57,685 nucleotides of DNA, taken from NCBI GenBank assembly GCA_964570065.1, contig CAZMVZ010000006.1, forward strand, positions 1 through 57,685, in the 5' to 3' direction. Of the stretch, positions 1 through 57,685 are shown piece after piece. The notes beneath the pieces were generated by a model. That model saw nothing but the letters and a program-made list of their open reading frames with translations. It did not search any database and had not been told where the DNA came from. The position numbers and the translations under genes were made by a program. The DNA is from an uncultured Candidatus Poseidoniales archaeon. Its GTDB lineage: Archaea; Thermoplasmatota; Poseidoniia; Poseidoniales; Thalassarchaeaceae. Within the stretch, counting starts at the first letter, position 1; every line of letters begins with the position of its first letter.

Positions 1-55
1 TAAGCACCGAGGTTCGCCGAGGTGTTCAGCCCAGCTGCACTAACCCCCCGAGCAT
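1..55 (+). rRNA. rrl: 23S rRNA, 3' terminal fragment
   Basis: TAAGCACCGAGGTTCGCCGAGGTGTTCAGCCCAGCTGCACTAAC resembles the last helices of archaeal 23S rRNA and lies just upstream of 5S; end approximate. Confidence 0.7.
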
Positions 56-130
56 CTAAATTTCGAGGTACACACTAGTGTGAGTCTCTGTCCAAAAGAG
101 CATATCAATTCGTATTCGAAGGAAGAGTTG

Positions 131-249
131 TGCACGGCCATAGCGGAGGGGCCCTACCCGGTCCCATATCGAACCCGGAAGTCAAGCCCTCCTGCGTCGA
201 TTCCGGTACTGTGGTGCGAAAGCCCACGGGAAAGGTCGTCGCTGTGCCA
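131..249 (+). rRNA. rrf: 5S rRNA
   Basis: CGGCCATAGCGG...CCCGGTCCCATATCGAACCCGGAAGTCAAGCC core; terminal helix GCACGGC (132-138) / GCTGTGC (241-247). Confidence 0.95.
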
Positions 250-311
250 CTCTCCTTCACCTCCCCGCAACACAAATTAACCGGTAGACGTTAGTCAATG
301 AAGGGGTAGAC

Positions 312-974
312 ATGCCAATTTCCACAGGAGACATTCTGGGCCACTCTCAAGTTGGCGTATATCTCAGTGTGATCGGAGACGTTCTTTTTATCCCAAGCAA
401 CCTGGAAGAAGAAATTGCCGAGGAGGTAGAATCCTCCTTCGACATGGAAGCACATCGACTTTCAATCGGAGGATCAGCTTTGCTCGGAAGCCTTGTCCGA
501 GGCAATAGGAAGGGAATTGCAGTAGCCGATATAGCAACTCAGGATGACTTGGACGAGCTTTCCAGTTTTGGCGACGTGGTGATTATGGAGAGTGGAGTCA
601 ATGCCGCCGGGAACCTCATTGAGTGCAATGATAACGGAGCAATCGTAAGCCCAACAATTCCAGAAGCAGGTGCTGAGATAATTTCTGATGTACTGGGCGT
701 CAAGGCGGTCCGTTCCCAGGTTGCTGGACATGGGACTGTTGGAAGCATGATCGTGGCAAATAACAAAGGGGTCTTGGTTCATCCGGATGTGAAGACATCA
801 GAGGTAGAGGCAATCGAGTCTGCATTGGGGGTGCCGGTAATGGTTGGGACTGTGACATTCGGCTCCCCATTCGTCGGTGCTGGTTGCTGTGCCAGTGACT
901 CCCATGCACTTGTGGGGTCGGGTTCCACGGGCCCCGAACTGAACAGGATAGAAGACGCACTCGGCCTTATTTAG
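312..974 (+). CDS. eif6: translation initiation factor aIF6
   Basis: Repeated GSLVRGN/GNLIECND/GSMIVANN units, GTVTFGSPFVGAG, and C-terminal TGPELNRIEDALG. Confidence 0.95.
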   Translation: MPISTGDILGHSQVGVYLSVIGDVLFIPSNLEEEIAEEVESSFDMEAHRLSIGGSALLGSLVRGNRKGIAVADIATQDDLDELSSFGDVVIMESGVNAAGNLIECNDNGAIVSPTIPEAGAEIISDVLGVKAVRSQVAGHGTVGSMIVANNKGVLVHPDVKTSEVEAIESALGVPVMVGTVTFGSPFVGAGCCASDSHALVGSGSTGPELNRIEDALGLI

Positions 975-2193
975 TATTGAAAATGGAGTATTCAACGTTG
1001 TTTTTGTCAATATTGGAATACACCCCTGGCATAGGATACTTCAGACCAGTTGCAGTATTGAAGAGAACCACCGATTCACTAACGGAGACCAATCCCGACT
1101 CCAGAGAGTTCCGATATGCTGCCACTGTAGCAGCCCCCTCTGGACACAGAAGCAAACCCTCACTCAGTCCAATCTGATTCTGCATTTCCAGAGTTTCACC
1201 ATCGGTTACAGAGATAGCGAAACCCCCTGACGACCTTACCGCATCTAGTATCATGAAGTCCCCAAGGGCGTAAGGAACTCTGATTCCTGAAGAAATAGTC
1301 TCAGCGTCCTCCCAATATTCGGCAAACTCATGTCCTTCTTCCCACGCTCTGACAATGGGCGCACAACCAGTAGATTGTACCGAGACCATTCTGGGTAATT
1401 TTCCATCAATCCATCCAAGTTCAATCAACTCTTGGAAGCCCTTCCACATCCCAATTATCCCAGTACCACCTCCTGTTGGGTAGAATATGACGTCGGGTAG
1501 GCTCCATCCCATCTGCTCGGCTAACTCCAAACCCATAGTTTTCTTTCCTTCAATCCTATATGGCTCCTTCAGAGTTGAAACTGCGAACCAGTCAATTTCA
1601 TCCGAACCATCAGCAATTATCTTGCCACATTCCCCAATTAGGCCATTCACAATGTGTGTGCTGGCCCCTTGCATCTGAGTTTCTCTGACATTAATTTCTG
1701 GTGTGTTGTCTGGGCATAGGACAGTACACTCAATCCCCGCTCTAGTTGCATAGGCTGACAAAGCAGATCCAGCATTTCCATTAGTAGGGATGGCTAGATG
1801 ACTTACTCCCAATTCTTTCGCCATAGAAACTGCCATCCCTAAACCCCTGGCCTTGAAAGATCCAGTTGGAAGCCTCGATTCGTCCTTTACGAATACAGAT
1901 TTGCAATCAACTCCGAATATGGCTTTAGAATTTTCAAGTGGAATCATTGGAGTGACCACTTCTCCTAGAGATACTCTATTTTCCTTCGAACCGACAGGAA
2001 GTAGGGGGGCGTATCTCCAGAATCCCGGCTCCTTCGAACCCTCAATAGAGCTCCGTGGAACTTCGGCAGAGATCCTTTCCAGGTCGTATTTTACAATAAT
2101 CGGCTTTCCCATTTCGGAAATCGTATGGACCTTTCCAGGCTCGTATCTCTTTCCCGAGTATGCGCATTCTAGATGACTTACGTAACTGTTCAT
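967..2193 (-). CDS. thrC: threonine synthase (fold-type II PLP enzyme)
   Basis: LPTGSFKARG PLP-lysine motif, PTNGNAG, EPYRIEGKKT, YPTGGGTG. Confidence 0.85.
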   Translation of the reverse strand: MNSYVSHLECAYSGKRYEPGKVHTISEMGKPIIVKYDLERISAEVPRSSIEGSKEPGFWRYAPLLPVGSKENRVSLGEVVTPMIPLENSKAIFGVDCKSVFVKDESRLPTGSFKARGLGMAVSMAKELGVSHLAIPTNGNAGSALSAYATRAGIECTVLCPDNTPEINVRETQMQGASTHIVNGLIGECGKIIADGSDEIDWFAVSTLKEPYRIEGKKTMGLELAEQMGWSLPDVIFYPTGGGTGIIGMWKGFQELIELGWIDGKLPRMVSVQSTGCAPIVRAWEEGHEFAEYWEDAETISSGIRVPYALGDFMILDAVRSSGGFAISVTDGETLEMQNQIGLSEGLLLCPEGAATVAAYRNSLESGLVSVSESVVLFNTATGLKYPMPGVYSNIDKNNVEYSIFNTK

Positions 2194-2231
2194 GCTTCCG
2201 AATTAGGCAGATGTCCAATGAATTTAACGCT

Positions 2232-2465
2232 CTAAACTGCCGTTGGGGCAACATGATCATCATTTTTCGTTCCAGAACTCCTAACTCTAGTCCAAACTTC
2301 CACCATTAAAAGATCATGACACTTTTTGCAGTAGTTGAATCTCTCATACGCTTCCCTGAAAGAGTATGCCTTATTCCCACTCGAAACAAGATAACCCTCG
2401 GGAGAGAGTCTGCTAACAATTGTCGACTTACTTTCACAGTCTTCGAAATCACATACAGGCATCAA
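2232..2465 (-). CDS. small hypothetical protein, putative Zn-binding
   Basis: CDFEDC...YCKKCH; start overlaps the BCCP stop, so it is probably co-transcribed. Confidence 0.6.
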   Translation of the reverse strand: MMPVCDFEDCESKSTIVSRLSPEGYLVSSGNKAYSFREAYERFNYCKKCHDLLMVEVWTRVRSSGTKNDDHVAPTAV

Positions 2466-2872
2466 TCGTCACTTCCCATTTTATTTGTTATTTCCATCAA
2501 GGGCATATTCGCTTCAACCCTCTCTCCCGGCTTGCACATGATCTTCTTTACACACCCGTCTATGCCTGCCTTAATCTCATTTTGCATTTTCATTGCCTCA
2601 AGGACAATTACTACGCTACCCTCCTCAACGTCATCTCCCTCAGACGCCATTATTGCCACAATCTTCCCCGGAATTGCAGAAGAAATTATTCCTGAACCAG
2701 ATGCTCCACTACTCTTTGCCGCACTCCTTTTTCTAGAACTCCTCCTCTCACTCCCCTCAACCTCAACAGTGTAGGTTATGCCTTCAATAGAAACCTCCCA
2801 ATTTCCCTCTTCCTGCTTAATTTCTACTTCGAACTCTTCCCCGTCAACAGTGACCTTCCTCTTTTCAGACAC
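2462..2872 (-). CDS. biotin carboxyl carrier protein
   Basis: LEAMKMQNEI biotinylation motif and IPGKIV. Confidence 0.95.
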   Translation of the reverse strand: MSEKRKVTVDGEEFEVEIKQEEGNWEVSIEGITYTVEVEGSERRSSRKRSAAKSSGASGSGIISSAIPGKIVAIMASEGDDVEEGSVVIVLEAMKMQNEIKAGIDGCVKKIMCKPGERVEANMPLMEITNKMGSDD

Positions 2873-2876
2873 ACTA

Positions 2877-3083
2877 TCACCTCTTTGAACTCCTAACTGT
2901 TCTCGCTTTCAGCAAGGAACTCTTGCCTATTGCCATCCTCCTATGGGAGGTCGACCAAGAACTGCCTCCATCTCGGCCCAGTGATGGTTTAATTGACCCG
3001 CCAGTTTCGTTTTCTATCAGCACCGAAGAGATTACGGCCGCAATAATGCGCATTTCTCTTTCTTCTTTGCCCATATTTCTCAC
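2877..3083 (-). CDS. small accessory subunit of acyl-CoA carboxylase/decarboxylase (delta/epsilon-like)
   Basis: [10 protein letters not shown]...SSWSTSHRR pattern; sits between the carboxyltransferase and BCCP. Confidence 0.55.
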
Positions 3084-4633
3084 AACGGAATATTCCCATG
3101 CTTCTTCTCAGGTCTTGGCTCCTCCTTCTCGAGAATCGCACCCAACGCCTTCACCAGCACCGCTCTCGTTTCCGAAGGCATGACTACATCGTCGATGTAA
3201 CCTAAAGCTGCTGCCTTGTACGGATTTGCAAACGTTTCCTCATAGTCATCCACCAGTCTCTCCCTCTCTTGCTCGGGATTTCTTGAATTTGCTATCCTAC
3301 GTCTGTGGATAATTTGTACCGCACCCTCAGCACCCATTACTGCAAGTTCTGCGGACGGCCAAGCAATGTTGTAATCACCCCTAATATGCTTGGAAGACAT
3401 TACGTCATATGCACCTCCATATGCCTTCCTCGTAATTACAGTGAGTTTCGGAACTGTAGCCTCTGCAAATGCATAGAGTAGCTTGGCACCATGCCTGATG
3501 ATTCCCCCCCATTCCTGACTCGCTCCAGGAAGAAAACCAGGAACATCAACAAATGTCAGCAATGGGATGTTGAATGCATCACAGAATCGTACAAATCTTG
3601 CGGCTTTCACAGATGCGTCAATATCCAGACATCCTGCTAAGTGCATTGGTTGATTAGCAACAATGCCAATTGACTGCCCACCAAGTCTACCGAGTCCGAT
3701 GATGATATTTGGGGCAAAACCATCTTGAATCTCCAAGAAGCTCTCGGAGTCAAGAACCTCTTCAATCACTTCCAGAATATCATAGGGTATCGATGGATCA
3801 TCTGGAACTAGGGAATCTAAGGATTCACATTTCCTATCAAGAGAATCGTTGCTTTCTGAGACTGGTGCCTTTTGTAGGTTATTTGAGGGAATTAGTCCCA
3901 CTAAGTCTCTGACGATTTCCAATGCACTTTCGTCGTCCTTTGCTGTAAAGTGCGTAACACCAGATTTTGTGGCATGAGTCGAAGCCCCACCCAATTCTTC
4001 AAAACCCACTTCCTCATTCGTTACCGTCTTGATCACCTCTGGCCCAGTGATGAACATGTGTGATGTATCTTCTACCATAATCACGAAATCTGTGATTGCC
4101 GGAGAGTACACGGCACCTCCTGCGCATGGTCCCATGATTACAGAAATCTGAGGGATTACGCCACTAGATCTCACATTTCTAAAGAAAATCTCCGCATATG
4201 AGCCAAGACTCGCGACTCCTTCCTGTATCCTCGCACCACCACTGTCGTTCAAACCAATTACCGGAGCCCCAGTCTTTACTGCCATATCTAGGATCTTGCA
4301 AATCTTCAGTCCGTGCATCTCTCCGAGAGACCCCCCATAAACTGTAAAGTCCTGTGCAAAACAGTAGACTAGCCTGCCATCAATCGTGCCATGGCCACAA
4401 ACCACGCCATCACCCGGAATCACGTTCTTATCCATATCAAAATCCCTACATCGATGCTCCACCAAAGCATCTACCTCAGTGAACGAATCAGAGTCAAGCA
4501 TTTGCTCAATCCTCTCTCTGGCAGTCATCTTTCCCTTGGCGTGCTGTGCCGAGATTCGTTTTTGCCCCCCTCCAGATTGAGACTTAGACTTTCGACGCCT
4601 AAGGTCGTCAATCTTGTCGGAGTTGCCACTCAT
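3080..4633 (-). CDS. pccB: propionyl/methylmalonyl-CoA carboxyltransferase subunit (PccB/MmdA)
   Basis: [47 protein letters not shown]; start reassigned to MSGNSDK at 4633. Confidence 0.93.
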
Positions 4634-4735
4634 GGGGTTTGGTGGGTGCAGGCCGCCCATGAGCATTCCTAAGGGGGAAGTGATTTCACCTTCCGGTTGC
4701 TTGAAGGCATATCGCCATTTGCAACTGGTTGAAAC

Positions 4736-5173
4736 ATGCGAGTTGTGATTGCTAAACCTGGTCTTGATGGGCACGATCGTGGCGCAAAGGTAATCGCCAG
4801 AGCACTCAGAGACGGTGGTCACGATGTTATCTACACTGGACTTAGAAAGACACCTTCTGACATTGTAAGGATCGTAAATGACGAAGATGCAGAAGTCCTC
4901 GGCCTCTCCACTCTTTCAGGGGCCCACGACTCCCTAATTCCGAAGATCTGCGATGGTCTGAGGGAAGAGGAACTGGGCGATGTCATAGTTTTTGCAGGTG
5001 GAATTATCCCTGATCGGGATCTGGAACTGCTCTACAATTCGGGAGTTAGGGCGGTTTTCGGACCCGGAACTCCCACTTCCGAGGTTCTGGGATTCTTGGA
5101 TGAAGCCAGACAAAGGAAAAAAGAGAATGTTCCAATCGGAGTCGGAGACGATTTGGGGTGGCACTGGAATTGA
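4736..5173 (+). CDS. methylmalonyl-CoA mutase, cobalamin-binding subunit
   Basis: [12 protein letters not shown] (DxHxxG), [19 protein letters not shown]. Confidence 0.95.
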
Positions 5174-6051
5174 GCGAAATCGACAAACTTCTAGAATTAG
5201 CAAAGTCGGGAGATCGTCGAAGCCTTTCCAGACTCATGACTGAGATAGCAGATTCAGAAAAAACTCCTAAATTTCACTCTGAGTCAATCTGGACTTTAGG
5301 GGTTACCGGACCACCTGGTTCAGGAAAATCCACCCTGATAGGTCGGTTGGCGAAGCAATGGGTCGATATGGGGGAGAGTGTTGCAATCCTGGCGCTTGAT
5401 CCTTCATCCCCAATCTCAGGGGGGTCCTTTCTCGCTGACAGGATTAGGATGGAAGCTAGCGACTTGGGGGACAAGGTGTTCGTCAGGTCAATAGCCTCCG
5501 GGAATACTCCTGGTGGAATTTCCCCACCAATTTGGCCAATGTGCCATGCTCTATCTCTTTGTGGCTGGTCCAGAATCGTTGTCGAAACCGTTGGAACCGG
5601 GCAATCAGAGTTCCGAATAGCCGCATTGGCAGATAGGCTTCTTCTTGTCGACGGACCAGACAGGGGCGACATAATCCAGGCAGAGAAGGCTGGCATTCTG
5701 GAGCTTGCCGATGTAATCGCAGTGAACAAATCAGACCTGCCCGGAGCATCTTTGTCGGCTCAGAGTATACGAACGTCTCTGAATCTCTCAGATGATGACT
5801 CCCGAGAAGTCATCCTAGTCTCAGCTCTGGAGGGGGAGGGGATCGAGAAACTGATTTCGGCCATTGAGTCTTGCGAAACACAGAGCGGCAGAAATGAGAT
5901 GATAATGCGGGAGGTCCTCATTTCTGAATGGGACTCCATTTTGGTCTCACATCCAGAAATCGATGAGATTATCACGAAATTGTGTGACAGTTCAATAACT
6001 ATTGATGAGGCGATTAAGTTACTGAGAGCATCTATTCCCAACGGCAGGTAA
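5158..6051 (+). CDS. meaB: MeaB/ArgK GTPase chaperone of methylmalonyl-CoA mutase
   Basis: GPPGSGKST, DPSSPISGGSFLADRIRM, ETVGTGQSE, NKSD. Confidence 0.92.
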   Translation: MALELSEIDKLLELAKSGDRRSLSRLMTEIADSEKTPKFHSESIWTLGVTGPPGSGKSTLIGRLAKQWVDMGESVAILALDPSSPISGGSFLADRIRMEASDLGDKVFVRSIASGNTPGGISPPIWPMCHALSLCGWSRIVVETVGTGQSEFRIAALADRLLLVDGPDRGDIIQAEKAGILELADVIAVNKSDLPGASLSAQSIRTSLNLSDDDSREVILVSALEGEGIEKLISAIESCETQSGRNEMIMREVLISEWDSILVSHPEIDEIITKLCDSSITIDEAIKLLRASIPNGR

Positions 6052-6055
6052 TCTG

Positions 6056-6700
6056 ATGACAGACCAATCAACAGACGTCTTCGTCGATCATGTCGGGCAT
6101 TCAATTGGGGGGATGGGGGGGCACGCCTTCAGGCGTCTAACCCACGTATCTATGGCATCTATACCATATCTCTACTACGTGCACGGGTCGACAATTTCGT
6201 CATACTTCTCTCTACAAGCCAGGGAATTTGTCAGTGCCATATGCGTACTAATTCTTGTTACCGAGGCCTTCCGACTAAGGACTGGAATTGTGATAGTGGG
6301 GCAGAGGGAATATGAATCCAGTCAGATTTCGGCACTTGCTTGGGGCGCACTTGCCGTGGCACTCGCAATACTGATTGCTCCAGAGGGTGAAAATGGTGGT
6401 ATGGAGGCTGGCAAGTATGGGGCCCCAATAATCCTGGGAATGACTCTCGTCGACCCTGTGATGGGGGAGGTCAAGAGGGCAATGAAAGACCTCCGAGCAG
6501 CCATCATTCTTGGATTAGTAGTATCCTATGCGGTTTGGGTGGGGTGCCATTTCTGGATCGGAACAGAGTTAATCGCAGCATTGTTGCTGGCCCCGCTAAC
6601 TGTTTTGGGCGAACTTCCACCTACGAGGGCGATTGATGATAATGCCACCATGGTTCTCTTCCCCTTAGTGGGGCTAGTCCTACTTCTGCCGTTCTTGTGA
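6056..6700 (+). CDS. membrane protein, dolichol/phytol kinase-like (CTP-dependent lipid kinase family)
   Basis: RRLTH near the N-terminus, DPVMGEV, DDNAT, about 7 TM helices. Confidence 0.6.
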   Translation: MTDQSTDVFVDHVGHSIGGMGGHAFRRLTHVSMASIPYLYYVHGSTISSYFSLQAREFVSAICVLILVTEAFRLRTGIVIVGQREYESSQISALAWGALAVALAILIAPEGENGGMEAGKYGAPIILGMTLVDPVMGEVKRAMKDLRAAIILGLVVSYAVWVGCHFWIGTELIAALLLAPLTVLGELPPTRAIDDNATMVLFPLVGLVLLLPFL

Positions 6701-6745
6701 TTCCACTCCCGTCATGTTTACATCCTAATTTCATGCCCCATGTGC

Positions 6746-6877
6746 ATGGATATTGGGGATAAAGAGCCAAACTCATCAACTGAGATGTGGGAATCCCCGT
6801 TGGGACAGAGCACATACATGTTCATCTGGGCACTTGCCTCTTTGGCTTCCTTCGCAATTTTCTTCAAGTATTTCTAG
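6746..6877 (+). CDS. candidate 43-aa single-TM protein (not in ORF track)
   Basis: MDIGDKEPNSSTEMWESPLGQSTYMFIWALASLASFAIFFKYF fills the gap between genes and has a hydrophobic C-terminus. Confidence 0.35.
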   Translation: MDIGDKEPNSSTEMWESPLGQSTYMFIWALASLASFAIFFKYF

Positions 6878-7172
6878 AAATGTGGATGCTCTTCTCTACC
6901 GCGAGGAGAACAGATTTGCCAGAAGTACCGCCAGGGCCACTGTAGCCCCCAATCGCCCCGTTCGAGCGGATAACCCGGTGACACGGGATCGAGATCGGAA
7001 AGGGGTTGGACCCACAAGCATTCGCAACTGCTCTGTAAGAACCAGGATTTCCAATAGCCTCTGCTATGCCTTTGTAAGTCCTGGTTTCACCAGGTGGTAT
7101 CTTTCTGATCTCGTCCCAAACCCTCCTCTGGAAGGCCGTCCCTTGGATATCTGGAGCTACTTCTTCTCCCAT
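6864..7172 (-). CDS. ogt: methylated-DNA-protein-cysteine methyltransferase (MGMT, short form)
   Basis: FQRRVW...IPPGETRTY...RAVANACGSNP...IPCHRVI; start reassigned to MGEEVA. Confidence 0.9.
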   Translation of the reverse strand: MGEEVAPDIQGTAFQRRVWDEIRKIPPGETRTYKGIAEAIGNPGSYRAVANACGSNPFPISIPCHRVIRSNGAIGGYSGPGGTSGKSVLLAVEKSIHISRNT

Positions 7173-7435
7173 CCGTCGCCTTCCAGATCTTCCATCCCAA
7201 CAATCTCGTAGTTCGAAGGGAATAGTGCTATTGCGACACCGATTACAATGCATGCGATACCGAACCAGAAAGAACCCCTGATCATCAACTCCATCCCAAT
7301 GGCGAATAGGATCAAACCTCCTAGGTTGGATACCCAAACAAGGGTCTTGAATGTGGAAAGGGAAACCCCACTAGCCCTCTTGGTTCTGTGGGGGCCGAAT
7401 TCTGCCCCAAATCTAACTGGATCGTCATCACCCAT
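7157..7435 (-). CDS. small 2-TM membrane protein
   Basis: Two hydrophobic segments; in tandem with the ferredoxin and ogt genes. Confidence 0.65.
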   Translation of the reverse strand: MGDDDPVRFGAEFGPHRTKRASGVSLSTFKTLVWVSNLGGLILFAIGMELMIRGSFWFGIACIVIGVAIALFPSNYEIVGMEDLEGDGWEKK

Positions 7436-7441
7436 CTTACT

Positions 7442-7774
7442 TCACCTGTCTATCATGATGATCGCATCGGTCGGACACGCTAAGACGCAAATCTTGCACC
7501 CGGTGCAGGGATCCCTCAGGATCCTCGCCTTCCTGTTGACGTCCACATCCATTATGGGGCTTGCAAGGGGGGTGTCGTAGAGCTCTATTGCATCATCTTC
7601 GCATACGATTGTGCACTGGTCGCAACCGATGCATAGCTCTTCCTTTACCCAAGCTACCGTGTCCTCACCGCCCTTGAGCAAGGCCTCCTCTTCGGCCCTG
7701 ACCGAGTTTAGTTGGACCCTGATCCTGGACTGCTCTACCGCCCTCCTCTTCAGGACGTCACCAACCTTGGTCAT
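7442..7774 (-). CDS. 2x[4Fe-4S] ferredoxin with N-terminal helical extension
   Basis: CIGCDQCTIVC and CTGCKICVLACP. Confidence 0.9.
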   Translation of the reverse strand: MTKVGDVLKRRAVEQSRIRVQLNSVRAEEEALLKGGEDTVAWVKEELCIGCDQCTIVCEDDAIELYDTPLASPIMDVDVNRKARILRDPCTGCKICVLACPTDAIIMIDR

Positions 7775-7849
7775 GATATCTCCAGTTCATTCCATAGAGC
7801 CGACCCTTATCATAGTGAGTTTGATTGGTGTTCCCCCTCACCGGCTTTC

Positions 7850-8116
7850 ATGAGCGCGACTGAATCCGCATGGTGGGCCGACCCAATGGTGTGGCTAGGG
7901 CTCTTGCAGGGTGGTGCCATTTGGATAGCCATGGCAGTTTACCTGAGCGTTCCAGCGGCTTGGATTTCACTTGCCTGTGGGGGCTTGATAGGGTTCTTCC
8001 TGTACTTGGTGGCACTGGGGTACGAGGACTACAGATTCGCCAAGGCAACTGTTTGGGGAGTGTTGATCAACACGGCTCTTTCATCAGTCTCGGCTCTGCT
8101 TGCCTTCATGCAGTGA
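7850..8116 (+). CDS. small 3-TM membrane protein
   Basis: Hydrophobic ORF from MSATESAWW; start reassigned. Confidence 0.6.
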   Translation: MSATESAWWADPMVWLGLLQGGAIWIAMAVYLSVPAAWISLACGGLIGFFLYLVALGYEDYRFAKATVWGVLINTALSSVSALLAFMQ

Positions 8117-8128
8117 CTTTCTCAGTCC

Positions 8129-10945
8129 TTACCTAGCCTTGGACTCTTCAATCTGCCTGGCAAGGAAGCTGACCACGTCTAGTATCTCGAAGTCGTGTCG
8201 CGGGTCGCCCTCGAACTTCAGGCACTCGAAGTGAGCCACACACTTAGGGCAGGATGTCAGCATAATGTCGGCACCAGTGGCCCTGACTTCGTCGAACCTC
8301 TGGACTCTCAGTGCCCTGCTGTTCTCGTTGCATGACATCATGCTGGAAACCCCGCAGCAAAGTGCATCCTCACCGGTATGCTCCATCTCCACTAGGTTGA
8401 CTCCATCGACCGACCCAACCAGGTCACGCGGCTCGTCGTAGATGTTCATCTGCCTACCCAGACGACATGGGTCGTGGTAGGTCACGGTCACCTCGTCGCT
8501 GGTCTTCAACTCCATGTCGAAACCATTCTCGATTAGGAACTCGGTCGTGTGCATCACCTTCATGTCGTCTAGCTCGTAGTCCAGGGCGAATGTTCTGAAG
8601 CACTCTGCGCACGACGTGACTAGCGTCTCGATCCCGCTCTCGCCTAGCTTCTTCTGGTTGTAGCTCTTGAGCTTCTCGAAGACTTCTGTCATACCCTGCC
8701 ACTTTTGATCGTGCCCGCAGCACTTCAGGAAGTCCCTACCTAGGTATGTGACTTCCTCCCCCATCTCCTCGAAAATCGTGAACGCCGAAGTTGTCGCATC
8801 CCCTAGGTCCATGCTGCCCTTGTTGACATGGCTGAATACCATCTCTTGGTCGATGTAGTCGACGCATCCGGGGTAATATCCGATGCTGGAGTCGAGCGGG
8901 TAGTCATCCACTGGTATGAATGAGTCATCAGCATCCTCCTCTGCCTCCGCGGCAAGTACTGCCTGGAGGACCGTGTGGGGGATCTCTGTCGCCGGAGGCC
9001 CACCTACAACGAGGTTCCTCCTGATGTCGATATAGGAGTCGTAGTCAACGAGCTGTGGGCATGCGTTCGTACAGGCTGTGCAGGTCAAGCAGGAGTACAG
9101 TGGAACGCCGTCGTCTTCGTTGTTCCATGTGTTGTAGATGATGTTCAACTTGTCTCCTGCGTTGAACAGCCTGACTGGGCAAGCATCGTCGCAAAGGTCG
9201 CATCCATAGCACTTGTTCATCTCCCACTCGTAGCCTCGTGCCATGCTCCTAAGCATCACGAAGACTAGTGCACCCACTCCCAGGCATGGGATGAACATGG
9301 AGTAGATCAGTTTCGCATCCAAGCTCTTGGGATTCTTCTCGAAAGTCGGATTCGCTATTGACATCGTGGATAGCTGCTCGTCACTGAGGCTCACCTCGGA
9401 ACGGATTATCGCAGTTCCATCCTCGGCGAGGAGAAGCGGTTGGTAAGCAACCGCAGAGAAGTCGGAGATCATAGTGACGCTTTCGTTCACGCCTTCCGAC
9501 AGCGTCGTGAAAGTCACGGTGTATGAAACGCCAGAGTCCAGGTAAATCGAGCCCGAGTCACAGGTCGATCCTTCATTCATCCAGAGTGTCTCGCCGGCTT
9601 CATCGGTAAGCACAAGACTCTGTGAGTGCATCCCTGCTGCACGAACCGTGGTCCTGAAGTTGCATCCGACGTCCGTTGGCACACTCGCGACTCCCAAGTT
9701 TTCCACTTCAAATTGAATGGACTCAGAGATTTCGATTGGCGAGCCATCCTGGGGTCCTTGGTAAATTATCTCGTTAGCTCCTATGTTCCTAGAGGTTTGG
9801 ATATCCGCATGCCCATTGGCACCGCTGAAGTCCAGAATCTTTTCTCTTGTCGGCTGGAAAACTCCCCATTTCATCCAATGAGTTGCAGGTATTACGCACC
9901 ATTCGGCATGCTCAGTACCCTCTTCCATTGTGTCCCATATTGCTAGTGTGCTAGTCTGTTCGTAAGGTATGCATTCATCACCCCACTCTTCCCATACTGG
10001 GCCTCCCTCTGAATGAATCAGCGTATCTCCCGGCTGGCCTCTAATTCCATCCAATTCGACTAACTTTGCATCATACTGGTATTCCCAGAAACCCATCGTC
10101 CCCAGACCTCGCTGATTCCAAAAGCCGCCCTCGTACACGGGCCATGTCACTGTGCACAATAGGACGGTAGCGACCAGAGATCCTACTGCTACCTGTCGAC
10201 CCAGAATTGGAGTCAGCCTGGACCCCATGGGTCCGATCAGGAACTTCCTCACTGAGAAGTAAAGAACCGTGAAGATGAAGACGCCCGTGAGGATCCAAGG
10301 TATTGCATTGAAGACCTCCGCAGTCCAAGGCGCCTGAGTTCCGCAATTGAATCCGCCATGAGCGGTAGACCAACAATAGTCGGTCCGATTCTTCGAATAC
10401 ATCTCGAGAAAGATGTTGATCGAGAATACTGAGATGAACCAGACGTGCGCGAGATAAACCGCCCCAGCCGTAGCGAACCATGGGTCCTCCACCCCCCTTT
10501 TCTCCCTCTTTCCAATTATGAATGGTGGAAGTGCTAGGATTCCGACCGGCAGTCCCGTGATCATGGCTCCCCAGACACCAGCATTCCAGGAGACAATAGG
10601 TTGTCCGAAGAATTCACCTATTGGTCCGGCTGGTATGTCGAATTGGGGCAGGTACTCTCCCCACCTGAGATACCCGTAGGAGAACAAGACATACCAATCG
10701 GGGAAGACGAAACCAGCCTGAGCGTATGGATCAGCAGCATTGTGCAAGGGAGGGGGGATTATCCAAGAGTAGAATGCGATTACCATCACAATGGCTGCGA
10801 AGATAATGGTGTCCCTCAGGACCTCAGTGGGCCAGAAAGGATGTCCAGTGTGCTCCCTCTTCCGCTCTTCTTCCGCACCCAGCAATTGCTCCTTCTCACT
10901 GACGTAGGTATCCGCAATCCTCCCAAATCTCTCCATCATTCCCAT
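8129..10945 (-). CDS. cytochrome b6f subunit IV-like domain fused to an extracytoplasmic domain and an HdrC/HdrD-like Fe-S (CCG) oxidoreductase
   Basis: FWPTEV, ADPY...FPDWY (PEWY-like Qo motif); CYGCDLCDDACP and CLTCTACTNACP; YYPGC..CCG..SCAEC and YHDPC..CCG..SCPKC. Confidence 0.88.
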   Translation of the reverse strand: MGMMERFGRIADTYVSEKEQLLGAEEERKREHTGHPFWPTEVLRDTIIFAAIVMVIAFYSWIIPPPLHNAADPYAQAGFVFPDWYVLFSYGYLRWGEYLPQFDIPAGPIGEFFGQPIVSWNAGVWGAMITGLPVGILALPPFIIGKREKRGVEDPWFATAGAVYLAHVWFISVFSINIFLEMYSKNRTDYCWSTAHGGFNCGTQAPWTAEVFNAIPWILTGVFIFTVLYFSVRKFLIGPMGSRLTPILGRQVAVGSLVATVLLCTVTWPVYEGGFWNQRGLGTMGFWEYQYDAKLVELDGIRGQPGDTLIHSEGGPVWEEWGDECIPYEQTSTLAIWDTMEEGTEHAEWCVIPATHWMKWGVFQPTREKILDFSGANGHADIQTSRNIGANEIIYQGPQDGSPIEISESIQFEVENLGVASVPTDVGCNFRTTVRAAGMHSQSLVLTDEAGETLWMNEGSTCDSGSIYLDSGVSYTVTFTTLSEGVNESVTMISDFSAVAYQPLLLAEDGTAIIRSEVSLSDEQLSTMSIANPTFEKNPKSLDAKLIYSMFIPCLGVGALVFVMLRSMARGYEWEMNKCYGCDLCDDACPVRLFNAGDKLNIIYNTWNNEDDGVPLYSCLTCTACTNACPQLVDYDSYIDIRRNLVVGGPPATEIPHTVLQAVLAAEAEEDADDSFIPVDDYPLDSSIGYYPGCVDYIDQEMVFSHVNKGSMDLGDATTSAFTIFEEMGEEVTYLGRDFLKCCGHDQKWQGMTEVFEKLKSYNQKKLGESGIETLVTSCAECFRTFALDYELDDMKVMHTTEFLIENGFDMELKTSDEVTVTYHDPCRLGRQMNIYDEPRDLVGSVDGVNLVEMEHTGEDALCCGVSSMMSCNENSRALRVQRFDEVRATGADIMLTSCPKCVAHFECLKFEGDPRHDFEILDVVSFLARQIEESKAR

Positions 10946-10954
10946 TGAATCACC

Positions 10955-11827
10955 TCAGTGCGGCTCCGCAATTCCCTGAACCCAGACGATGAAAAGGTGC
11001 GCCAAGATTAGAACCGTAACTATTAGCGGCAGCACGAAAACATGGAGGAAATACATCCGAACAACAGTCTGCCCCGTGAGCGTAGTCCCCCCGAACATTG
11101 CATTCGCGACCCATTCTCCAACCAGGGGGGTCGCCATTGCCATGTTTATCCCAATAGTAGCCGCACCGAAAGCCAGACTGTCCCATGGCAGGAGATAACC
11201 CGAGTATCCGAAGAATATGGAGAAAAACATCAAAGCGACCCCGATTAACCAGTTGAGTTCTCTGGGGTTCCTGTAAGCTCCCGTGAAGTAGACTCTGCAC
11301 ATATGGAGGAAGACAGCAGCAACGAAGAAGTGCGTGCCCCAGTGGTGTATCGATCTGATGATGTAACCGAAAGGCAACTCCAACATGATGAATTCCATTG
11401 ATGCATAGGCAGGCGTCGGATCCGAATTTAGGTCACCCCCGGGAACGTAGTAGAAACCTAGAATCGTCCCGGTGATAACTAGGATTATGAACGCAATGAA
11501 TGATATCCCCCCCAAGCAGTATAGGGGGTACCAGTACCAGATTATTCTGAGTTTATACTTCTCGGCATGGGTCAGTGGCATCTGCCTGTGCATGCTGTAG
11601 TAGGAGTCCCTGCTCATTCCCCAATAGTCTTGGATTCTGAATCTGGTGTCTAACCAGGAGAAGGTCCAGAGGAACAATTTCTCGGCAAGTCCCATGCTTC
11701 CGGCATTCGTCTCCACTGCTCTGAGAATGTCCTTTCGCGGAACGTCGTCACGCTCCCTCCTAAGTGTGAAGGCGACGATAACAACGACGACAGCGATAAA
11801 AATCCACAAGAACCAGAATTGTATCAT
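10955..11827 (-). CDS. petB: cytochrome b6-like (short, split cytochrome b)
   Basis: YCLGG; RSIHHW...FLHMCRVY; YRNPRELNW; GYLLPWD; LHVFVLP...LAH. Confidence 0.93.
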   Translation of the reverse strand: MIQFWFLWIFIAVVVVIVAFTLRRERDDVPRKDILRAVETNAGSMGLAEKLFLWTFSWLDTRFRIQDYWGMSRDSYYSMHRQMPLTHAEKYKLRIIWYWYPLYCLGGISFIAFIILVITGTILGFYYVPGGDLNSDPTPAYASMEFIMLELPFGYIIRSIHHWGTHFFVAAVFLHMCRVYFTGAYRNPRELNWLIGVALMFFSIFFGYSGYLLPWDSLAFGAATIGINMAMATPLVGEWVANAMFGGTTLTGQTVVRMYFLHVFVLPLIVTVLILAHLFIVWVQGIAEPH

Positions 11828-11835
11828 AATCTCAC

Positions 11836-12684
11836 CTAACCGCAGAATGTGTACCAGTCCATGAAGTCTGGAAGCGCCTCGATTGTTCCCCCGTTAATCG
11901 TGAATGGAATCAATGGCATCCCATACGGGGCAGGACCACCAGTCTTCTTCACTCCTATGAAATCGAACTCTTGCCCATTTGACCGATTTCTCGCCGTGTT
12001 CTTTTCTATGACAGTGTGGTCGTACCTGCTAGAGTGGCAAATGCAGAATGACTTGTTCCCACTTGTGTCTGTACCGCCCGGCAACCAACTGTCTGCAGTG
12101 AAGTCATTGCTGACTAGTTGCCATCCGGGGATACAACAGAGGTGTGGGCATCTTGCAAAAACGATAATCATGTTATCATGGATATTCAGGGCTGCATACT
12201 CTTCCTTTTCCTCGATCTCGAAACCTGATCCAACATAAGCCCCACCAGATGTGTATCCATCCATAAACTGGAATCGTGGAGTATCAGCTTCCAATGGTCT
12301 GTTTTTATTTTCTTCATGAGGGACGTAGGTTGCAATGATTGGCAACCCAGACCAAAGCCCGGCAGCCCCTACCATTCCAGTTGTTGAATTAGCGGATTCG
12401 TCAATGAAAGCTTGCATGGTCATGGGTTGTTTGTCCAAGTTGCCGTACCAAACATCGGATCCCTTTGGAACGTAGAATTTGATAGCCGAGTCTGAACTGC
12501 TCCCTTCTTCCTGTCCCATTAGGAACGAGGCAAAACCTACACTACCCAATGATGCTGTTGTGATTAGTCCAGCAGCCGTGTTGAAAGACAGCCTCATGAA
12601 TTCCCTTCTGTCGATGGCACCACTCTTCTCATGGAAATTCTGACTTTGCGAGTCAATCTGGCGTAATTTGAATCTCCTTGCCAT
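11836..12684 (-). CDS. petC: Rieske [2Fe-2S] protein with Tat signal
   Basis: DRREFM twin-arginine motif plus TM helix; CPHLCC and CICHSSRY boxes; GPAPYGMP; start reassigned to MARRFK. Confidence 0.88.
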   Translation of the reverse strand: MARRFKLRQIDSQSQNFHEKSGAIDRREFMRLSFNTAAGLITTASLGSVGFASFLMGQEEGSSSDSAIKFYVPKGSDVWYGNLDKQPMTMQAFIDESANSTTGMVGAAGLWSGLPIIATYVPHEENKNRPLEADTPRFQFMDGYTSGGAYVGSGFEIEEKEEYAALNIHDNMIIVFARCPHLCCIPGWQLVSNDFTADSWLPGGTDTSGNKSFCICHSSRYDHTVIEKNTARNRSNGQEFDFIGVKKTGGPAPYGMPLIPFTINGGTIEALPDFMDWYTFCG

Positions 12685-12686
12685 AT

Positions 12687-13136
12687 TCAGACCTCGTATT
12701 TCTTCCAAGAATTAGTGTCATGGCTAGTGATGTACTTGTTCCTTCTGTGTTTTACAATCACCACATCGGGTAGTACGTACTTCAAGTACACTATGCCCAT
12801 GATAATGAGAGTTAGCATGGTCATTGCCAAATTGAATGAGAGCAACTGCTGGTCCCAGTGATTAAACAACCCGTAAGCCAGAGCACCTGCCCAATAGAGT
12901 GTCCACAGAATCCCCCACAGACCTACTAGGATGATTAGCCACGAGTCTCCGGATGGAGCCAGACTGGCTCGAACTATCGTTCCCGGTTTGACCTCGTTGA
13001 AGACCCCGTGATCAACGGCTGCAGCAAACGACTCTTCTGTCAGTGTGGCGTCTTCCAGAGCCACCCTGGCATCCTCGACGCTTACTTCTCCCGACTTCAC
13101 TTGTCGGAGGAGCTTCATCACTGTGTCGTCTTTCAT
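12687..13136 (-). CDS. 2-TM membrane protein in the Rieske/cyt b operon
   Basis: N-terminal LLRQVKSGEVSVEDA helix pair, two TM segments, tightly coupled to neighbouring genes. Confidence 0.75.
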   Translation of the reverse strand: MKDDTVMKLLRQVKSGEVSVEDARVALEDATLTEESFAAAVDHGVFNEVKPGTIVRASLAPSGDSWLIILVGLWGILWTLYWAGALAYGLFNHWDQQLLSFNLAMTMLTLIIMGIVYLKYVLPDVVIVKHRRNKYITSHDTNSWKKYEV

Positions 13137-13954
13137 AGTTGGTCCCCTCTCCTTAGATGCTTTATTCTTAGCCTCAGTAGGTTACTCCTGCCCTCGTAAT
13201 GTCTGGAGAAACCGTATCTTAGGAAAAGTCCACAGAATAGTATTACCAGCATCACCGCACCGAATCCAAGAAGTCCTAGCCAGTGAGCCAAGAGCTTAGC
13301 CCCCATGTGGTGGAGGTCCGTGTGGTCCTCCGCCGGGGCCGGTGGGGTGATGTCTCCATTGCCCGAGAAGACAGTCCTCGTTCTCCCATCGTCATTGCCC
13401 TCGTCAAAACTAGTCGTTAGGCGATTCCATCGATCTAGGCTGGATGGCGCCATGTCCCCATTTACCGAATTGCCCGCAACCATGAAATTCACTGTTCCAG
13501 AACCCTCTGCGGGACTAATCCAACTGAACGTCCATGATCTGTCAGAGGTACTTGAGCCGGCATCTGTGTGAGTGAGCGTGGCAGGGTCATCTTCCCAGTT
13601 CTGGACCAGTTCTTCGAATCCTTCTGAAGGTCCCAGTGAACCGATGCTAACTCTCATTGAGAATCCCCCTGTGTAGGATTCCAGATTGGCCTCAGGGCCA
13701 CCGATAAGTTGTAATTTCATCTCATAGGTGGTTTCGGGTGAATAGTGGAAAGGGACACCATCAAGAATTACGGTTACAGAATTGTCCGGCTCTTCAGAAT
13801 GGCAAGTGCAACCAGCAAGAGCCACATCCCCCTGTCCATTTGCGTTACCGCCAACTCCTGTGTGCAACGCCTCACCAGAGCCAGCAACAAAAACCGTGAT
13901 TAGAATAAGGACCAGTGTTTTTTGTCGAGATGCCATATTTTGTTCACCTAGCAT
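13133..13954 (-). CDS. exported Reeler-like (choice-of-anchor V-like) domain protein with C-terminal TM anchor
   Basis: Signal peptide, GCTCH, WTFSWISP..GTVNFMVAGNSVNGD, C-terminal TM. Confidence 0.7.
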   Translation of the reverse strand: MLGEQNMASRQKTLVLILITVFVAGSGEALHTGVGGNANGQGDVALAGCTCHSEEPDNSVTVILDGVPFHYSPETTYEMKLQLIGGPEANLESYTGGFSMRVSIGSLGPSEGFEELVQNWEDDPATLTHTDAGSSTSDRSWTFSWISPAEGSGTVNFMVAGNSVNGDMAPSSLDRWNRLTTSFDEGNDDGRTRTVFSGNGDITPPAPAEDHTDLHHMGAKLLAHWLGLLGFGAVMLVILFCGLFLRYGFSRHYEGRSNLLRLRIKHLRRGDQL

Positions 13955-14071
13955 CTGCTAATACTACGGTCGAAAAAAAAGGGGAATATTAACGTTCCAC
14001 TACGGCCCCTACGGGGCCGAACAAAATAGCCACGCGAAAAGAACCAAACACTCCCGTTCTAGACGAGTGCC

Positions 14072-14377
14072 ATGGGAGCCCCGCGGTGGAAGAACATATA
14101 CGATCTCAGCTCAGAACAAATAGAAAAATTGGAGGAAGCCGAGGACAAAATGGAATCTATGGAGATTAACGATTCCGAGGAAATTCTCTTGGGCCTGCTG
14201 GAAGAGGATAACAATTGCATTCCCGTATTGAATATTCTAGGCCACTTACATGGACGATATCTATCCGATTTCGAAGCATCAATCGAATACTACGACAGAG
14301 TCCTAGAACTTGAGCCAGATAACGCCTGGGCAAGAGACGAAAGGAGGAGATACAGGCGTTATGTAACCTATGACTAG
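14072..14377 (+). CDS. small TPR protein
   Basis: LNILGHL...ASIEYYDRVLELEPDNAWA. Confidence 0.8.
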   Translation: MGAPRWKNIYDLSSEQIEKLEEAEDKMESMEINDSEEILLGLLEEDNNCIPVLNILGHLHGRYLSDFEASIEYYDRVLELEPDNAWARDERRRYRRYVTYD

Positions 14378-14400
14378 AACAGAATAATCTAGTCAGTCGC

Positions 14401-15318
14401 ATGCGGGACCTCATGGAGCAGGGCTCAATTCTGATAGTTGGAGTCGGGGGGATTGGTTGCCAGTGGTCCGGTGGGGCCCACGACAAATGCCAACAGCTGG
14501 CTGATCTACTGATGGTAGATGCTGACGAATCCTCCTTTACATCAGATCACGAGGCTCATTGTTTGCACTTGGACGCTAGTGGCAGTGCGAGGGGCGCGGC
14601 TGCTCTCCCAAATCTGGCCGCTCATCGCCTCAATGAGGGAATCACAAACATCTCTGCGCTATTGGAGAAATCAGAATTAGTAATCCTTCTAACGGCATTA
14701 GGGGGTGGGACCGGTTCGGGCGCAACTGCAGAAATTGCTGCCAAATCGAGAGAGTCTGGAAGCTTGGTAATCAGCATCGTCGGCATCCCATTTGCAGAGC
14801 AACCACTTAGATGCGCAATAGCGGAGAAAGCACTCCCTCCTATAGAGAGAAATTCTGATTTATGCATTCGAGTTAGTCTCGAGAGGCTTGCTTGGCAGGC
14901 CAGGCATAGGAACTCAGACTGGAAGCTAGGCTCAGAATGGATTGGCGAGTTGATTGAGGGACTAGTCACAACTCTAGCGAGAGTTGGCAAGATGAACCTG
15001 GATCTGATGGATCTACGGACAGTAGTTGGGAGGCCGGGAAATGCCACGCTTATCGTTGGAAACGGCACTACCGATGACCCCGACGGGGTCGTCAGAATGG
15101 CACGTAACTCTCCGCTGTCCGAGATCCCGGCCGACGGCGCCAAGGGCTGCCTCATCCAGGTCGAAGGCGGTCCCGACATGACTCTGGGACATCTCAATAT
15201 GGTCTCGGAGGCATTCGTCTCAACTCTAGATAATGACTGCCAGGTAATTCTTGGTGCCAGAGCTAGTGAGGATATGGCCGGAAGGCTCCGACTCGTTGCT
15301 GTAGTAAGTGGCCTCTAG
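14401..15318 (+). CDS. divergent FtsZ/tubulin-family GTPase
   Basis: VGVGGIG, LGGGTGSGA, IPFAEQ, T7-like MNLDLMDL, GCLIQVEGGPDMTL, VILGAR, VVSGL. Confidence 0.85.
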   Translation: MRDLMEQGSILIVGVGGIGCQWSGGAHDKCQQLADLLMVDADESSFTSDHEAHCLHLDASGSARGAAALPNLAAHRLNEGITNISALLEKSELVILLTALGGGTGSGATAEIAAKSRESGSLVISIVGIPFAEQPLRCAIAEKALPPIERNSDLCIRVSLERLAWQARHRNSDWKLGSEWIGELIEGLVTTLARVGKMNLDLMDLRTVVGRPGNATLIVGNGTTDDPDGVVRMARNSPLSEIPADGAKGCLIQVEGGPDMTLGHLNMVSEAFVSTLDNDCQVILGARASEDMAGRLRLVAVVSGL

Positions 15319-16565
15319 TCCAATAATTCGACTTCGTCGTCATCCATTATTGTTCGTTCTTGAGTTAATTTTTCTACTTCTGGTAAATGTTCCGAATCAC
15401 TCCCCTCTTCAGCTGGCTGCCGTTGATTGACAACTCCAATTTTCTCAATATTGGGCTGACCGATCCAAGAGATGCACATTGGCAAAATCCCCATCATCAC
15501 CAGTGCGGTAATAGAATGCCCAATTGCGGTTGTCGTAAGCAGACTCCCCTCGGATAGGGCAGTTAGTGACGAGATGCTTCCTGCATAGATGAACCCAAAA
15601 CCAATACCCCAGAAGACTGCTGATTGACCTTGAAAAATCCTCCAACCTCCCTTTTCCCCTCTTTTCGCCATCGACCACACAGCGAGAATTATCGAGATTG
15701 ACATTAGAACTGCTTCTTCTAGAAGCATCCCTCCAGAACTCTGCTCAGCAGCAACTGGACTTCTTCTCCATGCCCCTAGGAGGTGCCAACAAGTTGTAAT
15801 GAAGATGAAGAATAATGCCCTGTCTAAGGCTACTCCGTCAACTCCATCTCTATCTCTTACACTCTTGGTGTAACGATCTAATAAAACTCCTATTAAAGCA
15901 ATAATTATGAGGAAAAGTATCCAATAAGTATTCTCAGTATTACTGGCGTTACTGGGATAATCTGCACCGTAACCAAACCACCATACTAAGGGGACGAAGA
16001 TAATTACAGCGACTAATGACCTAACGAATGAAAAAACTCCTCCAATTCTACTTTTTCGAGGGGACCGCTGAACTTTCCTTGCATAAACAACCCAGCCATA
16101 AGCCAACGAAACGCCTTGAAAAACAGACATCCCGATAAATAATAAAGCTAGAAATACCCTCGCATTGCTTAGTTGCCCTTCAACAAATAAAAGGTTTGAG
16201 ATCAGCCAGAATGTCCCTGCCAATGCAATAATTGGTAGCAATCGGGAAAATCCAACAAACCAATAATTCCTGTTTAGAATCCCATCATCACCATGCTGAA
16301 CTGTAAAAATCCATTTGCCTATTCTGCTTGGCGAAATCAATGCAGCAAAGAAGTATGAAATGGATAGAGAAAGAAAAATGATGCTACCTTGAATCTCGGA
16401 ACCAAATAAGTCTATTTTCATTGCAACGTATAGGAAACCAGAAAATGCCCCCAATGAAACCAAGTGCGGCAGAGTGGAGGGACTCGAGAAAACTTTGAGC
16501 AAACTGCCCGATTCAGAAGCGTCATTGACACCAACCGCGCCCATAACCCTCCGTAAACCCACCAT
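15315..16565 (-). CDS. polytopic membrane protein of unknown function
   Basis: About 10-11 TM helices and an acidic C-terminal tail. Confidence 0.75.
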   Translation of the reverse strand: MVGLRRVMGAVGVNDASESGSLLKVFSSPSTLPHLVSLGAFSGFLYVAMKIDLFGSEIQGSIIFLSLSISYFFAALISPSRIGKWIFTVQHGDDGILNRNYWFVGFSRLLPIIALAGTFWLISNLLFVEGQLSNARVFLALLFIGMSVFQGVSLAYGWVVYARKVQRSPRKSRIGGVFSFVRSLVAVIIFVPLVWWFGYGADYPSNASNTENTYWILFLIIIALIGVLLDRYTKSVRDRDGVDGVALDRALFFIFITTCWHLLGAWRRSPVAAEQSSGGMLLEEAVLMSISIILAVWSMAKRGEKGGWRIFQGQSAVFWGIGFGFIYAGSISSLTALSEGSLLTTTAIGHSITALVMMGILPMCISWIGQPNIEKIGVVNQRQPAEEGSDSEHLPEVEKLTQERTIMDDDEVELLD

Positions 16566-16593
16566 TGGTTAAGGTAAACCCCTTCGGAACAGC

Positions 16594-16911
16594 ATGCCGA
16601 AGCCGAAAAAGGCCGCTAGGGGAAAACACCGATGGATTGGTTTTAGGATTGATCATACTTATACTAGAGAAGAATTGAAAAGCTCACTGAAAGTCAATCT
16701 TAAGGGTAATGAATGGCGATTATTCGATATTCTAGAGACTCAGGAAAGCACTCTTGCGATTCTCAAAACACCCTTAGATAACTTCCAACAAATTACTCAA
16801 CAAATAAATAATTCAAAGGGTATGGAGACTCTAACCAGTTCCGGGAAGATAAGATTGGTCAGGAAGCGTCTAAACGCAACTCTTGGGGATGATCCACTCA
16901 ATACCGTCTAA
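16594..16911 (+). CDS. RNase P protein component Pop5/Rpp14-like
   Basis: RGKHRWIGF N-terminus and TLTSSGKIRLVRKRL C-terminus. Confidence 0.65.
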   Translation: MPKPKKAARGKHRWIGFRIDHTYTREELKSSLKVNLKGNEWRLFDILETQESTLAILKTPLDNFQQITQQINNSKGMETLTSSGKIRLVRKRLNATLGDDPLNTV

Positions 16912-18219
16912 GTCTTGGAACCCTTCCTTATCCACTATTCCAACCAACTCCAACTCTCCTGAATTTTTCAGGCCAGTGGGCCTATACAACTTGTTACCAT
17001 GAGTTGTCAGCATCCCTCTTGAAAGCAATCTAGAAAGGCCCATCCATGATAATTGAGGGAGAAAATCAATTTCCGTGGATGCAATCATTTTCTTGGCCTC
17101 GAAGATTGAGGATATCCCCCTGTCTATTCTGCGAAAAACCTCTGACGAATCAACATCGCCCAGGGTCTCGTCCCAGCCCGCGCCTTCAACTTCTCCCACT
17201 ACGAAACCAGTCCTGTTGGCACCTACCCCTACTCTGATAGTGCTATTGTTGGAAGACTCAACAAGGACTCCGCCAATCTTTACCCCATTTTCATTGACAA
17301 TATCATTTGGCCATTTCATATTAGCACCCAAAACTCTTGATACAATAGCACCGATGCTTGTCTGCACAAGTCCCGGCGAGAACCTATCCAGTAATTCGGC
17401 GTCCAAACTCCACGTTGCAAACAATCCTCCTTCATCGGAAATCCAGTCCGAACCTCTCCTCCCTCTCCCATTGGTCTGCTTGCTCGAAAGAATTCTCTGC
17501 CAACCTTTCCGAGGAAGCCTCTCTGCCTCATCCATGGTTGATTTGCATGAATCCATCATTGCCGCTTCAACTCCAGATCCAGTTCGCCAGAAACCGATAA
17601 TTTCCACCTTCTCGGAACCATATCTTTCCATACTGAGTGAGCGCCACGACCATCCACTTTTTTCCCAGTCCCGAACTCTGCTACTTCCCTCTGGCTCTGT
17701 CCTCATAACCAAGATTACCATGACATTTTCAGTCAAAGTGGTGCTAATATTCTCCAAGGCATGCAGGAGAACCCGCCCCCATCCACCCCGAGAGATATCG
17801 GTCAGCGCTGCCTCTTCGATCTTCTCTAGAATACTTGGATCGTCCTCATCTTCGTCCAGATAGGGAAGATTCCAAACAATCAATTCCGTATCTTCTTGAA
17901 TTGGCAAATCGACCCCAATCTCGGCTTCGATAATTCTAGCCCTCCCAGATAGTCCATTAGCATCCAAGTTTCCCCTTGCGCAGGCTACAGCATATGGATT
18001 CACATCACAGGCAGTTACTTCCCAACCAAGGGTCGTGAGAACCATGGAAACCAAACCAGATCCGCATCCTATCTCCAGGACCTTGGCACCCGACTTTGGT
18101 GACAGCTTCGAGATAACACGACAAAGCATCATTGTGTCCTCTCTGGGGGGATAAACGGTAGGTGGGACGAATACTTCCCATTCACCAACGTCGTCAATGC
18201 GGAACCTCCCAGCTTCCAT
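16870..18219 (-). CDS. HemK2/PrmC-like methyltransferase fused to biotin-protein ligase (BirA catalytic domain)
   Basis: VYPPREDT, LEIGCGSG, WNLPY, then QTNGRGRRG, KWPND, KIGGVLVE, GVGAN; start uncertain (18219 or slightly upstream). Confidence 0.85.
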   Translation of the reverse strand: MEAGRFRIDDVGEWEVFVPPTVYPPREDTMMLCRVISKLSPKSGAKVLEIGCGSGLVSMVLTTLGWEVTACDVNPYAVACARGNLDANGLSGRARIIEAEIGVDLPIQEDTELIVWNLPYLDEDEDDPSILEKIEEAALTDISRGGWGRVLLHALENISTTLTENVMVILVMRTEPEGSSRVRDWEKSGWSWRSLSMERYGSEKVEIIGFWRTGSGVEAAMMDSCKSTMDEAERLPRKGWQRILSSKQTNGRGRRGSDWISDEGGLFATWSLDAELLDRFSPGLVQTSIGAIVSRVLGANMKWPNDIVNENGVKIGGVLVESSNNSTIRVGVGANRTGFVVGEVEGAGWDETLGDVDSSEVFRRIDRGISSIFEAKKMIASTEIDFLPQLSWMGLSRLLSRGMLTTHGNKLYRPTGLKNSGELELVGIVDKEGFQDLDGIEWIIPKSCV

Positions 18220-18415
18220 CAGAATTTTCACTTGCTTTCGAGACAAAATTGTTGCGCCCCGCGACCACCACCGCTCAACAACCTTTATGTCGTCGTCCAA
18301 CGAAGGATGGGCAGTACCGGCTTCCTCCGGTACCTCTCGCAGATTTGCGGGAGCGATGCTGTGCGCAAGCCTTTTGAACCCCCCTAGGGTCGGAGGATAG
18401 CCCAGCATCAGCCAT

Positions 18416-18489
18416 GGGCCTGTAGCTTAGTCAGGTAGAGCGCCGGGCTTTTAACCCGGTGGCCGGGGGTTCGAATCCCCTCAGGCCCG
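18416..18489 (+). tRNA. tRNA-Lys(UUU)
   Basis: Acceptor stem GGGCCTG/CAGGCCC, anticodon arm CCGGG-CTTTTAA-CCCGG, T-loop GTTCGAATC. Confidence 0.97.
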
Positions 18490-18537
18490 CCTGATAGGAC
18501 TGCAGGCCAACGGTTTTTTACGGGCGGGGGTAGCAAC

Positions 18538-19125
18538 ATGGCCGTAAAGAGCTCAACTAAAAAGAGATTGATAGAGCTGGGAATTCCAGAAGACCACGCA
18601 CACAAATTAGCCGATGACGCAAATCTGGATGCAATTAAGAGAATGTCACGCGAGCAAGTCGCGAAGAAGGTCGGCATAGAGGAGGGCGAATCTGAGCTCG
18701 ATCATATCATGACTGTAATCAGTGAACACGTGGGCTCTAGGAAGAGGAGCAAGAGTAATCGAATCACAATCTCGAGGAAGGCTCTATTGGATGAAGATAT
18801 TCCCACTGGCGACTATAGATTCAATGTCCTCAATCACTTCCTAGTCCCTCATCATGAATTGGTCCCCATAGACTCTGAGGCAGAGGTTCTGGAACCATGG
18901 GGTCTTACTACCGACGATGCCTTCGGCACCGGTAGACTCGCCAAGGAACTCTTGCCCAAGATTCTGATCACAGATCCTGCAATCCAGGTGATAAAGGAGA
19001 TGGAAGAATCAGAGAATGATGAATTGCCAGCCGGTTGGCTTGCAAACAGGGTTGTCAAGGTAATACGTTACAGTCGTTCTGCTGGAAATTCTGTGGCCTT
19101 TCGCTTAATCGTGGAGAGCGCATAA
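18538..19125 (+). CDS. rpoH: RNA polymerase subunit H (Rpo5) with ~90-aa N-terminal extension
   Basis: FNVLNHFLVPHHEL...LPKILITDPA...VVKVIRYSRSAG...FRLIV; first gene of the rpo operon. Confidence 0.92.
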   Translation: MAVKSSTKKRLIELGIPEDHAHKLADDANLDAIKRMSREQVAKKVGIEEGESELDHIMTVISEHVGSRKRSKSNRITISRKALLDEDIPTGDYRFNVLNHFLVPHHELVPIDSEAEVLEPWGLTTDDAFGTGRLAKELLPKILITDPAIQVIKEMEESENDELPAGWLANRVVKVIRYSRSAGNSVAFRLIVESA

Positions 19126-19142
19126 ATTTGGAGATGTAAAAA

Positions 19143-22100
19143 ATGAAGGAGATTGTTGAGAGCTATTTCAAACAGAGAAGCCTAGTGAACCATCAGCTTG
19201 CTTCGTACAATGACTGTATACCAGTCGGTGACGGAAAGGAAAGCAGGATGGAGAAGATTGTTAGAAACATCAGGATTGGAAGCGATGAGCCCTTTGAAGA
19301 TGATGAGGGCGGCCTCGTAAAGCTAGACCTTCTCGATAAGGAAATTATTGTCCGACTGAAGAATCTTCGATTAGGCAGGCCCACGATAAAGGAGGCTAAC
19401 GGTGCAGAACACCATGCAACTCCGATGGAGTGCAGGCTTCGGAAGCTAACATACTTCTCACCAGTCTACTTGGACTTCAAGATCTTCCGTGACGATTTGC
19501 CCCCTTCTCCGGGGAGTGAAATGGGATTCCAAGAAGAGACGAGTGTACACATTGGAAACCTCCCCATTATGGTTCGCTCCGCACGATGCAACCTGAATCA
19601 TAATCACATAGACGAGAATAGACGCCTATCTCCTGATACTTCGGGTGAAGATTCAGAGAGATACACACAACTTCTGAGAAAGTCGGGAGAGGACCCTCTT
19701 GATCCCGGTGGATATTTCATTATCAACGGAACTGAAAGGGTGCTAATCTCAATGGAGGACCTTGCTCCAAATAGGGTTACAGTTGAGAAGAACAAGAAGT
19801 ATGCTCACGAAACTCAGGTCGCGAAGATTTTCTCTCAAAAGGACGGAGTCAGAAAACCACTCAATGTAGAGAAGAGGAGAGATGGGATGCTAATGGTAAA
19901 GATTCCAAGCGCCGGGACCACACCAATCCCGCTTGTCCTGTTGATGAGGGCTCTTGGAGTGGAAAATGACAGGGAGATTTTCGCATCCATAGCCGGCCCC
20001 CCCGAAGCAATGAAGTTCACAGTGGCCAATCTAAACGATCTCAGAGATAACGAGGAATACGGAGTTGATACTTCTGAAGAGGCCCTGGCCTGGCTCGAGA
20101 AGAAGTTTGCAGCAGGGCAGCAGAAAGAGTACCGTGAGTCGCGTATCCAGAATCTTCTTGATAACGAACTTCTTCCTCATCTTGGGTCCAACATAGACAA
20201 TAGGGAGAAGAAAGCAATTTTCCTCGGAAGAATTGCGCGGCAAGTTCTCGAGATGGCAATTATGGACAAGGATCCGAACGACAAGGACCACTATGCAAAC
20301 AAGCGTGTGAGGTTGGCTGGAGACCTGATAGAGGACCTGTTCAGGGTTAGTCTACAACAACTCGCGAGAGATTTGAAGTATCAGTTAGAGAGGCACCACA
20401 ACAGGAAGAGAGAACTCCGAATCTCCTCGTGCCTCAGGCCAGACGTCCTGACAACGAAGATTATGCATGCTCTGGCTACAGGAAACTGGGTCGGCGGCAG
20501 ATCCGGAGTCAGCCAACTTCTCGACAGAACAACGTATCTTTCAGCACTCTCCCACATGAGGAGAGTTACGAGCCCACTCGTCAGGAGCCAACCCCACTTC
20601 GAGGCAAGGGACCTGCACCCAACACAATGGGGGAGGCTATGCCCCAACGAAACCCCGGAAGGGCAGAATTGCGGACTCGTGAAGAATGCAGCCCAAATGA
20701 TCGACGTCTCAGAGGAAGTCCCAGAGAACGACGTGAAGGCTTTGCTTAAGGAAGCCGGCGTCAACGATAACCCAGATGGATGGGCCGACGGTTCACGAAT
20801 CCACGTAAATGGCGATATCTTCGGTCTTCACAAGAGGCCACAAAAGCTTGTTAGTCAATTCAAGAGGAGGAGGCGTTCTGGCAGAATCAGGCCAGAGGTA
20901 AGCATTAGACACGATCTAGAGAATCGCGACGTTTACATCAATACAGACAGAGGGAGAATGCTCCGCCCACTTCTGATTATCGATCACGGGAGTCTTCAGA
21001 TTACAAAGATGCACCTAGAAGGCCTCAACTCGGGAGAGATAACATTCTCAGATCTTGTTTCGGGAGGAGTGGTCGAGTGGGTGGATGCAGAGGAAGAAGA
21101 AGACTTGCTAATTGCACCAAGGCCATTCGATCTACCAGCACACTCACCGAAGAACAACCGTCCAATCAACCCTGCAAAGGTGGAGTGGACCAACTTGGGC
21201 GAGCATGGAATTTCTCATGCCAAGATTTCTGCTGAGGTAATGATGCCCAATGGAGAAGCTAAGGTTGAGAAATTCAAGGTTCCACTAAATTACTACCAAG
21301 ACAATATTGACGTGCTGAAGAGAAAGGAGAAGAAGGACAACACAGTTCTTGTTTTCACGCACGTAGAGATAGACCCACAGCTGATAATGGGTGTCTGCGC
21401 CTCTTTGGTGCCTTACCCAGAGCACAACTCAACTCCTAGAGTTACAGGCGGGACCGCTATGGTCAAGCAAAGCCTCGGTGTTGCCAGTGCAAACTTCAGG
21501 CTCAGGCCAGATACCAGAGCCCATGTGATGCATTACCCTCAGCGTTCAATCGTAGGAACCAGGGCAATGACGTCCACAAAGTTCGACCAGAGGCCCGGTG
21601 GACAGAATTTCGTCGTAGCAATTGTCAGCCATCATGGTTACAATATGCAAGATGCGGTGATAATGAACAGGGCATCCGTTGAGAGGGCACTCGGTAGATC
21701 AGCATTCATCAGGACATACAATGCGGAAAACAAGAGATTCCCAGGCGGCCAAGAAGAGAGAATCGAAGTTCCCGGAACTGGCCTAGACGAAATAAAGGGG
21801 CTCAAATCATGGGATGCTTATTCACACTTGGAAAGGGATGGCCTTCCCGTACCCGAGGTCGAACTAACCAGCCAAGAGGGAGGTAGGGGCATACTCGTCG
21901 GTAAGACAAGCCCACCTAGATTCCTCGAAGAGTCCCATGGTGCATTCCTACAAGCCCAAGAGAGGCGCGAATCATCAATGATGGTGAGGCATGGAGAGCA
22001 GGGATGGGTCGACAACATCTTCGTCACCGAGTCACTTGACTCAGGCAGACTAGTGAGGATAACACTACGCACTAACAAGATACCAGAGCTCGGCGATAAG

Positions 22101-22835
22101 TTCGCTAGCCGTCACGGGCAGAAGGGGATTATCGGAAGGTTGGTTGAGCAGGAGGATATGCCATTTACTGAAGATGGAGTAATCCCTGACCTTCTGATTA
22201 ACCCGCACGCCATCCCTTCTAGGATGACTGTTGCCCACGTCCTGGAAATGATTGGCGGCAAGGTCGGCTCAATGGAGGGGAGGAGAATTGATGGAACTGC
22301 ATTCACAGGCGAGAAGGAGGAGTCACTTCGTTCAGGGCTACTCAGGAATGGCCTTAGGCATACAGGAAGAGAGTCAATGATCAACGGCGAGACTGGCGAG
22401 AGCTTCCCGGTCGAAACTTTCGTTGGAGTGATTTACTACCAGAGGCTACATCACTTGGTCAGCAGCAAACTACACGCACGCAGTAGGGGTAGAGTCCAGA
22501 TCCTCACAAGGCAGCCAACCGAGGGGCGCGCTCGACAAGGCGGTCTAAGGTTCGGTGAGATGGAGAGAGACTGCCTCATTTCCCATGGGGCATCGATGGT
22601 AATCAAGGATAGATTGCTGGATGAGTCCGATGGTTGGAATCTGATGGTCTGCAACACCCCCCGTTGTGGGCATATTGCATACTACGACTGGAAGCGAAGA
22701 ACCACCATCTGCCCAGTATGCGGTGATAGATCAGATGTCCATTCGGTCCAAACATCTTACGCTTTCAAGCTACTCCTGGATGAGATGAAGAGTCTTGGAG
22801 TGGCAATGAGACTAGAACTGGAGGATAGAAGATGA
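19143..22835 (+). CDS. rpoB: RNA polymerase subunit B (Rpo2, unsplit)
   Basis: GGYFIINGTERV, ETPEGQNCGLVKN, GDKFASRHGQKG, GGLRFGEMERD. Confidence 0.99.
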   Translation: MKEIVESYFKQRSLVNHQLASYNDCIPVGDGKESRMEKIVRNIRIGSDEPFEDDEGGLVKLDLLDKEIIVRLKNLRLGRPTIKEANGAEHHATPMECRLRKLTYFSPVYLDFKIFRDDLPPSPGSEMGFQEETSVHIGNLPIMVRSARCNLNHNHIDENRRLSPDTSGEDSERYTQLLRKSGEDPLDPGGYFIINGTERVLISMEDLAPNRVTVEKNKKYAHETQVAKIFSQKDGVRKPLNVEKRRDGMLMVKIPSAGTTPIPLVLLMRALGVENDREIFASIAGPPEAMKFTVANLNDLRDNEEYGVDTSEEALAWLEKKFAAGQQKEYRESRIQNLLDNELLPHLGSNIDNREKKAIFLGRIARQVLEMAIMDKDPNDKDHYANKRVRLAGDLIEDLFRVSLQQLARDLKYQLERHHNRKRELRISSCLRPDVLTTKIMHALATGNWVGGRSGVSQLLDRTTYLSALSHMRRVTSPLVRSQPHFEARDLHPTQWGRLCPNETPEGQNCGLVKNAAQMIDVSEEVPENDVKALLKEAGVNDNPDGWADGSRIHVNGDIFGLHKRPQKLVSQFKRRRRSGRIRPEVSIRHDLENRDVYINTDRGRMLRPLLIIDHGSLQITKMHLEGLNSGEITFSDLVSGGVVEWVDAEEEEDLLIAPRPFDLPAHSPKNNRPINPAKVEWTNLGEHGISHAKISAEVMMPNGEAKVEKFKVPLNYYQDNIDVLKRKEKKDNTVLVFTHVEIDPQLIMGVCASLVPYPEHNSTPRVTGGTAMVKQSLGVASANFRLRPDTRAHVMHYPQRSIVGTRAMTSTKFDQRPGGQNFVVAIVSHHGYNMQDAVIMNRASVERALGRSAFIRTYNAENKRFPGGQEERIEVPGTGLDEIKGLKSWDAYSHLERDGLPVPEVELTSQEGGRGILVGKTSPPRFLEESHGAFLQAQERRESSMMVRHGEQGWVDNIFVTESLDSGRLVRITLRTNKIPELGDKFASRHGQKGIIGRLVEQEDMPFTEDGVIPDLLINPHAIPSRMTVAHVLEMIGGKVGSMEGRRIDGTAFTGEKEESLRSGLLRNGLRHTGRESMINGETGESFPVETFVGVIYYQRLHHLVSSKLHARSRGRVQILTRQPTEGRARQGGLRFGEMERDCLISHGASMVIKDRLLDESDGWNLMVCNTPRCGHIAYYDWKRRTTICPVCGDRSDVHSVQTSYAFKLLLDEMKSLGVAMRLELEDRR

Positions 22836-25800
22836 GTGCCCGAGATGCAGCCAAGATACCAAAGAGGATTGACTCTATTAGATTCACATTGATGGATCCC
22901 AACGAAATAAGGAAGATGTCTTCCGTCGAGGTCAAGACTGCAGATACCTACAAGGACGATGGACACGCATTCAAGCAGGGACTAATGGATCCCAAGATGG
23001 GAGTAATTGATCCTGGGATCAGGTGTGAAACCTGCGGCAACAAGCATGAGGAGTGCCCAAGCCACTTCGGACACATTGCCCTCGAACTCCCTGTAATGCA
23101 TATCGGTTTTACTGGGTTGATCAAGACATGCCTGAAGACTACCTGCAACTCTTGCAGCAAGGCTCTACTGCTTGATGCACCAGAGTCCCATCCAACCGAT
23201 CCCGAGAAGTCTGAACAGGACTACTACAGGGATCGTGTAAATGACATCATACTGAAGCATGGAGTTGGAGGAAGGGAGTTCAAGAAGATCATCAAGGATA
23301 TTGAAAATCTCTGTGCTGGTGCAAAGAGGGCAATCTGCATGCATTGCGGTGCTGAACAAGGCAAGATTGTCCTGGACAAACCTACGACCTTCAAAGAAAA
23401 GAAGGCTGACAAGGGAGAGCACAAGCTGAATGCCCGAGATATCAGGGAATGGCTTGAGAAAATTCCCGATGAGCATCTAATTTTCGTTGGAATGGAGAGC
23501 GATGTCAGCAGGCCAGAATGGACGATAATGAAGGTCCTTCCCGTCCCACCAATAACCGTCAGGCCATCAATCACACTAGAGAGTGGCGACAGATCAGAAG
23601 ACGACTTGACGCACAAGTTGGTAGATGTTCTTAGGATTAATCAGCGACTTAGGGAGAATCGAGATTCAGGTGCTCCACAACTCATCGTGGAAGATCTTTG
23701 GGAACTTCTCCAATATCACTGTACTACATACTTCGACAATCAAACTAGTGGAATTCCTCCAGCAAGGCATCGTTCTGGACGCCCACTCAAGACTCTCTCC
23801 CAGAGACTAAAGGGCAAAGAAGGAAGATTCAGAAGCAACCTGTCTGGTAAAAGGGTGAATTTCTGCGCAAGAACAGTAATCAGCCCTGATCCGAATCTTG
23901 GAATAAATGAAGTCGGCGTGCCTGTGAAGACCGCAAAGGAACTCACCGTCCCCATCAGGGCAACGAGCAGAAACCGCGAACAACTGAGGCAGATGATCCT
24001 ACGTGGCCCAGATGTCCACCCGGGTGTGAACTATATCATCAGAGGCGATAGATTCAGAGTGAGGATAACTGATAGGACCAAGTACATCTGGGCCGGCTTC
24101 AGATGCTTGAACCCCGAATGCCATTCGGGAAGCGAGGAAGAACCCTACACTGGGTACAGGCCTGACTTGAATGAGGTGCTACCAGCACCCAACTTCCTTC
24201 CTGGACTTGTTCTGAGAGAGCAGATGCGGAGAGATCCGATGACCGATGCACTAGTTCCCGAATGGAGTGTCAATCTCGATGGGACACTATCGAATCTCAG
24301 GGGCGAGGGGGGCGATGGTAAGCCATTGGCTGAAGATGACCCCGATGCAGCAATTCACTATAGGTGGAAGTGGGAGGTAAATAACCCCGAAGAATATCTT
24401 CCAGAGCACCTAGAGGTCAAGTGCCCGCACTGTGGTAGTCCAGAGATTGAGGACGAGCATGGAAATGTCTACCCCACGGACACAGAAGACAGATTAAGCA
24501 CATATGACAGAGAAGGCAACCCTCGCCCGGGTGTCGTCGTTGAAAGGCATCTGATTGACGGTGACGTAACCATCTTCAATCGTCAACCATCCCTACACAG
24601 GATGTCGATGCTTGTCCACGAAATAAGAGTCATGGATGGGAAGACGTTCAGGTTCAATCTAGCAGATTGCACTCCCTACAATGCAGATTTCGACGGCGAC
24701 GAAATGAATCTCCACGTAATCCAGAGCGAGGAAGCCAGAGCTGAGGCTAGAATACTGATGCGGGTCCAAGAGCACATTATCTCCCCAAGGTACGGAGGTA
24801 GTGTAATCGGGGGAATACATGACCACATCACTGGTGCATACCTCCTCACCCATGGGGAGGCATTCCTGCCCATGCATGTGGCAATGGACGTATTGAGCTC
24901 AATTGGTTGGGAGGGAGACCTGCCCGAAACAGTCGAGAGAAACGGACAGACTGGATTCCTCGGAAATCAGATATTCAGCCTATTGGTCCGCGGAGGCTTC
25001 AGCCTCAACTTCAAGAATAGAGCCGGCGAAGACGTTCACGTGACTAAAGGTGATGTTTCCGGATCAATTGACAAGAGAGGAATCGGTGCCGAGGACGGAC
25101 GCCTTCTAGATGCAGTAGTCCAGACTCACGGAACTGATCTGGGAGCAGATTTCATCAACAAGATGACGAAGATGACTATCGCAATTTGCACAGCAATGGG
25201 ATTCACTACTGGAATTGACGACGAGGACCTCCCTCCAGAGGCCAAGGATGAGATTGCTAGAATCAACTCTCAGGCCAGCTCCGACGTAGATGCAGAATTG
25301 GAGAAATTCGGAAAGGATGGTAGGAAATACGAGGCTCGCCCGGGTCGAACCCCTCATGAGACCCTTGAAGAGAATATCCTCACTATCCTGGATGCCGCCA
25401 AGGCCGAGACCGGTAATGTGGCAAAGAAAGAACTGGGCGATGACAACTCAGCGGTACTGATGGCTACTTCCGGTGCTCGAGGCTCTATGGATAACCTAGC
25501 GATGATGGCCGGATCCATCGGTCAGCCGAAAGTCAGAGGTAAGAGGCTCGAGAGAGGGTACCAAGACCGCGTTCTATCTCACTTCCCAAGGAAGGTAAAG
25601 GGTTCCAAGGAGAAGGGCTTCGTATCTTCTTCCTTCAAGAGGGGACTAGAGCCTACAGAGTTCTTCATGCTGTCCGTATCGGGTAGGGAGTCCCTGGTCG
25701 ATACAGCCGTGAGGACGAGCAAATCCGGATACATGCAAAGGCGCCTGATTAATGCAATGGACGATCTAAAGGTTGCAAACGATAAGATGGCCTCAGTGAG

Positions 25801-25927
25801 GAACACTGCTAACAGAATCATCCAATTCGAATATGGCGAGGATGGCACAGACCCAGCCCGAAGTAGAAAGGGAAGCCCTTTCGACGTAGACCAAGTTCTG
25901 AATGACGCATTGGGGGGTGCTAACTGA
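22832..25927 (+). CDS. rpoA1: RNA polymerase subunit A' (Rpo1N)
   Basis: Clamp Zn sites, [15 protein letters not shown], catalytic [22 protein letters not shown]. Confidence 0.99.
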
Positions 25928-27507
25928 TGGTAGTTAAGAGTGCAACAAAGAAGAAATTGATGGATCTCGGCATCGAGGAGGAGTATGCACACAAGCTAGC
26001 CGACGACAGAAAGTGGGACGACGTTAAGGGACTCTCTCCCGGGCAAATTGCTCAGATCTGCGGGATAGACTCGGGAACGTCTCAGAGAATCCACGATGTA
26101 ATGGCAAGCTCCATAAAATCATCCAGATCCTCTACTGCAAGTTCTGAGAAGACCATTGTAAGGCGTCGAACCGTCTCTAGACGAAGAAGAACTACGCGCT
26201 CTCTACCGTTGCAGGATTACGACTATGATTCGAAAATGGCACAACTTATCCGTGACATTGACCACGAAGATGAGATGTATATCCAACTTAACAAAGCCGC
26301 AACAAAAACGGGTTCGAACATGACTCCAAGGATGCTTGATCAACTAGTAAAGGGCCTCCAAAGCAGGGGAGAGAAGAAATTGACCGATGCCAAAGCAAAG
26401 AAGATCATCAACTCTGCAAACCATTTCTACATTGATTCTAAGGCAGTTCCTCACGAAGCCGTAGGCATCACTACCGCCCAGTCAATTGGCGAACCTGGAA
26501 CGCAGATGACCATGCGTACTTTCCACTATGCCGGAGTGGCAACTGTAAACGTCACACAGGGTCTTCCAAGGATTATCGAGATCGTCGATGCAAGAAAGGT
26601 ACCCAAGACCCCAACCATGATCATTTACATGGATGAGAAGAATTCCAAAAACAAGCCTCTAAGGACTAATGAGAAACTAGTCAGGGATTTAGCAGCTGCA
26701 ATCGAGACCACTACTGCAATGGATATTGCCACTATCGACGTTGACGTCGCCCAGCGGAACATCGTCCTCCAATTGAACAATCGCAATATGAGGCTGAAGA
26801 AGATGAATGGGGCTGAGGTGAGGGACAAACTTTCCCGCGCACTCCGACTCTACGTCCAAGCCGATAACGACGATCGTCCAAAGTCACTCAGGATCATTCC
26901 TGGCGTAACAAAGGAAGAGGATCTGGCAGATCTAGCATCCGATCCTCCAACATACACCGCTCTTCTCCAACTTGAAGACAAGATCAAGAAACTCCGTTTG
27001 AAGGGTCTGCCAGGAATCAGTAGGGCAACTGTCCAAGGGCCAATGACTGACACGGGCGAGTACTACATTTCCACCATTGGGTCAAACCTTTCGAAGGTCA
27101 GCGAGTTCGATGGAGTAGATAGATCCAGAACTTACACCAACAATATCAATGAGATCCACGACTACCTAGGGATCGAAGCAGCCCGTCAAGCAATTATTAA
27201 CGAAATGTGGGATACCTTGGAAGGAGCTGGTCTTGATGTTGACGTTAGGCACCTCCTCATGGTTTCAGACGTAATGACAACCGGAGGGGAAGTTAGGGCC
27301 ATAGGTCGGCACGGAGTCAGCGGGACCAAGCACTCAATTCTTGCCAGATCGGCTTTCGAAGTCACTGTGACTCACCTATTGAAGGCTGGAGTAATTGGTG
27401 AAAGGGACATGCTATCTGGTGTGACTGAGAACATCATTGTCGGACAGCCAGTAGCTTTGGGTACGGGTAGTGTCGAGTTATTCTACATACCCGAGGAAAC
27501 TAATTGA
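25927..27507 (+). CDS. rpoA2: RNA polymerase subunit A'' (Rpo1C) with N-terminal extension
   Basis: [38 protein letters not shown]. Confidence 0.98.
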
Positions 27508-27516
27508 GGTGAAAGA

Positions 27517-27813
27517 ATGGACATCGCTAGACAATTGAAGCAAGGAATAAACACTGGTAACATTGTTTTCGGCCAAAGGCAAACATCATCTGAGTGCACC
27601 AGGGGCGGGGCCAAAATGGTACTCTTTGCCGCTAACTGCCCAGAGTCATTTATCGATGAATTGAGAAATTCCCACCCATCCGTGCCTATGCATCAGGTTA
27701 CCATGGTGAATAGGCAACTTGGTGCAGCATGCGGAAAACCATTCCCAGTAAGCTCTCTTTGCATCATCGATGCAGGACAGAGCGATTTACTTCAGCTCGC
27801 TCCTAACCTTTGA
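27517..27813 (+). CDS. rpl30e: 50S ribosomal protein L30e
   Basis: TGNIVFG, ANCP, LGAACGKPF, IIDAGQSDLL; GAGGTG Shine-Dalgarno upstream; canonical position after rpoA2. Confidence 0.93.
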   Translation: MDIARQLKQGINTGNIVFGQRQTSSECTRGGAKMVLFAANCPESFIDELRNSHPSVPMHQVTMVNRQLGAACGKPFPVSSLCIIDAGQSDLLQLAPNL

Positions 27814-28805
27814 TGGAACAATCGGCCCCAAAAACAATTTTTTTGGGTTTTCTTCAAAGTCAGGCCCACTGGCCAATCTCCATGGAAGCGGCTTTGCGAG
27901 ATCTAATCGGAATAAAATCTGTAAATCTCCGAACCCATAATGCGGGCCTTTCTCCTCATGGATTCACCTGCCTTGGAGTGGCGACATCAATTCCAGAACT
28001 AGAAATCCACTCAAACGAGGTTTTCATCTGGCATGCCCGAGCGGACATTTTGCCGATAACTAAGAGCGAGATCATCAGGTTTGGACTGGACGCACCTAGT
28101 GGATTGAACCTAATTCTCAGTGAAAGGCCGGTTCAATCAGAATGCCACTCAGTAGATACTTTCGATTTCAGAATTCTCGAACCAGAGGACATTTCATCGT
28201 GGGTCGGTCAGGCGGTTCTTTCTGGTGACTTGATTGCAACTGCTAAGGATGAAGATGATCGAGCAAGAATGGAGCATTATGGCCATGAAAGCCCAATTGA
28301 GAAAATGTTAGTTCTGAAACCAGATATCGAGGTCAAATCTTGGTCCGTCCAAAGAGGGATGGAGGGAGTCTCGTCTACGCCTGTCCTTATCTCTGCACGG
28401 CTATGGACGGTATTGGGGGAATTGCAAGGGCCCAATGGTGAAAATGAATCCGGTGAATGGACGATTCTAGAGGACCCATGGTCAAAAACCGTGACTCTAC
28501 TAAATGACATCCAGAATCTTCAGCATGCTCCCATTCTGAGGACGATTGAACCGCAAGATCTCGATTGGCTAACTCTGGATAGGATAAACGAAGAATTGGC
28601 CAAGGTCATAGAGGAAAGACGGCGGGGGAATTCAGAAAAGAGTAGTGTTTCAGGAACCGTCCGGAGCATGCTTCTACAGAAATGGCCTTTGGATTCGGAA
28701 AGAGCAATCGTCAGCCATAGCAAGATAATGATCCCCGGATGGGTAATGCATTTAGAAACTGAAAAGATTCTGCACGGCAGAAACGGTCGTCTATACGACT
28801 ACTAA
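27810..28805 (+). CDS. hypothetical protein
   Basis: 331-aa ORF overlapping the rpl30e stop; no motif recognised; start uncertain. Confidence 0.65.
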   Translation: MMEQSAPKTIFLGFLQSQAHWPISMEAALRDLIGIKSVNLRTHNAGLSPHGFTCLGVATSIPELEIHSNEVFIWHARADILPITKSEIIRFGLDAPSGLNLILSERPVQSECHSVDTFDFRILEPEDISSWVGQAVLSGDLIATAKDEDDRARMEHYGHESPIEKMLVLKPDIEVKSWSVQRGMEGVSSTPVLISARLWTVLGELQGPNGENESGEWTILEDPWSKTVTLLNDIQNLQHAPILRTIEPQDLDWLTLDRINEELAKVIEERRRGNSEKSSVSGTVRSMLLQKWPLDSERAIVSHSKIMIPGWVMHLETEKILHGRNGRLYDY

Positions 28806-29662
28806 TTCCTCTGGAGAAGCATCATATCTTCATCTGATAGTGTTTGACCTTCCATCAGCCTTGACATTAGATCAGTTACATCAACTCTCTCGGAATCTTG
28901 GTCTCTCTTTGATCCCGATAACTTCAGAATATCTTGCATGGAATGAATGCATCTGAGGGAAATGATGTATCTGTTATGCAAATCATCGGCATCGCCCTTA
29001 GTCGACGTTAGTCCTAGATGTTCCGAATTTGCCATTCCCCTGAGCCTGTCTACTTCATTTGAAAGCTCCATCATCAGTGAATGGGCTTCCTCGGATTTCT
29101 CTGAAGCAACAGTTACAGCGTCATGTGCCTTCTGCTGCCTCTTCTCTGCTTGCTTAACTTCCTTTAGAACAGAAGAGTTACTTGCTTCCTCTGAGTTTTT
29201 GAGTGTCTTAAATTCAGCCTGCAATCTCTTCATTGTCGTGAAGAAATCTCTCTCCTTTTTTGGGCTAATTTGCCCAGTTTGGTGGCGCCACTCTAACTTA
29301 TTCATCTGCTCACGAATTTTCCGAGAACTCGGGCCATTCTTCTTCTTTCCAGAGTCACGATCTTTATTCTCTGCCGCGCTTCTTAGTTTAGCCCTAATTT
29401 CCTTCAACTCATTTGTCTTTTCTAGTCTAATTTTCCTTAGTTCTGCAACTCTGCTGTTTGCCTCATTTCGCAAGGTCTTCTGCTTTTGGACTTCGGTAAT
29501 CAATTCCTTGACCTGGCTGTTAATCTCATTCCTCTTGTCCAATTGGCCCCTGACCTTCACGTTGAGTTGGTCGCGCTGTGTTTTGAAATCTGTCAGCTTA
29601 TCGCTAACTGTCTGAGTCTTCGTTTCGAAAACAGTGCTAAAATTCGACTGATTGAGTTCCAA
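28802..29662 (-). CDS. archaeal coiled-coil protein (COG1340-like), paralog 1
   Basis: Heptad helices, LEWRHQTGQISPKKER hinge, C-terminal LMEGQTLSDEDMMLLQ. Confidence 0.8.
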   Translation of the reverse strand: MELNQSNFSTVFETKTQTVSDKLTDFKTQRDQLNVKVRGQLDKRNEINSQVKELITEVQKQKTLRNEANSRVAELRKIRLEKTNELKEIRAKLRSAAENKDRDSGKKKNGPSSRKIREQMNKLEWRHQTGQISPKKERDFFTTMKRLQAEFKTLKNSEEASNSSVLKEVKQAEKRQQKAHDAVTVASEKSEEAHSLMMELSNEVDRLRGMANSEHLGLTSTKGDADDLHNRYIISLRCIHSMQDILKLSGSKRDQDSERVDVTDLMSRLMEGQTLSDEDMMLLQRN

Positions 29663-29725
29663 CTACGTCCCTCTGGCACTTCCAATTTGGGTCCCCATTT
29701 AAGGAATACCGAGTTTTCAATCAAT

Positions 29726-30691
29726 CTACTCCCTGCGAGTAGCAACTCGTCCTTGCCTACTGCCTTTTCTGGAGACCCCTATCTTCCTACTCTTTTTCCT
29801 AGGCTTGGACGCTTCTTCCAACTTTATTGATTCTTTTTCTCCCGTTTCAGAAATCGATGAGAGCCCGCCAGACTCTAGCAATGCACCCAACTCATCTGTG
29901 CTCAGAGCACCCCCCTTAGCCGCGATTCCACGAATATCTTCTATGCTGGAGAAGTCTCCCCTGCCAGATGAAATTCTGGAGAATTTCTCAACTCTTTTCA
30001 GCTCCTTGCGCTCAATCTTCACTGCCCCTTTCATTGATTCAATCTTCTTATCAATCGCTGAAATCCTCTTGCTGATTCGCCTAATCTCTTTCCTGCTAAC
30101 TTTATCTTCTTCAATCTCTATATTGTCTTTGAGTTCCGATACTACCTTGTTTGAGACTTCCTTATTTTGATCCAATTTAGAAGAAATTTTCCTCATCTCA
30201 CTCACTTTCTTGATATAATCCGAATGTGCCTTCTCTGCCTCTCTCTTTTTCTTAATAGATGCCTGAATCTCAAAGAACCTGCTGAATGCAGCTAGCTCTG
30301 GATTCAGCATTGGAACGGAAGTCAAGTCATTGTCAATGTTAGTTAAAGAATCGAATGTGTCACTCAACCACTCTTCTAGAATCTTCGATGGTGGCGGTAC
30401 GCACTTGTTTATCGCATCCCGCTTCTCGCGCTGTTTTTGCGCCATTTTTCTGGATGAGTGAAACTCGCCAAGTAACTTCTTTCTCCCAGAATCAGAATTT
30501 TCAAAACCTACAATTGCAGATCTCAAAGCCTTGATTATGTGCACTTGCTCCTTTCTCTCTGACTGCAGGTCTCTAATCTGCCCGTCAATGGAGCGCAGGA
30601 GAACCTTCTTTTCTTTGACAATCCTACTGATTCCTTCTGCATCGAATTCCTCAAGATCGCCCCAATTGTTCATTTCGGACCTCTCTCTCAT
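29726..30691 (-). CDS. archaeal coiled-coil protein (COG1340-like), paralog 2
   Basis: QREKRDAINK, KGGALSTDELGALL, basic tail. Confidence 0.72.
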   Translation of the reverse strand: MRERSEMNNWGDLEEFDAEGISRIVKEKKVLLRSIDGQIRDLQSERKEQVHIIKALRSAIVGFENSDSGRKKLLGEFHSSRKMAQKQREKRDAINKCVPPPSKILEEWLSDTFDSLTNIDNDLTSVPMLNPELAAFSRFFEIQASIKKKREAEKAHSDYIKKVSEMRKISSKLDQNKEVSNKVVSELKDNIEIEEDKVSRKEIRRISKRISAIDKKIESMKGAVKIERKELKRVEKFSRISSGRGDFSSIEDIRGIAAKGGALSTDELGALLESGGLSSISETGEKESIKLEEASKPRKKSRKIGVSRKGSRQGRVATRRE

Positions 30692-30704
30692 CCTTCTTCA
30701 CCTG

Positions 30705-31550
30705 CTAATTTTTTGACTCGTTTTTCTTCGTTGTCTTCTTTGCGAAAGAGGAACGTCCACCATCATCAACTGTCTTCCTAGGCCTAAGAAGATCCCGGAA
30801 CCCCGGTCCGATTTCACCAAAACCGACCTCCAACCTCTTTTCCCAGTATTCAATTGCCTTATCACTCTGAGAAAGCAATTCCCTAGCCCTATCTAACTGA
30901 CTCTTAACTTCCTTTAATTCTCCTGTTGATTCTGACAGCTTCTTATACATCGGTTGTGCCTTTGAAACCGCTTCCATCATCTTGGAATGAGCTTTATCTG
31001 CCTTCTTGAATAATTCAGACATCTTCCTGTTCTTCGCCAAATAGATGGACATTTCTGGATTGGAATCCTTTCTATCCTTGACCCATTTGTCGTTTTCCGA
31101 GATTAGCGCCCTCCTCTTCTCCAACAGTTTCCTCTCGGATTTGTGATCAAGAGCCGTGGTCTGAATCATATTCTCTATTTCTTCGATCTGCTCCAGCAGC
31201 TTTTTCTTTTTCCACTTGGGGTCCAGGATAATCATCCCCCCGGAGTTAATCAGACTCTCTCTGATTTTTTTTACCTCGGGAATCAAATCCCCAGCTTCTC
31301 TCTGGCAGCGCCCCCTCTCCTCTTTGTAAGATGCAACCTTACTATTTGCATCATCGAAAGCCTTTCTCATCCTATCGACCTTTGGACTCAATGAGTCTTC
31401 TTCAGCTTCCAGATTTCGTATTACGCCAGGAAGGTTGTCCTTTAGCATAATCCTCCTTTTCAGGAGTTTTTCAGCGAGCTCGTTTGGCTCTACCCGCATC
31501 AGTTCTCCAGTGTCCATTTCGATTCCGAGAAATACATCCCTTTTAGGCAA
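30705..31550 (-). CDS. archaeal coiled-coil protein (COG1340-like), paralog 3
   Basis: IENMIQTTALDHKSERKLL hinge, KADKAHSK. Confidence 0.78.
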   Translation of the reverse strand: MPKRDVFLGIEMDTGELMRVEPNELAEKLLKRRIMLKDNLPGVIRNLEAEEDSLSPKVDRMRKAFDDANSKVASYKEERGRCQREAGDLIPEVKKIRESLINSGGMIILDPKWKKKKLLEQIEEIENMIQTTALDHKSERKLLEKRRALISENDKWVKDRKDSNPEMSIYLAKNRKMSELFKKADKAHSKMMEAVSKAQPMYKKLSESTGELKEVKSQLDRARELLSQSDKAIEYWEKRLEVGFGEIGPGFRDLLRPRKTVDDGGRSSFAKKTTKKNESKN

Positions 31551-31582
31551 TACTGGACATTTTTGTGGGTTTGATTCATACG

Positions 31583-33148
31583 ATGTCCATTCAAGCCGAC
31601 TCCATGAGGGTCTTGCTAGGCAATTCTATTCTCATGTCCATAGCGATAATATCGCTATCCTGCATCAGTTTAAATTCATACTCGCCACATCATCTAGATT
31701 CGAGTCTAATAGAATCCAATTACTCTGACGAGTCGACAAACATCACTAATTTCACATCATCAGGAGGTTCTGGGTTGGCAGTTTCTGGAGAACCGGGATA
31801 CGTAGGGGACACACTCGTTGCCTCAATGATGGTGACCAATTCAGGTAATTCTAGCGGGACCGTGTCACTGATCATATCCCCAAAATCTGGAGATGATATT
31901 TTCCAGGGCGCACAGATTCCTATCTCGTCCGGTTCTACTCGCGAAGTTTTCACCCCCTTCAAACTGTCTTCATCCGGGACGAACAATTTTGATTGGCAGG
32001 TATCTGTGGTTGACGACCCGGATAATTTGCAATTGCAAGGCAATTTTTCAGTGGAGGTGATGCCGAGTCAGGTCCTCAATCTATCCATTGACACAATAGA
32101 ATGGACCAATTCTGGTGGATTGAATTTCGACGCATCGGTATTCTTGTCTAATGGTAAATCACGAGGAATAATCCTCGAGGCCTCGTCGGGTTCCCAGGGA
32201 AGCTACCAATTATTGCAGAGAATACAGATTGCATCTGATCCGGGCCGCAGGACTATCACATTCGACCTAGGCCATCCTTCAGCAGATGAGGTAATTTTGG
32301 AGGCGATTCCAATTGGATGGTTGCCTTCACTAGATTCTGAAAATTCCTCGCAGATCTATGTTTCTGAGCCATTGGTGAATATAGACTCAATCTTGGTAGA
32401 AGCCATCTTTACTCCCGAAAGACCAATTCCCGGAGATAGGGTCATGGCCTCCATATTCTTAGAAAATATGGGCAATTATCAAGCACAATCTGGTTATGTC
32501 CGAGTGATTTCTTCTTCTGACCAGAAAATCCTCTCCGAAACCGAAGTCCAATCGGTAATGCCTGGATCAAATCTCACAACAGACGTGTCTTTGCCCAATT
32601 GGCCGGATAGTGATAGCGTTATTTTAGAGGTGCAGTGGCATACGAGTGGCATCAAATCCTCAAATTTTTACTCAATAGAGACGGATAATAGCCAGGAAGG
32701 GCTGAACCTTCCCTTTGACATTCTCGCTGCCGGTTATGGCCTCCTCGCCGGGGTTCTAACAATCCTGGTAGGGACATTAGTTTGGCGTGCAGTTTCTACT
32801 AGGACCCCATCTACCTCGGATTTCAATCTCCGGGAAACCAAGGAATCTGCAAAGTCACTGTCTAAACAAGAGAAGACGGAGATTCAATGCTCATACTGCG
32901 ATCAAAGATTGATGGTCCCGCACAATCATGCCGGAGGAGTTCGCTGCCCTGCATGCTCAATGGAATTCATAGTCGGTGAAAACGAAAAACCATCGCATCC
33001 GGTCGTCCGCTCTTCTGAAGACACTCTAAACTGCCCAGAATGTGAACAGGCGTTGAGGGTAAAGATGGAGAATAGGCCAGCAATGTCTAGGTGCCCGGTG
33101 TGCAAGACTGAATTCATGGCCGAGGCGGAGGGGGCGCAAGATGTCTGA
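31583..33148 (+). CDS. surface Ig-like/CARDB-domain membrane protein with cytoplasmic double zinc ribbon
   Basis: Signal peptide, beta-rich repeats, one TM, then CSYC..CPAC and CPEC..CPVC; start uncertain. Confidence 0.75.
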   Translation: MSIQADSMRVLLGNSILMSIAIISLSCISLNSYSPHHLDSSLIESNYSDESTNITNFTSSGGSGLAVSGEPGYVGDTLVASMMVTNSGNSSGTVSLIISPKSGDDIFQGAQIPISSGSTREVFTPFKLSSSGTNNFDWQVSVVDDPDNLQLQGNFSVEVMPSQVLNLSIDTIEWTNSGGLNFDASVFLSNGKSRGIILEASSGSQGSYQLLQRIQIASDPGRRTITFDLGHPSADEVILEAIPIGWLPSLDSENSSQIYVSEPLVNIDSILVEAIFTPERPIPGDRVMASIFLENMGNYQAQSGYVRVISSSDQKILSETEVQSVMPGSNLTTDVSLPNWPDSDSVILEVQWHTSGIKSSNFYSIETDNSQEGLNLPFDILAAGYGLLAGVLTILVGTLVWRAVSTRTPSTSDFNLRETKESAKSLSKQEKTEIQCSYCDQRLMVPHNHAGGVRCPACSMEFIVGENEKPSHPVVRSSEDTLNCPECEQALRVKMENRPAMSRCPVCKTEFMAEAEGAQDV

Positions 33149-33800
33149 ATTCAGCGAAATTGAGGAGATGTATCTGAAGACTATCTTCGAGGTTCATACC
33201 GAGACTCCCGGCGAGATTGTTAAGACAACTCAACTTGCTGAATTGATGGGAGTATCTGCTGCCTCTGTAACAGAAATGGTTCAACGCCTCTCCCAACGTG
33301 AAATGATTACTCACATCCCTTATCGTGGATGCCGACTAACAACCGAGGGATTCCAGTTAGCTGCTAGGGTAAAACGGCGAGAAGGACTTCTCGAGGTTCT
33401 TCTGAAAGATGTGATTGGATTCAAGGGAGACGTGAAAGGGGTTGCATGCAAAATGGAGCACGCAGTGGGCATAGAACTGGAGGAAACTCTAGACCGCCTT
33501 CTTGGCTATCCTGAGACAACTGTAGGGGGTCGCAGAATTCCCAGTATTGAGCGCGATTTTGATACATTGGGAGTCGGAACGCTATTGCCATTAGGACGCT
33601 TACCAGAGGGAGCATCCGCTGTAGTGGAAATGATAGTTGCAAATGATGTTGAATCCATCACTATCAGCGATTGCGGACTTGGGTTAGGCGAATCAGTCTC
33701 AGTGTCCGGCGGCACGATAATTTCTAATGGTCAGATCGTTGGATTATCTGATAGCATTTCAATGAAGATTCTGGCTAGAATTACTTCTATGGAGGTTTAA
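33141..33800 (+). CDS. DtxR/MntR family metal-dependent regulator with FeoA-like domain
   Basis: EEMYLKTI, GVSAASVTEMVQRL, PYRGCRLT, ACKMEH, LGYP. Confidence 0.9.
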   Translation: MSEFSEIEEMYLKTIFEVHTETPGEIVKTTQLAELMGVSAASVTEMVQRLSQREMITHIPYRGCRLTTEGFQLAARVKRREGLLEVLLKDVIGFKGDVKGVACKMEHAVGIELEETLDRLLGYPETTVGGRRIPSIERDFDTLGVGTLLPLGRLPEGASAVVEMIVANDVESITISDCGLGLGESVSVSGGTIISNGQIVGLSDSISMKILARITSMEV

Positions 33801-33803
33801 TAC

Positions 33804-35381
33804 ATGTCTTCGAACGAAGAGCCAAGCAATTTCCACTCACCCGAGAGTGAATTGGAATCAATGGTGGCAACACTACAGACAGAGACGCCCTCTGCCCCCG
33901 AAATCAAAGGAATGGTGAAGGAAGAGGACAAGGTCGAAATCAACAATAACAAGGAGAAATTGAAGTCCAGAGAGGCCATTTTGACAGGAATTGATGACCT
34001 ATTAATCAGCAGGGGGGCACGTTTGATATTATTCCTACCGATTGTAGTTGTGCTTCTATTCGGCCTTGCACAGTCATATCGAGGATCAGTACCAGGCTGG
34101 TGGGAGGGTGGGGTGCAGGAACTATTCTTCGATCTCACATTCTCAAATTCAGTTTACTTGCTCGCGCTAGCTCTAATGGTAACCGATCTGGTGCTATTGG
34201 TTGTTCTCCATTACTTGTTGTGGGTCACAAAGCGGATTTTTCAAATCGAAACAGATGAGATAGTCTCTACTGGAATCACATTTCGCAGCTCCCACGGGTA
34301 TAGCGAGATGAGAGCAGTAATTGATGGCGCTTCTAACCAACTCAACCTTACAACTACTCTGATGTTTTCCTCAACTGGTCTACTTGGATTGGCATTGTTT
34401 TTCCCCTCCGATACTCAAGGAATCCCTGTATTGATTGCATTATCCACCGGCACTCTACTTTCTGGACATAGTGTATACATGGTTTCCAATCGACCTCGAT
34501 TCAACACGGTCGAGCCATGGGGTCTGTTGGACGCATTCTCCCCTCCGATGCATCCTGCATTGCTGAATAAGCCATTCACAGACGTCATCAGGTCTCATGT
34601 TGATCCCCTACTAGCTGTTCGCTTCTCCAAGTACGTCTCATCATTTAGTGAGAATCTCCAGAGCGGGGTGAAACTTTCAGAATTACAGGAGTATTTACTG
34701 CAAGTTCTCGATTTGTTCCGCTCAGGCTTGATCGAAGAGGATGATTTCCATCAAGCACTCGGGGAATTGGTAGATACAGCAACTATTGACCAGATTATCA
34801 ATCATCCCGAGCTTGGAGAAGAGACATTGGACAGGCTACTTATGCATGCGAGGGACCGATGCGCACCCTTTTTCCGCCTAAACGATAGGATGAGGATGCA
34901 CCTGTCCGCCCATACCAGTGAGCAAATATGGTTTGATGTGGATATGGAGAATCTAACACTTGGCCAGGCAAATCTTTTCGCTTTCGTACTAAACGAGACA
35001 GGAGAAACCCAGGACCTAATTCTAAGGGTGCAGACCCCCGATTTCAGGCCAAACGAGTGCGTCTATCGACTCAAAGCAGAACCACATAGGGATGACTCAT
35101 TGTCAGGAAAGACAACCTACGAGAGGGTCTCATCTTCACTGGAATCCTCGAGAATCGTCTGGCAGACACTGATACCTTCGTCAATGGGCGATGCAACGGT
35201 AACCGTGAGGCTCGAGGACTCTTCCGGGAATCTAATTTCTGGAAAGGTGCTAACATCACAAGTACGCTCCGATCTCTTTACCCGCCTAAGGATGACAACC
35301 GGGGCCGTATTCATGTTCGGCGCCGCTCTCGCCATCATTTCCCCGATTCTTCCCTTTGTAGCTAGGTTGCTTGGCCTTTAG
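33804..35381 (+). CDS. membrane protein of unknown function
   Basis: Four N-terminal TMs, a soluble domain and a C-terminal TM. Confidence 0.75.
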   Translation: MSSNEEPSNFHSPESELESMVATLQTETPSAPEIKGMVKEEDKVEINNNKEKLKSREAILTGIDDLLISRGARLILFLPIVVVLLFGLAQSYRGSVPGWWEGGVQELFFDLTFSNSVYLLALALMVTDLVLLVVLHYLLWVTKRIFQIETDEIVSTGITFRSSHGYSEMRAVIDGASNQLNLTTTLMFSSTGLLGLALFFPSDTQGIPVLIALSTGTLLSGHSVYMVSNRPRFNTVEPWGLLDAFSPPMHPALLNKPFTDVIRSHVDPLLAVRFSKYVSSFSENLQSGVKLSELQEYLLQVLDLFRSGLIEEDDFHQALGELVDTATIDQIINHPELGEETLDRLLMHARDRCAPFFRLNDRMRMHLSAHTSEQIWFDVDMENLTLGQANLFAFVLNETGETQDLILRVQTPDFRPNECVYRLKAEPHRDDSLSGKTTYERVSSSLESSRIVWQTLIPSSMGDATVTVRLEDSSGNLISGKVLTSQVRSDLFTRLRMTTGAVFMFGAALAIISPILPFVARLLGL

Positions 35382-35415
35382 GTCTCTTCAATAAGGGGGC
35401 ACTATTCGCAATTGC

Positions 35416-36402
35416 ATGGATAGTGACGATGAGGTCTCAGACGATCTCCGAACTAGGTTGCATGCCATGGAGTCCAAACTGAGCAGAGTTCGTGGACAGA
35501 GAGATTCACACAATGAATCTGCTAAGAGGGCCGCAGACCAGCGAAACTCAGCTCAAAATAAAAGGAACGAGGTCCAAGAAACCATCAAATCTAGGATGGA
35601 TGACCAGAAGAAGGTACGTGCCCAGGCCAAGATTCACCAAGCAAGTCGTGACGAGATCCAGCAGACCATTAGGGAGATATTCACTCGAAAGAAGGGGAAA
35701 CGAGACCAAGGACCCGGAAAGTCCGTGGTCATCCAGCTGTCCGAAACCGTAGGCGAGATTGAGAGGATTGAGGAACGGATCATGACTGATGGCGCGCTAA
35801 CCCTGGAGAAGGAGAATGCGCTAATCAAGAAACTCAGGTCTTTAATTTCTCGAAGAGACGAGTTAATTCCTCATGTCGAGCAGCAGCGAATAGTTTCAAT
35901 CGACCTGAGTGACATGGATGAGTCAATTCAAAGATTAAGGGCAGAAGCCGACAACGAGCACAACCTAATGCTCGAGCAGAATAGTCTTGCAGACGAGATT
36001 TGGGGTGAAATAAAGCCGCTTTTCGAAGAGAGGGACTTCCTCAGAGGCGAGGGCGATAGGCTACATGCTCTTTTCGTGGAAGAAAGGGGCAAGGCCGACG
36101 AGGCCCACAAGGGATTAGTCGAACTACTCTCCAAGGTTAATGAGATCCGTAGTGAGATCCGTTCACAGCACGAGGAGAGGGAGAGGTTAGTCAAGGACCA
36201 CAACAAATCCGTCAGGCAGGCTCTAAGAGGTCCCGATCAAAACGAAGAACTCGCAGAATCGCTTTCCGACAAGCTTCTCGGAGGAGAATCAATCACCTTC
36301 GGTGGCATCGTAGGCACTGATGCCAGCGAAACTAGGGAAGAAATAACGAAGCCAAAGAGGAAACCAAGAAAGCTGGGTACTTCTCGAGGTAGGAAGAGCT
36401 AG
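35416..36402 (+). CDS. archaeal coiled-coil protein (COG1340-like), paralog 4
   Basis: QRDSHN, IEERIMTDGALTLEKENALIKKL, ADNEHN/ADEAHK, basic tail. Confidence 0.82.
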   Translation: MDSDDEVSDDLRTRLHAMESKLSRVRGQRDSHNESAKRAADQRNSAQNKRNEVQETIKSRMDDQKKVRAQAKIHQASRDEIQQTIREIFTRKKGKRDQGPGKSVVIQLSETVGEIERIEERIMTDGALTLEKENALIKKLRSLISRRDELIPHVEQQRIVSIDLSDMDESIQRLRAEADNEHNLMLEQNSLADEIWGEIKPLFEERDFLRGEGDRLHALFVEERGKADEAHKGLVELLSKVNEIRSEIRSQHEERERLVKDHNKSVRQALRGPDQNEELAESLSDKLLGGESITFGGIVGTDASETREEITKPKRKPRKLGTSRGRKS

Positions 36403-37392
36403 CTACCAACCTCGTTCTTCGAGCCTAGTTTCCAGTGCGTCTATTTCCAGTCCCGGCATTGCCTCTCCAACCATCTCACAGGCTTCAGCAACTACTGCTG
36501 CGTCTTCGAAGTGATGCGTCGCAAGCACAATCGCCTCAGCAGTTCTCGTCGGGTCAGAACTCTTGAAGATTCCAGATCCAACGAAAATCCCATCCATGCC
36601 ATGCTTCATCATCAGAGATGCGTCAGCAGGAGTTGCTATGCCTCCAGCCGAGAAAGTTACCACTGGTAGGCGACCTAAGTCCGTTACTTCATCGAGAACG
36701 GATGCTATTTCCTTCCTGATTTCTTCTAGGCTCCCGAAGGGAGTAGTTTTCACTTTAGCACCTATTTCAGACGATTTCTCCAGTCTTCTGTACCCATCAA
36801 GAATTTTCTCTACAATTTCCTCACGCGCGTTTGCGTCGGCATTTTTCGAAGTCTCAATTTCAGTTGCTAGGAGTCTAGCATGCTTGACCGCACTCACAAC
36901 ATTTCCTGTGCCCGCTTCTCCTTTCGTCCTAATCATCGCAGCTCCCTCGGCCACTCTTCTAACCGCCTCTCCAAGGCTGGTGCAGCCGCAGACGAATGGA
37001 ATTGTGAAGTCATCTTTGGGGATGTGGTAGAACGGGTCTGCGGGAGTTAGCACCTCCGATTCGTCAATCATGTCTACTCCCAGAGCCTCCAGTACTCTGG
37101 CCTCTTCATCGTGGCCTATTCTGGCCTTAGCCATAACTGGAATGCTAGTGGTCTCGATTATCTCCTTGATCAGTTTTGGATGGCTCATCCTTGCTACTCC
37201 GCCAGAAGATCGAATATCCGCAGGCACCCTCTCTAGAGCCATTACCGATACGGCACCAGCATCCTCCGCTATGTGAGCCTGTTCCGGGGTAACGACATCC
37301 ATCACTACGCCGCCTTCCTGCATTTTCGCAAAACCCCTCTTGAGAAGCTCTGTCCCATGCCTCATATTGCCCAACTCAACCCTTTGCGGCAT
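36403..37392 (-). CDS. pdxS: pyridoxal 5'-phosphate synthase, lyase subunit
   Basis: [45 protein letters not shown]; start probably MPQRVE. Confidence 0.97.
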
Positions 37393-37442
37393 ACAGATTC
37401 CTCTCGGCATGTATTGATGAACCTATGTGGGGGACAATTTTC

Positions 37443-37721
37443 CTAACTATCAGCCAGAACAGGAGAATCTCCCTCTGCTATGGGGAGGTTGGGGGATTCT
37501 TCCTCATTCTTCTCCAACCATTCCATTTCTTCGTCTGGCAAATCGCTATCAGCATAGATTGCCTCTTCTGGGCACTCAGGAATGCACGCCGCACAGTCTA
37601 TGCACTCATCGGGATCTATCACCAGATATTCTTCGGCTTCCCTAAAGGCTTCTACTGGGCAGACATGTACGCAATCTTGGTATTTGCACCTTACACAAGC
37701 ACTGGTAACTACGTGGGTCAT
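37443..37721 (-). CDS. 7Fe-type ferredoxin (FdxA-like)
   Basis: CVRCKYQDCVHVCP and DECIDCAACIPECP. Confidence 0.92.
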   Translation of the reverse strand: MTHVVTSACVRCKYQDCVHVCPVEAFREAEEYLVIDPDECIDCAACIPECPEEAIYADSDLPDEEMEWLEKNEEESPNLPIAEGDSPVLADS

Positions 37722-37763
37722 AACGAGTCAACTGTCCAAGTAATTAGCATATGAATTCTTGTA

Positions 37764-38195
37764 TCATTCGCCAATCAATCCAATTAGCAAATTCTCAGCA
37801 ACCTCATTCGCCTCCTGGCCAGGGTAAACTTCCAACTTGAACTTCCCCTTAGCAACAGGTTCGTTTGAATTCTGTGATACGACCCCCTGCCCCTGTACAA
37901 GCTTGTCTAGTCTCAGCCTCACATGCAGGAACTTGTCCTCGTCTACTCTATTGTCTAGTCCCCTTTCGAGCATTGAAACCAAAGAATCATTTTCCAATCT
38001 CGCCAATGAGGATAGTGCTTGCTTCCCCTTCATCTTCACGCTTATCGTCTGCATCGGGGCTCCCAATGTTGACTTTTCTTTGTGGATGATAATATCAGAT
38101 AATCCCCCACTCAGCCAACTAAGTGCATCTTCGATCAATTTGCCTTCGTCAACGGCACTCGCATGTATTCTCCATTCGCCGCCATGGAGGCTCAT
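37764..38195 (-). CDS. DUF54-like archaeal RNA-binding protein
   Basis: HASAVDE, LDNRVDEDKFLHVRLRLDKL, KFKLEVYP; the upstream part of the 322-aa ORF is antisense to rps3ae. Confidence 0.7.
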   Translation of the reverse strand: MSLHGGEWRIHASAVDEGKLIEDALSWLSGGLSDIIIHKEKSTLGAPMQTISVKMKGKQALSSLARLENDSLVSMLERGLDNRVDEDKFLHVRLRLDKLVQGQGVVSQNSNEPVAKGKFKLEVYPGQEANEVAENLLIGLIGE

Positions 38196-38325
38196 GCCCT
38201 TGCCAGACGCTGACGTGACTTGAATGCGTTCCATGGCCATTGATATCGTAGCATTCCGTTCAAATACTGGTTGCAGGTCGGACGGCTCGCAAACGGGGTA
38301 GCCCCCGCAATATGGAGACGTTTCA

Positions 38326-39219
38326 ATGGCCAAAGGAGCATCAGCGAGAGCAGCAGCTCGTAGGCAGAAGGACAAGTGGAAGGCCAAGAGGTGGTTCTCT
38401 ATCAGGGCCCCTAGGAATCCATGGTCGTTCAAGGTGATCGGCGAGACAATTGCCGAGGAAGAAGAGATGCTACTGGGAAGACCGTTCGAGATCATGCAGA
38501 ATGAGTTGGATGGGGACTTCACGAAGATGCACGTCAAGATCAAGTTCCGAATCAAGGAAATTGTCGGAAACGACGCCATCACCGAGTTCGTTGGCCACGA
38601 TGTAATGAAGGACTTCGTCAGAAGGCAGATCAGGAGGGACAGAGGGAAAATAGACGATACCATTGATGTCGTCACCGAAGACGGCTTCTTTGTCAGGATT
38701 AAGCCGTTCATCGTTACAAGGTCAAGCGTCAAGGCTAGTCAGAAGCACGAGTCTCGGAGCGTAACCAGGAACGAGGTAGTCAAGTTCTGCGCCCAGTCTA
38801 CATGGATAAATGTCCAGAAGGCTCTCATGGATGGCTCCTTGGAGGAGACAGTCTCCAAGGCAATCTCCAAGATTCAACCAGTTAGGGCAGTTTTCTTCAG
38901 GCGCAGTCAGCTTATCCAGGACGGAGTTGTGGTGGACGACGGCCCCACTCTGGAGGAGATAAAGGCCGAGGAGAAGGTGGCAAAGGAGCAGGAAGATGCG
39001 ACTCTAGAGGAAGAGGACGTTGCCGATGAATCACCAAATGAGGCTGACTCTGGCGAGGAAGCCGTGGGTGATTCTGGTGATGAAGATCAAGATGCCGTGG
39101 AGTCCGACGATGCCGACTACGAGTCGATGACCGTGGCACAGCTAAAGGAACTGCTGAAGGAAGCGGGCAAGCCAGTCTCGGGGAAGAAGGCAGATCTGAT
39201 CTCAAGACTTTCGGAGTGA
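38326..39219 (+). CDS. rps3ae: 30S ribosomal protein S3Ae (eS1) with acidic linker and C-terminal SAP-like domain
   Basis: KDKWKAKRWFSIRAP, FVGHD..DFVRRQIRR, KIDD; tail YESMTVAQLKELLKEAGKPVSGKKADLISRL. Confidence 0.95.
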   Translation: MAKGASARAAARRQKDKWKAKRWFSIRAPRNPWSFKVIGETIAEEEEMLLGRPFEIMQNELDGDFTKMHVKIKFRIKEIVGNDAITEFVGHDVMKDFVRRQIRRDRGKIDDTIDVVTEDGFFVRIKPFIVTRSSVKASQKHESRSVTRNEVVKFCAQSTWINVQKALMDGSLEETVSKAISKIQPVRAVFFRRSQLIQDGVVVDDGPTLEEIKAEEKVAKEQEDATLEEEDVADESPNEADSGEEAVGDSGDEDQDAVESDDADYESMTVAQLKELLKEAGKPVSGKKADLISRLSE

Positions 39220-39223
39220 GGCG

Positions 39224-39982
39224 ATGCCCCGCATCGCGGTGATTTGTGGAACCGGGATGAGTGCATTCTCGAGCACTCTAGAAACTAAAAAATCAACTTC
39301 GGGCTCAATGCTTGCAGAGTCAAATTGGGGTGAAGTCCCCATCTCATCGGTGACTCTCGAACTGGGCCAGGTGTTCGTGATAGATAGGCACCACTCAAAT
39401 GACGAATCAAGAACTCCCCCTCATGCAATCGAGCATCGCGCGAACGTGCATGCAGCCTCCAGTTGCAAACCAGATCTAATCGTTAGCGTGAACTCCGTAG
39501 GGTCGATGATAGAGTCAATGCCACCAGGTGTCGTGGGAATTGCCAGTGACATCCTTGATCTATCTATCAAGCCATGGACATTTCACGATGACGATGCGAT
39601 ACACGCCGATCGGACTCGTCCATTCGATCAACGCTATTCTTCCGTTTGCGAGGCAGTGCTCAGAGAGAGGCAGGGCCCATCTCCAACAGGTTTAGTGGTG
39701 GCCCAATGTGTGGGTCCCCAGTTCGAGAGCCCATCTGAGATAGATGCACTACAGAGGCTCGGGGCTCACGTTGTGGGCATGACCCTTGGTCCTGAGCAGA
39801 GGCTAGTTTCAGAGACTGGGGTCGCCCATGTTTCCCTAGTGTGCTCTTCTAACTGGGCCGCGGGGAGGACTCCCGGGAAGCCGGATGCAGAGATCAATCA
39901 CGAGGCCGTGGACGCGATGGCCTCCCAAATGAGGGATTTGGTTTCCACTTGCATTACAACCCTCCTTGAAGACATCAACTAG
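39224..39982 (+). CDS. MTAP/purine nucleoside phosphorylase family
   Basis: IAVICGTG, RHH..PPHAI..RAN, NSVGS, GPQFESPSE, VVGMT..PE. Confidence 0.88.
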   Translation: MPRIAVICGTGMSAFSSTLETKKSTSGSMLAESNWGEVPISSVTLELGQVFVIDRHHSNDESRTPPHAIEHRANVHAASSCKPDLIVSVNSVGSMIESMPPGVVGIASDILDLSIKPWTFHDDDAIHADRTRPFDQRYSSVCEAVLRERQGPSPTGLVVAQCVGPQFESPSEIDALQRLGAHVVGMTLGPEQRLVSETGVAHVSLVCSSNWAAGRTPGKPDAEINHEAVDAMASQMRDLVSTCITTLLEDIN

Positions 39983-40021
39983 TGCAACTACCTTGATGGA
40001 GTCTCTAGTTCATCCATTGCC

Positions 40022-40417
40022 ATGGCGGGGAGGCTGAGTGTCGATGATTGGTTGCATGTGGAGTATGGTGAGGTGCCCGATGGGTCTTGGTCGACTATGA
40101 TGGCCAGAGTCGCTACTTTCCATCACAAGCACAAGTTCGCAGATGACGAGAACCATGGCCACGACATGGGATTTAGGATCGCCCTCACCGTGGAGGAGCT
40201 GGGGGAACTATCAGCAGCCATTACGAAGGGCAAGCCCGACGATGAGGCGGCCGAGGAGCTAGCTGACCTTCTGATTCTGATACTCGGGCACTCTCTCGCA
40301 ATGGAGGTCGATCTCGAGGCCGAATTCCACAAGAAGATGGATAAAGTCATGACTAGGAAGGCCAGGACAGGTAAGCTTGGAGTCCGAGTCACGGATTACA
40401 CGGACGAAGTCAAATGA
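40022..40417 (+). CDS. MazG-like nucleotide pyrophosphohydrolase
   Basis: EELGEL...EELADL. Confidence 0.85.
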   Translation: MAGRLSVDDWLHVEYGEVPDGSWSTMMARVATFHHKHKFADDENHGHDMGFRIALTVEELGELSAAITKGKPDDEAAEELADLLILILGHSLAMEVDLEAEFHKKMDKVMTRKARTGKLGVRVTDYTDEVK

Positions 40418-40594
40418 ACGACAATAAGTGTGCCAATCCACACTCATTATTGTAAAATATACTAGGTGAGTTTAGTTACACCGGCTTTTTGGAAAAAGTG
40501 CGTTTTTAGCCGTTTTTCGCAGGTCTGGCACCTTCTCTATTATATAGTCAAGGGAAACGAGACGGAGTCACTCGTTATACGAGGAGATGAAAAA

Positions 40595-41191
40595 ATGAAC
40601 GTAGATATGAATGCAATGAAAGCAGAATTAGGTGGCGCCTTTGTGCTATCGTGGATGGTGTTTGGAATGGGTCTGGGCACGTTAGAGGGAGCTGTCGCTC
40701 TCGCTGTCGTGTGGATGGCCTTCTCCGGCGCTCACGTGCTTCCCGTTGTTACCTGGAGTCACATGATGACAGGGGACATGGGAGACACAGAAGGCAACTG
40801 GATACCCAACGGGATGCGCTTAGTCGCGCAGGCAGTCGGTGCGTTGCTAGCCATACTATTGGCTACCGAATTCGGTGCAATAGAGACAGGCTGGGCAGCA
40901 ACTGACATGTGGATACCAGATATAGCAGACCACTTGTGGTCCGTTATTGGTATGATAGCCGCAGGTGCAGTTTGGTGGCAGGTCCACACAAGGTGCAACA
41001 GTGCTTGGGCCAGCGCATTCGGCCTAATGGTACTGGGCGGATCAATGACTCTGACCGGAGCCCACGAGATGGGCGCATCAATAGCCAGTACTGGTGACGG
41101 GATCGTCGACACGCTGGTGAACTGGGTCTGTGATGGCCTATTCGTTGGTCTAGGAGCCCTTGTTGGCGCTAAGATCGACGAAAATCTCTGA
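40595..41191 (+). CDS. divergent MIP/aquaporin-fold channel lacking NPA motifs
   Basis: AELGGAF, SGAHVLPVVT, AQAVGA; GAGGAG Shine-Dalgarno before ATG at 40595. Confidence 0.75.
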   Translation: MNVDMNAMKAELGGAFVLSWMVFGMGLGTLEGAVALAVVWMAFSGAHVLPVVTWSHMMTGDMGDTEGNWIPNGMRLVAQAVGALLAILLATEFGAIETGWAATDMWIPDIADHLWSVIGMIAAGAVWWQVHTRCNSAWASAFGLMVLGGSMTLTGAHEMGASIASTGDGIVDTLVNWVCDGLFVGLGALVGAKIDENL

Positions 41192-41223
41192 AACTGTTTA
41201 CCGTGAAGAGAAATTAACGCAAG

Positions 41224-41251
41224 CAGGACGGGGGGGAAACTCCCCGTCCTG
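41224..41251. terminator. GC-rich hairpin between convergent genes
   Basis: CAGGACGGGGGG-GAAA-CTCCCCGTCCTG: 12-bp stem with GNRA loop. Confidence 0.6.
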
Positions 41252-41277
41252 TACACGAACACCTCATTCAGGTTACT

Positions 41278-41841
41278 CTATGATTCACTTTCAAATGTGA
41301 AGAATTCTGATTGCATTGCAGCAACCTCATCTCTTGATTCAGCAATAGCGTATGCCTCTAGTGGCTCTCTGTTCAGATCTAGGAACTGCTGCCCAAATTG
41401 GAATGGCTCTAGAACCCTAGAGGCTTGATCGTCATGACCCAGTATTGCCAAGGTAGCAGCAATCGCCTCTACAGAGGACAACCTGCCGACTCTCCCCCAT
41501 GAAACTGGATTTGCAGCTAGTAATGCTGGTAATATCCTCCCTTCGAGACTAGTGCTTCCAGCGATTTCCTCCAAGGATTCATCGATCCTCTTCCATGAGC
41601 AGTCTAGAACAACAATCGCAGCCCCAATAGAAATGAGGCCACGATCCTCTGGTCCAAGTATAGTTGATGATGTTGGATCTAGTAGATACCCTCTCTTAGG
41701 TGCTCTTGCTATGGATTCGTGCAACTCTACAAGGCCATTCGCATGCATCTTCCTAGCAGTGCATTTGCGCGGGTCATCTTGGTCTAGATGAATCACATGG
41801 AGAGGGACTTCTTCCACGACCCTATCTCCTAGATCTTGCAC
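41278..41841 (-). CDS. tsr3: 16S rRNA aminocarboxypropyltransferase Tsr3 (DUF367)
   Basis: QDDPRKCT, LDCSW, LLAANPVSWG, LSSVEA, FLDLN. Confidence 0.93.
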   Translation of the reverse strand: MQDLGDRVVEEVPLHVIHLDQDDPRKCTARKMHANGLVELHESIARAPKRGYLLDPTSSTILGPEDRGLISIGAAIVVLDCSWKRIDESLEEIAGSTSLEGRILPALLAANPVSWGRVGRLSSVEAIAATLAILGHDDQASRVLEPFQFGQQFLDLNREPLEAYAIAESRDEVAAMQSEFFTFESES

Positions 41842-42403
41842 CAGATCGGGAGACTCCTAGCCTTCTGCCCTTCTTCTTCTGCTTCTTCTTCTTGGGCTCG
41901 GACTCAGACGAATTTTTCGCATCTGAGATGGTCATCTGCCTATCGGTCTCGGAAGCCACCATTGTATGGGCATGGGAAACCGACTCGATGAATAGTCCGA
42001 TTTCCAGTGCCTTCTCGAACTTGTTTAGAAGTGAGTCAGTCGGCCTTATTCCATTCTCTGCCTTCTGAATAACGCCAATCTTCTCATTCATCTGTTTGGC
42101 AAGGTCTTCCTGGGAAAGCCCCCTATGCTTCCTAGCATTGCGGATTCTCGAATGAAAGTCGTTTGCTAGCTCAAAATCATCCTTTGTCATGATGTCCACT
42201 CCGGAGACTCCTTTCCCCGAGACAGCGCTTTGGGGTTCTGCGATGGGGATGGCTGTTGGTACCCTTGCTGCCTCAACAATTAGTCCCATGGAGTCAATGC
42301 ATCTATTGCAGCACTCTAGCATCGAATTATACCCCACAGGTTTCGCAATCTTCGCCCTCTTTGTAGCGATACCCTCGGCCCCACAGAGCTCGCACGCACC
42401 CAT
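41822..42403 (-). CDS. mbf1: multiprotein bridging factor aMBF1
   Basis: CELCG..CNRC Zn ribbon plus HTH (IRNARKHRGLSQEDLA); divergent from pan; start reassigned. Confidence 0.88.
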   Translation of the reverse strand: MGACELCGAEGIATKRAKIAKPVGYNSMLECCNRCIDSMGLIVEAARVPTAIPIAEPQSAVSGKGVSGVDIMTKDDFELANDFHSRIRNARKHRGLSQEDLAKQMNEKIGVIQKAENGIRPTDSLLNKFEKALEIGLFIESVSHAHTMVASETDRQMTISDAKNSSESEPKKKKQKKKGRRLGVSRSGARSRR

Positions 42404-42472
42404 ACATTGCCGATACGATTGAGCATCATAGTCCTTCGCAGGGGTCATAAGTATCCGTTTAGTGTGAACAAC

Positions 42473-43705
42473 ATGGCCTCCGAGGCGGATGAGAAACCAA
42501 GTGGGAACGATGTCCTCGACAACAAAGAGCCTCACACAGGCGCTCTAGACAGACTATCGAAGGACTATCGGGAGCTTTCTGACAAGGCTCAGCAGCTATT
42601 GACAGAGAAGCTATTCCTAGAGAATGAACTCACACAGCTAAAGAAGCGATCGAATAGACTTGAAGAGGAGCTAAGCAACATCCGCACTCCACCGTTGATC
42701 ATCGGTTACATCCAGGATGTGGTCAACGAACAAGCAATTGTCCGGAGTTCCAATGGTACAGTCTTCCTAGTCTCAATCAATCGTCGGCTAGATAGTACAA
42801 AAATCAAACCGGGGACCAGAGTGGCGCTAAATCAGGATACTCTGTCTGTCGTGGAGATTCTTTCCGACTCTTGGGATCCATTAGTCAGCAATGCAGAGAT
42901 CATTGACTCGCCAGATGTACATTACTCTTCCATAGGCGGCCTGGAGAAACAAATAAGGGAGCTAAAGGAGGCCATCGAGCTACCTTTCGAGAATCCTGAG
43001 GCATTCTCTGATTTCGGGATCGATCCTCCAAAAGGAGTTCTACTAACAGGTCCCCCTGGGACTGGAAAAACAATGCTGGCTAAGGCTGTGGCAAGCTCCA
43101 CCAATGCCGCATTCCTTGGCCTAGTGGGAGCAGAATTAGCCCAGAAGTACATTGGGGAGGGAGGCAGAATGGTGAGGGAACTTTTCGAAATGGCAAGACA
43201 GAAGTCACCTGCAATCATCTTCATCGATGAAATCGACTCTATTGGTTCCAAGAGGCTAGACGTCGCTACTTCTGGTGATCGTGAGGTCCAGAGGACTCTG
43301 ATGCAACTTCTTTCCGAGTTAGATGGATTCGAGAGTCTGGATAATGTCAAGGTTATTGCAGCAACTAATCGTCCGGAACTGCTCGACGCTGCTCTTCTAC
43401 GTCCAGGTCGATTTGACAGAATTATTGAGATTCCTATTCCAGATTTGGATGCTAGGGAAGCTATCTACTCAGTGCATACAAGTTCAATGCCAAAGGCCAA
43501 GGACGTGGAAAACAGATCATTGGCTTCAATGTCAGAGGGATTCAGTGGAGCTGAGATTAAGTCTGCTGTCATTGAAGCCGGGATATCGGCAATATCTAGC
43601 GGCCGCAAGTCCGTAAAGAAATCCGATTTCATATGGGCGATTAAGAAGGTCGAGGATAACAGGAAGGGGTCCAACGAAACCAATTCCGAGGGAATCTACG
43701 GATAA
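42473..43705 (+). CDS. pan: proteasome-activating nucleotidase
   Basis: Coiled coil plus OB fold, GPPGTGKT, FIDEID, DREVQRT, LLRPGRFDR, HbYX tail IYG. Confidence 0.96.
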   Translation: MASEADEKPSGNDVLDNKEPHTGALDRLSKDYRELSDKAQQLLTEKLFLENELTQLKKRSNRLEEELSNIRTPPLIIGYIQDVVNEQAIVRSSNGTVFLVSINRRLDSTKIKPGTRVALNQDTLSVVEILSDSWDPLVSNAEIIDSPDVHYSSIGGLEKQIRELKEAIELPFENPEAFSDFGIDPPKGVLLTGPPGTGKTMLAKAVASSTNAAFLGLVGAELAQKYIGEGGRMVRELFEMARQKSPAIIFIDEIDSIGSKRLDVATSGDREVQRTLMQLLSELDGFESLDNVKVIAATNRPELLDAALLRPGRFDRIIEIPIPDLDAREAIYSVHTSSMPKAKDVENRSLASMSEGFSGAEIKSAVIEAGISAISSGRKSVKKSDFIWAIKKVEDNRKGSNETNSEGIYG

Positions 43706-43741
43706 GCAAAATATCTTGACGAGCAGTCACTTCCAACGTCT

Positions 43742-44779
43742 ATGCAGGGGACCCTAGTTGAGTGCGTTCCGAACTTTAGCGAAGGAAGGGATAAGCAACT
43801 AATTGGGCAAATTACTAGACCGATTAGGGAGGCAAATGGCGTCTCACTACTCGATGTTGACATGGGTCACGACTTCAACAGGACAGTAGTGACGATGGTA
43901 GGTGGACCAGAGGAAGTATTGGAAACTGTAATCGAATGTACCCGTATTGCCACCGAACTCATCGATATGAGGGAACATTTCGGGGAGCATGCTAGGATGG
44001 GCGCAGTGGATGTAGTCCCATTCATCCCTATCCAAGGGATCTCCATGGAAGATTGCGTTACACTCTCCGAGAGATACGCACATGCGGTATCAGAAGAGCT
44101 CGATTTACCTGTTTATCTCTATGCCGAAGCAGCAAGAACCCCACAGAGGTCCAGGCTTCCGGATATTCGTAGAGGTCAGTACGAGGGAATGGCCGAAAAG
44201 GTAATTTCTCCTGAGTGGAAACCTGATTACGGCCCATCAGAATTCAAGCCCAAGATGGGGGTAACTGCTACAGGAGCTAGGACGATACTAATTGCCTATA
44301 ACGTAAATCTAGATACCGATGACAAGTCAAAGGCTAACTCTATTGCGTCTAAGATTAGGACTAGTGGGTCACTAGTTAAGGACGAAAATGGTGAGAAGGT
44401 TATTGGAGACGATGGTAAGCCCCTCAGAAACCCCGGAATATTTCAGTCATTACAGGCAGCAGGATGGATGTACGACCCTTCCACGGCACAGGTATCGATG
44501 AATCTCCTTGATTACGACGTTACGGGGCTCCATGAAGTAACAGAAGCTATTCGCGTTGAGGCGAAAAAGATCGGACTGAATGTGACTGCGGGAGAATTGG
44601 TTGGACTGGTGCCATTGAGTGCAATGAAATCAGCTGGCAATTATTACAATAATGACAAGGGCGAAATTGATGAAAAAACAATTGTCGAAAAGGCGATTTC
44701 AGGACTGATGCTTGACAGGCTGAGAGACTTCGATCCACAATCATGCATCATCGAATGGGCTATTGCTAGGGGGTCTTAG
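43742..44779 (+). CDS. ftcD: glutamate formiminotransferase
   Basis: VECVPNFSEGRD, HFGEHARMGAVDVVPF, IRRGQYE, LIAYNVNL. Confidence 0.93.
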   Translation: MQGTLVECVPNFSEGRDKQLIGQITRPIREANGVSLLDVDMGHDFNRTVVTMVGGPEEVLETVIECTRIATELIDMREHFGEHARMGAVDVVPFIPIQGISMEDCVTLSERYAHAVSEELDLPVYLYAEAARTPQRSRLPDIRRGQYEGMAEKVISPEWKPDYGPSEFKPKMGVTATGARTILIAYNVNLDTDDKSKANSIASKIRTSGSLVKDENGEKVIGDDGKPLRNPGIFQSLQAAGWMYDPSTAQVSMNLLDYDVTGLHEVTEAIRVEAKKIGLNVTAGELVGLVPLSAMKSAGNYYNNDKGEIDEKTIVEKAISGLMLDRLRDFDPQSCIIEWAIARGS

Positions 44780-44781
44780 AA

Positions 44782-45402
44782 TTGAACGAAGGATACAATG
44801 AGGTTCTTCGCTCGATTGGTTCGTCTGACCCAACCCCGGGGGGAGGATCAGTCGCGGCCCTTTCTCTAGCCCATGCTCACTCACTTGCTATGATGGTCGC
44901 GAGACTCACAGAGGGAAAGAAAAAGTGGGCAGAAGGACATGAAGTGGCACAATATGTGATTTCCGAGTCCCAAGTAGGAATGGCGGAAGCGATGCGCCTA
45001 GCCGAGATAGACGCGGAAGCATTCGAATCAGTAATGGCTGCATATCGCCTTCCCAGAGACACCGAGGACCAGAAGACTGAGAGGACGAAATCAATTCGTG
45101 ATGCGACTATAGGAGCTGCCGAGGCCCCACTCGCTACAGCTTCCGGTGCAAGGAAGCTTCTGAGCAGCCTCGAGAAGTTGTGCGTCTCTTGTAATGCAAA
45201 TGCCCTAACTGATTTAGCCTCAGCATCGGAGCTTTCCCTTTCGGCAGTAAAAATGGCTGCAATGAACGTAAGAATAAATCTGGAATTCATCGAAGGGGAT
45301 GACGTCGACAGACTCGCTTCACAAATCAACAAAGTTGTACACAAATCAACTGCCTCAGCAGAGTCAATAACCCTGAAGGTGAACGAGAGGCTGGGTTGGT
45401 GA
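44782..45402 (+). CDS. formiminotetrahydrofolate cyclodeaminase
   Basis: PTPGGGSVAAL, DAEAFESVMAAYRLP, NVRINL. Confidence 0.9.
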   Translation: MNEGYNEVLRSIGSSDPTPGGGSVAALSLAHAHSLAMMVARLTEGKKKWAEGHEVAQYVISESQVGMAEAMRLAEIDAEAFESVMAAYRLPRDTEDQKTERTKSIRDATIGAAEAPLATASGARKLLSSLEKLCVSCNANALTDLASASELSLSAVKMAAMNVRINLEFIEGDDVDRLASQINKVVHKSTASAESITLKVNERLGW

Positions 45403-47417
45403 TGGGTCCCGACGATTTTTCCCACGGAGGGATCCCAGAAGAACTTCCACCGGTCAGAGAAATAGACAATTCAGTCCCTCACGCACCCAAAAGGCCCCAA
45501 GTACTAGACGAAAACGATCGTCGCCTCGCAATCGCGAATTCTCTGCGATACTTCCCTAAAGAATGGCATCATGTGTTAGCTCAGGAGTTTCTCGACGAAC
45601 TAGACCGGTTCGGCCACATATACATGCATAGGTTCAGGCCTAATTACGAAATGCACGCAAGACCGATTTCGGAATACCAATGCAATAGTAAGAAAGCAGC
45701 CTCGATCATGCTAATGATACAAAATAATCTCGATCCCAACGTTGCTCAGTATCCACATGAATTGATTACATATGGTGGAAATGGAGGAGTATTCCAGAAC
45801 TGGGCTCAGTATCTTATTACTATGGGTTATCTTAGCAAGATGGAAGAAGAACAGACACTGGTGATGTATTCTGGTCATCCACTGGGTTTGTTCCCTTCAA
45901 GCAAAGATTCTCCAATGGTCGTGGTCACAAACGGAATGGTGATTCCGAATTATTCTTCTCAGAATGACTACGAGAGAATGAACGCGTTGGGAGTATCACA
46001 GTATGGGCAGATGACTGCAGGTTCGTACATGTACATAGGACCCCAAGGAATAGTTCATGGGACAACAATTACCATATTGAATGCGGCACGAAAGTACCTA
46101 GGCAAATCATCGGAGAAGGGTCTTGGTGGGGTTCTGTATGTTACTTCTGGATTAGGGGGGATGTCGGGCGCCCAGGCCAAGGCTGCAGTAATTGCCGGTG
46201 CTGTTTGCATCATCGCTGAGATAGATCCAGTACCAGCACGAAAGAGGCACTCTCAGGGGTGGCTATCAGAGCTATACGAGGACTTGGATAAACTATGTAA
46301 TCGCGCTCAGCAGGCTGCCTCGAAAAAAGAAGCCGTCTCACTAGGATATCTGGGAAATGTAGTCGATTTGCTGGAGCATCTAGTTGTCAGAGGAATAACT
46401 CCCGAGCTAGCTAGTGATCAAACAAGCCTTCACAATCCATGGTTAGGTGGTTACATGCCTGTCGGCATGTCATTTGAAGAGGGCTTGTCTATGGTGGAGA
46501 TAGACCCAGATGGCTTCAAGAGTTCTGTCCAGACTTCTCTCAGGAGGCACGTAAATGCGATAAATTCCCTCGCCGAGAGGGGTACCCATTTTTGGGACTA
46601 TGGAAATGCTTTCCTTCTCGAATCTAGTCGGGCTGGGGCTGATGTCATTTCTGATGATGGATCGTTCAGATACCCATCATATGTCGAGGACATCATGGGT
46701 CCAATGTGCTTTGACTATGGGTTTGGCCCATTCCGGTGGGTTTGCACTTCGGGTAATGATAAAGATCTTCAAACAACCGATATGATAGCCAAACAAGTTC
46801 TAGAGATGCTCTCTACTGATTGCTCAGATGATATCCGAACACAGTACATGGATAACATAAAATGGATCTCAGAGGCTGAAAATCATGATCTAATAGTTGG
46901 TAGCAAAGCACGAATTTTGTACGCTGATGAAGTAGGAAGAAGAACCATTGCTAGCGAATTCAACAAGGCAATTTCCAGCGGCTTGGTATCCGCTCCAATC
47001 GTTTTGGGTCGAGATCATCATGACGTTGGAGGTACTGATAGCCCATTTAGAGAGACCGCGAACATTTACGACGGTTCGATGTTCACTGCCGACATGGCTG
47101 TTCATAATTTCGTGGGAGACTCATTCAGAGGTGCAACATGGATAAGCCTTCACAATGGCGGGGGAGTCGGATGGGGGGAAGTGATTAATGGCGGTTTTGG
47201 ACTTGTAATCGACGGCTCCGAAAAGGCGCAGAAAAATATCGACTCAATGATATCGTGGGATGTCAATAATGGGATTGCCCGTAGGTCTTGGGCCAGAAAT
47301 AGTGGGGCCATATCCGCTATCAATCGAGCTATGGATTCCGATCGTAGGCTAGTGGTAACAGTCCCCGAAATAGTCGATGAAAACGTCTTAAATGACATCT
47401 TTGATAACACTCGATGA
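45402..47417 (+). CDS. hutU: urocanate hydratase (long form)
   Basis: NNLDP..AQYPHELITYGG, YGQMTAGSYMYIGPQGIVHGT, GLGGMSGAQ, GRDHHD, HNGGGVG. Confidence 0.97.
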   Translation: MGPDDFSHGGIPEELPPVREIDNSVPHAPKRPQVLDENDRRLAIANSLRYFPKEWHHVLAQEFLDELDRFGHIYMHRFRPNYEMHARPISEYQCNSKKAASIMLMIQNNLDPNVAQYPHELITYGGNGGVFQNWAQYLITMGYLSKMEEEQTLVMYSGHPLGLFPSSKDSPMVVVTNGMVIPNYSSQNDYERMNALGVSQYGQMTAGSYMYIGPQGIVHGTTITILNAARKYLGKSSEKGLGGVLYVTSGLGGMSGAQAKAAVIAGAVCIIAEIDPVPARKRHSQGWLSELYEDLDKLCNRAQQAASKKEAVSLGYLGNVVDLLEHLVVRGITPELASDQTSLHNPWLGGYMPVGMSFEEGLSMVEIDPDGFKSSVQTSLRRHVNAINSLAERGTHFWDYGNAFLLESSRAGADVISDDGSFRYPSYVEDIMGPMCFDYGFGPFRWVCTSGNDKDLQTTDMIAKQVLEMLSTDCSDDIRTQYMDNIKWISEAENHDLIVGSKARILYADEVGRRTIASEFNKAISSGLVSAPIVLGRDHHDVGGTDSPFRETANIYDGSMFTADMAVHNFVGDSFRGATWISLHNGGGVGWGEVINGGFGLVIDGSEKAQKNIDSMISWDVNNGIARRSWARNSGAISAINRAMDSDRRLVVTVPEIVDENVLNDIFDNTR

Positions 47418-47448
47418 CTCTATTTGGCCGACTAGTCTCGCCAGTCTA

Positions 47449-48975
47449 ATGGCAGAGATAGCTATTGATGGTAAATCTCTGACACTTGAGTCTGCATTAG
47501 CAATAGCAAAAGGCACTGCAATCGCCTTTCTGCCAGACAAAACAAGAGATAAGATGCAACAATCACGTGATGCAGTCGAAAAGGTAGTTGATTCGGATGA
47601 GGTAGTTTATGGAATTAATACTGGATTCGGGGCAATGTCTTCCGTAAGCATCGAAAAAGATGAACTCGAGATTCTACAGGCGAACCTGGTAAGAAGCCAT
47701 GCTTGCGGAATTGGAGAAAGGATGGATCCCGAGATTGTCCTTCTGATGATGATAATCAGGGCAAATTCGCTAGCACGAGGAGTCTCTGGTGCTAGGCCAG
47801 AGGTAGTCGAACTCATTCTATCAATGGCCAACGCAAGAATAGCACCAATCGTTCCTAGAATAGGGTCTTTAGGAGCGTCCGGTGATCTTGCTCCACTTTC
47901 TCATATGACTCTAGGCATGATGGGTGAGGGCGAATGCCAAAGGTTCGTGAGTGGTTCATGGCACCTCACCGATATCGCATCTGCATTCTTGGAAGCAGAT
48001 TTGACCCCAATCAAATTACAGGCCAAGGAAGGCCTTTCTCTGATTAATGGAACTAGCCAGATGTGTGCGTTCCTAACGCTAACAGTACTCAACATGGAAA
48101 CTCTTGCCCTAGCAGCAGATGCATCAATAGCATGCTCATTAGAGGCAATAAGAGGCTCTCACAAACCATTCGATAGGAGAATTCACGACTCTCGGCCCCA
48201 GTTAGGCCAGTCAATTTCAGCAGCACGAATATCGGAACTTGTTTCGGATTCAGAGATTATGCTTTCCCACGTCGACTGCGACCGGGTTCAGGATGCTTAC
48301 TGCTTCAGATGCTCTCCACAGGTACATGGCCCTGTAATTGACCTGTTACGCGAGGTTCGAAGGATTCTTGAAATTGAGATAAACAGTGCTACTGATAATC
48401 CATTGGTATTCGTAGATGATGACGGAAGCGCAGAAATAATCAGTGGCGGTAATTTTCATGGTCAGAACCTATCATTAGCTAGTGATTCAATTGCCATAGC
48501 ATGCCATGAATTAGCAAGTATCTCAGAAAGACGTATCAATCAGTTAATGGATCCAAATTGGAGTGGCCAGAAGGCTTTCCTAGCGAAAAATGAGGGGTTA
48601 GAGAGCGGTCTAATGATAGTACAATATGTTGCGGCTGCAGTAATTGCCGAGCTTCATTTACTGGCCAATCCTGCATCTACAAGCAATGTACCTGTCAGCA
48701 TGGGGAAGGAAGATCATGTTTCAATGGGTGCAACTGGAACATTTAGGGCCCTGAAATCATCTATTCTCCTATCCCAGGTTCTTGCAAATGAGTTAGTTTG
48801 CTCCGCAGAGGCTCTAGATGGGATTGCAGAGGCGCCCGGAGCAGGTGTAGTCAAAGTTTCAGAGTGGGTTAGGAAGCATGTGGGCGGACTTGATGGCGAC
48901 AGATCACTTACCAAGGAATGTGAAAATTTATCCATGGCCATACTTGATGGTGGCCTAACAAGCATCTTCGGGTGA
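47449..48975 (+). CDS. hutH: histidine ammonia-lyase
   Basis: YGINTGFG, MIO motif GASGDLAPL, KEGLSLING, GGNFHG; start probably MAEIAI. Confidence 0.96.
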   Translation: MAEIAIDGKSLTLESALAIAKGTAIAFLPDKTRDKMQQSRDAVEKVVDSDEVVYGINTGFGAMSSVSIEKDELEILQANLVRSHACGIGERMDPEIVLLMMIIRANSLARGVSGARPEVVELILSMANARIAPIVPRIGSLGASGDLAPLSHMTLGMMGEGECQRFVSGSWHLTDIASAFLEADLTPIKLQAKEGLSLINGTSQMCAFLTLTVLNMETLALAADASIACSLEAIRGSHKPFDRRIHDSRPQLGQSISAARISELVSDSEIMLSHVDCDRVQDAYCFRCSPQVHGPVIDLLREVRRILEIEINSATDNPLVFVDDDGSAEIISGGNFHGQNLSLASDSIAIACHELASISERRINQLMDPNWSGQKAFLAKNEGLESGLMIVQYVAAAVIAELHLLANPASTSNVPVSMGKEDHVSMGATGTFRALKSSILLSQVLANELVCSAEALDGIAEAPGAGVVKVSEWVRKHVGGLDGDRSLTKECENLSMAILDGGLTSIFG

Positions 48976-48991
48976 TATTATTCAAGAAAAA

Positions 48992-49702
48992 TTGCACATG
49001 CAAAGGCATCCCGGCACAGATCCGGAGCCGTTTACAACCAGAGTAGTAGAAACAAAAGAAGACTCACTTCTTCTGGAAGAAACCCATTGCTACCCTAGAG
49101 GCGGAGGGCAGCCTGGAGATACAGGCTTGATTAGACTGGGAAATGAAAACTCAACTGTATTGAACGAGGTACTGCCAGGAGAAATGATCCTGCATCCAGT
49201 TGAGGAAATTGAGATGTTCAGAACAGGCCAGGAAGTAACATGCGAGATTGACGTGATGCGGAGGAATGGTCATTCAATGATGCACACGGCACAGCATATT
49301 TTCTCAGCACTAGCCGAAGATTTGTGGGGCTGCGAGACGGTGGGAAATCAAATTGGAGCCGAACAATCTAGAGTCGACCTACTCTTCGATGATAAGGAGG
49401 TTTTCAATCCAGAAGATCTGATTGAGACTGTAAATTCTGTACTTTCATCAAATATTCCAGTGAATGTTCACGAATGGGAGAGGGAGAAGATATTGATGCA
49501 CGACCAAATGAGGCACACCAAGTTCATGCATAGAATTCCTTCTTCAATAACTCATCTCAGAGTCGTGGAAGTTGAAGGGGTCGATCTGTGTCCATGTGCC
49601 GGAACTCACGTTTCAAACACTTCCCAAATTCCCCAAGTAAGGTTCCTGGGTAAGAAGAACAAGGGCAAGGGCCGTCTACGAGTATCTTACGATTTTGAAT
49701 AA
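48992..49702 (+). CDS. alaX: AlaX alanyl-tRNA editing protein
   Basis: YPRGGGQPGDTG, HTAQH and CAGTH Zn ligands. Confidence 0.92.
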   Translation: MHMQRHPGTDPEPFTTRVVETKEDSLLLEETHCYPRGGGQPGDTGLIRLGNENSTVLNEVLPGEMILHPVEEIEMFRTGQEVTCEIDVMRRNGHSMMHTAQHIFSALAEDLWGCETVGNQIGAEQSRVDLLFDDKEVFNPEDLIETVNSVLSSNIPVNVHEWEREKILMHDQMRHTKFMHRIPSSITHLRVVEVEGVDLCPCAGTHVSNTSQIPQVRFLGKKNKGKGRLRVSYDFE

Positions 49703-49726
49703 TACTATTAATAGAATTGAATCTAT

Positions 49727-49802
49727 TGGTGGGCTCGGCAGGAATTGAACCTGCGATCTTCGCCATGTCAAGGCGACGTCATAACCCCTAGACCACGAGC
49801 CC
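49727..49802 (-). tRNA. tRNA-Val(GAC), CCA encoded
   Basis: GGGCTCG..TCGCC-TTGACAT-GGCGA..GGTTCAATTCC..CGAGCCCACCA on the minus strand. Confidence 0.97.
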
Positions 49803-49847
49803 GGCCCTCCTTCGAATTGCCATTCACTCAAGAATCATTCTGAACAG

Positions 49848-50003
49848 CTATGATACAATCTTGGAGATGCGGCCACCACACCCTGGGTTGGAACATCCTC
49901 CTGCAACTCGTGTTCTGCCGTTGCTCATCACGATCTCCTTCGGCCCAATGATAGAAACGTATGTTTTGCATTTCATACAGAACCCACTGTATTCCTGACT
50001 CAT
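49848..50003 (-). CDS. 51-aa zinc-ribbon protein, DUF5679-like (not in ORF track)
   Basis: MSQEYSGFCMKCKTYVSIIGPKEIVMSNGRTRVAGGCSNPGCGGRISKIVS; GGAGAGGG upstream. Confidence 0.8.
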   Translation of the reverse strand: MSQEYSGFCMKCKTYVSIIGPKEIVMSNGRTRVAGGCSNPGCGGRISKIVS

Positions 50004-50125
50004 ACCCTCTCCACTAGACCCATGTCTTCAACATTTCACATTTAGTAGGGGGTTTTATGCAAATTATCCACTTTTTTCAATAAACGCAGTACTGCGAGTC
50101 ATCTTAGCATATTACAGTGTATTCA

Positions 50126-50153
50126 ATTTCTGATAACGTAGGTTATCGGTCCC
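50126..50153. other. candidate dif (Xer recombination) site
   Basis: ATTTCTGATAA-CGTAGG-TTATCGGTCCC, 11-6-11 layout in an AT-rich intergenic gap. Confidence 0.45.
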
Positions 50154-50272
50154 AAAATCAGCGGATTTTTCAAACAATTTGCTATTTGAAATTAGGATGA
50201 TCGCCAATTTCAAAATAGATTATTGAAAAATATACAACACAGAATAAAATTTAAAACTCATCACTAGTAGAA

Positions 50273-51568
50273 TCAATACACATTATTAGAATTTACAATA
50301 TCTCCATTTTTGAAAGTATACCTGATCGGCGATGTCCCGGGTGTTTGGCACCATGAGTCAGCAGATGGTGACCATAGAATGTTCAAGTCGGCAATTACCC
50401 CTTCAGAAATAACCCCCCTAACTTCTCCAGTATCTTGGAACATTGTCGTTGCTGGGTTCCTGGTGACTGCAGCGAGAGCAGTAATCGGGTCTATTCCAAT
50501 TCTGTGAGTTACTAAGCTCCCTATCAAAGGGAGAGATGTAATTGGGCAATTTGGATTGAAATCAGTTGCAAATGAGAATGGCCAATCCTCCTCGATGCAT
50601 TTCATAATTGGAAGATCGAGACTCTTTCCTAAGACATATGGAGTCCCTGGAAGAAATGTCTGGACTGTGCCAGATTCAGCAGCACTAATTCTGGCATCAT
50701 CATTTGAGCAGGCTACATGGTCAGCGCTAACGGATCCTAGCTCTGATGCTAATTGTAGCCCGCCACTATCTACAAACTCATCAACGTGGAGTCTCGATTT
50801 CAGTCCAAAAGACTTCGATGCGGACACAATTTCTTCAGTTTGTTCATTTGTGAACCAACCTTCTTCACAAAACACATCTACCCATTTCGCCAAGGATAAT
50901 TCAGAAATAACCGGCAATTGATCAGTGATGAGGTGTTCTACATACTCATCCCTAGTCATCTCCTTGGGGAAGTCATGCGCTCCTAACCAAGTGGCGCTAA
51001 CGTCACAGGGGGAAGACCTGCCAATTACAGAAATTGCTTCCAGAAGCTTTACTTCAGAGTCCAAATCTAATCCATATCCGCTCTTTGCCTCCATCGAGGT
51101 AGTCCCGTTTTTCAACGCTGAATCCAATCGTCTGAGGCCACTTTCAACAAGTTGCTCTTGCGGAGAGCTTCGAGTACTATTCACGGTCTTCATAATCCCG
51201 CCCCCAATTCGTGAAATTTCTTTGTATGACTTGCCTGAATTTCTCATGGCTAGCTCATTTGACCTATCGCCAGACCATACAAGATGCGTATGACTGTCAA
51301 CGAAACCAGGTACGACGGACATTCCACCGACATCAACTACCTTCGTCCCCCCATACTCAATCTTCGTTGGGTACCACGGTGCGAACTCTGCAACTATCTC
51401 TTGCATTGGACTAATTTCCAGTATCTTTCCGGAATCAATGAGAATTCCCATTCCTGGAGGGAAAATTAGAGACTCGCGATCAACCATCCTTTCTCCAGAT
51501 AGAGGGAATTCGTCATCCCCGGTAGAAAGATGTGCAACTTCGCCACAGTTGTACAACAGGGTCCTCAT
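50273..51568 (-). CDS. hutI: imidazolonepropionase
   Basis: PGFVDSHTH, EAKSGYG, WLGAH, DVFCE, LHVDE, ATDFNP. Confidence 0.95.
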   Translation of the reverse strand: MRTLLYNCGEVAHLSTGDDEFPLSGERMVDRESLIFPPGMGILIDSGKILEISPMQEIVAEFAPWYPTKIEYGGTKVVDVGGMSVVPGFVDSHTHLVWSGDRSNELAMRNSGKSYKEISRIGGGIMKTVNSTRSSPQEQLVESGLRRLDSALKNGTTSMEAKSGYGLDLDSEVKLLEAISVIGRSSPCDVSATWLGAHDFPKEMTRDEYVEHLITDQLPVISELSLAKWVDVFCEEGWFTNEQTEEIVSASKSFGLKSRLHVDEFVDSGGLQLASELGSVSADHVACSNDDARISAAESGTVQTFLPGTPYVLGKSLDLPIMKCIEEDWPFSFATDFNPNCPITSLPLIGSLVTHRIGIDPITALAAVTRNPATTMFQDTGEVRGVISEGVIADLNILWSPSADSWCQTPGTSPIRYTFKNGDIVNSNNVY

Positions 51569-51619
51569 GATGTCTGGAGATTCCGATAGTTGAAAGAACC
51601 CGCGCTCATGGGAGACCTC

Positions 51620-52627
51620 ATGAGAGGCATTATCCTAGGAATCGAAAGTACGGCTCACACCTTTTCATTTGGTAGTGTTAGTACCGACGGTGAGCTTTTT
51701 CCGTCATTTTCATCACTTTTCCGTCCAGAAGAGGGGGGGATACACCCCCGGGAAGCTGCTGATCATCACTCTGAGTCAACATCCGAACTACTCGAAAAGC
51801 TCTCAAGCAATCGGGATTTTTCTTGGGATTCGATAGTTGCAGTAGCATTTAGCCAGGGCCCTGGCCTAGGGCCATGCCTCCGTGTGGGGGCCTCTGTGGC
51901 TAGAACTCTTGCAACTAGGCTTTCAGTACCACTTCTAGGTGTAAATCATTGTGTTGCACACATAGAAGTTGGGAGGAATCAGACAGGCTGCCTCGATCCA
52001 GTTTTACTATATGTTAGCGGAGGTAATACTCAGGTAATAGCAAGAGCAGAGGGGAGATATCGTGTCCTTGGTGAGACATTGGATATCGGAATAGGAAACA
52101 TGTTGGATAAGTTTGCAAGGAATCAGGGTATGCCCTTTCCAGGTGGTCCGAAAATCGAACAACTAGCACTGGAGTATTCGAAGAATGGCCCCCAGTCCCT
52201 CGACGAGGCGTATCTACCATATGGCGTGCATGGCATGGATCTAGCATTCTCTGGAATGCTTACTTCTGCTACTCAAAAGATATCTGAGGGATTATCACTA
52301 GAGCAAGTGTGTTGGTCGCTACAGGAACATTCGTTTGCAACATGTGTCGAAGTTGCAGAAAGGGCCTTGGCACACACAGGAAAAACTGAATTATTACTCG
52401 GTGGAGGTGTTGCGTGTAATGATAGACTCAGAGAAATGAGTAATATTATGTGCGATGAGAGGGGTGCCAATTGCTTCTGGCCAGAGAAGCCATTCTGTAT
52501 TGACAATGGTACAATGATTGCAGAGCTAGGACGGAGAATGCTTGAATGCGGGATAGAAACACAGATCATGGATAGCGCTATCGATCCATCTCTCAGAACC
52601 GACAACACTGCTGTGGTGTGGCAATAA
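51620..52627 (+). CDS. kae1: tRNA N6-threonylcarbamoyltransferase Kae1 (not fused to Bud32)
   Basis: LGIESTAHT, GGIHPREAADHH, GPGLGPCL, VNHCVAHIE, YVSGGNTQ, IDNGTMIA. Confidence 0.96.
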   Translation: MRGIILGIESTAHTFSFGSVSTDGELFPSFSSLFRPEEGGIHPREAADHHSESTSELLEKLSSNRDFSWDSIVAVAFSQGPGLGPCLRVGASVARTLATRLSVPLLGVNHCVAHIEVGRNQTGCLDPVLLYVSGGNTQVIARAEGRYRVLGETLDIGIGNMLDKFARNQGMPFPGGPKIEQLALEYSKNGPQSLDEAYLPYGVHGMDLAFSGMLTSATQKISEGLSLEQVCWSLQEHSFATCVEVAERALAHTGKTELLLGGGVACNDRLREMSNIMCDERGANCFWPEKPFCIDNGTMIAELGRRMLECGIETQIMDSAIDPSLRTDNTAVVWQ

Positions 52628-52642
52628 AAATAACGAACTCTT

Positions 52643-53542
52643 ATGAGAGCCAGTACGGCCGGAAGTTTGAGGATTGATTGGACAGTGCAGAGGAGACGTA
52701 GGAAGAAGGCTGCCCCAAAGAACATTTTCGGGTCTGTTCCCCAAACCACTCAGAAGTCAAAACCAACTAATTCATCCCAAACAAAGACCTCCAGAGTGAG
52801 GTCCCAGATTGCCCCCCCGCCATCAGTTCCCGGAGCCAAGCCAAAGGCAGAGAAGACAATTTCTCCAGAAAATCCCCCCATAGAAGTCATTACTGAAACA
52901 GAAGACAAAGTACCTACCGTTGAGGAGCCATCTGTTGTTGAGGAAACACCAATCGAAGAGCCTCAATCTGTAGAAACTCAGCAAACAAACATTGGAGAAA
53001 AAGAAGATGTGGAAATATTACAGGATCAGATTCTTGGCGATAGCTCAAGGAAAGATATCGGCCTGGAAAAGAAACCAATTCAACCATCCGAAAATACACC
53101 AGATGAGGATATACAGGGCAAGAGTCTGAAGGCTAGACAGATTATTCAGGATAGTATGATCAAAGCTTCCATTGCGGTAGAAGAAGCAAAAACACTGAAG
53201 AAGACCCAAGCAAAGCCAATAACCCCTAAAGAAACTGTAAAGAAGCCACAGAGGAAGTTCAGAAACAAGACCTCATCGTATCAACCAGCAAATAGGGCCC
53301 GGAGACTGGATAGAAGTAGACATATGGAGTATAAGTACGAAATGCGTGGACTACTATTGGAGTTAGGAATTGACGAAGAGCATCGTTCCAACCTCCTTGC
53401 CACTATATGGGCTCGGGGCGAAAGGCAAACAACGAACGAGGCTAAGGAATTCCTAGTGGAGAAACTTAACGAGGGAATAATCGACGACGACCAAATGTCA
53501 TCCCTTGAAAAGATCGTTGATGGATACACCGTCCGTAGGTGA
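52643..53542 (+). CDS. hypothetical protein: long low-complexity region plus C-terminal helical domain
   Basis: Basic N-terminus, P/E/T/K-rich middle, ordered C-terminal ~80 aa; start uncertain. Confidence 0.7.
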   Translation: MRASTAGSLRIDWTVQRRRRKKAAPKNIFGSVPQTTQKSKPTNSSQTKTSRVRSQIAPPPSVPGAKPKAEKTISPENPPIEVITETEDKVPTVEEPSVVEETPIEEPQSVETQQTNIGEKEDVEILQDQILGDSSRKDIGLEKKPIQPSENTPDEDIQGKSLKARQIIQDSMIKASIAVEEAKTLKKTQAKPITPKETVKKPQRKFRNKTSSYQPANRARRLDRSRHMEYKYEMRGLLLELGIDEEHRSNLLATIWARGERQTTNEAKEFLVEKLNEGIIDDDQMSSLEKIVDGYTVRR

Positions 53543-55116
53543 AAACTGAGAATGTTCATGGGTCTCAACCCTCTGGGTATAACGTGGTGGAAACGATAGA
53601 CAGCACCGATGATGCATCTCAAAATTCCCCGGGGATGCCACCATATCGTCGGGGCATTCATCCAGGAATGTATAGGGACAGACTTTGGACAATGAGGCAG
53701 TATGCCGGTTTTTCATCACCTAGTAACACAAACAAGCGTTTCAAAAGGTTACTAGATAGCGGTCAGACAGGAATCTCGATAGCATTTGATCTGCCCACTC
53801 AACTAGGCCTGGATTCGGATGACGACCTTTCCTCGGGAGAGGTTGGAAAGGTGGGCGTCTCAATTGACTCCATCCACGATATGAGGGAGTTGTTTTCTGG
53901 AATTGATATGGGTTCTATCTCCACATCAATGACAATCAATGCACCAGCAACAACTCTCCTTGCGTTATATGTCGCAGTAGCTGAAGAGCAAGGAATATCC
54001 ATAGACCAGTTATCTGGAACAGTCCAGAATGACATTCTGAAGGAGTACATTTCCAGAGGTCTGTACATCTTCCCTCCCGAACCATCCATTCGTTTGACTA
54101 CTGATCTCATGTCTTGGTGTAATAGGAACGCTCCAAAATGGAATACAATTTCAATTAGTGGATATCACATGAGGGAAGCTGGTTGCACAGCATCACAGGA
54201 AATCGCACTCACATTAGCAAATGCTATTTTCTATTCTCGGAAGGCAATAGAGTCCGGAATGGAGATAGACGACTTCGCTCCAAGAATGTCCTTCTTCTTC
54301 GCTTGTCATAATGATTTCATCGAGGAAATTTGTAAGTTCAGGGCTGCAAGACAGTTGTGGTACGAACTTGTAGAGGAAGAGTTTTCACCCACCAATCCAA
54401 AATCGTCACAGTTGAGGTTCCATACTCAGACTTCTGGAGTAACACTGACAGCACAACAGCCAAAGAACAATGCAATTAGAGTGGCTTATCAAGCACTTTC
54501 TGCAGTACTTGGAGGCACTCAGTCACTACACACAAATAGCTTTGATGAGGCCTTGGGTTTGCCAACAGAAGACTCTGCGCGCCTCGCACTACGCACCCAA
54601 CAGATCATCGCCGAGGAATTAGGTATTACCGGGCACGTGGATCCATTGGGGGGTTCTTCGACTGTCGAGGAAAATACCGACAATCTGATCCATCAGGCCC
54701 GTTCCATCATTCATAATATTGGGGGAATGGGTGGGGCCATGGAGTGCGTAAAGGCCGGATTCCAACAGAGAATGATCCATGAAAGCGCGTGGGAACATCT
54801 TCGCAGCGTAGAGGACAAGACCGAGCTTGTAGTCGGCGTCAATTCCCATGTCGACGAGACAGAACCAGTTTTCGAAGGACTCATTCTAGACTCTAGCGAG
54901 GCAAACTCAAAGATATCACGATTAATTGAGATGAAGGCCAATAGGAACATTGAATCCGTAAAAGAATCACTATCAGAATTGAGGCAGTGCTGCCGGAACG
55001 GGTCCAACATAATGCCGCCGATAATTTCCGCTGTCAAAGAAGAGGCAACTGTTGGAGAGGTCAACAGTGTTTTGAGGGAGGAGTTCGGAACATGGGTCGC
55101 CCCAAGTGGTGTTTGA
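53539..55116 (+). CDS. methylmalonyl-CoA mutase, large (substrate-binding) subunit
   Basis: WTMRQYAGF, AFDLPTQ, QNDILKEY, ISGYHMREAG, QSLHTNSFDEAL. Confidence 0.96.
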   Translation: MKTENVHGSQPSGYNVVETIDSTDDASQNSPGMPPYRRGIHPGMYRDRLWTMRQYAGFSSPSNTNKRFKRLLDSGQTGISIAFDLPTQLGLDSDDDLSSGEVGKVGVSIDSIHDMRELFSGIDMGSISTSMTINAPATTLLALYVAVAEEQGISIDQLSGTVQNDILKEYISRGLYIFPPEPSIRLTTDLMSWCNRNAPKWNTISISGYHMREAGCTASQEIALTLANAIFYSRKAIESGMEIDDFAPRMSFFFACHNDFIEEICKFRAARQLWYELVEEEFSPTNPKSSQLRFHTQTSGVTLTAQQPKNNAIRVAYQALSAVLGGTQSLHTNSFDEALGLPTEDSARLALRTQQIIAEELGITGHVDPLGGSSTVEENTDNLIHQARSIIHNIGGMGGAMECVKAGFQQRMIHESAWEHLRSVEDKTELVVGVNSHVDETEPVFEGLILDSSEANSKISRLIEMKANRNIESVKESLSELRQCCRNGSNIMPPIISAVKEEATVGEVNSVLREEFGTWVAPSGV

Positions 55117-55524
55117 ATGGCCAGAGGATCTGTAAATCATATTGGAATAGCCACACCCTCGCTTGATGAATCGGGGGAAATATGGTCCAAATTGGGATTT
55201 TCTCAATCAGTTGACAAGATTAGCGAAGATCAAGGCGTCAAAATAAGATACTTGCAAGGCACAGGTAATACTCGGATAGAACTGCTAGAGCCACTATCCA
55301 AGGAAACTACAGTCGGCCGGTTCATCGAACGAAGAGGCCCAGGTGTTCAGCAGATTGCAATAGATGTTGACGACATCGAATCAATGATTTCCGATTTGAT
55401 TGATATTGGTGTCAGGATGGTATCAGAAGAGCCAGTCATTGGTTCAGACGGTCACCGAATCGCCTTTGTCCACCCTTCATCTGCCGGTGGAGTGCTCATT
55501 GAATTAGTTGAATCTTCCAAGTGA
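55117..55524 (+). CDS. mce: methylmalonyl-CoA epimerase
   Basis: NHIGIA, IELLEP, GPGVQQIA, AFVHPSSAGGVLIELVE. Confidence 0.93.
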   Translation: MARGSVNHIGIATPSLDESGEIWSKLGFSQSVDKISEDQGVKIRYLQGTGNTRIELLEPLSKETTVGRFIERRGPGVQQIAIDVDDIESMISDLIDIGVRMVSEEPVIGSDGHRIAFVHPSSAGGVLIELVESSK

Positions 55525-55558
55525 GAATCATCAAAAGGGTACCCTATCTCGCATTACT

Positions 55559-55858
55559 ATGATTACTTCATTGGAGAAATTTTCTGATTTAGCCCCCTCA
55601 AGTATCGAGGATATCGAAATGGAGAGGGATTTCATTAGAGACGCACTTGAGGTACTTAGAGCAACGGATGAAATATCCAATGACGCATTTCTAGATGCCG
55701 GAACGATCCAGGGGGGCCTTTCCCTGCTCCTAAACTTGCTATCTCAGGGAATCACAGTGGATGAGGCTTCTTTGCAACTTAACAGCCTAAAGGAAAGAGC
55801 TGCAGCACTCAATCAAGCATATCCTGGTCTAGATGAGAAAGTCGAAAGTATGAGATGA
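55559..55858 (+). CDS. hypothetical helical protein
   Basis: Acidic amphipathic ORF filling the gap; start reassigned to MITSLEK. Confidence 0.6.
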   Translation: MITSLEKFSDLAPSSIEDIEMERDFIRDALEVLRATDEISNDAFLDAGTIQGGLSLLLNLLSQGITVDEASLQLNSLKERAAALNQAYPGLDEKVESMR

Positions 55859-55891
55859 TATTACTATACTATTACTAGAGTAATATTATAT
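55859..55891 (+). promoter_or_regulatory. putative operator (TATTACT half-sites) abutting a TATA-like box
   Basis: TATTACTA at 55859 and 55870, inverted AGTAATA at 55879, TTATAT at 55886. Confidence 0.55.
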
Positions 55892-55913
55892 CCGTATCAC
55901 TTATCGCGGTGCC

Positions 55914-56087
55914 ATGCCTAAAATCAGCCTAGACATGCCAAACGAACTTCTCGAGGATCTCAGGGAACACGTGGGGGACGACAAGAAATTCGTCAGCCTA
56001 GCCGACTCGATTAGGACCGCATGTCGCAAACTACTGGACCAGTTGGACGAGATCGATGCGAGGCACGGCAGGATCGGGGAGGACTGA
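55914..56087 (+). CDS. ribbon-helix-helix (CopG/Arc/MetJ) regulator (not in ORF track)
   Basis: MPKISLDMPNELLEDLREHVGDDKKFVSLADSIRTACRKLLDQLDEIDARHGRIGED: alternating beta strand followed by two helices. Confidence 0.85.
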   Translation: MPKISLDMPNELLEDLREHVGDDKKFVSLADSIRTACRKLLDQLDEIDARHGRIGED

Positions 56088-56089
56088 TC

Positions 56090-56671
56090 ATGACTACCAG
56101 GGATGAAGCCGTGTCCGCGATAGAGGCGATAGTGAGGTACATCGAGGGGGGGGATGGCGATCTCAGGGAGGGAGTCTCGCGGACCCCAGAGAGGGTGATT
56201 GATTCGTACGAGGAGATCTTCGGTGGCTACTCCAAGGATGCGATAGAGATCCTGGACTCGACATTCAACGCCGAGGGCTATGACGGAATAGTACTGCTCA
56301 GGGACATCGAGTTCCATAGCACCTGCGAGCACCACCTACAGCCATTCTCCGGGCGGGCTCACATTGCCTATATCCCAGTAGACAGGATCGTGGGGATCAG
56401 CAAGTTGGCGAGGCTCCTTGACATGCACGCCAAGAGGCTGCAGAACCAAGAGAGGATCACGAAGGGAATCACGGACGATCTGATGGCTCACCTGGAGCCG
56501 AAGGGGTGCGCTGCAATCATCGAGGCTCAGCACGGGTGCATGAGGTGCAGGGGAGTCCAGAAGCAGAATTCCGTGATGACTACCAGTTCGATGAGGGGTG
56601 CGTTCTTCGACAAAGCCGAGGCTCGCTCGGAGTTGATGCAGCTAATCCGGAGTTCGCCACTGAAGGGGTAG
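56090..56671 (+). CDS. folE: GTP cyclohydrolase I (type IA)
   Basis: RTPERV, STCEHHLQPF, VGISKLAR, RLQNQERIT, HGCMRCRGV; start reassigned to MTTRDE. Confidence 0.95.
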   Translation: MTTRDEAVSAIEAIVRYIEGGDGDLREGVSRTPERVIDSYEEIFGGYSKDAIEILDSTFNAEGYDGIVLLRDIEFHSTCEHHLQPFSGRAHIAYIPVDRIVGISKLARLLDMHAKRLQNQERITKGITDDLMAHLEPKGCAAIIEAQHGCMRCRGVQKQNSVMTTSSMRGAFFDKAEARSELMQLIRSSPLKG

Positions 56672-56676
56672 GATGA

Positions 56677-57273
56677 ATGGTCAAGTATCCGATCGTCGAG
56701 ATTTTCCACTCCGTGCAGGGAGAGGGCTTCCACTGTGGGATCCCCCATGTCTTCGTGAGGTTCGGCAACTGCAACCTCAGGTGCGAGTGGTGCGACACCG
56801 ACTTCCTGGTATACGAGGAGAAGGAGTTGGACTCGATCGTCGAGGAGGTTCTCTCCTACGGATGCGACAGGGTGATCTTCACCGGTGGTGAGCCGGCCAT
56901 GCAGGACCTAGCGACCATCGGCAGTCGACTCAAGGAGCGTGGGATCAACCTCTCGATAGAGACGAATGGGACAATCGAGGTTGATCCCATTATCGACTGG
57001 ATTTGCGTGAGCCCGAAGGACCAGGTCTACCCGAACGTCGCCATCAGACAGAGGTCCGGAGACGAGTTGAAGGTGGTCTACTGCGGGCAGTCCCTAGACA
57101 TCTATGACGAACTGAAAGAGGGTTTCTCACATCATTTTATCCAGCCATGCTACATAGATACCGAGTCGGTGGGACAGAACGGCAGGAACTTCCAGGTCGT
57201 GGAGAAGTTGGTGAAGGACAACCCGGGATGGAGGCTTAGCCTGCAGACTCACAAGTGGATGGGGGTCCTGTGA
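56677..57273 (+). CDS. queE: 7-carboxy-7-deazaguanine synthase (radical SAM)
   Basis: EIFHSVQGEG, CNLRCEWCDT, FTGGEP, ETNG, VSPK, LSLQTHK. Confidence 0.95.
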   Translation: MVKYPIVEIFHSVQGEGFHCGIPHVFVRFGNCNLRCEWCDTDFLVYEEKELDSIVEEVLSYGCDRVIFTGGEPAMQDLATIGSRLKERGINLSIETNGTIEVDPIIDWICVSPKDQVYPNVAIRQRSGDELKVVYCGQSLDIYDELKEGFSHHFIQPCYIDTESVGQNGRNFQVVEKLVKDNPGWRLSLQTHKWMGVL

Positions 57274-57685
57274 TGCGGGCGATAATGGCACTGTCGGGGG
57301 GGATGGACAGCACGGGCCTTCTGATGCGACTTCTTGCAGATGGGTACACCGTCAGTTGCATCTCGTTCGACTACGGACAGAAGCACGTGATCGAACTCGA
57401 CAGGGCTAGTCGAAATATGAGATACCTAGCTGAGAATGGATTCGAGGTTGACCACAGGATAGCTAAGTTAGACTCTGTCATGGGGCTCTTCCACTCTGCC
57501 CTGACCACGGATGGCTTCGATGTGCCCGAGGGGCACTACGAGTCCGAGCAGATGAAGCAGACCGTCGTTCCGAACAGGAACGCGATCTTCGCGTCCATCC
57601 TCTATGGGTACGCCCTGTCAGTGGCGCTAAGAGAGGGGAAGGAGACGATCATCGCGCTCGGGGTCCACAGCGGCGACCACGAGAT
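57273..57685 (+). CDS. queC: 7-cyano-7-deazaguanine synthase, truncated by window end
   Basis: MRAIMALSGGMDST, SFDYGQKH..EL, TVVPNRNAIF, LGVHSGDH. Confidence 0.93.
   Translation, partial: MRAIMALSGGMDSTGLLMRLLADGYTVSCISFDYGQKHVIELDRASRNMRYLAENGFEVDHRIAKLDSVMGLFHSALTTDGFDVPEGHYESEQMKQTVVPNRNAIFASILYGYALSVALREGKETIIALGVHSGDHE

Follow-up and report, generated by a model that had tools for sequence, protein, structure and literature searches.

RNA polymerase genes in the window

The window is a stretch of 57,685 nt from an uncultured Candidatus Poseidoniales archaeon (GCA_964570065.1, contig CAZMVZ010000006.1, positions 1 to 57,685 of the forward strand). Its RNA polymerase genes lie in the order rpoH-rpoB-rpoA'-rpoA'', with rpoH directly upstream of rpoB (Table 1). 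The RNA polymerase of archaea is regarded as an enzyme of fixed composition, with 10 to 13 subunits, in which Rpo5 (RpoH) usually has about 80 aa and Rpo1C (RpoA'') about 390 aa. Here the two subunits have 195 and 526 aa, and we found that known families cover only the C-terminal part of each. RpoH is recognized as subunit H by PF01191 (Rpb5_C, 44.5 bits, cut-off 23.5) over aa 95 to 191 only, and Foldseek matches this core to the H subunit in known structures of the archaeal enzyme (e.g., 7oqy_H, E of 2e-5). The NCBIfam equivalog NF007129 scores 47.6, under its cut-off of 83, and the RpoH core is thus divergent. RpoA'' is recognized as subunit A'' by TIGR02389 (421.5 bits, cut-off 420.65) over aa 146 to 519, and Pfam Rpb1_5 matches aa 141 to 470. 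The extra acidic segment of RpoA'' is partly conserved (Y98 and K103 in at least 90%) and has a median net charge of -4.

Table 1. Features of rpoH, rpoA'' and their surroundings in the window.
Feature	Position	Strand	Basis and remarks
tRNA-Lys(UUU)	18416..18491	+	ARAGORN; lies 46 bases before rpoH; context only
rpoH (Rpo5)	18538..19125	+	195 aa; ORF list, Pfam Rpb5_C
RpoH N-terminal five-helix domain, aa 1-62	18538..18723	+	AlphaFold2, dN/dS, RNA-library contigs
RpoH basic linker, aa 63-94	18724..18819	+	pLDDT, charge, conserved stretch
RpoH assembly (Rpb5_C) core, aa 95-195	18820..19125	+	Pfam, Foldseek
rpoA'' (Rpo1C)	25927..27507	+	526 aa; TIGR02389
RpoA'' N-terminal five-helix domain, aa 1-58, RpoH-domain paralogue	25927..26100	+	BLASTP
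RpoA'' Arg/Ser-rich linker, aa 59-97	26101..26217	+	charge over homologues, dN
RpoA'' extra acidic segment, aa 98-140	26218..26346	+	precedes TIGR02389 match and canonical start

RpoH and RpoA'' begin with the same domain

The original prediction was that the same N-terminal domain of about 50 aa stands on both subunits, with 26/47 identical residues by hand count. Both open reading frames are present, their translations give the N-termini that were quoted, and our gapless recount was again 26/47. Over a longer stretch, 29/56 residues are identical in a gapless count, and BLASTP aligned the two proteins with 29/56 identities and 41/56 positives, no gaps, and an E of 4e-15. At the DNA level, 106/168 bases agree. 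Since only 25 of the 56 third codon positions agree, the likeness of the two domains, hereafter called heads, is at the protein level. In the genome of this archaeon, which is 84% complete, there are exactly two head copies, those of RpoH and RpoA''.

Residue counts agree with the description of the linker behind each head as Arg/Ser rich. The RpoH linker holds 5 R, 3 K, and 4 S among 32 residues, and the RpoA'' linker holds 9 R, 2 K, 10 S, and 5 T among 39. The median net charge is +3 for the RpoH linker (22 homologues) and +7 for the RpoA'' linker (19 homologues; range, +4 to +11). A conserved stretch, R/K-S-R...RITISRKA, runs through the former, while the latter is variable (dN of 1.02).

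The heads are translated and conserved

Long N-termini could be artefacts of start assignment, the true starts lying downstream and the extensions being untranslated, and gene callers do sometimes label these proteins hypothetical in public records; we found nothing else in favor of this explanation. Across 41 related loci, a start codon (ATG, GTG, or TTG) is kept at the rpoH start behind a ribosome-binding site of the GGGGG type, and in several of them in-frame stops lie 1 to 5 codons upstream. The ATG of rpoA'' overlaps the stop of rpoA' (TGATG) behind a GGGGGTG site, and this overlap with a GGAGGTG-like site recurs in 19/19 related loci. RNA-library contigs from two studies cross the start and head; these are contigs only, which show neither a transcription start nor an expression level. 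Codons have changed synonymously with the amino acids conserved, and the RpoH head has a confident AlphaFold2 fold (pLDDT of 80). We therefore consider it extremely improbable that the extensions are untranslated.

Because dS across the order was saturated at about 2, order-wide dN/dS is unreliable, and we used within-genus dN/dS. This was 0.039 for head and core alike (21 to 45 of 153 pairs usable per region). Order-wide dN was 0.42 for the head versus 0.35 for the core of RpoH and 0.27 versus 0.24 in RpoA'', while the linkers had values of 0.78 to 1.02. By these rates, the head evolves as slowly as the catalytic cores and is under constraint. Among 19 genomes from three families, 20 columns within aa 1 to 49 of RpoA'' are invariant. 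In the head, the N-terminal residues and H22 hardly vary, and G15 of the first hairpin is kept in at least 90% of 41 head sequences. These data support the conclusion that the two heads are paralogous and are real translated parts of both subunits.

The predicted fold is a five-helix bundle

AlphaFold2 predicted helices at residues 6 to 13, 18 to 25, 30 to 34, 38 to 45, and 52 to 65 of RpoH, followed by a low-confidence linker (pLDDT of 49 to 57). VIA-align matched the head to the SAM domain 5j8y_D (Z of 7.7, rmsd of 1.8, 62 residues aligned), a second SAM domain (Z of 7.5), FANCM 9hjo_A (Z of 7.3), XPF 2kn7 (Z of 7.2), and NusA 1u9l_B (Z of 6.3), all of which the tool grades as middling (Z below 8). 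Foldseek returned no match at an E of ≤0.001, with best TM scores of 0.59 to 0.69; the N-lobe of RAD51/RadA superposes at a TM of about 0.6. These models support a SAM-like/(HhH)2-like bundle of five helices. The predicted head is similar in size and topology to (HhH)2 domains (HHH_5; RadA/RAD51 N-lobe, XPF/ERCC1, FANCM/FAAP24) and SAM domains (Z of 7.7 to 7.2, TM of about 0.6), from which it differs in lacking sequence-level membership, in its unconserved second-hairpin glycine, and in not being basic. The first hairpin, L-G-[IV] and then A-H-x-L-A, resembles HhH. In the second hairpin, neither RpoH nor RpoA'' conserves the glycine (G46 region), and the median net charge of the folded head is -1 in both copies.

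By sequence, the head reaches no Pfam or PDB family. HHH_5 (PF14520, cut-off of 27 bits) gave an E of 0.69 and 10.9 bits with RpoA'' and matched 4/41 head members (best E, 0.034), and SAM_1 matched 2/41 (best E, 0.029). With hhalign, the head scored 23.6% against the HHH_5 match of its own genome, which is probably RadA; with the canonical HhH of family f39, the score was 1.2%. A profile search of the PDB found nothing meaningful, its best matches being designed repeat proteins (E of 0.011 and 0.077), and the viral structures of BFVD gave no match at an E of ≤0.001. Thus, the proposal that the heads are helix-hairpin-helix-like is supported at the level of the predicted HhH-like/SAM-like fold and not by sequence, which places them in no canonical HhH family.

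The RpoA'' copy is probably the older one

We searched three Poseidoniales families (f1, f2, and f3) and other Thermoplasmatota families, f4, f6, f11, f16, f20, f25, and f39 among them. At least one head copy occurs in 63/65 f1, 2/2 f2, and 90/90 f3 genomes, nearly all of which hold both. A head profile matched 119/121 Poseidoniales genomes, nearly all with exactly two hits. The extensions, whose absence from related genomes would have spoken against the original prediction, are thus kept across the order. A single branch separates the H and A'' copies (support, 100/99), and the two sets group in one clade (0.98) that excludes the heads from other Thermoplasmatota. On average, H copies are 41% identical to A'' copies, while identity to those other heads averages 21 to 23%. 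The split between H and A'' thus appears to be one old duplication.

In families f4, f6, f11, f20, f25, and f39, RpoA'' begins with a homologous head and then a Lys-rich linker; an hhalign alignment of A4 with A7 bears out the homology outside Poseidoniales (probability of 94.7%, E of 5.9e-8). In f39, the same extension also contains two canonical HHH_5 modules (Pfam E of 1e-19, 71 bits versus a cut-off of 27), and in f16, RpoA'' has a Lys-rich tail only. One genome outside Poseidoniales (G266) gave a real head match, and its RpoH has 80 aa. Two other weak profile matches outside the order were spurious, lying within a primase (G311) and a glycosyltransferase (G338). Open frames of rpoH have 76 to 181 aa outside Poseidoniales versus 141 to 252 aa inside, where the 141-aa frame stands at a contig start. 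Since RpoH is short in other Thermoplasmatota that carry RpoA'' heads, the RpoA'' copy is, judging from sequence comparison, the older one and the RpoH copy a Poseidoniales duplication. Hence, the suggestion of a lineage-specific architecture applies to the paired arrangement, which is specific to Poseidoniales, but not to the RpoA'' head, which at least six other Thermoplasmatota families share. We found no published description of the paired domain in Thermoplasmatota RNA polymerase, and the archaeal polymerases of textbooks are not known to have paired tethered heads.

The head also occurs on nonpolymerase proteins

The head is not restricted to polymerase. We found that 97 of the 251 head-bearing proteins examined are nonpolymerase proteins with 34 tail families, mostly without a basic linker and with the head nearly always at residue 1. 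By score, 81 of these heads are of the A'' type, 9 are of the H type, and 7 are ambiguous. Such proteins are missing from Poseidoniales genomes, where the profile finds just the two polymerase copies in nearly all of the 119 matching genomes, including the single-contig genomes G026 and G092. In a scan of 185,579 species genomes with family A6, the best 80 loci were all rpoA''.

A metagenome scan with family A5 gave 80 loci, 79 of which were polymerase genes or cut off. The only informative one, L047, encodes a primase-polymerase, a TFB homologue (50 to 55% identity with the TFB of Poseidoniales), and a resolvase-like nuclease; the rest are ORFans on one strand. This sole recovered context looks like a mobile element, and other members of the family come from contigs 93 and 122 kb long. 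The nonpolymerase head proteins are probably encoded by mobile elements.

These proteins suggest the main rival to an arm that holds DNA: a docking tag, in which the SAM-type head has a single specific partner (a factor of the host, the polymerase, or the other head) and Poseidoniales virus or plasmid proteins have captured the head repeatedly to reach that partner and, hence, the host transcription machinery. The number and variety of tails behind a head at residue 1, the excess of A''-type heads, their absence from cell genomes, and the gene content of L047 with the large contigs all favor it, as do the near-invariant N-terminal residues and H22 and the heterodimerizing SAM domains at the top of the fold matches. 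On the other hand, the genomic context is a single linear fragment without terminal repeats, and frameshifted or chimeric gene calls may account for some of the tail families with one member. IMG/VR viral contigs yielded no relative with profiles and proteins A1, P0199, P0211, A5, and P0279, nor did a tblastn search of 50,697 phage records with P0199 and P0279, so these searches lend a viral origin no support. Among 12 nonpolymerase proteins, PHROGs gave generic ATPase families for P0212 and weak matches for P0175 and P0263. In the ESM Atlas, the tail of P0199 gave leads below 0.9 only (PEP-utilizing enzymes and a viral cluster), and P0279 gave no usable match. We regard the docking tag, including its repeated capture, as a serious but rather unlikely reading. 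More doubtful still is a fuller version, in which the head would serve as an address label marking the transcription machinery of Poseidoniales; two such labels would be shown on the polymerase jaw, and captured copies (mostly of the A'' type) on at least 30 virus or plasmid effector families would dock there, or on the partner of the heads, and take over host transcription. For magrovirus group D, a "DNA-dependent RNA polymerase A" gene has been reported (PMC5434244).

A model of two tethered arms at the DNA entry jaw

We propose that a portable module, a head of about 60 aa with a flexible basic linker of 30 to 40 residues, was fused to the N terminus of Rpo1C in an early Thermoplasmatota lineage and then duplicated onto the N terminus of Rpo5 in the Poseidoniales ancestor. 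Passages of two papers locate the jaw of Rpo5 and Rpo1C at the DNA entry side (PMC2675907, PMC3479171). From such solved structures of other archaea, we infer the position of the heads: since the two subunits form the lower jaw there, the enzyme would carry two tethered arms at this place. The basic linkers and the Lys-rich first helix of the head would then hold duplex DNA entering the cleft without sequence preference, and the arms would fill the place of Rpo13 in Sulfolobales and of the Rpb5 jaw domain in eukaryotes. We favor this reading tentatively, at a little under an even chance.

Pointers to DNA contact are the HHH_5 modules of f39, the Lys-rich tail of f16, the charge of the linkers, and the fold matches to DNA-binding (HhH)2 domains (FANCM, XPF, RAD51, and RadA). 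Against it are the net charge of the head, the unconserved second-hairpin glycine, and the failure to reach an HhH family by sequence. The best structural matches of the predicted fold are SAM domains, which bind proteins, and the extreme N terminus of 11 residues is conserved far beyond the need of generic backbone binding. The heads on 97 nonpolymerase proteins, mostly without a basic linker, suit a specific partner at least equally well.

Alternatively, H-type and A''-type heads may bind each other, as in XPF-ERCC1 and SAM-SAM pairs, strapping the N termini of Rpo5 and Rpo1C together and so stabilizing or regulating the jaw. Two diverged paralogues have been retained in nearly every Poseidoniales genome over the whole history of the order, and the fold class includes obligate heterodimers (Scm/Sfmbt SAM, FANCM/FAAP24, and XPF/ERCC1). 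This self-pairing seems improbable, since other Thermoplasmatota carry the A'' copy only and the head there works without a paired partner on Rpo5. Complex prediction of RpoH 1 to 70 with RpoA'' 1 to 66 (own alignments) scored 0.00 in two runs without controls and weighs neither way.

Equally improbable is a role of the basic linkers and heads in polymerase assembly, or in binding nascent RNA or some other polyanion, instead of contact with downstream DNA. Low-complexity linkers rich in Arg/Ser or Lys would bind any polyanion, and NusA acidic-repeat and KH-neighboring HhH domains are among the fold matches. However, RNA exit sits elsewhere on the polymerase than the Rpo5/Rpo1C jaw, which lies at the DNA entry side as noted above, and the canonical HHH_5 modules of f39 point to duplex DNA.

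Comparison with other polymerase domains

If the favored model of DNA-holding arms is correct, an archaeal group that ranks among the most abundant in the surface ocean, and to some extent an entire phylum, would have accessory domains tethered to the jaw where DNA enters. There, Sulfolobales evolved Rpo13 and eukaryotes the Rpb5 jaw, and the heads would be a third independent way to hold downstream DNA. Outside cell genomes, the head on dozens of orphan proteins may be a sequence handle for mobile elements of Poseidoniales and may reveal possible anti-transcription factors of these elements.

Bacterial alpha C-terminal domains are likewise two small helical HhH-type domains per enzyme on flexible linkers, and they contact DNA and regulators. 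They are identical, C-terminal copies on two alpha subunits at the upstream face, whereas the Poseidoniales heads are diverged, N-terminal paralogues on two different subunits, putatively at the downstream jaw. The alpha C-terminal domain is absent from the listed Pfam, Foldseek, and VIA-align matches of the head, though these lists would not reveal every likeness.

Rpo13 is described, in passages of two papers, as binding double-stranded DNA without sequence preference and as restricted to one lineage (PMC2675907, PMC3479171). The heads would be like it in place and lineage restriction, a likeness by function only; Rpo13 forms a subunit of its own and has a helix-turn-helix, and the Poseidoniales module is SAM-like with five predicted helices, twofold, and fused to Rpo5 and Rpo1C.

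Like the eukaryotic Rpb5 jaw, which guides downstream DNA, the RpoH head is added N-terminally to the assembly domain of Rpo5/Rpb5. According to two papers, such an addition on Rpo5 is absent from all archaea (PMC3479171, PMC3906176), so Poseidoniales RpoH is an exception to what they state. The head has no homology to the Rpb5 jaw: Pfam (E of ≤1) finds nothing but Rpb5_C on RpoH, and Foldseek aligned only about 96 core residues with Rpb5 chains (target-normalized TM of about 0.3). The Rpb5 jaw packs rigidly, whereas a low-confidence linker of roughly 30 residues separates the RpoH head from its core.

Heads shared by RpoH and RpoA''

In the polymerase operon of this member of the Poseidoniales (formerly Marine Group II), assigned to Thalassarchaeaceae from the source labels of near-identical proteins, tRNA-Lys is followed by rpoH, rpoB, rpoA', rpoA'', rpl30e, and an open reading frame (ORF) for a 331-aa protein. 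Pfam Rpb5_C is restricted to aa 95 to 191 of RpoH (Rpo5), and family models are restricted to aa 141 to 519 of RpoA'' (Rpo1C). Ahead of these canonical cores, both subunits have an N-terminal domain of about 60 aa, which we call the head. The original prediction had counted 26 identical residues in 47 between the two N termini without gaps, and we found this count to be exact. The heads share 29 of 56 residues, again with no gaps (BLASTP E, 4e-15). Third codon positions agree in only 25 of 56, so what has been preserved is the protein sequence. The Arg/Ser-rich linker described after each head was also confirmed as basic in both subunits: aa 63 to 94 of RpoH include 5 R, 3 K, and 4 S, and aa 59 to 97 of RpoA'' include 9 R, 2 K, 10 S, and 5 T. 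The net charge is about -1 for the head, +3 for the RpoH linker, and +7 for the RpoA'' linker. The genome itself, which is 84% complete, contains just these two head copies.

Positions of the features discussed in the text
Feature	Sequence	Position	Strand	Product length
Methyltransferase-ligase fusion protein	window	16870-18408	-	512 aa
rpoH	window	18538-19125		195 aa
RpoH core	window	18820-19125		
RNA-library contig	window	18540-19061		
RNA-library contig	window	18350-18685		
rpoA'	window	22832-25927	+	1,031 aa
rpoA''	window	25927-27507		526 aa
Last ORF of the operon	window	27810-28805	+	331 aa
Marine metagenome contig (10.9 kb)	L047	1-10855		
Head-bearing protein	L047	3570-4574		334 aa

Translation and constraint of the extensions

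We considered whether the true starts lie downstream, which would leave the extensions untranslated. The ATG of rpoA'' overlaps the stop codon of rpoA' (TGATG) and has a GGGGGTG site ahead of it. A GGAGGTG-like site precedes the homologous ATG in 19 of 19 related loci, and the TGATG overlap is mostly shared. The rpoH start is preserved as ATG, GTG, or TTG with a GGGGG-like site ahead in 41 loci, several of which have in-frame stops 1 to 5 codons upstream. Among 18 rpoH genes of the genus, dN/dS was 0.039 in both head and core and 0.019 in the linker, with usable dS in only 21 to 45 of 153 pairs per region. Across the order, where dS is saturated, dN was 0.42 (RpoH) and 0.27 (RpoA'') for the heads, near the values for the cores (0.35 and 0.24), and reached 0.78 to 1.02 for the linkers. 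RNA-library contigs from two studies, which indicate cover only and not a transcript start, span the tRNA region, the rpoH start, and the head and run into the core. We regard it as settled that rpoH and rpoA'' start as annotated and that the extensions are translated; an annotation artifact is extremely improbable.

Distribution of the head pair in Poseidoniales

Searching with the RpoH head, we matched 39 of 41 relatives, almost all of them twice, in one frame of ~200 to 250 aa and one of ~520 to 530 aa. In a class-wide draw, the same query matched 63 of 65 and 90 of 90 genomes of two Poseidoniales families (f1 and f3) and none in the sister families f4 (0/43) and f5 (0/2), whose RpoH frames are 81 to 121 aa. 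A profile of Poseidoniales heads (A1) matched 119 of 121 Poseidoniales genomes, with exactly two matches in nearly all of them; the extensions are kept in related genomes. Elsewhere in the phylum, RpoH open frames measure 76 to 181 aa, versus 141 to 252 aa within Poseidoniales, the 141-aa frame being at a contig start.

In a tree of 41 heads, a single branch splits the RpoH copies from the RpoA'' copies (support, 100/99). This means one old duplication with no later homogenization. A Poseidoniales-type rpoA'' with a head also occurs on a contig (L206) under a Deltaproteobacteria single-cell assembly, which probably contains foreign DNA.

Older RpoA'' heads in other Thermoplasmatota

The profile gave one weak true match outside Poseidoniales, at the extreme start of RpoA'' in a genome of family f6 (G266; hhalign probability, 77%; E, 2e-5). 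RpoH of this genome is a canonical 80 aa. In most of 151 Thermoplasmatota genomes, the RpoA'' open frame is longer than its ~367-position model, and we therefore inspected 13 RpoA'' N termini. Those of f4 (the sister group), f6 (three genomes), f11, f20, f25, and f39 have a similar opening pattern, M-x-K-x-D-T-x-x-A-L-x-K/R-R-G-[VIL]-S/P-x-x-x-A-x-K-x-A...L-x-x-L-K-K, followed by Lys-rich linkers. An alignment of these outside heads (A7) matched the Poseidoniales heads with an hhalign probability of 94.7% (E, 5.9e-8; 49 columns). The f39 head is followed by a pair of canonical HHH_5 modules (Pfam E, 1e-19). The f16 N terminus is a Lys-rich tail only, and f30 and f35 have a different N-terminal domain of ~130 aa with no Pfam match.

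The two Poseidoniales heads cluster together (0.98) against the outside heads, and mean identity is 41% between them versus 21 to 23% between either and the outsiders. This clade, the outside RpoA'' heads, and the short G266 RpoH indicate that the head and basic linker were first on Rpo1C and that Rpo5 acquired its copy later, in the stem lineage of Poseidoniales. The predicted lineage-specific architecture thus holds for the RpoH copy, which is found only in Poseidoniales, but not for the RpoA'' head, which the six families above also have. RpoA'' N-terminal extensions are lineage dependent in Thermoplasmatota (L224-L226 in G267, G292, and G296; L227 in G234; L222 in G041; L228 in G295), and sister-group RpoA'' has an extension of ~440 aa, head first.

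Fold and novelty of the head

AlphaFold2 predicted five helices from 41 aligned heads (residues 6 to 13, 18 to 25, 30 to 34, 38 to 45, and 52 to 65; pLDDT, 80). The full-length RpoH model has a low-confidence linker and a core that matches subunit H in solved structures of archaeal polymerases. The best structural matches of the head were SAM domains (Z, 7.7 and 7.5), followed by (HhH)2 domains of FANCM, XPF, topoisomerase V, NusA, and RAD51 (Z, 7.3 to 6.3; TM, about 0.6); Z values of this size are middling by the tool's own scale. By sequence, Pfam HHH_5 matched 4 of 41 heads (best E, 0.034) and SAM_1 matched 2 of 41, a PDB profile search gave no meaningful match, and hhalign gave 23.6% against the genome's own HHH_5 match, which is probably RadA, and 1.2% for canonical HhH. 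The predicted fold is compatible with the helix-hairpin-helix-like character originally proposed, but the sequence places the head in none of the described families. We assigned it to a new sequence family whose predicted fold is SAM-like/(HhH)2-like.

Searches of open-access text for an earlier account of the paired domain turned up no report of an N-terminal domain on either Rpo5 or Rpo1C, whether in Poseidoniales or in other Thermoplasmatota. Passages from two surveys, one of archaeal small subunits (2026; PMC13257274) and one of polymerase insertions (2024; PMC11515920), describe none on either subunit, and two papers state that archaeal RpoH lacks an N-terminal extension (PMC3906176, PMC3479171). 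We regard the heads as lineage-specific accessory domains of RNA polymerase, a kind already known.

Heads on nonpolymerase proteins

Against 1.84 billion representative proteins, the head profile gave only 204 matches at an E of ≤0.001. With those added by a second profile search, we examined 251 head-bearing proteins: 92 continue as RpoA'', 14 as RpoH, 48 are too short to tell, and 97 continue into unrelated sequence. Nearly all of these 97 have the head at residue 1. By single linkage, they form 34 tail families (the largest with 36 members, 12 with two or more), although some single-member families may be faulty gene calls. By score, their heads are of the RpoA'' type in 81, the RpoH type in 9, and ambiguous in 7. 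The tails match no Pfam or PHROGs family except for an AAA_15/AAA_21 ATPase (P0212) and weak matches in a few others.

Two single-contig genomes (G026 and G092) have no head beyond the two polymerase copies, and among the matches listed in a genome-collection scan, only rpoA'' appeared. The sole genomic context recovered was a marine metagenome contig (L047), a fragment without terminal repeats. Neighbors of its head-bearing gene encode a primase-polymerase, a Holliday-junction-resolvase-like nuclease, and a TFB homolog (50 to 55% identical to Poseidoniales TFB), and are otherwise ORFans on one strand; the contig has a GC content of 43%, compared with 49% in the window. We found no relative of the head-bearing proteins among IMG/VR contigs and phage records. 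The L047 context and the absence from the cell genomes searched make a mobile-element origin likely. In a paper on magroviruses, a gene named "DNA-dependent RNA polymerase A", which may encode such a head-bearing protein, is noted for the unresolved group D (PMC5434244).

The largest family (A6: P0204, P0215, P0275-P0280, P0221, P0322; about 210 to 229 aa) has FRGLGSLF internally and GLGSLFG at the end, a pattern suggestive of one short peptide-binding motif in two copies. P0215 and P0279 are encoded on contigs of 93 kb and 122 kb.

Possible roles of the heads

In solved archaeal polymerases, DNA enters along Rpo5 and the Rpo1C jaw, and Rpo5, which lacks the eukaryotic jaw, leaves a groove that Rpo13 occupies in Sulfolobales (PMC2675907, PMC3479171). 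By analogy with Rpo13, we tentatively place the Poseidoniales heads and linkers there. The tethered head and basic linker on Rpo5 and Rpo1C would form a nonspecific DNA-holding arm for the downstream jaw, doubled in Poseidoniales, a reading we put at somewhat short of an even chance. It fits because basic-linker heads sit at the N termini of just these two subunits and because canonical HhH modules (f39) or bare Lys-rich tails (f16) occupy the same spot in other families.

The head itself is acidic to neutral, its N terminus is very tightly conserved, its structural matches are SAM-like, and it is reused on orphan proteins without linkers. These features speak instead for a docking tag that would bind a specific protein partner, which we consider possible but rather unlikely. 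Self-pairing of the RpoH head with the RpoA'' head is improbable, and we give similarly little weight to binding of RNA or other ligands by the heads or linkers.

Other features of the operon

The RpoH core (alignment A2) stretches a 73-position Pfam model over 97 residues, with f3 genomes carrying additional insertions ~9 and ~10 residues long; it scores 25 to 56 bits, versus 63 to 121 for full-length matches in other Thermoplasmatota. In RpoA', an insertion at about aa 400 to 565 divides the Pfam Rpb1_2 match in two and contains CxxC pairs, with weak zinc-ribbon matches at aa 525 to 543.

NusA occupies the position after rpoA'' and rpl30e in other archaea. Here that position is taken by the last ORF of the operon, which has no Pfam family. 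Its homologs are syntenic in 14/14 genomes of f1, 2/2 of f2, and 1/14 of f3, and its protein evolves fast (47% identity inside the genus); two homologs (G042 and G062) have one in-frame TGA each. On the minus strand near rpoH, we found a fusion of an MTS/PrmA-like small methyltransferase domain (aa 99 to 226) with a biotin/lipoate protein ligase domain (aa 307 to 392).
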